Below the pieces are notes generated by a model. It had not been told where the DNA came from and ran no database searches. It saw nothing but the letters and a program-made list of their open reading frames with translations. From assembly GCA_964016885.1 (NCBI GenBank), contig OZ024743.1, positions 346,642,001-346,706,000 of the forward strand: a DNA stretch of 64,000 nucleotides, written 5' to 3'. The position numbers and the translations under genes are program-made. Positions 1-64,000 of the stretch are shown in pieces; the first letter of the stretch is position 1; every line of letters begins with the position of its first letter. The DNA comes from Eledone cirrhosa. Taxonomy: Eukaryota.

Positions 1-303
1 AGTTATCAGCGGCGGGGTTTGAAGTCAGACCGTAAAATAATATAGAAAAATATAGTCTTGTAAAGGCTTATAATTTGAAAGGGATGACTATTAAAGTGAA
101 CTATACTAACCAAGTAACAAGGCCCGTAATCTGTAGGCACGTGACTGTAGACACCTGATATATTCTTAACATTAATTCTGACCCTAATTCTAACCCTACA
201 CCTAACCGTAAATGTAATTCTAACATTAATTCTCACAAACTCATGTTGATATATCGAGTACTCATGCTTTCGTAACAATGAATTCGTTCGCAGATATGTA
301 CAT

Positions 304-366
<63 letters not shown>

Positions 367-793
367 ACATGTAGACGAACGTCCTTATGGACGTGCGTCT
401 ACGCGAGTGAACTCATATTTGAGAAGCTTCCTATTCCAGATTCAGGAACGAACATTATTCGATCGTTCCTCCAGCTGATCGGCAGTGAAACATATGTAAT
501 ATGTAATTGAATATGTATATGATGCAATACTGATTCTTTGTTCCCATTTATTATTATCCATATTCTGCTCCCCAAGTGCCCAAGAGCATCGAGTGCTCCT
601 CTTGGCATATCGACTGTGAACGCAATTCAATTGCACTTCTACTACCTATATATATACAGGAAAAAGTTTAACCCCAACGATTTGAGCTCTACCGTCAGGT
701 TAAAACTTTTTCCTATTAACCACTCTACTACCCTAAGTATTGTGTACTCTTGTGCGTTATGGTCCATCTGGTTCCTTACCACACCTCCTTCGT

Positions 794-892
<99 letters not shown>

Positions 893-1022
893 GGATACTA
901 TTTATAGTTATGTATATATCATAGACAACTATAAACAGGGAAGGTCAGTAATTTATTACTACCTTATTACCAGTAAGATAAATAGCTCAATGTAAGAACA
1001 TCATTTGTTATACAGAGCAGTA

Positions 1023-1415
1023 ATATAGAATGCACAAGAATCAAAGCTATGTTAGAACATTTAATTGCTGACAATTGTTTCTTCCAAGCCTAGGCTTGAC
1101 CGCTTCGGAGCATTATTAATAATGTTTGTACATATAATCAGTCTCCTATTCTGCTGAAGAGGCATACAGATACATATTTTGGACAACATTTTGGGATGGA
1201 TGCGACATATATTATGTTATACTATAATTGTACAATAGGATTCAAAATTACAATTAAAAGCTTTTGGTGGAGCACATGTGACAGATAATACAAGAGCGTC
1301 TAGTAAATAAATAAAATTAAAGAGACAATACGTGCGCTAGTCATATAGGCTTGGAAGAAACAATTGACAGCAATTAAATGTTCTAACATAGCTTTGATTC
1401 TTGTGTATTCTATAT
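1023..1415. repeat. Element with terminal inverted repeats of about 70 bp next to (TA)n
   Basis: 1023-1092 is the reverse complement of 1346-1415. Confidence 0.85.
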
Positions 1416-1439
1416 ATATATATATATATATATATGTGT

Positions 1440-1527
<88 letters not shown>

Positions 1528-2213
1528 AAACTAAAGAGAATTAACGACACAGTAGAATGAAGAAATATATTAGTTTAACGGTTGATAGAGTACAAAATAT
1601 GTCTAAATGTTTCGAACACTAGTTATCCATCAGAAGATAGAATGAGAAATAAAAGATAAAATAGAAAGATATGGACATTGTGTTTAGAAAAAAAAACGTG
1701 TATATTCAGTCACCCATTTTGGAGAAAAAATTGGATCCATACACTTACCGGTTCGTATAAGCCATTCCTCATTCCTACACAGAGCATCGTAAACTATAAT
1801 AATTTTTCTCCACACACTTTTATTCACATATATGATGGGATCTTAAATGTGTAATACAATGTGTTTAAAAGGTTCGATTAAATTAGATTATTTGTGCCAT
1901 GAGTCTCCTGAAGAACGTTTAAAATCTTCCCCGGTCTTAATTTACTTTCGTTGCAAACCTAAGTTGTTTTACAAATCATTCCACATCTCTGATCGTATAT
2001 ATACATAATATGTCTCTACCTTCACCATTTTCTATATTCCACACTACATCTAACATTTTTAATAGCTTCTCACAGTTTCTCACAGCTCGATTGTGTTCCG
2101 ACGGCAGGCACAATTTATAAATGGGCATTGTATTTTATCTGACTTTGCGATAAGAGCTAAGTTAATGACACGGGTAGACCTCTACACCTCTGTTTTCTCT
2201 CTCTCTGTCTCTG

Positions 2214-2330
<117 letters not shown>

Positions 2331-2488
2331 GAAGAAGTTTATGAAACGGAAATGCGGGTATAAAGAATTTACTAGGTAACAATTGTTTCTATAGTGTGTG
2401 GGTTACCTATACCTCGCTATTTGTATAATATAAAAATATTATCATAAATCGTAGGTACACTGTAAGAGAACACACCAAGTCGTCAGAC

Positions 2489-2522
<34 letters not shown>

Positions 2523-2551
2523 TTCTCTTTCTCTCTCGCTCTCTCTCTCTC

Positions 2552-2642
<91 letters not shown>

Positions 2643-3318
2643 ATGTGTGTAAATATGTGTGTTTGTGCGTTGAAAATTTTGATTGATGAATTGCACCAAA
2701 ATTTTATTTGCGAGAGAAATGTTGCGTCCTTCAGTTCTATTAAACTTTGATGTTACAATTTCAACTACCAATCAATTTATGCGAAATGTATTTATTATTT
2801 TCCTAGACCTATATTTCTAGATAACTGGAAATAAAGAAGTGGAATCCTTTTATTTTTTTCCTCAATTTGTAGCGGCGAATATGCTGTGTAGACCTCATTA
2901 TAAATATGTTCACCCTTAACTATAAATAGTTTGCCATTGTGGATCCTATTTCTGAGTGTTATATTAACACCATAGCATAGTGCTTTTGCCATGGTCTGGT
3001 GTACGGACTATATAAATGGAAAGCAGGTGGGTTTGCTGCAATTTCACATGCATTTAAAACTGCAGTTGCATTACAGCAAAATTTTACAAAGTTAAGTTTA
3101 CCTGTCAACTGATATATACTTGATATATATATATCTTTTTTGTATATAACCTCTATATCTACATGCATTCTTTATTATACAAACAAATAAATCAATACAC
3201 ACATGCATACACACGCGCACATATATGTATACATACACATATATGTGTGTAAAGAAAGAATGTCAATGATTGATAAATAACTATATATACACAATATATA
3301 TATTTATTTATTTTATAT

Positions 3319-3352
<34 letters not shown>

Positions 3353-4051
3353 GAACAAGTATAATGCATGTATATATATATATTATATTATATATATATA
3401 TATGTGTGTGTGTGCGTGTTTGTGTGTGTGTATAGAAGAGATTGAAAGGAAGAGGAAGGGGCACAGATCGCAAGATAGTTGAAAATGTAGAAATCTGGAG
3501 ATATTTAAAGTGAAACATTAATGACAGACACGTATGATAATGAATTCAAATAAACATTTTGAACACATCTCCACCTTATTTTCAACATACTTTAACTGAA
3601 ACACTACTCACACTTCTACCATTTTGTCGTCATTGACGCATTTCAATTTTGTATGGCGTGATAATTGCATCAAATTCGCCCACCTGAATTGTCTATTGCT
3701 ATTATTTTGCATTTTACTTTTACTTTGATTATATACGAAAGAAATTCACACATTTGTATCTTTGTTAATCGTAGACATTATTTCAAAGACGTTTGTAGAA
3801 TTAATTCTCTGCCAAAGTTCTTCCTTACCTATATCACACACCACCACCACTGATACCAGTACCAACACCAACACCATTACTAGCACCACCTATTTCTCAT
3901 AAACCCATTCTTACTGCACTTTGTGGATTTTCTGTCTTACTTTTTCCTTACCACGTCCCCACTTTCCTTTATCTTACTATCTCTATGATAGTATGTGTGA
4001 AATATCTCTATGATAGTATGTATGCATATATCTCTATCATAGTATGTATGC

Positions 4052-4082
<31 letters not shown>

Positions 4083-4191
4083 CGTAAGCATGTGTGTATT
4101 TGTGTGCATGGGTGTGTGTGTGTGTGTGTGTGCATGTACGTAAATATATCTAAATCCGTACAACATAATTTCACGAATGCCAGCATTAATG

Positions 4192-4313
<122 letters not shown>

Positions 4314-5200
4314 TTATATATATATATATTCGTGCCTGTGTGTGTATATATGCATGCATATATTCAAACACACACACACACATATATATATAAAGATGTG
4401 TATGTGTGTGAGTGTGTGCGTGCATGTATGCCTGTGTTTGTGTGTCTGTTTGTCTATGTATGTAAGTGTGTATTTGTATGTGTGCGTGTTCTTGTATAAC
4501 TAGGGAACAGCTTTTCTTTGAAACATTTTATTTCGAATATTCCACTCTAGTCTAATTTGCTCATTTTTATTAAGTTTTGCATTCCCCTATTAGTTATATA
4601 TGCTTAGGTTAGATTATCAGCGTTCGTAATCCTTTTCTTTATTTCGGTTTCGAGACTTCCACAGCCCCATCTTCAGAACAATAATGCCTATGCTATTGAT
4701 CGGAAAGGGTGATGGATGTGGTCGGAAATCATGGACACATGATTCAAAATTTCTGGAATTCATTATAATTGGTTTCACGTATGTTGTATCCGCATTTTGA
4801 TTTTTGGTATATATTCATACATATTTATCTTGTTTTGTGTGGAATTTTATATAGAATTATTACTGTGTACGAAAACAAATCGTTAGTGAATAATCGACAC
4901 TTCGACTTGGCACAAAGCAAATCTCTCAACATTCCATACAAGCTTAGGAAGCGACGATGAGAGTTCAACTCCTGCTAGACAGCAAAATAGCAGGCTTGCA
5001 ATCGGAAATGCCTATCCTACCCTAGTCTATACAGTTACAAAGATATTCTATATTTCCTTTTATTTCACACACAATGTATCTACATGTAAATTATACACTA
5101 TGAGTTTTTTAAGCGCGTTGCTTGGGGGAGATTTGAGTGTAATTTCTAACCCTAAACCTGTATGTCTTAATACAGAGGATCTCACGTAGATGTCTTAATA

Positions 5201-5528
5201 CAGAGGATCTCAAAGTGGGCGCTACCCCGAAAAGGGGCGGTGTAGGAACGGCGAGGGCCTAAGGTGGAAACGGGGTGGAAAAGATGATATAATAGTATAT
5301 TAGATATCAAATGATACATATTATATATAAACATAGTAAAATATTTATATATATAATATTTATTTATACTTGATATATATTATGTTACTTGTTATATATA
5401 AATAAGCGATTTTATTTATTATATATTATTTGCAGGCAGGCAGGTCTCTCTGGAAATAGGGTCGCTGGACACTGATGGTATTAAGTGGCCCTGAGGGGTC
5501 GGTGGCCCAAACTGTTTGTGAATCTCTG
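5201..5528. mobile_element. hAT (Charlie/Buster-like) MITE
   Basis: Imperfect TIRs CAGAGGATCTCAAA / TTTGTGAATCTCTG. 8-bp TSD TCTTAATA / CCTTAATA with central TA. Confidence 0.65.
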
Positions 5529-5652
5529 CCTTAATAGGTCAAAGAAGAATGCATATATTTGGGCTCTTGTTGAGACACTATTTATTTAGCATTCATTATA
5601 ACCATGTAAATTGTAAATATTTAACAAATATATGCACAATAACACACACATA

Positions 5653-5748
<96 letters not shown>

Positions 5749-6577
5749 TGCACACTGCATGCACACGCGCATGCACGCACAACGTATATACAAACGTTTA
5801 CATAAATAAGTATTTCTGCTTATGCATTGCGCTCAGAACATGTTCTGAGACCTCCATTTTTAGTAGGAATAACATCGGAGGGAGACATTAAACAATATAC
5901 TCCAAGGTCAACAAAGAAGATGGGGTTTTCAAGGCTAGAATGCCGTTGAACAAAAACCCACTTGCACAGGGCTGATTCTAGTTTACAATAAAACAAAAGC
6001 ATGACGAAAATCTTTCACAAATTCAAACTGGCGTAAAACCGAAAATAGAGCCAAACTACTTATTTTCTTTATCTATAGTTAAATCCACATTTACCCCTTC
6101 CCACCAGTCTTTAACTTCATAATACACGAGCAAATACGCGCACATAAATATACACAGACATGGACACACAGTAAACTAAATAAATTGACCACCACTTAGA
6201 TAACCACAGGTTGTCATTGAATATGGAAAATGGACGTGAGACATGAAATCATAAAACATGTCGCCTACGGAGACAACCAGTAATTTCCAGACGCAGATTC
6301 TGGACAGTTTTAAGACCTATCCTCCGCCAGACCAAACCGATCGATAATCTCAAATGACTGTTTTCTTGCTAGACTTGATTACTCGATGTGTAATTTACCG
6401 GGCAAATAAGGTCAATGATGTTATAATAGGGTCACGCTCTTTTATCGTCACGTGTTTGTTTTGTTTTGATATTCTTACTCCATTTTTCCTTTTTCATAAC
6501 TCTTATCCTCCATCTCTCACTCTCATTTTTGCTCCTTTTTTTCTTAACTCTCGTCTCTCTCTCACCCTCTCTCTCTC

Positions 6578-6628
<51 letters not shown>

Positions 6629-6651
6629 TACACACACTATCTCTCTCTCTC

Positions 6652-6695
<44 letters not shown>

Positions 6696-7698
6696 ACTCT
6701 CTCTCTCTCTCTTTCCCGCTCTCTCTCCCTGTTCGTTTTCCCCCTTTCCTTTCTCCCTTTAGCTTTCCTTAATCTTTAGTTACTTCCGAATATGGTATCT
6801 TTCACCTTTCCTAATCCACTTGCATCTTAGCTGATCTTTCTTCCTCTCTATTCCAACGTTTTACTTCCTTCCTTCTTATTATATTTGATTTATTTTTTTC
6901 TTTCTTTTCTTCTCCTCAGTCATATTTTTTTTCCTTTTTTTTTTTTGTTTCACCATGATATTTATTTGGCTGTTTGTTTCTTTTTATTATTAGAAGAGGT
7001 TAGGTATGGAAAAAAATCCCTGCTTGTGGCCATCGCAGACACTCGAAAAATCAGTAAAATTTAATGCCGTTAGTATTGAATGTCGACGACTGCAGAAAAA
7101 AAAAAATAATATGTGCAGTGTGAGAATTGCTGTAAGGTAATAATTTGGGGAGAACGAACTATGAGTTTTGATTACTTCCAGACCTGGAGAAGGTAAATAG
7201 AATATGAGTAAGGATTGGGGGAAAGAGACATGTGATTCGGAAGTACTTTGGAGATGAAACGAGAACACCCAAATCCGTGAAGCAGATGCCACAATAGTAG
7301 TAGTAACATAGGCAGAGAATGGAAATAACATATTTGTTGTGACCAGGCTGCTGTTGATGGCAATCATTCACGTAGCCTTTCTTTAGATTTGGTCAAGGGT
7401 ATCTTTGTGTGTAGTAGATCACACCTGAGTTTTCTATAGGTTTAGAAGTTGTCTGGCTCAGAAGCGGATGGTTAATCTTTGTGATACAGTCCTTGTTCTG
7501 TTAAAAATATGTCTTCTTCAGGATGGATCTTCAGTGATGGCGAGGAGGCCCATAGTTGCATGCTGTTCATGTATTGAGTTGCGATCGTATTTATTTATTT
7601 ATATGTAAAAAGAGGTGCGTACAAATATTTGTACATCGCACGCGAGATGGAAAGACTCCATTATGTGATTTGTACATTGACTCCATTATATGATTTGT

Positions 7699-7880
7699 TG
7701 GATTGGCAGTATCGGTAGAGGGTCGGACGCTATGCTTTGCAGCACAGAGTTACGCCCCTTTATGATCTGAGTTCAAATCCCTCCAAGGTTAACTTTGTCT
7801 TTCATCCTGACGGGGTCGATAAAATAAAGTACCAGTAATGCACTGGGTAGTGCCTTGTGCCAAAAGTAGAAACAATTATA
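7699..7880 (+). mobile_element. tRNA-SINE copy (same family) with TSD ATTATATGATTTGT
   Basis: A and B boxes, core and tail present. 14-bp duplication at about 7685-7698 and 7876-7889. Confidence 0.85.
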
Positions 7881-7994
7881 TGATTTGTACATTGAATGTG
7901 ATTTGAGGGATGAATGGGTGCTATTTCTAGCAGATCGAATTACTTGTTAAAGACTACTTCTTTGATTCAGAACATTAACGTACCCTCCATAGAT

Positions 7995-8115
7995 TACAAT
8001 TGTTTCTACTTTTGGCACAAGACCAGCAAATACCCAGTGCATTACTGGTACTTTATTTTATCGACCCCGTAGGATGAAAGGCAAAGTTAACCTCTACCGA
8101 TATTGCCAATCCACC
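7995..8115 (-). mobile_element. Internally deleted tRNA-SINE copy
   Basis: Reverse complement of head and tail, flanked by a repeated TCCATAGATTA. Confidence 0.8.
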
Positions 8116-8316
8116 TTCCATAGATTATGATGGAATGAAACTTTAGCTGACCAAAATCGCAGTTGTGTGTTTATTTCCTCCAAAGGTTATATTGAGTGTA
8201 AATAATCCCAGTATACACGAGAGTAGTACTCAAAAGATTTTGTAAATATTATCGATGCTCCATCGAAATCAAAGTGGTGGCTATTTTTCCACCATTGAAA
8301 TATGAGGTGGTGGTGG

Positions 8317-8356
<40 letters not shown>

Positions 8357-9549
8357 ATTGCTTATGATGATGATGACGATGATGATGATGATGATAAAGA
8401 CGATAAATGGAGATGATGAGGATGATGGTGATGATGATGATGAGGAGGAGGAGGAGGAGAGGGGGGGTCTAAGAGAATGACGATGATGATGATGATGAGG
8501 TGGAGGAGGAGGAGGAGGAGGAGGAGGAGGAGTAATGCTCCCCCTCCCCGTCAGTTCTCAATGAATCGTTCGACCAACTAAATGTCTGAACACGTGTGAG
8601 ATGTCGAACACACCATCAACGCGTCTTCTCTTAAAGTAAATGCGCAGACACGATCAACGCGACGCAAATGTTCGTCCCTTTTATTTAATCTTTTCTCGTA
8701 TAAATTTTGGTATATGATAATTTTATAGGTGTAGTTGCATCAACCCTAAATGGTTAGGGAGTTCGCTTCGCAATCATCAGGTCTCGGATTTGATCCAATT
8801 ACGTGGTAGATGAGTAATTGTCTTCATCCTTCGGGTCAACCAATGTCTTGTGAGTGAAATTTGGTAGACAGAAACCGTTTTGGAAGTTATGGTTGGACAT
8901 TCAGTTGATCGGAAGACAGAAAGCTCATAGTCGAAACCGACGGAGAATCCATCGTCATCGTTATCGTCGTCGTCATGTGTACGTATATGTTTCTATATAC
9001 AATGACCCTAAGTTCGTATATAATTACGCACGTACATATATGCCGGAAATGAATTGTGAGTGTCTGTCTTAAGTTTATACACTATCTGATTTAATAGGAA
9101 ATTTTAGCATGGAAATTACACATGGTTACAACATCTGAAGATGGTCAACTTTTATTGCACCTTTGCATTATTTAGTCTGACTTTCTAACCCTCTCAATCT
9201 CCCTTCATTCTCATCACTCTCGCTCTCTGTCGTCTCTATCTCTCCGTCCTCTCTCATTCTCTCTTTCTTTCTCTCACATTCTCTCTCTCTCTCACACACA
9301 CAGTCTCTCTCTTTCTCTCTCTGCTCCTCCCTCTCTCTCTCTGTTATATGAACCGCCCATACACAGACTCATATACACTTATATGAACATCAATACATAT
9401 ATTTTAGCAATGTATATATGTAAGCGTGTGGAATTCGTGCATCATGTGTCTGTTATATTATAGGCTTTTGTGTCATTCTTTTACGTTCGTTTACGTGTAT
9501 CTATGCGTCTAACACACGGCTGGTGTACGTACGCTCATACACATATAAA

Positions 9550-9630
<81 letters not shown>

Positions 9631-9633
9631 AAG

Positions 9634-9695
<62 letters not shown>

Positions 9696-9744
9696 AAATA
9701 AAGTTAAATAAAAGTCAAATGATTAAAATTTAGCTTCGTTTATT

Positions 9745-9799
9745 ACTGCTATATATATTTCAGTGACAGCCATCTTTGGCTGTGACCTCTTCAGGCAGT
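9745..9799 (-). ncRNA. Minimal type I hammerhead ribozyme motif (inverted copy of 11318-11372)
   Basis: Reverse complement of 11318-11372. Confidence 0.8.
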
Positions 9800-10417
9800 T
9801 TGAATTAGTATGGTATAGACAAGTACATATGTTGTTTAGGTGTATGATATTGTCAATACTCTGATAAACCTCAGAACCGACTTCTTCGGGACATGCAGAC
9901 ACCTTAGAGCCGGGACCTTTCTCAAAATATATGGACAGTAGCAACACAAGAAGATGTGAACTCCCCTCAAGCTATAGGGACTTCTACAGAACATGAAAAC
10001 ACCTCTCGGCCAGACCTCCCTCAAGCTATATGGACAATTACAACACCCTAGGTTGTGAACTCCCCTCAAGCCATAGGGAACAACCCAGGCGGAGCAGACA
10101 CCATGATAGCCTAGAGACAGAATCGGACATAGCCATAATAATCTGGCCAACATCTATAACACAAACACTTTTAATTTACCAGATTTCTGACTTTAAAGTT
10201 CCAATCTTAAATCTTGATTTCTCTATATTAATTTGTTATTTGTTTTCTGCCCTCTTCACTGTATAACCTTATATTTATATTTATTTTAAGTTGAGATAGA
10301 TTATAACACAAACACATTGAATATCTCATCTTAACATCTTGTATCATACCAATCTATCCAACATATTCTGACCTTGAGATTGGTTATAGCACACACACAC
10401 ACACACTTTATCCTACA

Positions 10418-10602
10418 TTGGATTGGCAGTATCGGTAGAGGGTCGGACGCCATGCTTTCCAGCATAGTTACGTCCCTTTACGATCTGAGTTCAAATCCCG
10501 CCGAGGTTGACTTTGCCTTTCATCCTTACGGGGTCGATAAAATAAAGTACCAGTGATGCACTGGGTAATTGCTGGCCTTGTGCCTAAAGTAGAAACAATT
10601 AT
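10418..10602 (+). mobile_element. tRNA-SINE copy nested in a Penelope-derived element
   Basis: A box, B box, core and tail present. Confidence 0.88.
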
Positions 10603-11317
10603 TTCTCACTTCTCCATATACATTATCATTACTTTTTCACCAATCTCTCATTTACTCTTTATTCTTTATTCTCTATTTATTTATTTATTTTCAAATTACG
10701 CAAATTATATTAATTATTTTATTTTATTATATTATTTATTTATCTTCTGTTTTCTTCATTTATTGCCTTATATTTCTTCATATACATGAAATAACCCCCC
10801 CCCCCCCCCGCCACCGCCACTACGATGGTGGCGGGTGGGATGAAGAGAAAACACAAACTGAATACTTCTAAATTGTTAGCAGCAGCAAGATGTAAGCTGA
10901 CCACTACAACAACAACAGTACCAAAATAATGGTGGAGGTCAAATGTACTGAACAATAGCAGGCATAAACACTACAGGGAGCCTCACCCCAGAAAGAATTC
11001 TATAGACTTCTGACTGAGGAATGCTCTCAGAACTGAACAATGGGAAGTTTGACACATTTTTTGATATTTTGTTCCTTCAACACCTTGTCCCTTCTACCAT
11101 TTTATCAATTTTTAAGCTAACTCCAACAATGACAACACTAATAACTGACCAATGAGAGGAGAAGGGGATCTGTGACACTAAAATTCGTTTGTTTGAATTC
11201 ATATGACTCCAGTTCCCCAGTGAATTAACAACCCAACAAGGAACTGGGCATATCAGAGTATTGACAATATCATACACCTAAACAACATATGTACTTGTCT
11301 ATACCATACTAATTCAA

Positions 11318-11372
11318 ACTGCCTGAAGAGGTCACAGCCAAAGATGGCTGTCACTGAAATATATATAGCAGT
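11318..11372 (+). ncRNA. Minimal type I hammerhead ribozyme motif
   Basis: Stem I ACUGC/GCAGU; CUGAAGA; stem II GGUCACAGCCA-aaga-UGGCUGUCACU; GAAA; palindromic UAUAUA stem III; AUA cleavage triplet. Confidence 0.8.
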
Positions 11373-11517
11373 AATAAACGAAGCTAAATTTTAATCATTT
11401 GACTTTTATTTAACTTTATTTTACACTACTCCGGAGTAACCAAACCAACCTGCGCACTTCGTCGAGTGCTCCAGCCTGCATACTGAGGTGTTGGTATACA
11501 ACCAACATAAACTCAAA

Positions 11518-11564
<47 letters not shown>

Positions 11565-11938
11565 CTCTGGTATATTCATATCCATTGAGCGCTCGCCAAC
11601 AGAATTGGAAATGCGATTCTCGCTAAATGTATATTAGTATTAATCTCCCAAGTCTAGCAAATAACCAGTTAATTTTCTTGATATTTTTAGTTAATTCTAT
11701 TGACTGATTAATCGCTTAATTTTATTTTAAAAACTACTCAGTTGAGAGTTTAATTCGTTTGGTGCTTTTTTTGCAGATTTTTGCCAAAACTAGGGGTTTT
11801 CTCCCCTTTGGACTTCACATGTGCTCTCGAACACTGTGGGATCCTGGCGCACGCAGAACAATTCGCCAACACAATTCGGAAGTTGCATTTCGCTAATTTC
11901 TACTCGCCGAAATGCAATTCCTGCTAAATAAACATATA

Positions 11939-12016
<78 letters not shown>

Positions 12017-12299
12017 CATCCATACACGAGGTTCAGTTGAAAATTCATAACCTAACCAAGATACTCTCATAGAATGCGCAAATGATGTTAATTATTCAAC
12101 ATATTCCTTAGAAGGTAACAATACCGTTATTAATATGGAGAGTTGAAATTAATGCTTGTAAGATTTCACACCTCTAGCATGCCTGTTTTATAGTCAGCCT
12201 ATAAACGTTTGGTATATTATGCATTCATATGCACATATATATGAACTTAGCTTCGTACGTAAGAATAACACACACACACACACACACATATACACACGC

Positions 12300-12390
<91 letters not shown>

Positions 12391-13199
12391 CACACGCACA
12401 TGCTCTATATACAAAACAATTTTTTTCCTGTTCAGCAAGACGAGTTCGATCACCGCCTTTTAAAACAAGATCATCTTATAGATCAACGCCAGCACCAAGA
12501 GTTTTCCCAGAGGTGGTGATGTGAATAGACCTGTTTTTTTCTCGGAACTTTTTTCGTTTCTGTGAAATGAAGCTATGCAAAATAATGTTTTGCTCAAGAA
12601 CACAACGCACGACGCTATTCGGGATTCAAATTCAAATCTTATGATTGTGAGCTCACCGCTCTAACAAGTAAGCCATTGCATTTTGCTTGGCAAACATCGG
12701 TGGAGACTGATATACATGGGCGACTGCTAGTCTTCCACAAACGCACCTTGACCAGGCTTGTGCCTCAGAGGCGAACTTTCTAGGTACAAAACCATAGTCA
12801 TTTGTGACGGAAAGGGGCATATATATATATGCATTCGAGAGTGAATAGTAATAATATTATAATAATATTGAGAATATTCGATTCGTTTGCATATTCGATT
12901 CGTTTGCAAGCAAACAGCCTCCGAACACCATGTGTTCTAGACGACTAACGACATCCTTATGTCCCAGTAGTAGTATAGAGAAAAACAATCTACAATTGTT
13001 TATGGATTATTGCCCATTATCAATATTGTGTATCTTTTCTCGTAATTTGTCTTTATTTTATTAACAATATTCTAAAGATCGGAAAAGAGAAATGTGGACT
13101 AAGAAGAGTGTATGAAGTTTTCAGCTCCGAATAAAAGATATAACTTCACTTTCCTTAGTACCGTCTTGTTTCTCAAACTTCTGTAAAAAGTAGTCCTGT

Positions 13200-13256
<57 letters not shown>

Positions 13257-14329
13257 AATATATATGAGAGGGAGAGAGAGAAAACAATTAGAAGGAAGAC
13301 TGTAGTGCGAAGAAATCATTACGTATTCGTATTTCTCACTTTATTGACTTCTTTCTAACTCGAAATTGATTTGTAACAATTTATGACAGCCCAGTACAAC
13401 ATTTAATCCAGTCAAATCTACTGCAGCCTCTATTGAAACTCTAATAATGTCTACGATAAATGTGTGTGTTTGCATGTGGGGTTATGAGCAAACTTCTGAA
13501 ACCCGTCAAAGATAGGAAAGTGCCATTTAAAGGATATAAAAACATTGTTGGTTTTCTTCGGTTATTTTGATTTATTGATTGATTTGTTAATGTACATCAA
13601 TAACTATATTCACCTTTGGCAGAAAAAGGTTTTAAAAACAACTTTGTCAACACCAAAAACACAAAGGCAATCGATCTAGATGTTTCTTCGATACTCAACG
13701 TATAGAATTGTGTTTTATAGTATGTAGATCTGAAGCCTCCTCGATGTTTAACCTTATGTTATAACAAAATAAACAAACATATATGGACATCTATCGGTTT
13801 CAACAAATAGTGTTCTGCTAGTTTGATCAATGGAACGAACTTCGCATGAATTTACCGTGTAATAACTGAGTGTTCCTTAGACACCTGTTACATTGTCGTA
13901 ATTTTTATGGAGATTCAACGTAACACAGTATGACTCGGCATTTGAATTACAGACACAATCAATTCACTGTCCAAGTTGTCCTTTAATATTTATATATTCA
14001 GAAAATAGACATTCTCTCATTAACACCCGCGAGTGCACACAAAATACACAGATACGTATGCACACATATATATATATATATATAGACAGGGAATAGTTTC
14101 TCTGAAATAATGTGCAAATGGATGAACATTCCATCAACACACGTACACTTAACATAATTCTAAGGGAAATTCAGCGTCACACAATGTGTAACAACGCTGG
14201 TTCTTCCAATTACAAGTACTACACCTTTTTGACAGATGAAATACCATGTCTTGTGAAATAAAATGTCTTGTTCAATGACGCATCCTGTGATTCCGAATCG
14301 AACTCTCGATCTTATGTTCTTGCCACCAG

Positions 14330-14950
14330 AGCGCAGACCTCCATCTCAACTGGATAGCAAGCAGGCCTACACCGCGGAGATGGTAGAGCCCCGACGGAAT
14401 CACCCTCTTTCAATTCGAAGGAGGTAGATCCCTCATCTGGTACGTCAGTTGCTGCAACACGTTGTCCGCCTCCAACTTAGTCGCTTCGGCCACAAACTCC
14501 AGCATCGTAGCCCCACCTCGCAGAAGATAGCAAAATAAACAAATACCGGCTTTCTCCGGCCGCTTCCTCTTTGCACTAGTTGCCGTCGAGACCTCGGGCG
14601 TACTTGGACCCCGTACTGCTGAGCTCCTCCGTAACATCTGAACGTCGGCGGCTCGCCTGAGGAGGGAGCCCCACGAGGTTGGGGGCTGTTGCAGCATGTG
14701 CCACTGGCCATCGTCTGCAGGAATGTTTTTGTCGTCTTGTCCGCGGGGCACAGTCTCCTTCCCCCTTGCTTTAGGCCCAAATACCAATCACGCTCCCCTT
14801 CTCCCCTCCCTTCTCTACTGTGATACACGAGCTCGTGCCATCCTCTCCCAATCCCGTTCTTTTTCTTCTTTCTTTTTCTCTTTTTTCTCTATGTTTCTCT
14901 GTTCCTTTTTTCCTTTTGTTTCCTTTTTTTATTATTGTTGTTATTATAGT
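14330..14950 (+). mobile_element. 3' fragment of a CRE-like (restriction-like endonuclease) non-LTR retrotransposon, decayed
   Basis: Manual translation gives PDGITLFQFEGGRSLIWYVSCCNTLSASNL...FLFALVAVETSGVLGP...RRLA...LAIVCRN. This matches the PDG-xTL...L-WD-TC and ETxGxxG...AIxRGN pattern of CRE-clade RLE domains. Followed by a pyrimidine-rich 3' UTR and a TTA/TTG tail. Confidence 0.7.
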
Positions 14951-15000
14951 TGTCATTGCTGGCCTGGGTATTTGCTGGCCTTGTGCCAAAAGTAGAAACA

Positions 15001-15048
<48 letters not shown>

Positions 15049-15250
15049 GGCGACCTACGTAGTAAATCGTATCATCGTGAGCTCCGCAAAGGTTTGTTAT
15101 TTTCAGTTATTTAAAATTGCCATTCATGGAAATTTTTTATTGTTAACTGTATATAAGTGCACATACATTGATTTCTGAAAAGGACACTCAAAAAGATTGA
15201 GTTCAAAATTTAAACTTTTATAGTTATCAAAAAAATTTCTTTGAAAAATT

Positions 15251-17152
15251 ATGGCTGACTCAGAGTCACTCCTTTCTCACAAACTAACACCTCACACCGA
15301 CACAATCATTGTAAATGTTACTACGTTTGCCAACACTAAAAAAATATAAGCAGTAGCAATATTTTTAATTTGTCTTAGGCAGACATTCATTTCCCGCCAT
15401 TACCAATGACTGCAGGTGTTAAAGCCGCCACCACCACCACCACCGCGAAAACCCCCACCCCCACCACCACCACCGCGAAAACCCCCACCCCCACCACCAC
15501 CACCGCGACAACAGAAACAAAAGAAAAAAAATAGATTAACTCGTGATATCGAAATGAATTCAACCAAAATGAACTCTTCCACACCGAACACCTCTAACGC
15601 CACCACCACCACAACTGAAACTAAAATTAATAATAACAAAAATAACGATAACAACAACAGCAACAATGACATTAAGAAAACCACCCTGAGTTTTGCCAGA
15701 GTAGCAAAACAGTGCGAAGCATTTCAGGTAACTCAGGAGGAATTAGAAGAAGCCAAAAAAATGGTAAAGAAAGATGGGTACAGGGTCAGTCTCACACCTA
15801 ATAAAATGGAGCATCGGCGCCTATGCACGTGTCTTATCGAACAATTAATATAAAATCGCACCGAGTGGAACGCGCAACCGAGTCCCAAATCCAAAAAGCT
15901 TTGGGACATGTGTGGGCAAAAAAAAATACCACATCAGACGTGGGCAGAAGTATGGAACCGTGGACGTGTTCTTTGAAACACCAGAGGAGGCTAGAGAATA
16001 CTCCATGGCCCCATTAAGAAGTGACGACTTCACACTCGTCCCAAGCTATTGTGGCCAGAGACTCGTAAAGATCAGGGTCACCCACGTTCCACCGGCCATC
16101 GAAATTCCCTGGCTAATAGCTGCCGTCCTCGCCGGCATCGAAGCCAACACCAAGATAATAGAAATAGCGAAAGAAAAGCAGGAGAACTGGTCCGGATCTG
16201 GGATGGAGCTCCTGATCCAAGCGGACCAAAAATGCATTGAGGAGATCCCAGAGGTAATAGACCTCACTGACGGCAGCCACCTCACCGTAATTGTCAAGGG
16301 CAGAAGGCCTAGCTGTGTCGTTTGTGGTGAAGGAACCCACCTAAGGGCTTTCTGCCCTCAGGCTAAAAGGATGAGGCCACCTCTCATACCCACCCCAGTG
16401 ACTCAACCAACAACACCACCAACAGCAGAGATGGCAGCAACAACTGTAGCAGCAACAACATAAGCAACTATAACAACAACAACCCCAGCAACAGTAGCAA
16501 AACCAACACCAGCACCACCAGCAAAACCAATCCCACCACCACCCAGCGCTTCAGAACTAGCACCAGCGCCTACACCATCCACCACGCCACAACCAAATCT
16601 AACGCCTGTGGAGGATTTTCCACTCCCCGGCCTATCACAACTGGAGACAGATTGTGACGACGAGGAGTGGGAAATGGTATCAGGAAAAAAGAAAAAAAGA
16701 AACCAAAAAAGAAAAAAATTCTCTTCCATCCCCCTCCAAAAACAAAATACAGAGGAAAACAAATAAATTAACAAACAATAAAGTTAGGACAGATATGCCA
16801 CCATCCACACCAGCATCACCAACCTCATCACCCCAAACACCAACACCATCACCATCATTAACTCCAACACCACCATCACCTACACCACAAAAGTCACCAA
16901 AATGCGAAACAGAAACAAACCCACAACAAACGCAAAAAAAACAAAACAACCAAAACGAAACACACTACACAGCATTAAATTTGAACAACAACCAATTATT
17001 ACACTACATCCAACACAACACCAGCATCACAGAAAAAGACTACACAACAACCCAAAAATTCACACCACCTCCACACATACAAATCACTCGCATCACACAG
17101 AAAACGTATATGACACTAAAATAAAAATTCCCCAAAGACATCGGAGACTTCA
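15251..17152 (+). pseudogene. Disrupted ORF1 of element A
   Basis: ORF pieces 15416-15853, 15912-16463 and 16654-17124 align with element B ORF1 (EELEEAKKMV, RVERATExQIQKALG, LVPSYCGQ, knuckle CVVCGEGTHLRAFC). Frameshifts plus a stop at 16461-16463. Start position is approximate. Confidence 0.85.
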
Positions 17153-19865
17153 TAGACGAGGACCCGGCTACTGGAAGCTAAACGCGTCCTTACTAGCGCG
17201 CAAGGCCTGCAGAGACCGGATTAGCGAACTAGTTAAGCGGGCGTTGACGGGGGCCATCGTCAACAACAAGTGGTGGTTTGCTCTGAAAAGAGCAATTAGA
17301 ATAGAGTCCATTAGGTTTTGTAAGGCTTTAGCAATAGAGAAAAATAGAGCGGAGGGAGAATTAGTTACAAAATTAGACGAGGCGCTTTGCAAAGGCATCG
17401 CGACCGACGTACTTGCAGCGAAATTGACCCTTGACCAATTCTTCAATGCAAAGCACGAAGGCTGCGTTGTCAGAGCTAGGGTGCGTGCTCTCAGACACGA
17501 GGGGACGAAAGCCGTTCAATGGGCCCGAGTGGCGGAGACGCGCCGTGGCAACAAAGCCACGATCCGGTCTTTAGTGGACCACGACGGGCGCATACTACTC
17601 GATCCCGGGCAAATGTGTGAAGCTTTTCAGCGACACTTCGCTCAACTTTTCGGGGGCAGCGGCGGGCCGGATCGAGGGATGGACTTTAGTGTCTACCTCG
17701 ACGGACTGCCGCGGCTCTCGGCCACTGAGGCGGAGTGTTGCGAAAAGCCGATAACAGCCGCTGAAGTACGGGAGGCAATGACTGGCTGCACAAGGGGTAA
17801 ATTGCCTGGTTTGGATGGTCTGCCCTATGAATTTTACGTACAAATGCCAGACTTGTTCGGAGGCCTCTTGGCGGACGTCTACTGCAACTGGCAACAGCAC
17901 GGGAGAAATCCCAGCTCTGTGAGCCCAGGAGCGGTGGCGTTGCTGAGAAAGGATCCGAACAAGGGGGATAACATAGATACGTTTAGGCCCATAACCCTGC
18001 TAAACACAGAGTTCAAGATTTTGGCCAAGGTGCTAGCAAAGAGGTTGGCGCTTGTCGTTGGTGGTCTGGAGGGAGAGGCGCAGATATGCGCCATTCCCGA
18101 CAGATCCATCCACGACAACCTCCACCACATGCGATACATCGTAGAGAGGGTAGCTAGGGAACCTGGCACGGGTGGGTCCTTGATCAATTTAGATCAGTCG
18201 AAAGCTTTCGATAGGGTCGACCATCGTTACCTAGCGGCAGTCCTGAGGGCAGCTGGCTTTGGGCCCGTCTTCAGAGGCTGGATCGCTGCCATGCACAGCG
18301 ACATCTGCACTGTGGTGAGAGTGAACGGTCACCTTTCGGAACCATTCAACATCATGCGCTCGGTCCGCCAAGGATGTCCCCTCTCGTCCCTCTTGTACGT
18401 ATTGACTCTCCAGCCATTACTGCACAAACTGGAGTCGTTGAGGGGCGTCCCGCGCGAACAAGGATGCGGAAGATCCGTGTCAGCATATGCGGACGATGTC
18501 ACCGTAGTGGTGTCGAACGCCAAACACATCGAGGCGATCGGCACTACACTAAGAGAATACGAAGCGGTGACAGGAGCAATGATCAACCAGGAAAAGTCAG
18601 CGGGCCTGCAGCTCGGCGCCTGGAGAGGCAGGTCCATGCCGTCCAACAGCGTCGTCGGGCGCTGGACGGACGGACCAGTTAAATTGCTAGGGGTCTGGTT
18701 CGATCCGGACCTCCATACGGACAAAAACTGGGACGAGGTGACGAGCAGGGTGGCTTCTCTCACCCAGAAATGGGCCGAGAGGAAGCTATCCCTGAAAGGT
18801 CGAGCGGAGGTGGCAAACGTGTACATCGCGTCCGACATCTACTACCGCCTGACCGTCGTACCTTGTCCTAAGCCCCGCCTGGCTGCGCTGGAGCGTTTGC
18901 TCTTTCGCTTTTTGTGGAAGGGACGCGCTCCGATGGTCAGGCGGTCCATCTGCTGTCAACACCCGCTACGTGGAGGGCTGGGCATGCCGTGGCTGATGAT
19001 GCGCAGACACGCGCTCAGGCTACGACATATCCACCTCTTCCTCGACGGTGATCAGGTGTGGTCTCCGTTTGCTAGACACGTCTTTCCCCAGCTCGTGGAG
19101 GGCTGGGCATGCCGTGGCTGATGATGCGCAGACACGCGCTCAGGCTACGACATATCCACCTCTTCCTCGACGGTGATCAGGTGTGGTCTCCATTTGCTAG
19201 ACACGTCTTTCCCCAGCTGCAGTCCTGGGTCAAGCGAAGACCGAGAGGGAGCGGTGGAGGGGAAGAGCGACGACGTACTTGGAGAAACTCTAGGCGTCGA
19301 CGAAAATCAACTAGCCAATCTCTTCGGAAGGACTTTTGGGCCGGGGCCTATGGACAACTTCCAGAAATCCCTGGCCTGGCTGTGCTACCGGGGAGCTTTG
19401 CCAGTTCGGGATAAACTCAACAGGCATGGAGGTGCCGTCAGCCGGGCATGTCCGAGATGCGTGCAGGGCGACGAAACCGTCCTGCACGCACTCGTCCAGG
19501 GTCCGAGCATTGCTGACTTGTGGGTTTATGTCGAACACCTGCTGTCACGTGTAGGACGGATCCAGCTATCAGCTGAGTCCATCGTGAGGATTGCCCCGCC
19601 CTCTTCCTTTAGCCGGGAAGGGCAGGCAATTTTTATCTTTCTGGTGGCCATGGCGAAAGAGATAGTATGGTGGACACGTTTGAAAGGACTGAAGACGAGC
19701 ACTTACCTCTTCGGTGATGCTGTGATTAACTTTTTCAAATTTCATTTGAAAAGCAAAATCAGGGTAGAAAGGGAAGTGCTCTCTTCCCAGCATTTTGTTG
19801 AAAGATGGGTGAGAGAAGCAAGTATGGCCCGAGTGAATGGGCCTACTCTGAGTAAGTGTCTGTAA
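17148..19865 (+). pseudogene. Endonuclease-less, rearranged ORF2 of element A
   Basis: Begins at LHRRGPGYWKLN and retains YADD. Carries a 125-bp duplication (18969-19093 repeated from 19094) and two deletions relative to element B. Confidence 0.92.
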
Positions 19866-20349
19866 ATTAAAGGTGGAAAACTGGGAGAGGGCACTTGCCC
19901 TGGTGGTCAGGGTCACTGTGGTCTTTTAATGGGCTTTCTCCATAAATGTCCCTCGGAAGTCTCCCCCCTATTGGGGAATTTTTCTTTGTTATTTTATTAC
20001 ATCCTCTGTTTTTTTTACACGCAGAAATGCCCATTTGTACCGTCCTGTATTGTCCTGTACTGTCCTTAATGTCTACTTTATGTAAACCCTTGTGGTTAAT
20101 AAAGAAAACATTATTATCATTATTATTATTATTATTGAATGCCATGGTTGACGGAGGCTCGGCTCTGTAAGGTATAGTAATTTTTAACCGTTAAAACAAT
20201 TGTAAATTGTTTAAAACTTGAACCAAATTGTTGATAAAGACACCCTCCTCCTCGTGAGAGGGGTCTTTCTGTCCGTTATTTGGCCCTTCGGGGTTAAATA
20301 ACCAGTTATTGGGGTTTTGTACCCAAAATTTCATTTTAAACAAAAAAAC

Positions 20350-22437
20350 ATGGCTACGAAAAAGAAATTTCATACGTCACTCCCACTCATTCCGTCTTCT
20401 TCTTCCTCAATCATCACTACAGCAGAGAGAAGATTGTCTCTCTCCCTCCCTTCTTTAAATGTGTCTCTCTCCCTCCCTTCTCTTTCGCAAGTGACGAAAG
20501 AAAAGAAAAGTCTCGTGCAAAGCGTGCAAGGTTTCTCCACGACGACGACAGCGACGAAACAGGTGTGCGGGAAATACGAAAACCCAGTTCATTCGTCTGA
20601 CGTCAGGAATAATAGCAGTAGCAGCCGTAATAACAACAGCAACAGTGACAATGAAAACAACAGTAGCAGCCGCAACAGCATCACCAGCAGCATAAACAAC
20701 AACAGCATTAGCAGCAGCAACACCAACAACAACCACAGCAACAGCGGCGGAGGCAGTAGTCGTAGTACCTGCAGCAACAACAAAAGTACCAGCAGCTCTG
20801 ACGACAACAACAACAGCAGAGAAAAACCAATCTCATTTGCAGGTATTGCGAAAAACCTGGAAACAATCCTCATAACAAATGAGGAATTAGAGGAAGCGAA
20901 GAAGATGGTGACAAAGAACGGACACCGAGCAATCTGCAAGGCAGCGAAAAATTTTTTCGAAACCCAAGAGCACTGTACGGTCACGTACCGTACAGTAAGT
21001 ACAAAATCCCGTAGGGTGGAAAGAGCCACAGAGGCCCAAATACAAAAAGCCTTGGGGTCTGTGTGGCAGAGGAAAACGCACATCACCCGAGGCAAAAAAT
21101 ACGCCACCGTAGACGTACTTTTTGCCACACCCCAGGAGGCAAAGGCCCAATCAGTAGTGACCCTAAGGAGCGAGGAAATGGTGTTGGTGCCCTCCTACTG
21201 CGGGCAAAAAATTGTGAGGGTCAAACTGACCCACGTCCCCCCCGGAATGACCCCTTCTTGGCTGGCCGCGTCTGTCCTCGTCGGAATCGAGGACAAAACA
21301 ACTGTACTGCAAGTACAGAAAAAAGTAAGAGAAGATTGGGTCGGCTCCTCCATTGAGATGCTAATCCAAACCAACCAGGAGTGCATCGAAGCTATCCCGG
21401 ATGTGATAGACTTCGATAACGGCACTCAACTGCCCATAAGTGTTGAGGGCAAACGCCCGAAATGCTTTCGCTGTGGATCGAAGACTCACCTCAGGGCCTT
21501 CTGCAACGAGAAGACCCTGAGAAAGGAGAAAACCCCCCTCCTCCCGAATCCGGTTCCACGGCTACCAGCAACAGGACAAGCGGCAACCAGGAACGATAGG
21601 TCCGTGGCACCCATACCCACTCCACGGAAATCAAAGACAGCAGCAGCAGTGGAAATATTAACAACAACAACAGCAATACCAAATGCAGCTGCAACAGAGA
21701 CTCCAGTGCAAACATCACCAACAACAACAAGTGAAAGAGTGGAGCTGGTACCCCTCCCCGACCTTACAGAATCAGACATGGAGTGTGAGGTGGGAGAGGG
21801 ATGGCAAAAGGTCTCAAGAAGGCACAAACGCAGAAGCAGCGCATCGTCGCCTTTGAAAAGGGAGGAAAGAAATGAGAAAAGGGTAAAGTCTACTGCAAAG
21901 AGACCCACAGCAGCAACACCACCAACACCATCACCACCCACACCAGCACCACCATCACCACCGGCGACAACCCCACCGCCAACAACACCTTCAACACCAC
22001 AAGCACCAACATCGCAAACACAACAACAAAACACACACACCCAGCAACAACGACAAGAAAATAGCAGAACCACACCCCACCCCCAGAAAAACAAATGCAC
22101 GGCAATAAACACACACAACAAGAAACTAATGACTTACATAATTGAACACACAGACATTTCACAACAGGACTACATAATACCAGCACCAATCAAAACGCCA
22201 ACTAACATAAGACTGCTAAAAATAGCACAGAAACAATACACAAACATTAAAACGAAATTCCCCAACGCAGTTGGTGATTTCAGGGACCTAGGAGGAACCA
22301 TTAATCGAAGAGTATATTCAGACATTCTCTTAGAAGAGCCGACGACCAGCCGAAGGGACGATTCAACGGTCCCTTCACCAGACGATCAAGTGAAAAGGGA
22401 TGTAAAAACCATCCCTCCTCTACCAAAAATACGGTAA
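20350..22437 (+). CDS. Tx1-type ORF1 (gag-like nucleic-acid chaperone): low-complexity N/S-rich N-terminus, probable RRM-like core, CCHC zinc knuckle, P/T-rich C-terminus
   Basis: Open frame 20317-22437 with first ATG at 20350. Zinc knuckle CFRCGSKTHLRAFC (CX2CX4HX4C). Lies immediately upstream of an EN-RT ORF. Confidence 0.88.
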   Translation: MATKKKFHTSLPLIPSSSSSIITTAERRLSLSLPSLNVSLSLPSLSQVTKEKKSLVQSVQGFSTTTTATKQVCGKYENPVHSSDVRNNSSSSRNNNSNSDNENNSSSRNSITSSINNNSISSSNTNNNHSNSGGGSSRSTCSNNKSTSSSDDNNNSREKPISFAGIAKNLETILITNEELEEAKKMVTKNGHRAICKAAKNFFETQEHCTVTYRTVSTKSRRVERATEAQIQKALGSVWQRKTHITRGKKYATVDVLFATPQEAKAQSVVTLRSEEMVLVPSYCGQKIVRVKLTHVPPGMTPSWLAASVLVGIEDKTTVLQVQKKVREDWVGSSIEMLIQTNQECIEAIPDVIDFDNGTQLPISVEGKRPKCFRCGSKTHLRAFCNEKTLRKEKTPLLPNPVPRLPATGQAATRNDRSVAPIPTPRKSKTAAAVEILTTTTAIPNAAATETPVQTSPTTTSERVELVPLPDLTESDMECEVGEGWQKVSRRHKRRSSASSPLKREERNEKRVKSTAKRPTAATPPTPSPPTPAPPSPPATTPPPTTPSTPQAPTSQTQQQNTHTQQQRQENSRTTPHPQKNKCTAINTHNKKLMTYIIEHTDISQQDYIIPAPIKTPTNIRLLKIAQKQYTNIKTKFPNAVGDFRDLGGTINRRVYSDILLEEPTTSRRDDSTVPSPDDQVKRDVKTIPPLPKIR

Positions 22438-22472
22438 GTGGTCTTTCCCATCGTTTCCACTCTATTTTAAAC

Positions 22473-25400
22473 ATGACCTCACTCAGAATAGGCAGCATAA
22501 ATGCGCGTGGCTTGGGGTCGTCATGGAAGCAGGGTCACCTGCTCAACGACCTCAGGTCACTAAACATAGATGTAGTGGCCATCAGCGAGACCAGAATCTC
22601 CGAAGCACGGGCCTTCGCACCGATCTTCGGCGGCTACGATGTGTACGCATCTCCCAGCCGTCCTGGATCCGGTGGAGGAGTTGCTGTACTTTTTCGGAGA
22701 GGTTTGGATCTCGCCATACGGGCCATCTTCCTGGACCCAGAGGGTAAGCTGGTGGTGCTGGACGTGACCAGCGGAGACGGGCAATCTTTCAGGCTAGTGG
22801 CCGTCTATGCCCCGACAGGAGCAGGGCGGCCTGATTTCTTCCGGCGTCTGGAGACCTTTCTTGGAACGTCCCGCTCTTTAGTGTTAGTGGGCGACTGGAA
22901 CGGGATCTTAGATGCACGCTGGGACTGTGTGGGATTAGCGGATAGGGGTGGAGGGTGCAAAAGCCTCACCAACCTGCTCAGGCGTTTTGAACTGTCTGAC
23001 AGGTACCGATTGGATTTCCCGAATGTGCCAATGTGGACTTGGACAAACCGCATAGGGTCATCCAGATCATATCTAGATAGAGTATTTTGTAGGGAAATAG
23101 ATAGGTCTAGCATAGGCTGTCCACAATTCAAGATAGTCAGCTACACGGACCACAAATTCGTGACCTGTGTGCTTGACTTAGATAGGCTTCATAGACGAGG
23201 ACCCGGCTACTGGAAGCTAAACGCGTCCTTACCAGCGCGCAAGGCCTACAGAGACCGGATTAGCGAACTAGTTAAGCGGGCGTTGACGGGGGCCATCGTC
23301 AACAACAAGTGGTGGTTTGCTCTGAAAAGAGCGATTAGAATAGAATCGATTAGGTTTAGTAAGGCTTTAGCAATAGAGAAAAATAGAGCAGAGGGAGAAC
23401 TAGTTAGAAAATTAGACGAGGCGCTTAGCAAAGGCATTGCGACCGACGTGCTTGCGGCGAAATTGGCCCTTGACCAATTCTTCAATGCAAAGCACGAAGG
23501 CTGCGTTGTCAGAGCTAGGGTGCGTGCTCTCAGACACGAGGGGACGAAAGCCGTTCAATGGGCCCGAGTGGCGGAGGCGCGTCGTGGCAACAAAGCCACG
23601 ATCCGGTCTTTGGTGGACCACGACGGGCGCATGCTACTCGATCCCGGGCAAATGTGTGAAGCTTTTCAGCGACACTTCGCTCAGCTGTTCGGGGGCAGCG
23701 GGGGGCCGGGTAGAGGGATGGACTTTAGTGTCTACCTCGACGGGCTGCCGCGGCTCTCGGCCACTGAGGCGAGGTGTTGCGAAAAGCCGATAACAGCCGC
23801 TGAAGTACGGGAGGCAATGACTGGCTGCACAAGGGGTAAATCGCCTGGTTTGGATGGTCTGCCCTATGAACTTTACGTACAGATGCCAGACTTGTTCGGA
23901 GGCCTCTTGGCGGACGTCTACTGCAACTGGCAACAGAACGGGAGAATTCCCAGTTCTGTGAGCCGAGGAGCGGTGGCACTGCTGAGAAAGGATCCGAACA
24001 AGGGGGATAACATAGACAATTTCCGGCCCATAACTCTGCTAAACACAGAGTTTAAGATTTTGGCCAAGGTGCTAGCAAAGAGGTTGGCGCTTGTCGTTGG
24101 TGGTCTGGTGGGAGAGGCGCAGACATGCGCCATTCCCGACAGATCCATCCACGACAACCTCCACCTCATGCGATACATCGTAGAGAGGGTAGCTAGGGAA
24201 CCTGGCACGGGTGGGTCCTTGATCAATTTAGATCAGTCGAAAGCTTTCGATAGGGTCGACCATCGTTACCTAGCGGCAGTCCTGAGGGCGGCTGGCTTTG
24301 GGCCCGTCTTCAGAGGCTGGATCGCTGCCATGCACAGCGACATCTGCTCTGTGGTGAGAGTGAACGGTCACCTGTCGGAACCGTTCAACATCATGCGCTC
24401 GGTCCGCCAAGGATGTCCCCTCTCGTCCCTCTTGTACGTATTGACTCTCGAGCCATTACTGCACAAACTGGAGACGTTGAGGGGAGTCCCGCGCGAACTA
24501 GGATGCGGAAGATCCGTGTCAGCATATGCGGACGATGTCACCGTAGTGGTGTCGAACGCCAAACACATCGAGGCGATCGGCACTACACTAAGAGAATACG
24601 AAGCGGTGACAGGAGCAATGATCAACCAGGAAAAGTCAGTGGGCCTGCAGCTCGGCACCTGGAGAGGCAGGTCCATGCCGTCCAACAGCGTCGTCGGGCG
24701 CTGGACGGACGGACCGGTTAAATTGCTAGGGGTCTGGTTCGGTCCGGACCTCCAGACGGACAAAAACTGGGACGAGGTGACGAGCAGGGTGGCTTCTCTC
24801 ACCCAGAAATGGGCGGAGAGGAAGCTATCCCTGAAAGGTCGAGCGGAGGTGGCTAACGCGTACATCGCGTCTGTCATCTGCTACCGCCTAACCGTCGTAC
24901 CTTGTCCTAAGCCTCGCCTGACTGCGCTGGAGCGTTTGCTCTTTCGCTTTTTGTGGAAGGGACGTGCTCCGATGGTCAGGCGGTCCATCTGTTGTCAACA
25001 CCCGCTACGTGGAGGGCTGGGCATGCCGTGGCTGATGATGCGCAGGCACGCGCTCAGGCTACGACATCTCCACCTCTTCCTCGACGGTGATCAGGTGTGG
25101 TCGCCGTTTGCTAGACGCGTTTTTCCCCAGCTCGTTTCCTTGACGGAGCTGCAGTCCTGGGTCAAGCGAAGACCGAGAGGGAGCGCCTGGAGACTGGAAT
25201 GTCTTCAGGCGCTCACAGCCCTCGACCAATCGGGCAATGTGATCGGTGGAAACTCCACCTCGGCGTTCTATAGAGGATTAGTGGAGGGGAAGAGCGACGA
25301 CGTACTTGGGGAAACTCTAGGCGTCGACGAAAATCAACTAGCCAATCTCTTCGGAAGAACTTTCGGGCCAGGGCCTATGGACAACTTCCAGAAATCTCTG

Positions 25401-25892
25401 GCCTGGCAGTGCTACCGAGGAGCCTTGCCAGTTCGGGATAAACTCTACAGGCATGGAGGTGCCGTCAGCCGGGCATGTCCGAGATGCGCGCAGGGCGACG
25501 AAACCGTCCTGCACGCACTCGTCCAGTGTCCGAAAATTGCTGACTTGTGGGTTTATGTCGAACACCTGCTGTCGCGTTTAGGACGGATCCGGCTATCATC
25601 TGAGTCCATCGTGATGATTACCCCGCCCTCCTCCTTTAGCCGGGAAGGGCAGGCAGTTTTTATCTGCCTGGTGGCCATGGCGAAAGAGATAGTATGGTGG
25701 ACACGTTTGAAAGGGCTGAAGACGAGCACTTACCTCTTCGGTGATGCTCTGATTGACTTTTTCAAATTTCATTTGAAAAGGAAAATCAGAGTAGAGAGGG
25801 AAGTGCTCTCTTCCCAGCATTTTGTTGAAAGATGGGTGAGAGAAGCAAGAATGGCCCGAGTGAATGGGCCTACTCTGAGCATATATCTGTAA
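22473..25892 (+). CDS. Tx1/L1-clade ORF2: APE endonuclease, reverse transcriptase and C-terminal CCHC finger (1139 aa, uninterrupted)
   Basis: APE motifs SINARGL, SETR, VYAP, GDWN, SYLDRVF, TDHK. Tx1/L1 linker GPGYWKLN. RT motifs SPGLDGLPYE, RPITLLNTEFKILAK, LDQSKAFDRVDH, VRQGCPLS, YADD. C-terminal CPRC-x8-H-x4-C. Confidence 0.97.
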   Translation: MTSLRIGSINARGLGSSWKQGHLLNDLRSLNIDVVAISETRISEARAFAPIFGGYDVYASPSRPGSGGGVAVLFRRGLDLAIRAIFLDPEGKLVVLDVTSGDGQSFRLVAVYAPTGAGRPDFFRRLETFLGTSRSLVLVGDWNGILDARWDCVGLADRGGGCKSLTNLLRRFELSDRYRLDFPNVPMWTWTNRIGSSRSYLDRVFCREIDRSSIGCPQFKIVSYTDHKFVTCVLDLDRLHRRGPGYWKLNASLPARKAYRDRISELVKRALTGAIVNNKWWFALKRAIRIESIRFSKALAIEKNRAEGELVRKLDEALSKGIATDVLAAKLALDQFFNAKHEGCVVRARVRALRHEGTKAVQWARVAEARRGNKATIRSLVDHDGRMLLDPGQMCEAFQRHFAQLFGGSGGPGRGMDFSVYLDGLPRLSATEARCCEKPITAAEVREAMTGCTRGKSPGLDGLPYELYVQMPDLFGGLLADVYCNWQQNGRIPSSVSRGAVALLRKDPNKGDNIDNFRPITLLNTEFKILAKVLAKRLALVVGGLVGEAQTCAIPDRSIHDNLHLMRYIVERVAREPGTGGSLINLDQSKAFDRVDHRYLAAVLRAAGFGPVFRGWIAAMHSDICSVVRVNGHLSEPFNIMRSVRQGCPLSSLLYVLTLEPLLHKLETLRGVPRELGCGRSVSAYADDVTVVVSNAKHIEAIGTTLREYEAVTGAMINQEKSVGLQLGTWRGRSMPSNSVVGRWTDGPVKLLGVWFGPDLQTDKNWDEVTSRVASLTQKWAERKLSLKGRAEVANAYIASVICYRLTVVPCPKPRLTALERLLFRFLWKGRAPMVRRSICCQHPLRGGLGMPWLMMRRHALRLRHLHLFLDGDQVWSPFARRVFPQLVSLTELQSWVKRRPRGSAWRLECLQALTALDQSGNVIGGNSTSAFYRGLVEGKSDDVLGETLGVDENQLANLFGRTFGPGPMDNFQKSLAWQCYRGALPVRDKLYRHGGAVSRACPRCAQGDETVLHALVQCPKIADLWVYVEHLLSRLGRIRLSSESIVMITPPSSFSREGQAVFICLVAMAKEIVWWTRLKGLKTSTYLFGDALIDFFKFHLKRKIRVEREVLSSQHFVERWVREARMARVNGPTLSIYL

Positions 25893-26153
25893 ATTAAAGG
25901 TGGAAAACTGGGAGAGGGCACTTGCCTTGGTGGTCAGGGTCATTGTGGCTTTTTACTGGGCTTTCTCCACAAATGTCCCTCCGAAGTCTCCCCCCTATTG
26001 GGGAATTTTTCATTGTTATTTTCATTGTTATTTTTGTTACATCCTCTGTTTTTGTTTTTTTTACACGCAGAAATGCCCATTTGTACCGTCCTGCATTGTC
26101 CTGCACTGTCCTTAATGTCTACTTTATGTAAACCCTTGTGGTTAATAAAGAAA

Positions 26154-26193
<40 letters not shown>

Positions 26194-27233
26194 TATTCTA
26201 CTGTATATAATATCATGTTTAAATAAAGAAATTGTTTATTCACAATGTGGGGGACAGTTTGATGACTGTTTAGTAAAAGTGCATTGGTGTTCATGTGCCA
26301 AACACCCTAACAACTAAAAACGTATTATTATTAAACCGGCAATATTACGATTACAAGCGAATCAATCAGCCTTTAGTTTATCAGTTGATTATCTAGAAAT
26401 AGCTGTCAACTTTCCTTGATATAACATTATATTTTCTTAAGCGAATACGTTTCTAATAGCGAATATAGTCGTTGTTGCACTATCGTTAAATCAGTTTAAT
26501 TTAGTGAATATATATTTTCACAAATTTTGTTCATATTCTGGTCTCATTAGTGATGCATGCCTTAAGATGGATTCAATTGCCATGTCGAAACACCAGTGAT
26601 CATAGTTTTACAGGACTGCCCTTGAATTAAACAACAAGGTTACAGGCATCCGGAGTTTAGCTCCAGTCATTCTAGCATTAAGCACAGGGGAGTAAGATCA
26701 CAACAATAGCTAGCAGGCTGGTCTCTTGCAGAGATGATTTGAACGCGGACTCAATTTACGTAAACATTGAAAGACAAAGACAAGTTCTAGTACCATATCA
26801 GTAGAATACCCAGAGCATTGGTGCCTGATTAAATATAGATAAATTTGGCAGGCGACTGTTAAATGCATTGAATACGATAATAACACAACATCGATAATTC
26901 TAATGTCTGCCCTTTCAAAACTTGGAGACAATTAACGGCATTAAAATTTATTCATGTGGATTGAAATGCATTAAAAGTGTTATAATCAAAACATACATAT
27001 TTGATTATATATAACGATATCTTAACTTGAATGGATCTGTTATTTTTATCTGAAGACATTTTTTTCCAATTCCACCCTGCCCGTCCCTTCAATTTATCTT
27101 ATTTCTTTCTTTTGATGAAAGACTAGCGTCCGAAACGTTAAGACACTGTTCCTGCTTTTTCAAGTGTTAACCTAATATATTCCTTCCACATACTCTACCG
27201 GTTCTGTTGTTATTTCTGTTTACCTTGTGTTGT

Positions 27234-27291
<58 letters not shown>

Positions 27292-27389
27292 TGTATGTGT
27301 GCGTGTGCGTGTGTGTGTATATATATATGTGTGTGTGTATGTGTGTGTATGTGTGTGTATGTGTGTGTATGTGTGCGTGTGCGTGTGTG

Positions 27390-27424
<35 letters not shown>

Positions 27425-27689
27425 ATGTGTGTGTATGTGTGTGTATGTGTGTGTATGTGTGCGTGTGCGTGTGTGTGTATATATATATATGTGTGTGTGT
27501 GTGGGTGTGTTTGTGTGTGTACATATAGACATATAGACATACGTGCATATATATGTAAATATGTATGTTCATATGGTTTCAAAATTTTAGAAATGTTTAC
27601 TAATAGAGAGAGAGACAGTTTCTAGACACAAGCCCCTGGAATTTAAACAACATCAATGAGGTAAATATTTATGCATATCTGCATGCATA

Positions 27690-27744
<55 letters not shown>

Positions 27745-27849
27745 ACATGGATGTTAATGTATGTATGGATGTGGATGTTTTGAGTTATATATGTGAATAT
27801 CCATGTTTTGTATCTGATCTGTACCTGAGTATATTCAGTTATTACATGC

Positions 27850-28250
27850 AGGATTTTTGGAATGTTTTACATGTTTTACTCTACATGCCACTTTTTCGCT
27901 ACCCCATATCATTATATCTGGTCAGTTGTGCTTGCATTTTATTGAGGTTTTGACTCGAAAATTCCACCAGTACAGTTTCATATTATATATGTGTATGTAT
28001 TCAATATTGTTGTAACTTTTAATATGTTTATTGTTGGGGCTATTTTTTCTACGGGTTGCATTTTGTAGTGTCCTGGCCACTACATCGTGCCTCATAGGTA
28101 GATATTACTATTATGACATCTTTGAACAGCTGCTTATAATCACAGGCATAAATCTGAAGGTATAATCAGTGTTGAGTATCTGCAGATTTCTCATCAGTTC
28201 TGCATAAATATTCTCCTTTTCTCTAATCTTTGATATTATATTGGCATCTG
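27850..28250 (-). pseudogene. R4/NeSL-like RLE non-LTR retrotransposon fragment, internally scrambled
   Basis: Manual translation gives DANIISKIREKENIYAELMRNLQIL...FMPVII, then SSCSKMS...YLPMRHDVVARTL and YWWNFRVKTSIKCKHNxPDIMIW. These are the RHD, PDI and EKxxxY motifs of RLE domains. Confidence 0.7.
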
Positions 28251-28294
28251 TATGAATGTAAGTATGTATGTATGCATGTACGTAACTATGTAGG

Positions 28295-28900
28295 GATACT
28301 CTTGAGTGCTACTGGTAACATGTAACCCAGTACAACCTGTCACATGGTCGGGTAGTCGGTGACTAAACCGGCAACCCCACCAAGTTTACTTGGTGAGGAG
28401 GGTGATTTTGGACACCCTGCAGGACAAAAAATAAAACCTGACAAAGGGCGGAAGACTTCATAAGGGTCAACGGCCATCCCAAAGTGTGTAAATATGTATA
28501 TACACATGTACATATGTATGTATATGTATATGTGTATATACATGGGTGCATGTGTATGTATATGCGCTGGGACATAGAAATAGTCGGACTGGACACCCGA
28601 TCTCGCGTTTAAACCACTGGGAGTGAAGGACCCCTAGCCTTTCTCAGGGCATTCTTCTAGAAGAAGGCAACTAAGGAAGCTGGGATAACTCCGATATAAA
28701 ACCTGCGGCTCAGTAGTTACCGATGATGTTGATCTTTTCTTTTTTTCGGGTTATAGCTACTGTCGCTCAGAGAGTGGGATTGGCTCAGTGCACAGTCTTT
28801 CCTCACTTTGAAAAATATCTTCACGCACGATAGAATTAATTAATAATTATTAATAATGGTATATCGTAATAATGGTATAACGAGTGGGCAGCCATCATGT
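28295..28900 (+). mobile_element. RTE-derived non-autonomous element pieces; related copy at 53990-54300
   Basis: 28611-28900 is highly similar to 53993-54300. 28295-28480 is similar to 31695-31875. Confidence 0.65.
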
Positions 28901-29083
28901 ATCTATGTATGTATGCATGCCACTGACCACTCCCCTCTATCATTCTATTTCATCTTTAATTTCTCATTAAGACTTTTTTCCTAATATTTTACGGGTAAAA
29001 CTCACAATATATTTCTTCATTGTACTGTGTCGTTTGGGTTGATATTCTGTTTGCCTGATGCATCCAATAATATATATATATAA

Positions 29084-29114
<31 letters not shown>

Positions 29115-29211
29115 ATTCGATCTGTATCACTTTCTCTCTCTCTCTACCCCCTCTCTCTCTCTCTCTCTCTGTATATATATATATATATATAATGTGTGTT
29201 TGTGTGTGTGT

Positions 29212-29262
<51 letters not shown>

Positions 29263-29510
29263 AACACACATACACACTCACACACACACACACATAAATA
29301 TATATATATGTATATGTGTATATATATATATAATAAAGAGGGTGTGGTAAGATACCAGGTGGACCATAACGCACCAGAGTACTCAATACTTAGAGTAGTA
29401 GAGTGGGTAATAGAAAAAGAGTCAGGACCCTCACGGCTGAGCTCCAGCGATCTAGCTGGCGAAACGGCCGGAGCTCAGTCGTCGAGTCCTGACTCTTTCC
29501 TATATATATG

Positions 29511-29544
<34 letters not shown>

Positions 29545-29688
29545 TAGAGAGGGAGAAAGAGCGAGAGAAAGAGCGAGAGAAAGCAGGAGAGGATGAGAGA
29601 GAGAGAGAGAGAGAGAGAAATGGGTGGATGCAGCACTGGCGCTAGGTCTTTACCGAGCAGGAAAAAGATAATATTATTCGAAAGATGT

Positions 29689-30014
29689 TGGCGGTGGATT
29701 GGCAGTATCGGTAGAGGGTCGGACGCCATGCTTTGACACATAGAGTTACGGCCCTTGCCATTCTGAGTTCAAATCCCGCCGAGGTTAACATTGCCTTTCA
29801 TCCTTATGTGGTCGATAAAATAAAGTACCAGTAATACACTGGGTAATTGCTGGCCTTGTGCCAAAAGGTAGAAACAATTATTATATTACGGACTGAGTTC
29901 AAATCCCGCCGAGGTTAACTTTGCTTTTCATCCTTATGTGGTCGATAAAATACAGTACCAGTAATACACTGGGTAATTGCTGGCCTTGTGCCTAAAGTAG
30001 AAACAATTATTATT
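29689..30014 (+). mobile_element. Dimeric SINE (full plus truncated unit) with a 17-bp target-site duplication
   Basis: TATTATTCGAAAGATGT at 29672-29688 and 30008-30024 flanks both units. Confidence 0.9.
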
Positions 30015-30096
30015 CGAAAGATGTAGTATTAATTATTTGAGGTCGGTACACGAGCATGCTCTGTGTACAAGGACTGAAAACAACAAGAGATTATAT

Positions 30097-30133
<37 letters not shown>

Positions 30134-30141
<8 letters not shown>

Positions 30142-30312
30142 GACTGTGCGTATGTATGAGTGCTTGTATATCTGTGGGTGTGCACACACAAGTGTGTGTT
30201 TCTGCGTCAGTGTATGAATATACATATATGTATACACTGACGCAGAAACACACACTTGTGTGTGCACACCCACAGATGAATCAGCACTCATACATACGCA
30301 CAGTCATATATA
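30134..30312. repeat. Fold-back inverted repeat
   Basis: GACTGTGCGTATGTATGAGTGC...GCACTCATACATACGCACAGTC. Confidence 0.9.
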
Positions 30313-30336
30313 TGTGTGTGTGCGTGTGTATATTTC

Positions 30337-30472
<136 letters not shown>

Positions 30473-30627
30473 TGTGCGTGTGTGTGTGTGCGTGTGTGTG
30501 CGTGTGTGAATATATATGTATATGTGTGTATATGTTTGTGTGTGTGTATGTATGTATATGTGTGTGTGCGAGTGTGTGTATAATAAAAGACATAAGCGAA
30601 AGGAAGAGAGATTGCTGTTGTATGTAC

Positions 30628-30676
<49 letters not shown>

Positions 30677-30760
30677 AAGTTTTATTTAAATTGTTGGGTT
30701 AACAACGAGTAAATATTTATAACTGATATAAAAGCACTCAACAAGTATTTGGAGTATATT

Positions 30761-31019
30761 TACGATATTAAATAAATGGAAACTATATTTATAAAACCAT
30801 ATTTATTTCATTATATATATTTCAGGGATATCATATTAAAAATATGTTATGCCTTCTTCAGACAAAATACAATATAAACAGTCTTATAAATTATAAGACT
30901 GTTTATATTGTATTTTGTCTGAAGAAGGCATAACATATTTTTAATATGATATCCCTGAAATATATATAATGAAATAAATATGGTTTTATAAATATAGTTT
31001 CCATTTATTTAATATCGTA
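30761..31019. repeat. Long near-perfect palindrome (arms about 129 bp)
   Basis: Centre GTCTTATAA-A-TTATAAGAC at about 30890. Confidence 0.95.
30912..30975 (+). ncRNA. Type I hammerhead motif (mirror copy on the minus strand at about 30805-30868)
   Basis: AUUUUGU/AUGAAAU stem I; CUGAAGA; 14-bp imperfect stem II; GAAA-UAUAUA-UA. Confidence 0.75.
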
Positions 31020-31351
31020 TATATATATATATATATAACATATGTGTGAGTGGTTTCCGTGTGGGTGTAAATGGAGGCAAAAGGAAACGAGAATTTAATA
31101 ATAAACATCTTGTTTGCAGTAGATTTTATATGAATTTCGTTCATAACTGCCAGGTGCTGCGACTGGGTCAGCTACGTGGTTTATATATGAGTGACATTCC
31201 TATTAGCATCAGTATTTATTAACCTCGCCCATTGATGTTTTCACCAGGAAATAGTAGAACCAAACCCAAAACATTTGAGCTGAAATTTCATTTGTCTATA
31301 GATCGTGTATGTATGTATGTATGTATGTATGTATGTATGTATGTATGTATG

Positions 31352-31384
<33 letters not shown>

Positions 31385-31385
<1 letters not shown>

Positions 31386-32280
31386 TCATCTTGGTTAAGA
31401 GAGTGGGACTGGCTTTGTGGGACTGGCTTTGCTCACTATAAAAGCTTCACGGTACAGGCATTGCTTTATATCTGGAGACCTCTCTGCACATGTCGTCACA
31501 TGGTACAATGAGCACCGCACTATGTGTCAATAATTGTCACAAGTGTAGTGTCTGTACCAGAGTTTTCAAATCGCTGGCTGGACTAAAAAGTCACACTCGT
31601 TCAACGCATCGGTAGGGGTTCTCCTACACGAATATAAAGTAGTGGCCGTACTCGAAAACGAGTTGGCAGCCACCATGTATGTATGTCAGGTCACTAGTTG
31701 GTGCTACTGGTAACATGTATCCCAGTACAACCTGTCTCATGGTCGGGTCATTGGCGACTAAACTGGCAACCCACCAAGGTTTCCTGGTGGGGAGGGTGAC
31801 TTTGGACATCCTGCAGGACTAAAAACAAAACCTGTCAAAGGGAAAATGAGCTCTTAAGGGTCAATGGCCATCTAAAATCCCCTTAGCCTTTGTCAAGGCA
31901 GAATTCTAGGAGAAGGAAAACTCTGATATAACACCTGCAACCCTGATGGTATCCAATGATGTTGACTTGTTCTTCTTTTTGATAAATATCATCTTGGTTA
32001 AGAGAGCGGGACTGGCTTTGTGCAGTGCCTTTGCTCACTATAAAAGCTTCACGGCACAGGCATTGCTTTATATCTGGAGATCTCTCTTCACTTGTCGTCA
32101 CATGGTACCATGAGCCCAGCACTATGTGTCAATAATTGTCACAGGTGTAGTGTTCTACCAGAGTTTTCAAGTCGCTGGCTGGACTAAAAAGTCACACTCG
32201 TTCAGCGCATCGGTAGGAGTTCTCCTACATGGATATAAAGTAGTGGCCGTACTCGAAAACGAGTTGGCAGCCACTATGTA
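31385..32280 (+). mobile_element. Two tandem non-autonomous RTE-derived elements with (ATGT)n tails
   Basis: 31385-31680 matches 31985-32280. The 3' part encodes a CNNCHKCSVCTRVFKSLAGLKSHTR-type C-terminal finger and ends GCCGTACTCGAAAACGAGTTGGCAGCC(ATGT)n. The 5' part is shared with 28295-28480. Confidence 0.7.
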
Positions 32281-32483
32281 TGTATGTATGTTTTCATGTG
32301 CATATGTATTTATGTATCTATGTATGTTTGTTTGTTTGTATGTGCATATGTATGTATGAATGTAAATATATATGTATGTATGTATGTTTGTTTGTATGTA
32401 TGTATGTTTGTATGTATGCGTGTTTGTATGTATGTATATATGTATGTATTCATGTGTGTATGTTTGTATGTATCTATGTATGA

Positions 32484-32514
<31 letters not shown>

Positions 32515-33749
32515 CCTATGCATTCATGAGTTTTGACACGCACATATACACCTAGAAAAATATATAACGTGAAAGCACGTGGCTAATGGTTAGGACGTTC
32601 AATTTATGACAGAAAACTCATGAGGTGGATTCCTGGCAGCATATTTTATTTCACGTTGCATCACTTAGCACTGTTAGCAAAAATATGTGGTATGTGTAAC
32701 TCAAACTGCCATCCTTGTCACAAAATATGTCACGCTTCGCTTCCCTGAGAACTATGTTAAATTTACAAGTGTCTGTATAATGCTCAGACACTTGCTCGTT
32801 AATTTTCCAGACAATATTCCGATGAGGATATTACTTGTAATATATCAAGATAATCATGATCATCATGATCATCATTTTCTTCTTCTTCTTCTTCTTCTTC
32901 TTCTTCTTCTTCTTCTTCTTCTTCTTCTTCTTCTTCGTCGTCGTCGTCGTCCTTGCATTGTCCCCAACATGTCGGGCCCCAATTAAAAAAAGATGTGTTA
33001 TTATTTCTCTATATTTCCATTCTGTGTTAATAACATTCTATGCTTTACATATTTCCAAACTCGATAAAATAGGATACTAGATATATTCGGCGGTCAAATT
33101 ATTCAGTACAAGGCCAGAGAATTAAGGGTGGCCTTAGATCCCCTAATTCTCTGGCCTTGTACTTAAAAGAGAAACAATACATGATATACAGGAACTGGAA
33201 GAGAGAAGAAAAAACAGAGACACGGAGTGAATTAAAATGTGGGAGTAACCATACTGCACGAGTATACAGGCAAAGAGGGAGATAAAGAAGGAAAGTACGC
33301 TGACGCACATATACAAACAAACACATATACTTCTCACCATGCACCCCCACCACCACCACCACCACCACCACAGACACACTTACAAACAAACACATATAGT
33401 GCTCCCCACCCACAGACACACACATTCAACCATTTATACTGCCCCCCCCCCCACACACACACACACATTCAAACAAACACAGATACTGCAATAAATTGAG
33501 TGTCAAGGCTATACAAAATACGGATATAATTTTTTTTTTAAATGTATTTTAGTTCCTTTTTTTTTCATGCATGGAATAAATATGTTGCTATATATATTCT
33601 TTTTGTAAATTTATTTTGTTCCTCTTTTCAGAAATCGACACTTTATTTTAATACTATTTATATTTGTTGTTTTTGTAAATTACATCATTTTATCAATCTA
33701 TATGAATTTGCCATGTTTACATGTTTATATGTTTATATGTATTATATAT

Positions 33750-33910
33750 AGGCGGAGAATTGGCAGAAACTTTCAGACGTCGGATAGAAACATTTTCGGT
33801 ATTCGTCCCATCTCATTATGCACTCTGAGTTGAAATTCCGCTGTGGTTAACTATGCCTTTCGTCCTTTCGGGGTCGATAAATAAAGTGCCAGTAATGTAC
33901 TGGTGTCGAT
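33750..33910 (+). mobile_element. Diverged tRNA-SINE copy
   Basis: GGCGGAGAATTGGCAGAA head and CCTTTCGGGGTCGATAAATAAAGTGCCAG core. Confidence 0.75.
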
Positions 33911-34426
33911 TCTTTCTCTATAGAAAAAATTGTTTGTGTTCTGACCCGGAGAGGGTTGGGCTCCCTCAGGTTTAAAAGTGCATATGACGGTGCCTCTACG
34001 ACCCCGCAAGGAGTTATGGGTTCTTGTTTATCCTATGTATTATGTACAGATATGTATTTATCATAGATATGTAATGTTGGGGTGTACAGAAAGCATATAT
34101 TTATTGTTATTAAAGCATTTATATATTTCCGTTTATTTACATGCTCTTACCTTTGGTGATAAATGTGTTTCCAAATTCACCTGACATATAACATACAACA
34201 CTCTAACACCCATACATTACATATCATCATTAATATCTTATAGAGTTCTTAGTTACAGAAAATATGAAGAAACTCATATGAAGTATATAATGGGATAATA
34301 TTCCAGTTTTTTTCATTGTCTAAAGTTTTGTTATATTAAAAATATTTGAGAGAGTGTGTGAATTATATATTTAATATTTCCCACCATGCATATCATTAAA
34401 CAAATCACTCTCCACATTATCATTTC

Positions 34427-34483
<57 letters not shown>

Positions 34484-35223
34484 CGTAAGAGAAACACAAA
34501 CATAAGGACAATCCCCGCTCTTCGGCTGTCTGCTGTGGATCACTGATGTTTCGACGCATTTAAGAGAGTACATCTCACCACAGTGCGTTAATAACTAAGA
34601 GGTATAGTTATTAGGGAAGAAAACAACAACAACAATAAAACAGACACGATAGCGAAGAGAACGGCAGAAAAAGAAAATAAACAGAAGAAAAAGAACTGAA
34701 GAAAAACATACCGATAAAGAGGGGGAAACACTATTCAGTAGTACATGTAAGTTGCAGTAACTAATGGGAGAGAGAGAGTAGTTAAAAAGGGGACCGTGCG
34801 TAAGCCATGAGTCCATAATAACAGCACGAGAGAAAAAGCAAAGGGCTGACCGTCTGATCTTAGCGAGACCAGGCGCAAAGAGGGAGAGGCAAAGGAAAAC
34901 GGAATTGAGGGGGGGGAGTGGTAAGGGAGTAGAGAGAGGGGGAGAAATGAGAACAGTGGTAGAGAGAAAGAGAATAAATGAGTGAAAGAGAGAGAGAGAG
35001 AGAAAAAGGGAGAGAAAGGAAGAGGGAGAAAGAAGAAGAAAGGGAGGTAATCCTAAATGGCGGGACCAAAACCAGAATTAACAACAAGCGAGATAGGGAG
35101 ACTAGAACGAAGGTCACAACAATAAATTAATATGAATTAAAAGTGACAAAGGCGCTGTCTGGTTACTAATAAATATTGTTTAGAAAACGTATGAGAAATA
35201 TAAACATAAGGACAATTTCCACT

Positions 35224-35304
<81 letters not shown>

Positions 35305-35316
35305 AGAGAGAGAGAG

Positions 35317-35551
35317 AGAATAGAAAACGTAAAATCAGTGATGCATCTGAACTCAATTCATTGTGTGTTACACTTGTTTCGCCGGCGGACAGCTCGAGAC
35401 ACGATCATTGTGCAGATCTGTCTGATTTTGCGGGTCCAGTATCAGACAGATCCACACAATGATCGCGTTTCGAACTGTCCGTCGGCGAAACAATTGTAAC
35501 ACACAATGAATTGAATTCAGATGCATCACTGATTTTTCGTTTTCTATTCTA
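35317..35551. repeat. Imperfect fold-back inverted repeat
   Basis: Arms about 110 bp around a loop of about 10 bp. Confidence 0.9.
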
Positions 35552-35624
35552 TCATACTTGCTCTGTAAGGGCATAGAGTGCTCAACCGACACACCGCCTA
35601 TAGAAGCATCTTAGCTACCATCAG

Positions 35625-35659
<35 letters not shown>

Positions 35660-35662
<3 letters not shown>

Positions 35663-35890
35663 TCGAACCCTGGTGGTGCATTGTGTCCTTGAGCAAGACA
35701 CTGTGTTTCGCGTAGCTCCTGTACACTCAGCTAACAAAATGAGTTGTACTGGTAATTCAAAGGGCCAGTATTTTCACAATCTGTGCACGCTGAATCGACC
35801 TAAGAACTGCGTTAAGAGTACGTTAATTGCACGTTAATTTCACGTTGATCGGATCACAAGAATACTCGTCGTCGAAACCAACGAAGTGCT
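35660..35890 (+). mobile_element. Older tRNA-SINE of a second family; related relics near 32575-32850 (+), 43420-43535 (-), 12590-12680 (-)
   Basis: B-box-like TTCGAACCC followed by TTGTGTCCTTGAGCAAGACACT. Confidence 0.55.
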
Positions 35891-36057
35891 AGGTATACAT
35901 GACTGTAATAATTGTGTTTGGCCAAAGTTAATGGTTTAGAAAATCGTAACAATATAACTAAAGGTGAAAGATGATGACTTTCAGACACCCTCATGTGCTC
36001 ACTACCACCTCCAGGACGCTCACGAATTGGGCGTCATGGGAGCATGTGTTATATATA

Positions 36058-36830
36058 TATATAAAATGAGTCCCTCATCACTGATTTGCCAACGATCATT
36101 GGTATTTCATCGCATTAAAAATCATATATCTCACGTTGGTGCGACAATAACTAATTTAAGTTATTGGGACAATTGAAACGCGTAAAGCGAGTGAGACAAG
36201 TAAACAACACAGGGGAAAGCTAACAGAAGATGAAAAGAAACACAAGAAACATGGTTATTCTGTCAACATAAGCTGGGTGAATACATGAACGAGTAAGTAA
36301 CAGACCTTTCTCTTGTGAATCCGATGTGAGAAAGAAGGTAAATCGGGTTCGTAGCGGACGGGAGGAAGTAAGAAGGGGAGAAACAGAGAGTGAGTGAGTG
36401 GAAGTGCGAGGAAGAGGTCAGTAGATTGAAAGTGTTAACTGACATGACAGAGGGGACGAAAGAAAGTAAGAGAAACATAGAGAACGAGGGAGCAGTAAGA
36501 GAGAAAGAGAGAAACATAGAATCGCAGTTTAGGTAAATATATGAAAAATATGGGGAGAAGAATACTGCATAGTTGCACATGGATTACATGTTATAAAATG
36601 AGTCCCTCATCAGTGATTTGCCAACGATCATTGGTATTTCATCGCATTAAAAATCATATACCTCACGTTGGTGCGACAATAACTAAATTAAGTTATTGGG
36701 ACAATTGAAACGCGTAAAGCGAGTGAGTCAAGTAAACAACACAGGAGAAAGCTAACCGAAGATGGAAAGAAACACAAGCTACATGGTTATTCTGTCAGCA
36801 TAAGCTGGGTGAATACATGAGCGAGTAAGA
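36058..36830 (+). repeat. Direct repeat of about 245 bp (36058-36302 and 36591-36830), probable Penelope pseudo-LTR pair
   Basis: Near-identical copies containing GAAACGCGTA, separated by a purine-rich spacer. Confidence 0.75.
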
Positions 36831-36939
36831 AACTTTTTGACTGAAACCGGTAAAATACATTCCTTTTTGGGGAAATAAATGTTTTGCTGTTATTATATAT
36901 ATGTATATATGCGCGTGTGTGTGTGTGTGTGTGTTTGAG

Positions 36940-37004
<65 letters not shown>

Positions 37005-37318
37005 CAAGAGATGTCAACATGAATGGACCTGATATTTTTATCTAAAGACATTATTTTTCAAATTACACCCCGCCTGTCCCTTCAATCTATTTTATTTCTC
37101 ATTCTTTCTTCTGGTGAAGGATTAGCGTCTGAAATGTTCAGACCACCTTCTTGCTATTTTAAGAGTTAATTTAATATATTCCTTCCATATACTGTACCGA
37201 TTGTGTTGTTATTTCTGTTTAGCTTTTACACACACACACACATTTATATATATATATATAAAGATCCCGTTAGGGTGAAAGCAGCGATTCTTTGCTTAAA
37301 CTTTAATCTGTTATTTTA

Positions 37319-37388
<70 letters not shown>

Positions 37389-37748
37389 TAAAATAACAGA
37401 TTAAAGTTTAAGCAAAGAATCGCTGCTTTCACCCTTCGTTTTTGAATTTGTTTTGCAAGATTTCTTATCTGAAAACGTGTGTTGAGACAGATATTGTTAT
37501 ACTTTGGGAGGGTGATGCTGCCAATAAAAACACACGCACCTGTTAGTTTTCACTTCAATTTATTATAAATTTCCGTTTGGCTGGTCGGTTCAATGACCGG
37601 ATGATTGTTAATATATTGTCAAATCTGTACCGTCACACATTCTGTGACCTCTTCAGTGACAGATTTTTCTTATTTTGTGTCTCTCCTTTTTCTGTCCTAC
37701 ACCATCTTGCTTTTGTGTGTTGTGTACTTGGTTTGTGCATGTGTTACA

Positions 37749-37867
<119 letters not shown>

Positions 37868-37989
37868 TTTATCTGTTTATTTACTTGTCACTAGTTGGTT
37901 GTCTGTTCTATCGGTGTGTGTCTGATTTGTTTTATTAGTTTGGTTTTGTGTGTCTCTGTATGTCTTTACCTTGTCCATAATTACTAGTT

Positions 37990-38508
37990 GTGATGTTGCT
38001 GCTATTTCCACTCATGTTTTCTGTTTAATTTTGTCTGGAGTTCGTTTATGTTTGTTGCTTCTGTAATTTGCCTGAGCAATGAGTCTTTTCTGTGTGTGGG
38101 TATAATTTATATCTCTATGTTCTCTGACGTGCCTCTGTGTTCTATTTTAGCATGTTGGTGGAGTACTGATGAGTTACTCCCATCCTGAAATTCTCGCCAG
38201 TGTCCATTTATTCTTTCTCATATGTTACGGGCTATTTCTCCTATGTATATGGTGTTCTTATTTCTACACTGTCCCTCAGTACATCTTATGCTATATACTA
38301 CAGTTCTAGTTTTGCAGTTTGTGGGCTTACTTGCAGACATTGCATTTCCTATCAGTGCAGGGGCTCTTTGAAACAGATATGTTTTACTAATTTGGGCTTT
38401 TATGGGAATACCTGGTCTTTCAACTATTTTAATATTTAATTTGAGCTTGTATAGGACCATTCTAATTCTATAAACTAGTTCGCCTCTGGGGGATGCATTG
38501 ACGAACAT
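37990..38508 (-). pseudogene. Penelope-like element GIY-YIG endonuclease fragment
   Basis: CKTRTVVYSIRC...C...IYIGEIARNI, followed after a break by ERINGHW...SVLHQHAKIEH...LRQITEA...KLNRKHEW. This is the typical PLE GIY-YIG C-terminus. A pseudo-LTR-like 3' sequence with a decayed hammerhead follows at about 37436-37660. Confidence 0.85.
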
Positions 38509-39490
38509 TACATTTATTCATTGCTATCATTCCATGAGTTTATTTTATTTGTCTTTTTCTTAATCCTGCTATTTTATTCCAAAATTTGCTCCTATATATG
38601 GGGCAAGTCCCATTTGCATCATTTTCTACAATTCTTGCCCATTTAGTCCTCGCTCCTTTATAAATCCTGAGCTGGTCTCTATGATTGTAGTCAGAGAACT
38701 GCATGAGATGGATTAAGTGTTTAATATTGCACATGCAGGACACGTTCCTCATCAACTTCAAAATGTATACACTGCAAAAGATCAACAGATCAATTATGAT
38801 AAATGCTTGCGCGCGTTCTTCAAAATTTCATGGGTTAATGGTTAATATATGTTTGCTTTTTAGTTTATAGCCTAGGCAATAGACCGGTCAAATCTATGAT
38901 GAAACTACCTAACAAGAGCAGAAAATATCTTATACGTATATACATCCATACATATATACATACGTACGTATATACATACACATACGTACACCCTTACTTA
39001 CATATAACAAATGGACATAAACATATAACAAATAAACGCATAGATACAAACTATATACATACGTACATAGAATATATAAACTTACAAATCAGTGAAAGGG
39101 ACAAATATTTTGGCTAGCTAAATGCCTGATATAAAATAAATAATAAAAAGTAAAATGAAAAAAATATGAAGTGGTAAATAAAATTCTTGGAACCAAATTT
39201 AGGGTAGCTATGCGATGAGATCAAAGTAACGTTGTGGCATGAATATTTAATTGGGTAGGAAATCTGTATAGGGGAGGGCAAGAACCTCACCCGTTAACAT
39301 CCGTGGTGTTTATATTATAAAGATAGGCAACGGTGCGGCTGTGTTTTATTTGTTTATCTTTTGTTTCTTTTCATAGAATTTGATTGTCTTGTTACTAGAG
39401 ACTTGAAACATGATTCCTTAGAGAAAATACTCACACACACACTTACATATAGTTTCATGTGTGTTTCTGTGTGTAGGTGTATATATATGT

Positions 39491-39532
<42 letters not shown>

Positions 39533-39612
39533 ACCTAGATGAATACACGCACACACATACACACATACATATAGTTTTATGTGTGTTTCTGTGTGTAGGT
39601 GTATATATATGT

Positions 39613-39658
<46 letters not shown>

Positions 39659-39994
39659 ACTTTGATATATATATATATATGTATATACAAATGTGTATAT
39701 ATATGTATATATATGTATATATATATATATATATGTGTGTGTGTATGCGAGTTTGGGTGCCTGGCTCAATATAGTATAAAGTTTTATAAAGCTATAAAAC
39801 AACAACCTGAGGAATTTGAGTTCGTTTCCTATTAACAACAATTTTAGAATTCCACAGTGTAGATGTTGTATTTTATCAGGAAAGTGATATTTCAGATTGC
39901 TCGGTGGTGCAGAGTAGATAGATGCTATCACCTGCTTATTCGTTTTATATATTTATATATTTCTTGTCTACTCACATGATTTACAGGATGCGTG

Positions 39995-40106
<112 letters not shown>

Positions 40107-40116
40107 TATACATATA

Positions 40117-40237
<121 letters not shown>

Positions 40238-40265
40238 GTATATATATATATGTATATATATATAT

Positions 40266-40326
<61 letters not shown>

Positions 40327-40469
40327 AATAAATGTGAGAAAAACGACAGACCCTCTATCTCAATTCTACTTTGAAAAGCAGAAGAACTGCGAAACCGGTA
40401 AAGGAACCAAATAAATATATATATTTTAAAAAAAAAGACTACAGTTGTATTTTCGATTTCATCTTTTTT

Positions 40470-40506
<37 letters not shown>

Positions 40507-40590
40507 ACCACTCAGATACGTTCATGCATACTTACCTACATACATATACGTACACACACACACATATATATATACGTAGAGAGTTAGATA

Positions 40591-40649
<59 letters not shown>

Positions 40650-40673
40650 ACACACAGACACACACACAGACAA

Positions 40674-40735
<62 letters not shown>

Positions 40736-41269
40736 GCACGTACACGCATACATAGCCTTTTCTGGTGGTTTCCTTGGAATGAAACAGTTCAAGTCATGTA
40801 GAAGCCAATCCTTTATTAAATGTTGTTATATATATATATACTTACATGCTTATATATATGTGTGTGTATAGGGAAATAATCTAGTCCTTGTGAATTTTGA
40901 ATTCTAAATAATATACTTTTATAATAATATATGTAATTTGTGTAGACTACTTAGAAGTTACCGGCAACCGTTTTATTATCATCGCGAAAGAAGTGAATGC
41001 AGCTGCTTATTAATTTTTTTCTTTTTTTTTTTTCAATATAAATTCACATTTGTCACATATAACGTTGCTTGCCTGTAAACGAAAAATAATGAAAAATTAA
41101 AGAATATTCAAGCAGCGCTGTCTGATACTCTCAGAACATACTGGAAACTCAGATATTCTTGAAGAGTAAAATCGAGGAAAATGTTCTTTTTTTCCTTTTG
41201 TTTAGTTTTAGTTTCACTTAAAAAAAATATACTCTTTTCGCAGCGAGTCTACTGATGTATTTATTGTAT

Positions 41270-41755
41270 ATAGCAGTGGTACCCGGCGTTGCACGGGATA
41301 AGGTATTTTGAAATGCGGGCCGCCAACAGACCTAATCGTGGAAAAACTGTATGCCAGGACAATATGTAAAGAAAATAAACTGAATACTCTGATGGCTGGA
41401 TAATCTTTAAGATGCGGGCCCTAGAGGATTAAAAAAATGATTTTTTTTTATGTGCATAATATGCATTGAAATTTCGGGAAAATTGGCTACACGTAACACC
41501 TCAAAAGAGCCCTAAAAAGCTGAAAAAATGAAATTGTTAACCTAATGCGGGACCTAGGCCATGAAAAAGTTGGATTTTCTTTGCTCATGGTATGAAGAAG
41601 AGACTGACTAATAGATAGTTACAATTTCAAGGAAATCGGTCTGACGTAACCTTTAAAAAAAAACCTAAAATGCTGAAAAAACGCAGTTTTTCACCTAATG
41701 CTACCCCCCTCCCCCCACACACACACACATACATCCTCAGTTTTATATATATAGA
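41270..41755 (-). mobile_element. Non-autonomous Helitron
   Basis: On the minus strand it starts A|TCTATATATATAAAACTGAGG and ends with the hairpin CCCGTGCAACGCCGGG followed by TACCACTGCTA. Confidence 0.75.
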
Positions 41756-42384
41756 TAAACGTATTATATATGTCTTCATATACACCTATATATATATATA
41801 TATATAGTAATAATAATAAATGTGAAGACTAAAATCCAAAGAGGGCTCGATAAGTTTCAGAAGATCCCGTTAAGGGTGGAAGCAACGATTCTTTGCTTAA
41901 ACTTTAATCTGTTATTTTAATAAATATATATATATATATATACACGTCAGACATCCCCACAGTTGCCAGACGGTCAAGTTTAGAACATTTCAATGAATAT
42001 ATATATATATATATTGGTAAACGGAATAGAAAATGCTGACAAATTGTTCACAGTGAAAAATAGTTTAATTAGGAATAAGTGAGAATTAGTAATTGTATTG
42101 GTTAGTATTCAGTTTTGGTTTTAAGTTTTATCGGTTACGCATTTCTAATGCTTTTCAAAAATAATTTTGAGATAGAGCGTCCGTGATGTTTGCTCTCTCT
42201 CCCCTCTCTCTCTCTCTGTTTTTCTTTACCTCCATTTCTTCTTTTTCTCCGTCTTTTTTTCTAACTGTGCTTAACACTATAAATAAATAATTATAAACAC
42301 TTCACTACCAAGGCAGCCTCCTAATTTAATGGTCGCTTATATTATGGTACGTCAAAATTATTTATAAAACTGTTTATATATTGT

Positions 42385-42448
42385 ATTTTATCTGACGAAG
42401 CCATGCCATATTTTTAATATGGTATCCCTGAAATATGTATAATGAAAT
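42385..42448 (+). ncRNA. Type I hammerhead motif, paralog of 30912-30975
   Basis: AUUUUAU/AUGAAAU; CUGACGA (the core differs only at the variable N7 position); GAAA-UAUGUA-UA. Confidence 0.72.
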
Positions 42449-42581
42449 AAATATGGTTTTATAAATATAGTTTCCATTTGTTTAATATCGTATATCTACT
42501 CCAAAAACTTGTCGAGTGCTTTATATCGGTTATAAAATGTTTACTTGTTGTAACCCAACAATTTTAAATAAAACTTTTGCA

Positions 42582-43210
42582 TATATATATATAAACTGAG
42601 GATGCGTGTGTGAGTTTGAATCCCTCAAACTCGAGAAGTACTCAACCGATTTTATTCAAACTTTACATGTGTGTTACTTATGTTTCATGGAGTGTTATGC
42701 ACTTAAAGAATTAAACTTTTTGATCCCTTAGGGCCCGAATTAGATGTAAACCTGCGTTTTTCTATAGCTTTTCAGGGGTTCTTTGAGGCGTTACGTCAGA
42801 CCGATTTCCTTGAAATTGTAACTATGTATTAGTCAGTCTCTTCTTCATACCGCGAGCAAAGAAAATCCAACTTGTTTATGGCCTAGGGACAGCATTAGGT
42901 GAAAAACTTCATTTTTCAGCTTTTTAGGGTTTTTTGAGGCGTTACTTCTAAGCCGATCTTCCCGAAATGTCAAGGCATATTATGCACATAAAAAAAAAAT
43001 CATTTCTTGATCCCCTAGGGCCCGCATTAGGTGAAAACCTGCATTTTTCCTGCTTCATCGAGGAAAATCTTAAAGATTATCCAGCCATCAGAGTATTCGG
43101 TTTATTTTCTTTACATATTGTCTAGGTATGCAGTTTTTCCACGATTAGGTGTGATGGCGGCCCGCGTTCCAAAATATCTTATCCCGTGCAACGCCGTGTA
43201 CCACTGCTAG
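42582..43210 (+). mobile_element. Non-autonomous Helitron (same family, opposite orientation)
   Basis: Ends CCCGTGCAACGCCGTGTACCACTGCTAG|T (hairpin plus CTAG followed by T). Internal sub-repeats. Reverse-complementary to 41270-41755. Confidence 0.8.
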
Positions 43211-44514
43211 TATATATATATATATACGGTCCCCATCGGTCACTGAAAGATTCCTTCCAGTTTCCTTCCGAGACCCAATCTTCGGCAAGTTTTTTCTGTG
43301 GAAGACCAACAGGCGCACCTGCATATCTGTTTCCCCTCTCCACGCCACCGATGTTGTTCAACAGAGAGGCAACGGCCGATGGAGCTTGACACCACTGACG
43401 CCACAACTCATTTCTACAGCAGAATGAAATAAAGTGTCTTGCTCGTGGACACTACGTATCAGCCGGTCCGAGAATCGAACTTATAACCCCTCAATTGCAA
43501 GCCAAATGTTCTAACCAGTAAGCCATTCGCCTCCACACACACACACATATATAATATGTTATGCAGGTTAATGTATGAGTAACAATTACCTACACGCGGC
43601 GTGTCCACGCGCATAACCACATATACAACCTGCATCGGTTGAAAATACTACCTTTTTCGACCGACTGGAAACCTCCCTTCGGAATAATCAGCCAGTTAAA
43701 GCCTGGTACTAAACATTATGAACAACACCATCAACAACCATAACGCCAATATCTTGTCTATATTATAGTAAAACTTTCTTAAATTACAAGAATTCATCTA
43801 ATAACCGGTTGAATGGTTTGATCGTGACAGTAGAATTTGACATCCAACAATTCAAATATCTGTAAATTTAGACATTTTAAACGAGAAAAAAACGTTTTTC
43901 TATAAGTCAGGTGTAGTGTAGACAAATCAGTTTATGATCAGCTAAGTTTATGTCTTCAACAAAGCCAGCTGTTGGTTTCGGCCAGCCTTCGTCAGTTTCA
44001 TGCATTCCCTTCTTCTTATTGACGCTGGTTTGAATCCCCACATGAATGACTTATCCTTCCCCTTTACCCGATTCCATCTAGCTCTCTCCTGTTTTATCCT
44101 CTCTATTTTTGCTTAATTTTTCTTTATTTATTTTCGTTTCTATTTTCGTCAATGGGAATGACATAAAGTACTAAATGAAAGCAATGTGTTCTTAACAGAT
44201 ATATAAAGGATATGTGTATCTACGTGGAATTCACAATTTTCATTAACGGTATCCATGTAGAAGAGCCAAACATGGCGATGGAGATATTTACTGGCTAAAA
44301 TGAAAGTGAAAATACAAACAGCAATAGATCATTGATGTGATAAACCGGGCGGAAGATGGAAAATGGAAGATGAGCGAAGAAAACCGAATTTCTATGGTGA
44401 TTTGATTTTGATACAAATTTAAAGTGTATATTCTAAGTATCTATGTAGGAGTGTATAACGGGATGAATAAATGACTGTATGGATAGAAATACAGAAAGGA
44501 TTAGATTGAAAGAT

Positions 44515-44529
44515 AGACAGATAGATTGC

Positions 44530-44598
<69 letters not shown>

Positions 44599-44608
44599 GA
44601 ATAGATGA

Positions 44609-44690
<82 letters not shown>
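44515..44690. repeat. (GATA)n microsatellite
   Basis: Direct reading. Confidence 0.98.
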
Positions 44691-44692
<2 letters not shown>

Positions 44693-44817
44693 AAGGAGTT
44701 GAGGTGAGATAAGGAGAAAAGAAATAAATCAGTGATTAGTAGAATGACAAATGGTTACCCGGATACATATATACATATAACGTTGGAGGGATCGTTAGAC
44801 AGAAATCTTCACACATT

Positions 44818-44860
<43 letters not shown>

Positions 44861-44865
44861 CTGTA

Positions 44866-44947
<82 letters not shown>

Positions 44948-45163
44948 TTTATATATATATATATAAGTGGAAGTACAGCATATTCGAAGCTCGAGCCGCA
45001 GCTAAGCCGACGAATGCATTCAGAAGTGTAGCCAAGCACTCAACAAGGTATAAAACCTCAGAGTAATAACATACCGTTTAAAGGGCTTTGCAAATTGAAG
45101 ATAGCGACCGGTAATTCAGCCGCGGGTTCCGTGGCAACCGAAGAACTGACTCGCGAGAACAAA

Positions 45164-45195
<32 letters not shown>

Positions 45196-45219
45196 AATAC
45201 ATATATATATATATATATA

Positions 45220-45557
45220 TATACATAATATATAAGATCAAAAGATGGTTAAATGAGTTCCATGTATTTTATTATGCGCATTTCAAAAACCATCATGCAA
45301 TAACATTTGTGTTTTCATCAGATAAAATAGGAGAACATGATATGAAGGCTAAAAAACACTTGAGGATAGTGCAGTTTTAAATCAACATATGTTGATTTAA
45401 AACTGCACTATCCACAAGTGTTTTTTAACCTTCATATCATGTCCTCCTATTTTATCTGATGAAAACACAAATGTTATTGCATGATGGTTTTTGAAATGCG
45501 CATAATAAAATACATGGAACTCATTTAACCATCTTTTGATCTTATATATTATGTATA
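45220..45557. repeat. Long palindrome (arms about 169 bp, no spacer, few mismatches)
   Basis: Centre ATCAACAT|ATGTTGAT at 45388/45389. Confidence 0.95.
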
Positions 45558-45635
45558 CTCCAGTCCTACAAACTGTAGAGTGCTTCTTATCCGATATCTG
45601 CATTGCTTTATTGTACTACAATAAAACTCACCTCC

Positions 45636-45724
<89 letters not shown>

Positions 45725-46077
45725 CAAACCTGGACCATCACTTCGATATTTTTTTATATCACAGGTAGCTTTCTGTAAATCCGAAATCAACAAAATCCGT
45801 TTGCACTCTATGCAAGTTAAGTTTCTGGAAGATCGAACAGTGGATTTACTTTCTCAACAGGCTTTCGTTCTGACACCAGTCCGGATGTGAGGGCACATGT
45901 TACTCCAAAGGGAGCTAACCCCGGTTTATGGCGGTCAAATTCAAATTATGAGCAATGGAATAGGTTCCGTACACAAACTGAATTAAGCACTCAACCAGAC
46001 CGTTACTAAACAAACATAAATAATTAACCAATCAATAAAATTGTCTAATTAAATTAATCAATTAATCATTAAGTCTA

Positions 46078-46204
<127 letters not shown>

Positions 46205-46242
46205 AACACACACACACACATACATTTATATATATATATATG

Positions 46243-46422
46243 ATAATTGTTTCTACTTTTGGCACAAAGCCAGCAATTATCCAGTGCATTACTGGTACTT
46301 TATTTTATCAACCCCGTAGGGATGAAAGGCAAAGTTAACCTCGGCGGGATTTGAACTCAGCTCGTAAAGGGACGTAACTACGCTGGAAAGCATATCCGAC
46401 CCTCTACCAATACTGCCAATTC
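46243..46422 (-). mobile_element. tRNA-SINE copy
   Basis: Reverse complement of the family consensus. Confidence 0.85.
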
Positions 46423-46879
46423 ATGATAATACACACTTAACATATTCGTAAAACGTTTGTAATGATTTCTAACAAACCCATAAATACTGAAATTTTAGCG
46501 AAACGAATAAAATATCACAAACCCGATTTGACATATATTAGAACAATAATCGTGTGTGTGTATGAATGCTAAATTTTGATAATGAGTACATATACGAATG
46601 GATTCTGGACATTTGCACGGTTCTATCGAGCCGAATACATAACTGGTATTTTTTTAATCGACCGTCGGAGTACTGTATGAAATATCAACTCATCGCCTGC
46701 TATGGTAAATATACATAGCAAAATTCGAAAAAGCATTTTGCCCATCTTGTTACCGTTTTTGGTGCTTCCTATATCAGTGGTCGCCAACCAGTAGTCCGCG
46801 GATCACTGGCGGTCTGAGAGAAAATGTTGCTTGTCTGCAGAAAAATGTGGACATTATTTGCAATTTTTATGTTGTATTA

Positions 46880-47046
46880 ATAATTGTTTCTACTTTTGGC
46901 ACAAGGCCAGCAATTACCCGGTGCATTACTGGTACTTTATTTTACCGACTCCGTAAAGATGAAAGGCAATGTAAACCTCGGCGGGATTTGAACTCAGATC
47001 ATAAAGGGCCGCAACTCTATGCTACAAAGCATAGTGTCCGACTCTA
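46880..47046 (-). mobile_element. tRNA-SINE copy
   Basis: Reverse complement of the family consensus. Confidence 0.85.
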
Positions 47047-47637
47047 AACAAAAATAATATTTTGATAAAATATTTTTTGTAACACCCCTAAAAAATGTTT
47101 CTCCTCGGTAAAGAACTAACATCCATGAAATAATTATATATGAAAATGAGCGTTACTCTCTCGCATAACCACGCTTATATCCGAAAGAAAATATAAATAA
47201 TAATACTAAAATAAAATTAGATCTCCTCATCATGCAGGGAAACCTTATGCTAGTCCCGTCAACTTCTTATATATAGAGAGAGATAAGATACAACAGGAGG
47301 AAACATAATAGCACCACTGACGATGTTGCAGATGTGCAACAAAAGAACTTTGTTAGACTATATATATGTGTTTGTGTCTATATTATATCTGTATTTTTGA
47401 CCGTTGGTCAGTCAATGGTAAACATTGAGACCGAATAAATTAAATTGACCGATATAAAAGACACAGAAGCGAAAACCAACAGTGAGTGTGTTCTGTTATT
47501 AATTCTGGCAATATTATTACACAAATATGACCCTCCCCAAGTATTATATATATATATATATAATTGATGCTGGATGATTAAAGCGTCCGTTGGCGGTAGG
47601 CCGTTTGAGCACTCGATGCTCTCAATGAGCAGAGTAT

Positions 47638-47861
47638 GATATCACTGCAAAAAAGATAATCAGTGTTGCGACGAATGGAATTTATTGGACATATTACAAT
47701 CGTTTCTCTGAATCAAGACGTATCTGGGGACCTTGCGATTTACAGAGTCAGGTTCGCTCATCACATCGATCGTGCCTCGAGCTCGTCGCCAGAGGAACGA
47801 TTGTAATATGTCCAATAAATTCCATTCGTCGCAACAATGATTTTCTTTTTTTCTGTGATAT
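47638..47861. repeat. Inverted repeat, arms about 65 bp
   Basis: TGTTGCGACGAATGGAATTTATTGGACATATTACAATCGTT and its reverse complement. Confidence 0.88.
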
Positions 47862-47865
47862 GTAT

Positions 47866-48640
47866 ATATAGTTTTAATATAGATGAGATTCTACAGGACT
47901 AGATCTGTTTCATTCTTTAGAAATCATCAGGAATCTGGCTTTCCAAAAATAAATGTTGTGATGTTTATATCTTTTCAGGTGGTAGGAGAGGGTGGGGAGT
48001 GAGATGGGTGGGGAGTGGGATGGGTGGAGGTCAGGGAATTCATTAAAATGTGTATGTGAATGTGTCTGTTGACACCTGGAATATAGCTTAAGAGAAATAT
48101 GACAATAATGATATGATAGGCACCCAATATTATGAACTGGTTTATAGAATTATCTTGGCCTTTGTCACTCTAAGTAGAGCTTTAATAATTAGCTTTTAAA
48201 GAATTTCCCTTTTATTTAAATCCATCAACCATGACCGACCCCCAACCATCTTATAGACACCTGAAATATAGGCATTGTTAGCTTAAGAGAAACTTAAAAA
48301 TAAGGAGTGGCACCCCATTCTGAACTTGTTTATAGAATTCTTTCTGCCTTTGTCACTCTAAATATAAATTATTGCCTTAAAGAATTAGCTTTTAATGAAT
48401 CCCCTTTTCTTTCAACCAATGACCTCCACCCATCCCACTCCCTACCCTCTCCTACCACCTGAAAAGATATAAATACCACAACATTTATTTTTGGACAGCC
48501 AGATTCCTGATGATTTCTAAAGAAATAAACAGTTCTAGTCCTGTAGAATCTCATCTATATTAAAACTTTTATACTCTGCTGTGTATTGAGTACCTTACTT
48601 ACTGTGGTTACCCCCGATTCAACCCGGAATAACTTATATA
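47866..48640. mobile_element. Penelope-derived non-coding element with inverted arms and an internal direct repeat of about 190 bp
   Basis: 47870-48034 is inverted at 48418-48570. 48070-48240 is similar to 48255-48420. The 3' end is shared with 62165-62354. Confidence 0.72.
47886..47936 (-). ncRNA. Type I hammerhead motif with a complete stem III
   Basis: AGAUUC/GAAUCU; CUGAUGA; u-UUCU-aa-AGAA-u; GAAA; CAG...CUG; GUA triplet. A core-mutated inverted copy lies at 48501-48551 (+). Confidence 0.82.
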
Positions 48641-49327
48641 TATATATATTATTAAAAGGTCTGACGCCATATTCAGTTGATTCAAGTTTATTTAAAATTC
48701 TTTATACATATTTCGCTGAAGAATATTAATTATGATAGCCCGAGTTCTTCAGACGGCAAAACCTATAAAAGTTCCTAAATAAACCTTTAAGTTAGGTAAA
48801 ATCCAGTAACTTCTTCGATAAAGATTTTTTCTACAGAGGGATGGCCAGGCGAGTAGTGTTGATTCTTCGATGGCCGGTCCCTATATATATGTGTGTGTGT
48901 GTATATGTGTGTGTGTATATGTGTGTGTGTGTGTATCCATACATACATATATTTGTGTATATTCAAACAATATGTATTTAAATATGTATGTTTATATGTA
49001 TGTATGTATATGTGCATGCATGCATAAACACTTCCATTTACGTTTATATGACCATGGGCCGTTCTCTTTTTCATTGTTGTAACTAAGACAGAACAATATA
49101 CAACAAAGAACGTTATTAAAACGACTCGGAAATTTACTTATTACTTTATATTGTATTTTGTTTTCTCGTTTTTATTCATTAGAATATTTGCTCTGGTGTG
49201 TGTTGATTTGGGGCAATGAATTGAGCTCCCATTTCACGAAACTTTTAAAAAACATAATCATTTGGATTTCTTAAGAAAGTTGCCAGAATAAACTGTAATG
49301 CCTGTAGGAAAGGAACACACATTCACT

Positions 49328-49407
<80 letters not shown>

Positions 49408-49799
49408 AACACACAGACACGTATACATATGCATGTGTGTGTGCGTATGTGTGGGCGTTGGCGTATATATACAATATATATAACAGAAGAAAGAGTTCAT
49501 GATTAAAACAGAGTTATCTCATCATTAACCTATTGTATATTGTAACATTGTAATACTCATGAAAAAAATGAAAGGAAGATAAAAGAAGTTTAATTAGATT
49601 TTTCCAGTCCGGACAAAAAGATTAAAAGAATTACTCTTCCGTCTTTTTATTACCATATTGTCTTCTATATGTCTATTTATTTATTATTAAATTACCCCTA
49701 TATAATTTATTATAATCGTCTTTTCTGTTGACTTTTTTTCATTTAACCATTGTTATTTTCTCTTCAGTTATACTGAAGCAAACCCATGCAAATATTTGT

Positions 49800-51150
49800 T
49801 GTGGACTAGCAGTATCGGTAGAGCGTCGGATATTATTTTTTGCAGGATAGTTACGGCTCTTTACGATCTGAGTTGAAATTCAGCTGAGGTTAGCTTTGTC
49901 TTTCGTCCTTACGGGGTCAATAAGTAAAGTACCAGTAATGCACTGGGGTCGATTTAATCGACTTTCCCCTCCCCCCAAATTGCTGGCCTTGTGCCTATAC
50001 TGGAAATCATTAGTATTCAGTAGAACGTCGGTCAACATGCTAAGTGACATATGATTACCTCCCTTTACATTCTGAGTTCATATCCCGCCGAGGTTAGCTT
50101 TGTCTTTCATTCCTGCGGACTCGGTAAAATAAAGTACCAGTATAATCGACTCTCCCGTTCCCCAAAATGTCAGGCTTTGTGCCTAAATCAGAAATCATTG
50201 TTATAGGGCGGTGGATTCGCAGTATCGGACACCATGCTTTGTAGCATAGAGTTATGGCCCTTTACGGCATGTGTTCAAATCCTGCCGAGGTTAACATTGC
50301 CATTCATTCTTAAGGGGTCGATAAAATAAAATACCAGTAACGTACTGGGGTCGATTTAATCATTATTATATTACGGACAAAGGTTAACTTTGCCTTTCAT
50401 CCTTACGGGGTCGATAAAATAAAGTACCAGTAATGCACTGGGTATTTGCTGGCCTTGTGCCTAAAAATAGAAACAATTATTATATTACGGACTGAGGTTA
50501 GCTTTGCCTTTCGTTAAGGCGGTGAATTGGCAGTATCGGTAGAGGGTCGGACGCCATGCTTTGACGCATAGAGTTACGGCCCTTGCCATTCTGAGTTCAA
50601 ATCCCGTCGAGGTTAACTTTGCCTTTCATCCTTACAGGGTCGATAAAATAAGATACCAGTAATACACTGGATATTTGCTGGCCTTGTGCCAAAAGGTAGA
50701 AACAATTATTATATTACGGACTGAGTTCAAATCCCACCGAGGTTAACTTTGCCTTTCATCCTTATGTGGTCGATATAATAAAGTACCAGTAATACACTGG
50801 ATAATTGCTGGCCTTGTGCCAAAAGTAGAAACAATTATTATAGGGCGGTGGATTGGCAGTATCAGGAGGCGTCGGACAACATGCTTCGCTGGATAGTGTT
50901 TCAGCCCTTTACATTCTGAGTTCAAATCCAGCAGTGGTTGACTTTGCCATCCATCCATACGGGGTCGATAAAATAAAGTACCAGTAATGCACTGGGTAAT
51001 TGCTGGCCTTGTGCCTAAGGTAGAAACAATTATAAGGGCGGTGGATTGGCAGTATCGGTAGAGAGTACCATTAACGCACTGGGATCGATATAATCGACTT
51101 TCCCTCACCCATAAAATTGTACGCGTTCTGCGTAAATCAGAAACCTTTAT
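49800..51150 (+). mobile_element. Head-to-tail array of about 8-9 full and truncated tRNA-derived SINEs (Meta/MESC-like core, ATT tail)
   Basis: A box TGGCAGTATCGG, B box GAGTTCAAATCC, core CTTTGCCTTTCATCCTTACGGGGTCGATAAAATAAAGTACCAG, tail GGCCTTGTGCCAAAAGTAGAAACAATTATT. All units are on the same strand. Confidence 0.9.
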
Positions 51151-51265
51151 TATTGTTTGTCTCTGAAAGAAACACCACGATTGTTTACTCTCCGTGTGGC
51201 TTTTAGAGAAGATCCCAAATAAACACCCACTAAACATGGAATATCCTCCCGCCATTTTTCCAGCA

Positions 51266-52560
51266 TGGTCATCTTAAGAGTAGTTTGTCTAAAAATTCAT
51301 GGATGGGATCGTCCTAGAAGCAAGATGTCTTGCTGATCTCAGGTCACTAGATATGGATGTGACTGCCGTAATGCGAGACCACGATTTCCTACATGCAAGC
51401 ACTAGACCACATTTTCGATGACTATCAAATCTTCGCATCTCTTAGTCGGCCAGGAATGAGATGTGGGGGTGGAAATGCTGTTTAGGATAGGCCAGCATCT
51501 CGACGTAAGGACGATCTTTCTGAGCCCGGAGGGTGTGTTGGAGGTCCTGAATGTGAACAATAACGAAGATGGTGCATTTAGACTGATGGCCGTCTTCACC
51601 CTGACCAGAGCCGGACAGCCGGATTTTTTGAGGCACGTGGTTGCCATTCTGCAAATGTCCCACCGTTTACTATTAGCGGGAGATTGAATCAGCATCTTAG
51701 ACACATGCAAAGATTGTGTGGGAATAGCTGCTAGGAGCGGGGTGTGCAAAAGCCTCATGTATCTGATCAGCCACTCACAACTGTCTGACAGGTACCGACT
51801 AGGTTTCCATAATGCGCCAGTGTGGATCTGGTCCAACTGCGTAGAGTCATCTACTAGGTTATAGATTTTTTTTTTTTTTTGTTAGATCTATAGATAAGTA
51901 TATTATAGTTTGTCCACATTTCCGAACGGTGCCGTATTCAGATCACAATTTTTTTACCTGCATATTTGACCTAGTTAGAACATATAGACTAGGACCTGGT
52001 TACTTAAAGTTTAACGCGTCATTCCCGGCACGTAAAGCCTACATTGACCGGGCCGTCACTTTCGTTATGTGTAAGTTGACACGGTGTTCGTCAATAACAG
52101 GTGATGTGGTGCTCTCAAGAGAGAAGTTAGAATAGTTGCCAAAGGTTTCACTAAAGAAGTAGCGTTAGATAAAAATAAATGTGAGTGGTGGCTAAATTAT
52201 AGGCAGCAATGCGAAGTGGCATTGCAACAGATGTGTTAGCGGTGAGATTAGCATTAGACAATTTCATGAATGCAAAACACAAAAGTTGCGTATCCAGAGC
52301 AAAGGCGCGTGCTCTAAGAAAAGAGGGAATGGAAGCTGGTCGATGGGCTCGTGTAGTGGAGGCACACTGTGGTAACAAAGCGATGATTCGTTCTTTGGCG
52401 AACTGAGACGAATGCTTAATAAATGGTTCCTAACACGTCAGCCTACCGCGTTTCTCGCCAGCCGATTCTAAGTGCTACGAAAGGCAGATCACATCAGATG
52501 AGATTCGGGATAACCTGGCTGGTTGCACGAGGCACAATTCACCCGGTTTGAATATTCCTA
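51266..52560 (+). pseudogene. Old, decayed Tx1 ORF2 relic (endonuclease to start of RT)
   Basis: Fragments VRTIFLSPEG, FRLMAVF, LLLAGD, YSDHNFFTCIFDL, LGPGYLKFNAS and GIATDVLAVRLALD are colinear with the element B ORF2 N-terminus. Many stops and frameshifts. Confidence 0.9.
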
Positions 52561-53052
52561 GTTCTGTTCCGTTCCAGCATTACGAGTAATTAAGCATTCC
52601 TTTCGAAAAATATATGGTACGCGAAAACAGACATTAATGCACCCTCCCGGTAGAATTGAGTATTGTTACAATGTCAAAACATACAACAGTGGGTAGATAT
52701 CACGTTACCCTGTAGTAGTTGGATATGGTTGGATTATGCAACGACACTTTGGAAAGGCAGGAGTAGATCGACAAGGTTAGACCCATGTCCTAATATAAAT
52801 GATGCAAGGAGAGCGTACAATCCAAAGAACAGAGAAGTCGGTGCAGTAGTGAGTGTATTATTAAGAAATGTATTCGCTAATTCTATATGATAATTTTATA
52901 CGATAATCTTACCGAAGGAAATAGGATACGAAGGACTAGATCTTTTGTATATTACACAAATACAAGGAAGAAACATTTAATATTTCGACGGTTGTGCTTT
53001 GACTGCAGTCGGAGATACATAGGCGTTTTGGTGTAACCACATACATGTATTC

Positions 53053-53085
<33 letters not shown>

Positions 53086-53102
53086 CACACACACACACAT
53101 AA

Positions 53103-53160
<58 letters not shown>

Positions 53161-53390
53161 AAATTAATAAAAGGACTATTTTTTAAAGCCTTCATTACGT
53201 TTATTGATCAGCTCGAAGTTCGATCTGTATCGATCTGGCCCGACTTTGGAATCAAAATATTGTCAGACCTCTGCTGTAGTAATGGTAAAATGAATATATA
53301 AGGTATATAAATGTCTAATGTTTCGAGTTCATATGAACCTACTGTAACTGCACGTTACACTCCCTTGACACATATATATATATATATATG

Positions 53391-53488
<98 letters not shown>

Positions 53489-53869
53489 TAAGCAACACAA
53501 AACATAAACATGACGTAAGATGATGGAAATCCCAAAAATATTTAGTGCAACTTCCTTGTTCAGTTGGTAGAGAGTGAAGAAAGGGTACAAGAAAGCAAGA
53601 ATGAAAGAAAATGAAAAAAAGTGGAGAATGCTGAAATAATGTTGGGCTTGCTTTTTAAAGGAGAGGCTAGCGCGGTCACAGGAGATGTAAGCATAAAAAC
53701 TAAAGCAAAGGTGAAAAGGTTAATGTGAGCAGAGAGAAAAGTACATTCTTGTATAGCTAAGGGTGTGTACGTAAATAAGTCATAAACTAGCAAGCACACA
53801 GAGAAGAGTGTGCAACTAGATTCTAATACATGCATACACACAATCACACACACAATCATGCAGAATAAG

Positions 53870-53950
<81 letters not shown>

Positions 53951-55175
53951 ATATATAACTGTGTGTGTGTGTGTATGTGTAAATGTATGTTGAACCACTG
54001 AGAGTGAAGGACCCCTAGACTTTGTCAGGGTGTTCTTCTAGGAGAAGGCAACTCAGGAAACTGGGATAACTCCGATATAAAACCTGCGGCACAGTAGTTA
54101 CCGATGAAGTTGTTCTTTTCTTCTTTTCGGGTTATAGCTACTGTCGCTCAGAGAGTGGGATTGGCTCAGTGCACAGTCTTTCCTCACGTAAAAAAAAATC
54201 TTCACGTACAGGCATTGCACGATAGAATTAATTAATAATTATTTATAATGTTATATTTTGCAATGGCCATACTCGATAACGAGTGGGCAGCCCTCATGTT
54301 TGTATATTAATTCAAGAGAACGTGACTCTGATAAGTCTAGTTCTATTTCTATCATTAGTAAATCACCTGGTGAATTCTCCAAGAGACTTTCTGATCTAGG
54401 CTTGTAAGAGTAATCTATAAAAATAATTGTTCCAAATTTACTCGAATTATTGAAAATTCTGGTTCGTAACAGAATGCTTTAATTTATTATATAAATATGT
54501 GCATATGTGTGTGCGTTCATGCGCCTGTGTATTTGTGTATATATGTATGTATGTTTGAACATACATATACATACATATATATATATACATACAGACGTAC
54601 GTGCACACACATTTAGACAGACATTTATTTAAATTGTAGCCTGTGTATTACTATATCTATCTATCAATGTGGTTGTTTCTAATGATTTCACCGTTGACAT
54701 TACAAGTGGCCGATGATGATGATGATGATGATCATGATGATGCTGAACTTGAGAAGGAGTAGGTAGAGGAGGTGTAGGAAGTGTTGAGATGTGTCTATTA
54801 CATTCCAGATTTCCAATGTACTCTACTCGGACAATATGTAGAGCCGGAGGGTAAGGGTTGGAGTAGTCTGTTGCAGAGATCGATCATATATTGTAAATAT
54901 TTACAAACAGGCAAGGGTGGTGTGTTGACAGAGAACTAACTACTCACTCACTAAATTACTGTATGGTGTTGAGTTACACAGAGAGATCTGGCAAAAGAAT
55001 CTGCAATGGATTCCAGTTTTATTGATAATAGCATGGATCAGTAGAACTGGCACAACGACACGTACGAATAGGCACTAGCGTGCATATTGGTCATTCCCCT
55101 ATGTATGCATGAATATATCTATGTACACATGTATGTCTACATGTATAGGTGTATGTATGTGAAAATGTATGTACG

Positions 55176-55228
<53 letters not shown>

Positions 55229-56009
55229 GTATGTCTGAAAGTATGAATGCGTGTCCGTGGGTACGTGTGTATGTATGTCTGTATGTATGTCTGTATGCAT
55301 ACATGTATGTCCACATGAATGTATGTACATACGTATATATGTACGTATGTATGTACGTAAGATCAAGATTTATATTTTTCAATTTTCTATCCAACAGAGA
55401 GTCGGTTTCTAATCCTGGAAGTAGTCATTTTATAAGTAATTATGTTAGTTTACATGTTTTTATAGAATTTAACTTATGCCAAAATTTCCGTGGGGGAATA
55501 CAAATCAAACTAACTAATACAAGAGAGATTCGTTTGCATCTAATGCCTAACTGCAGTTACTGGTATTAAGAAAAAATATTAATTATCTTTATAAATCAAA
55601 GCAACCAGCATTGGAAGAAAATTCCATCATCAGGATATTTTGGAAGTAGAAAAAAATATTCATCAGTTATTATGAAAAACAAGGTGGTACAGAGCTTATC
55701 TTTATTAAAGCAGTATGGTGCATCCAGAGACACGCTTGCGTAGTTTGATCACAAAAATGAATATCTCTTTATCAACGACAATATGACAGGTTTGTAATGA
55801 TGCTAGAAATGGTACCCCATAAACCTGTCTACAAAGAGTCAAGAATAAAGGAGTAGTAATTATCTAACAAAGAAAAAAAACATTGTCATTTATATATGAG
55901 TCTTTTCAATTAGGAATATGATGAGAGCGGAATTATGTTATATTAGTTGGTTTGGTTTGTATTACCTGATGGAGAATTTGGTATAAGCTAAACTATGTTT
56001 ATATGCATC

Positions 56010-57050
56010 TCTGGTCAGTAGTTGCAGCTAAAATCTACAACAGAATGCTACAAAAGAGAATAAATCGAAATGGTTTCAGACATAATATATCAACTGTCTC
56101 ACAAATATTGGCACTGTGGGGTCTACTAGAGGGCGGGCAATCAAAGAACCCTAAAGCTGTACTAAGTTTGATTGACTTAAACAAAAATGTTTGTCTCCAT
56201 GAATAGAGGATAATTATGTCAATCCTGGTTGCATATGACATACCAGATGCCATAGTTTTTGCTATAAATATACTCTAGATAAATGCCGAAGCACAAGTAA
56301 TCTCTCCTGGTGGTAATAACGAGTTTTCTTTTAGATTTTAGAAAATGTTCTTCAATGTGACATATTGGCACCATATATTAGTACAACTGTTATATGTGAT
56401 ACATATTTTTTTCGGGTGACATAGCTCTTCTAAAAATGCAATCGATCAAACGCAAGAAACTCTTCATAAAGCCGAATTCTCAGCCAGGAAATTTGATCTA
56501 CACATAAGTGTGACTATATCCAGTAGATGATATTCTATATTCGAGTTGCTGGATAAGTTCATCAAAAAGGACATTGGCATTAGAATTTCCAAAGTCTGGG
56601 CTACATTGAACAGATTGGAAAGAATATGGAAGTCAGATCTACCCAGAAAAAGAAAATTATCATTTTTGCGAACATCTGTTGAGTCAGTCTTGTATGAATC
56701 AGTTACATGAACCCTGCCACAGCACTTGAGAAGAAACTAGATGGAACATACATTAAAATGTTTAGGGCTGTACAAAACATAAACTGGCATTAACGTATTA
56801 CAAATGAAAGTGTATATGGAAACCAAAATAACAACCAAAGTTGCTCAAATACGGTTACGATTCACAGGATATTCCTGGAGAAGAAAGCGGGAAGTTATAC
56901 ACAATCTAATATTGTGGGAACCAACTTACGGGAGACGTAGTAGAAAAAGTCGTGCTCGAACCTTTCTTAATCAACTCTCGGCGATACAAACTTCAGTCAC
57001 AGGAATGTTCATCTGTGGACGCAATGATGATGATTATGATGATGATCATA
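56010..57050 (+). mobile_element. Decayed RTE-clade LINE (RT to 3' end) with (GAT)n tail
   Basis: SVVAAKIYNRML, NGFR..STVSQILAL, AYDIPD, VLQxDxLAPY, KKLDGTYxxMFRAV, RLRFTG..W, LILWEP. (GAT)n at about 57024-57046. Confidence 0.8.
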
Positions 57051-57457
57051 TTCATCGAGATGCGGTATTGAAGTGGAAGAATATATTTGAGTTACATGTG
57101 CAAGTATATACGTGTGAATATAGAGTATACAACATGCCACATTTCTGGAACATTATACGTAAATTTCCAGTTCCATTAATGCAGTGTCTGTTTGTGAAAA
57201 TATGCGCACACTTACGCACTAACACACAGACATATGCACACACGTATGCATACACCCATCCTCACCATATATATATATATATACATATACGGGATAACAG
57301 GTTATCGTTATGGCAGTCCACTTAGATGTAGTCCAGTTGGAGTAGTTCTTGTAGTGGATAGTATTAACGTGTGGCTTAGTTTGACTCAACAAGACGTGTT
57401 CATAGTGATGCTGCGAGTTCGCGGTGATTTCTATGTAGTTTATACTTGGAGTAATAA

Positions 57458-57676
57458 TAATTCAAGAAAGAAGATTGACATGGTTCGCTATACAATAAGG
57501 TCTTTATTCACATTGCTGACAATTGATTTTTGATCTGACAGGTCTAGAGTTCGCTATACGCCTGATTTTACGCCAAATCAGGCGTATAGCGAACTCTAGA
57601 CCTGCCATATCAAAGAAACAATTGTCAGCAATGTGAATCCTTATTGTATAGCGAACCATGTCAATCTACTTTCTTG

Positions 57677-57681
<5 letters not shown>
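57458..57681. repeat. Imperfect fold-back inverted repeat
   Basis: Centre GCCTGATTT-TACGCC-AAATCAGGC. Shares TTGCTGACAATTGTTTCTT with the inverted repeat at 1023-1415. Confidence 0.9.
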
Positions 57682-57745
<64 letters not shown>

Positions 57746-57787
57746 AATAGAGAAATTAATGTGACCAAGAAGCCACCAATATTTCAT

Positions 57788-57893
57788 ACCCGCCGAGGTT
57801 GGCTTTGCCTTTCATTCTTACGGGGTCGATAAAATAAAGTACCAGTAATGCACTGGGTTATTGCTGGCCTTGTGCCTAAAGTAGAAACAAGTA
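57788..57893 (+). mobile_element. 5'-truncated tRNA-SINE copy
   Basis: Core and tail only. Confidence 0.8.
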
Positions 57894-57900
57894 TTTCATA

Positions 57901-57933
<33 letters not shown>

Positions 57934-58324
57934 TATAGTAATAATAATAAATTTGAAGACTAAAATCCAAAGAGGGCTCGATAAGGATGAATATATATCA
58001 AATATATAAGAACCCTAGACCAAATATTTTTCAGAAGATCCCGTTAACTGTGAAAGCAGCGATTCTTTGCTTAATCTTTAATCTGTTATTTTAATTAATA
58101 AATAAAAAAATATATACATATATATATATATATGTGTGTGTGCGTGTGTGTGTGTGTGTGTGTTTTGCGAGGTTTTTAACCGTTGGTCAGTCAATGGTGA
58201 ACATTGAGGACCGAATGAATTAACTGATATAAAAGATACAGAAGCGAAAACCAACCAAACAGTGAGGGTGTTCTGTTATTAATTCTGGCAATATTATTAC
58301 AACAATATGACCCTCCCTAAGTAT

Positions 58325-58417
<93 letters not shown>

Positions 58418-58959
58418 CGTTATTCCTGGGGTAAACAACGTTCAGCAGTCAACGTGATATTTTGATTTCTGCGGTTAAATAGGGTCAATACTTAAGTCGA
58501 TTTATTAGTTTCGTTTGTAGATAGGAACGGAATTGTCTGCTATAGTGTATCATAAAGGATCACAAAGTATAACGAAAGCAAAATTGAAGAAAGAAATCAG
58601 TTCAGAATATATGTATTATGTTACACATGCTTCAGCACTGGTCACGCTCAAAATCACCATAGATTATTTAACATTACATATCTGTTTTTAACGACTTCAG
58701 TGACCTAAGGTTTCCGATCATGCAGTTACAACATTTTAAGTAATCGACGACGGTTTTGAGCTTGATCACTGATGAAACGTGCGGAATAATCTTATGTTAA
58801 TGTAATCTCTCTCCTATGGCTATATGCAAATCATAAAGCGAGTGAGTACCATACATCACAACAGATACCGCGATCGATATGATCCCTTAAAATCTCTAAC
58901 GGCACAAATCCAATAGAGTTAAAATAGTAAAGGAAATAAATGAAAATACATACGGAGCT

Positions 58960-59520
58960 CATAGATTTGATTCAACCGATTTGTTTGTGGTCTATATCTG
59001 GGTCTCCCACTGGTTGGCTTTGTCCGTAAACTCTGTCCAGCGATTCTTCCTTTAGACATTTTAAGCACCTGACCGTAAAATATGAATCTGTGATCTCTCG
59101 ATTCAGCGTTGTAGCAACTTTATTAGAGCGACTGCCTGATATCCGCATTACGGACCCTATCAAGTAACGTTATTCCAAGGACCCTTCTAGGGTACCACAT
59201 ATGTAAGTGTAGACACAAGCTGAAGATTACGTGTTTCCTTTTTACACCTACCTCCCTTCTTCTGATGAGACAGTGCTGAGGCAGGCACATTACAGTAAGA
59301 TTTCCTTGAACTACTCCACCAGTTAAACTCCACATAAATACGATTTACACTGCGCAGGCCTTCTTTAGGGACGAGCGTCTCACTCTTCGTAAAATAGATT
59401 TTCATTCCTAACGTGGAGCAATAGGCAGCAATCCCATCCAGTGCTGTCAGAGATCACCTTGTAGAGAGTTAAATAATACCATATCGTCTGAAAATTTCAG
59501 CAGTTTTATCCTACATCCGT
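58960..59520 (-). mobile_element. Decayed RTE-like LINE, 3' half of RT
   Basis: MKIYFTKSETLV (region after YADD) and RRVLGITLLDRVRNADIRQSL...GRPR-like C-terminal motifs. Confidence 0.7.
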
Positions 59521-59569
59521 ATGTGTAACTCGTCTGACGGGCGGACTGGATCTCTGGCAAAGCATCAAA

Positions 59570-60230
59570 GGAATGACAATCGCGAGAGATAATCTCTAGT
59601 GTTCAAAATAGGAGACAAGAAAGATTTCTAATTATAATTGTTTCTACTTTTGGCACAAGGCCAGCAATTACCACAGTGTATTACTGGTACTTTATTTTAT
59701 CGACCCCGTAAGGATGAAAAGCAAAGTTAACCTCGGCAGGATTTGAACTTAGAATGGCAAGGGCCGTAACTATATGCTGAAAAGCATGGTGTCCGATCCT
59801 CTACCGATCCTGCCAATCCACGGAATTGTATCTCTTTGTGTAACCACCTTGGTAAACTCTATACGAAATGTCTACCGGAGAGATGTAGGAATGTTGTCGA
59901 ATCCAAGCTAATTGAGGCATAATAGACGCAGCAAGCCGACTAAATATTCCACAGTATTATAGGCCATCGAGAAATCAGGGGAGTATTGCCAAGAGTGTAC
60001 GCGTGTTCCCTAGTCCCTGAAAGGTTATTCGACAACTTTACACGGGACTTCTTGTGGAAGGTTCACCAGGATTATGGGATCGATGTATAGTTTCTTGTTT
60101 CCTTGAATGTCAAAGAAATCTTTCAGATAAATGGTGAAAATAATTCACAGTGTCTGCCGGACTTCACCAAGGGAACGTACTGCTCCTAATCTGCATGAAC
60201 AAGAATTGGCATGCGCAGCCGGTTTGGATG
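59570..60230 (+). mobile_element. Decayed RTE-like LINE, 5' half of RT in opposite orientation, interrupted by a SINE at 59634-59821
   Basis: FKIGDKKDFSNY|[SINE]|GI.LCNHLGKLYTKCL...LWKV..DYGI...GLHQG. Confidence 0.65.
59634..59821 (-). mobile_element. tRNA-SINE copy inserted in an RTE relic
   Basis: Reverse complement of the family consensus. Confidence 0.85.
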
Positions 60231-60248
60231 TAAAGTCATATATATATA

Positions 60249-60440
60249 TCATCATCATCATCATCATCAACGTTTAACGTCCGTGTTCCACGCTTGCATG
60301 GGTTTGGACGGGGGTAGTCCCACTTGAGGCAAGAGTGATTGTCTTGCTCGCGTAGGACTGTCTGGCAGGTTTTCTACAGTTGGATGCCCTTCCTAACACC
60401 AACCACATTTACAGTGTGGGTCTGGGAGGTTTTTACCGTG
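60249..60440 (-). mobile_element. 3' end of a (GAT)n-tailed SINE/LINE-like repeat
   Basis: (CAT)n followed by CGTTTAACGTCCGTGTTCCACGCTTGCATGGG...GGATGCCCTTCCTAAC on the plus strand. Confidence 0.55.
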
Positions 60441-60577
60441 TTGCCTACACGGCCATATTACAGCGTGGACTGTGTGTTTTTTTGTCGTGACACCTACACG
60501 ATCTCATTTGTTTCGGCCTGGATGGTGTGGCACCAACATAACTTTACATAGAACGGGGTGGTGTGGTATATATATAT

Positions 60578-61731
60578 AGTAATAATAATAAATTTGAAGA
60601 CTAAAATCCAAAGAGGGCTCGATAAGGATAAATATATGTCAGATATATAAGAACCGTAGAGAAAATATGTTAATACCATTACCTATTCGTATAGGTACGG
60701 ATATAATACCTGTATGTTTTGTGAAGGTACGTATACTTTCTCGTACGTATATTTTCTTGTATATGTTATTGGCGTATATATTATATATACTGGTACATGT
60801 GCATTTGGTTATGTGTATGCGTGAGTTTTGCGTCTGTGTGGGTATGCGGGTTCGTACGTATGCTGGGTGTGTGTATAATTGTACTTTGTGTTCTGGTTGA
60901 CGTCATCCGGAAAACATGTGTATTTACATGTGGGTGTGTGTGTGCGCGCGTTATATACGTATTTATGTGTGTATATTTATATACGTTTATTTAATTATGT
61001 ATACACACACACATGTATGTAAATATATATGTTTCTATTTATTTGTATGTGTATTTGGTGTATACGTTCGTATGTACATGCGTTGCGTGGGCTGTATGTG
61101 TGTTTGTGTGTGTGTTTTTTTTTTTTTTTTTTTGTGTACGTGCTTATATTTGCATACCCATGGGGAGTGTTTTCGCGTATGATTGTATATGTACGTATAT
61201 GGATGTGTGCATGTATATATTTAATTGCATTTACCTCTGTATTTTATTTATTTTTTTTACTTTATTCTTAACTCTGTAGCCGATAATCATTCGGTTTCCT
61301 AGATAGAATTTTACTCTACGACTTCAGTTATACCATTTACGTGGTTTTGTCTTTGCGTGTAATTGTTCTCATTGGTCCACATAATGACGTATTATCTTCG
61401 TTTTTTCGTTCATTGCCAGAGAACGTCTCCATGAACCACCTAATAGAATATTAGTCTACGACTTCATTTATACCATAAACGTGGTTTTGTCTTCGCGAGT
61501 AATTGTTTCACTGCACCAAATAATGACGTATTATCTTCGTTTTTTTTCGTTCTTTGCCAGGGAACGTTTCCACGAACCAAAGTATCGTCTTCCTGTCTTC
61601 CTTCGGTTGCAACGTTTTTTGAAATATTTACTTCTGCGTTCACAGATTGACTTTTTTAGTTTCAGAAGACCCCGTTAAGGGTGAAAGCAGTGATTATTTG
61701 CTTAAACTTTAATCTGTTATTTTAATAAAAA

Positions 61732-61735
<4 letters not shown>
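60578..61735 (+). mobile_element. Longest member of a (TA)n-embedded non-coding family; shorter members at 41806-41925 and 57937-58110
   Basis: Common start TAGTAATAATAATAAATTTGAAGACTAAAATCCAAAGAGGGCTCGATAAG and common hammerhead-like end. Internal direct repeat of about 140 bp at 61303-61579. Confidence 0.75.
61658..61708 (+). ncRNA. Hammerhead-like motif with non-canonical CAGAAGA core (copies at 41853-41903, 58027-58077, partial at 37261-37302)
   Basis: AGUUU/AAACU stem I; CAGAAGA; CCC-guuaa-GGG; GAAA; GCA...UGC; CUU triplet. Confidence 0.62.
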
Positions 61736-61792
<57 letters not shown>

Positions 61793-61927
61793 GAGTTAAA
61801 CAATATTCAATGAATATATCAAAGAATGAGTTTTACAGTAGATTGGAAGCACCCTATGGTAAATAATTTTCCAGAGTTATTAATATTAAAATACAAATAA
61901 TAATAAAATAGATGTTCTTTTTATCAA

Positions 61928-61988
61928 TTACATTTTATTATACATATTTCAGATGTACAATAGTACGTCCTCATCAGACAAGATATAA
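61928..61988 (-). ncRNA. Type I hammerhead motif
   Basis: UUAUAUCUUGU/AUAAAAUGUAA stem I; CUGAUGA; GGACGUAC-uauu-GUACAUCU; GAAA-UAUGUA-UA. Confidence 0.78.
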
Positions 61989-62039
61989 TGATACATGACA
62001 TACCCTGAGATGTTAAATGGTTAAGATTTAATCAAGGAA

Positions 62040-62168
<129 letters not shown>

Positions 62169-62294
62169 AGTTATTCCGGGTTGAATCGGAGGTAACCACA
62201 GTAAGTAAGGTACTCAATACATAGCAGAGTATAACAGTTTTAATATAGAAGAGCTTCTACAGGACTAGAACTGTTTCATTCGTGAGAAATCATC

Positions 62295-62345
62295 AGCTTC
62301 CTGATGATTTCTCACGAATGAAACAGTTCTAGTCCTGTAGAAGCT
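62295..62345 (+). ncRNA. Type I hammerhead motif, paralog of 47886-47936
   Basis: AGCUUC/GAAGCU; CUGAUGA; GAAA; CAG...CUG; GUA triplet. Lies within palindrome 62243-62354. Confidence 0.82.
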
Positions 62346-63261
62346 CTTCTATATATATATATATATATAATTCGAAATTTGAATGTCACTATAAAGGGGA
62401 TTGGACGGAAAATAATTAAGTCGTAAGAAACGGTGGTGGGGGGTGGGGGGTATTTCTTAACTTAATTTATTCATATGTCCTGATATTTGGAGATTAATAT
62501 CTCTTCTTCCGAGGAAAATAAAGGAACTATTTCAGTGTCCGATGCGGCTTGTGGATATAATTATGTATGTGCGCATTTATACCCGTTTATGGAAACATCG
62601 AATTAATCAGGGTTTCATATCTGCCTTCCCATGGCCTGACAGCATAAACTATCACACATGATGTTAAACACATCATAAGTGTCCTCCATTGTTTTATTGT
62701 CCTCCATGGTTTTATTGTACATAAAATGTGGATACTTTTGCAACTCAAAGTAAGAATCTGGATGCTTTTGCAACTCTAAGTAAGAAGATGGACTGACAGT
62801 TTTTTTTTAATACATAGATAATTTTAATTTATTTACTTTGTATTGAGTATTTTTACAGTTGACGTATATAATATGCTTGATATATACGTACATATATATT
62901 AGAAATGTATCGGTGTCATATTTGTCACACAAAGTCAAGAACAAACGTCCAAGAATAACCACAAACAATCAATACATACATACACACATAGAAACATTCA
63001 TACATACATGCATACATATAAGCATAGGCACATACATACATACAAATGTATATACATATATAAATACGTTTACAATTATGCGAATACATACGCAGACTAT
63101 TCTAAAATCCAAAAGGACATTCTCACGCATATATACGCTAGCAACTGCAAACCATTAAATGAAGCAATTATATTTACACACAATATACACAATCCCCTCC
63201 CAAAATCCGCACATGAAAACACATAACCTTTCTCTCACACACAAACTCACGCAAAATTAAA

Positions 63262-63970
<709 letters not shown>

Positions 63971-64000
63971 ATAATAAGCTAATAGATGCTACCATGCAGT

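Follow-up and report, generated by a model that had tools for sequence, protein, structure and literature searches.

Human LINE-1 (L1) inserts at a promiscuous target (TTTT/AA), is poly(A)-tailed and encodes an ORF1 of the Transposase_22 type. For Tx1 elements, target preference has been taken to mean that over 20% of flanks contain the target, and Kibi, Koshi and crocodilian Tx1 families target (TC)n, (TTC)n and (TTCC/TTTC)n microsatellites (PMC4494074). Type I ORF1s, with RRM-like domains and a CCHC knuckle and not Transposase_22, have been called consistent with Tx1 in non-mammalian animals (PMC5203782), and the Tx1L endonuclease is described as having a longer hairpin loop (PMC1950540). 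Plant L1s have a Type I ORF1 as well. TAA repeats are targeted by Dong, of the R4 clade (PMC3812793), and the uniform 5' junctions of R2 have been explained by annealing of the cDNA to co-transcribed target sequence (PMC3774820). Stringent LINE/SINE pairs have a common 3' stem-loop (PMC3747384), L1-clade pairs with shared tails are described for maize/sorghum and Chlamydomonas, and SINEU, which ends in poly(A), is linked to Tx1-Mar by a shared target (PMC4494074). Retrotransposon hotspots have been reported in Octopus vulgaris without a mechanism (PMC13282606).

The window analysed here, a 64,000-nucleotide stretch of Eledone cirrhosa contig OZ024743.1, holds two members of a young, high-copy L1/Tx1-type LINE family with copies nearly all within ATT triplet repeats. 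An ATT-targeting Tx1 family was not found in print; the supplements of PMC4494074 may list further Tx1 targets.

Layout of the locus and its two LINEs

As the original prediction had it, four retroelements lie on one strand at the places foreseen: a CRE-like fragment, a SINE 3' end and the LINE elements A and B (Table 1). Both Tx1 heads have the same register, ATT|G at 15049 and at 20137, and at both 3' ends AATAAA-GAAA(A/T)C leads directly into (ATT)n, with poly(A) absent. Only TTA/ATT repeats were said to separate the elements, which is true of two junctions; the third, from CRE to SINE, is the CRE's own 3' end. The sequence TTATTATTG..GTCATT (~14929-14958) at this third junction is present in 8/19 other CRE copies and, since it recurs at their 3' ends, is CRE element sequence and not spacer. 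The CRE fragment is no part of the proposed (ATT)n stack. Forty scored CRE copies gave 79-83% against the window fragment (self match excluded), and RPDG..D..EERK..KY motifs were found in other CRE copies. The insertion point of B would be the internal C^ATT at 20118/20119, on grounds that include B's uninterrupted 3' run. A locus-spanning contig and an empty allele were sought in the contigs of four runs, and neither was found.

Table 1. Features of the retroelement stack (window coordinates)
Position	Strand	Feature
14340..14958	+	CRE-like non-LTR fragment, decayed, 5'-truncated (C-terminal restriction-like endonuclease region and 3' UTR)
14959..15000	+	SINE 3' remnant, only ~42 bp, with hairpin GGC-CTTGT-GCC at 14977-14987
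15001..15048	+	(ATT)16 run, target of element A
15049..20109	+	Element A: LINE, A-type 5'UTR/ORF1 (frameshifted), RT present
20110..20136	+	ATTATTATC-(ATT)6 junction between A and B
20137..26155	+	Element B: full-length intact LINE
20350..22437	+	B ORF1, 695 aa; CCHC knuckle at residue 372
22473..25892	+	B ORF2, 1139 aa: apurinic-type endonuclease (N, E, D, D, H motifs present), RT (YADD), zf-RVT
26131..26149	+	B 3' hairpin AACC-CTTGT-GGTT, then AATAAA (26144-26149)
26156..26197	+	(ATT)11-ACT-(ATT)2 run, rest of target 3' of B

Element A is a broken sister of the intact two-ORF LINE B. A deletion of ~824 nt near 17145-17151 removes the ORF1 end and the endonuclease. The ORF1 of A is also frameshifted, and 125 bp are duplicated in tandem within A at 18969-19218; its 3' hairpin lies at 20085-20097 and its AATAAA at 20098-20103. 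The two elements are 96% identical in ORF2 and 38% identical in ORF1, with a 5'UTR/ORF1 of different type. B diverges by 0.4-0.6% from several dispersed copies.

The ORF2 protein, with Pfam domains Exo_endo_phos, RVT_1 and zf-RVT, has an apurinic-type endonuclease at its N-terminus, then RT, and a zinc knuckle at its C-terminus, as is usual in the L1 group, and is nearest to L1. Its best match among solved structures, across endonuclease and RT, is human LINE-1 ORF2p (E=1.6e-52, versus E=1e-21 for R2). The central region of B ORF1 resembles ZCCHC3-type RNA-binding domains plus CCHC, with atlas look-alikes that score 0.91-0.93 and carry zf-CCHC and ZCCHC3 RNA-binding domains, and Pfam gave no significant match to B ORF1, Transposase_22 included, so that B ORF1 is of the Type I found in Tx1. 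The B endonuclease loop aligns without gaps to the human L1 endonuclease and, in a weak alignment, is two residues short of a Tx1L graft. The homologues recovered bear no informative names; the Tx1 label fits the domain content.

ATT junctions and arrays across the genome

Copy numbers were obtained by exact pattern matching, and the shared A/B 3' end gave 6,477 exact matches genome-wide. In a sample of 100 copies, taken by an exact 3' 28-mer and covering the initial 58 Mb of one contig, 59/63 full-length heads come after three or more perfect ATT units, always in one register. Directly before 57 of these 63 stands (ATT)5. This is far more than chance would give, since a perfect (ATT)5 ends at only some 1 in 10,000 positions of the two strands (566,209 matches in 2 x 2.996 Gb). 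Search patterns that lacked ATT recovered the (ATT)n|G junction at 30/30 B heads and 30/30 A heads, and TTATTATTATT|G was present at 91/96 B heads among the matches listed. At the 3' end, at least five perfect ATT units follow 76/100 copies and at least three follow 81/100, with poly(A) at 0/100; two sister families have (ATT)5 at 26/30 and 15/30 of their 3' ends. Measured against the 20% of flanks used for Tx1 elements, the target is thus present at 59/63 heads and 76/100 3' ends. These head junctions and 3' ends support the predicted (ATT)n targeting genome-wide, and the tabulation of flanks and junctions that had been proposed as a check returned ATT before most full-length heads and no poly(A) in the sample.

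The specificity is not strict, because of 29 5'-truncated copies just 14 show ATTATTATT where the 5' end meets the flank, and at least four lie at sites with just 1-2 ATT units. This count left out 8/37 rows, namely chimeras or internal deletions (L130, L167, L174, L176, L183) and duplicates (L148, L190, L191). (TTC)n adjoins only 2/29 truncated copies and one 3' end.

Stacking is frequent, as the next family head directly follows 22/100 sampled copies, and 28/99 neighbour gaps are at most 12 kb, 27 of them same-strand (expected, 2). Tandem duplication was rejected as the chief source of these arrays, since tandem neighbours are mostly no nearer to one another than to dispersed copies. Mosaics nevertheless exist: some array members are mosaic or have duplicated junctions, with L218 resembling the downstream L217 over about 1,500 columns, L207 and L208 having a common flank, and L189-L191 likewise among these cases. 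Tandems that combine A and B are frequent, and neighbours within a tandem are in most cases of unequal age. Stacked neighbours appear to be mostly independent insertions, and the building of tandem arrays by family insertions is borne out genome-wide. That the stack is same-strand proved true within the family only, as antisense Dong/R4-like elements, which carry an RPDL..D..K..KY motif and have R2 as their best match, adjoin 51/100 sampled family copies and often share their runs. Dong truncations (11/15) also point to use of the same ATT runs by this unrelated enzyme.

A candidate SINE partner and a proposed insertion mechanism

The SINE 3' end has 132,507 exact matches in the genome and has the 3' CUUGU hairpin and the ^ATTAT insertion site in common with the LINE. 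Comparison of SINE ends with four Tx1-type ends gave p <=0.002 in 14/16 cases, versus p >=0.04 in 12/12 comparisons with Dong and CRE ends. Hairpin pairing was kept in 24/27 cells, with two pairs changing on both sides, in a stem of only 3-4 bp and nine hand-picked rows. The shared hairpin and site suggest that, among the LINE families surveyed in this genome, the LINE lineage likely mobilises the SINE in trans. Only 1/30 SINE insertions has at least five ATT units, short sites being used, and the target-site duplications are 11-20 bp long and end at arbitrary bases. As a SINE with the same junction signature is so rarely in arrays, nick preference alone is insufficient to explain array choice.

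The best explanation, which we consider probable, is fixed-register insertion into (ATT)n through the endonuclease at ^ATTAT together with pairing of the RNA with the repeat at both ends. Its observed part consists of domain content, copy numbers, flanks, register, absent poly(A) and arrays of mostly independent copies. The family likely cuts ATT repeats by its own endonuclease, which would nick the bottom strand opposite ^ATTAT, often at a run edge after C. ORF2p would recognise the CUUGU-loop hairpin and reverse transcribe from ..GAAA(U/A)C^AUU on the nicked (AAT)n primer, and pairing with that primer at C^AUU could account for the copying of no poly(A). Full-length RNA would start within the upstream repeat, giving an (AUU)n leader through which the cDNA end could anneal to the target, yielding the uniform ATT|G junction. 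Each insertion would split and partly duplicate the run and leave a new C^ATTATT at its 3' end, open to later landings by the same family, sister families, Dong/R4-like elements and SINEs.

The leader is suggested by a run before the head that depends on head type. The median 5' run is 51 nt for A versus 26 nt for B (p=1e-4), with 3' runs alike at 34.5 and 37 nt (p=0.89). The 5' runs measure 53-99 nt in six A copies that lie 1.7-1.9% from the nearest relative; in five B copies, at 1.7-2.1%, they measure 20-33 nt, and the 3' runs are equal. The family RNA thus likely carries a piece of ATT repeat at its front. It counts against the leader that the six A copies of lowest age are closely related to one another. 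A search of Rfam returned 0 matches (E up to 0.1), and neither the A nor the B head matched a simple descriptor of HDV ribozymes. An alternative that we regard as unlikely leaves everything to the endonuclease, which would nick both (ATT)n strands at equivalent steps ~18-24 bp apart, with RNA starting at G and the flanking ATT being target, duplication and later slippage. Such a scheme would predict a fixed duplication length, in line with the floor near 6 units and mode of 7-8 in the B 5' run, and there is one TpA step per unit on both strands, in the observed register. The B 5' run also lengthens with age (rho 0.38, p=0.02), the difference from A reaches only p=0.065 for older B copies, and the ORF1 difference could alter duplication length, counting against a leader. 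The endonuclease-only scheme is harder to reconcile with 5' runs so different between A and B at nearly identical ORF2 and equal 3' runs, or with the arbitrary ends of the SINE duplications.

Where the family has inserted into imperfect sites, the target-site duplication begins at the first ATT and no repeats are added. The duplication follows at once in the 3' flank of L152 (16 bp), L134, L147 and L133, L162 and L127 are followed by a single ATT, and the 3' flank of L218/L219 begins GTT. These copies show that the 3' run consists chiefly of the target and its duplication and not of RNA tail, and they speak against the form of the original prediction, in which a long RNA (AUU)n tail is copied into every insertion and creates new targets; despite the 3' ATT units and absent poly(A) of the sample, we consider this form very improbable. 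No unique-sequence duplication outside runs was detected in 63 full-length copies (4/63 matches were repeat or element sequence), so the arrays predate insertion, and we discarded the idea of an element that brings flanking ATT of its own, on both sides, into unique sequence. The predicted regeneration of a landing pad stands, and the ATT run as the element's own tail does not, being mostly target DNA. The pad is renewed by splitting and duplication of the target plus the terminal C of the element, which makes a new C^ATTAT site, and the 5' leader probably adds to this. Hardly credible at all is insertion at common short ATTAT sites without real targeting, followed by survival in repeat-rich dead zones and arrays via unequal crossing-over, which fits the short SINE sites and the mosaic or duplicated-junction members named above and is contradicted by LINE fragments of SINE size that still lie mostly within long ATT runs, the fixed register, the frequent A-B mixed tandems and the unequal ages of most neighbours.

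A broader form of the preferred two-end pairing model is offered tentatively, as somewhat doubtful in its entirety: an animal L1/Tx1-type (ATT)n specialist that has a heritable head-specific leader, shares its target with Dong/R4 on the opposite strand and serves the SINE as autonomous partner, the SINE being confined to single ATTAT sites for want of the longer repeat guide.

Significance and comparison with known systems

(ATT)n is a new target for microsatellite-specific L1/Tx1-type elements, its targeting could concretely explain why retrotransposons pile up in this genome, and the LINE lineage may be what drives a SINE family of very large size. The family is also a natural experiment on how LINEs choose their targets. 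Should a single ORF2p direct the LINE to long ATT arrays and the SINE to lone ATTAT sites, with head types that differ in their 5' runs, RNA-DNA pairing would be separable from endonuclease specificity, and tests are feasible because intact young copies exist (13/39 sampled B).

The closest solved structure to ORF2 over endonuclease and RT is human LINE-1 ORF2p (PDB 9k6g, 8sxt), and the family differs from human L1 in target choice, tail and ORF1 type alike. The Kibi, Koshi and crocodilian families (PMC4494074) are likewise APE-type L1/Tx1-group LINEs in microsatellites, with Kibi and Koshi in (TC)n or (TTC)n, whereas the junctions here are ATT. Dong targets the same microsatellite, and Dong/R4-like families of this genome share the runs with A/B copies, but Dong has a C-terminal restriction-like endonuclease and opposite-strand insertion; the two ORFs and N-terminal apurinic-type endonuclease of A/B rule out their assignment to Dong/R4. 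R2 (PMC3774820) is a precedent for the leader-driven uniform junctions proposed for A/B, with an HDV-like ribozyme and a 28S rDNA target, whereas here no ribozyme was found and the leader is predicted only. Like the known stringent pairs, the SINE and LINE have 3'-terminal sequence with a stem-loop, and an insertion signature, in common; unlike SINEU/Tx1-Mar and the plant and Chlamydomonas pairs, the candidate pair here involves an animal L1/Tx1-type lineage without poly(A).

Elements A and B and their neighbours

The window (G000:C4:346642001-346706000, within a 3.0-Gb genome) contains two head-to-tail Tx1-like LINEs, A and B. The set of CRE, Dong-R4 and RTE elements (PMC10294476), together with a remark in the original prediction, points to a cephalopod source. 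The ORF2 of B carries the domains Exo_endo_phos, RVT_1 and zf-RVT, and its closest solved structure is human L1 ORF2p (E=1.6e-52). With a full-length A copy as reference, window A is missing ~824 nt, including the endonuclease. Full-length A and B have ORF2 in common (96% of residues, 97% in the endonuclease) and differ in their 5'UTRs and ORF1s (38% for ORF1), with the switch located near the end of ORF1. A and B are two head types sharing one body. Low-depth contigs near-identical to B were also seen in runs X1 and X6, which are labelled as two other organisms.

Features of the window, in window coordinates
Feature	Position	Strand	Description
CRE-SINE join	14950-14965		fixed CRE-like 3' end joined to truncated SINE
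Element A	15049-20109	+	3' part 96% and 93% to B; ORF1 only 63%
Element B	20137-26155	+	ORF1 695 aa with CCHC knuckle; ORF2 1139 aa
SINE cluster	29700-30020		head-to-tail, joined via ATTATTAT; ~16-bp duplication around cluster
SINE cluster	50200-51100		head-to-tail, joined via ATTATTAT
Old fragment	51304-52398		distant LINE relative, 66% identity to start of B's ORF2

The original prediction placed A and B in a stack of four elements, together with a CRE-like fragment and a SINE 3' end. The CRE-like fragment is indeed real, and old (copies 79-83% alike), but the ATT-like stretch beyond it is the CRE's own 3' end. As a truncated SINE also lies directly 3' of the CRE end in 6/19 other CRE copies, the CRE-SINE junction is a separate phenomenon and not part of such a stack. 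In these six (L229, L233, L234, L235, L239 and L240), as in the window, the fixed CRE-like 3' end joins SINEs truncated at varied points; the joins suggest template-switch chimeras or CRE insertion into a SINE.

Genome-wide targeting of (ATT)n

Exact-pattern matching across the whole genome located the common 3' end 6,477 times, the B head 2,413 times and the A head 2,123 times; the reversed-pattern control of each gave 0 matches. In samples of heads, listed heads and 3' ends that overlap and are not independent, (ATT)n|G (the junction of a repeat run with the element's first G) precedes 30/30 B and 30/30 A head loci, and TTATTATTATT|G occurs at 91 of the 96 listed B heads. The 3'-end sample comprised the first 100 matches on one contig (C1), fetched with both flanks, 63 of which are full-length copies. 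At least three perfect in-register ATT units precede 59 of these 63 heads, and at least five precede 57. On the other side, the 3' end is followed by at least three ATT units in 81/100 copies and at least five in 76/100, and poly(A) was absent from all 100. As the genome holds 122,748 perfect ATT runs of at least five units (566,209 minus 443,461), the chance of (ATT)5 preceding a head is ~1 in 10,000. The 3' ends in (ATT)n rather than poly(A) thus hold across this sample, and the tabulated flanks strongly support that (ATT)n targeting by this putative L1/Tx1-type family is real. Of two sister families, with 1,570 and 1,299 exact matches to their ends genome-wide, the first has (ATT)5 no more than 60 nt from its 3' end at 26/30 loci and the second at 15/30.

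The further proposal that the element's own tail recreates its target has to be recast in the light of imperfect sites. At L152, a 16-bp duplication begins at ATTATT with no unit added; L134 lies within (ACT)n and L147 within a minisatellite with one ATT; L133 shows two units and then GTT repeats; and full-length L162 and L127 have one ATT unit each. As such copies lack added repeats, the element ends in ..GAAA(T/A/G)C, and the sequence beyond is mostly target DNA. An element that brought in ATT at each of its ends when entering unique sequence would be expected to leave unique duplications outside the runs, none of which was genuine; matches outside the runs in 4/63 copies (0.9 for shuffled pairs) were all repeat or element sequence.

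The ATT arrays thus predate insertion. Antisense elements whose endonuclease is unrelated and restriction-like (best match R2; Dong/R4-like by motif) bear this out, as they use the arrays too. These abut (ATT)n at 30/30 3' ends and 11/15 truncation points, and adjoin 51/100 sampled LINE copies (within 250 nt on the 5' side). At least three such families use the LINE's (ATT)n runs (L091-L120, L125, L133, L164), and one Dong/R4-like family has 7,257 exact 3'-end matches. At L128, L163, L176, L192, L198 and L202, a truncated Dong-like element meets a likewise truncated LINE head-to-head, with no intervening ATT run.

The predicted tandem arrays are present: 28/99 neighbour gaps are at most 12 kb, 27 of them same-strand, versus 2 expected, and 22/100 3' ends run straight into another family head. 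As ~12% of all (ATT)5 positions sit in runs flanking this family (hand arithmetic), stacking is ~2x the simple expectation and targeting alone suffices as mechanism, perhaps together with some bias towards the C^ATTATT at each copy's own 3' end (^, insertion point). In the window, a young B most likely entered an internal C^ATT of an older A's 3' run. Array neighbours are mostly as divergent as dispersed copies; L214, L215 and L216 stand at 2.8, 0.8 and 2.9%. Some are mosaics: L218 is near-identical to downstream L217 across ~1,500 columns with a 42-bp junction repeated, as unequal exchange or annealing of cDNA to a copy already in place would give. The arrays at L217-L219 (G000:C1 ~57.085-57.105 Mb) and L205-L209 (~55.42-55.46 Mb) show duplicated junctions, and their heads derive from the resident copy downstream.

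Probable SINE partner and putative leader

The SINE 3' end has 132,507 exact matches genome-wide. Among 30 loci, ATTA follows in 27, exact 11-20 bp duplications start from that ATT in 15 (12 of them after a C), and just one lies at five or more ATT units. The last 30 nt resemble LINE ends, most closely those of the sister families, and SINE and LINE ends both carry a small CUUGU-loop hairpin whose stem varies on both sides between families in a hand-picked set of rows. From these ends we infer that this LINE lineage probably mobilises the SINE. An antisense element at L195, presumably an RTE-like LINE from its motifs, shows no such hairpin end in the first 400 nt of its 3' UTR. The LINE's preference for long runs may reflect longer RNA-primer pairing, consistent with the L1 priming model as outlined in PMC3649969.

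At the 5' junction, ATTATTATT is found in 63/63 full-length heads versus 14/29 truncated copies, a gap that later deletions can partly explain. The median 5' run is 51 nt in A versus 26 nt in B (p=1e-4), and the 3' run does not differ (34.5 versus 37 nt, p=0.89). In copies 1.7-2.1% from their nearest copy, six A have 5' runs of 53-99 nt and five B of 20-33 nt. Because ORF2 is common to A and B while the 5' runs differ, these lengths point to a co-transcribed (AUU)n leader, its length possibly fixed by head type. Against this, the B run lengthens with age (rho 0.38), older B differ from A only at p=0.065, young A copies are close relatives of each other, and ORF1 also differs between A and B. 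A truncated copy, L213, has a 13-nt inverted piece at its 5' end, as in L1 twin priming.

Comparison with known systems

An amphioxus HERO element targets (ATT)n. Described targets of Tx1 families include (TC)n, (TTC)n and (TTCC/TTTC)n (PMC4494074), Dong targets TAA repeats (PMC3812793), and some HERO families target microsatellites (PMC4640811). No ATT-targeting Tx1/L1 family, or such a SINE partnership, was found in the full-text literature searched, a scope outside which lie Repbase, Dfam and subscription journals. The O. vulgaris annotation described in PMC13282606 gives no target analysis for its 13 recently active L1-Tx1 and 5 Dong-R4 families; a relative of the present family may therefore be among those on record. 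Microsatellite targeting has precedents; the extra weight of this family would lie in its likely SINE partnership and putative head-specific leader. Such a leader would liken the family to R2, whose RNA, according to PMC3774820, carries upstream target sequence.
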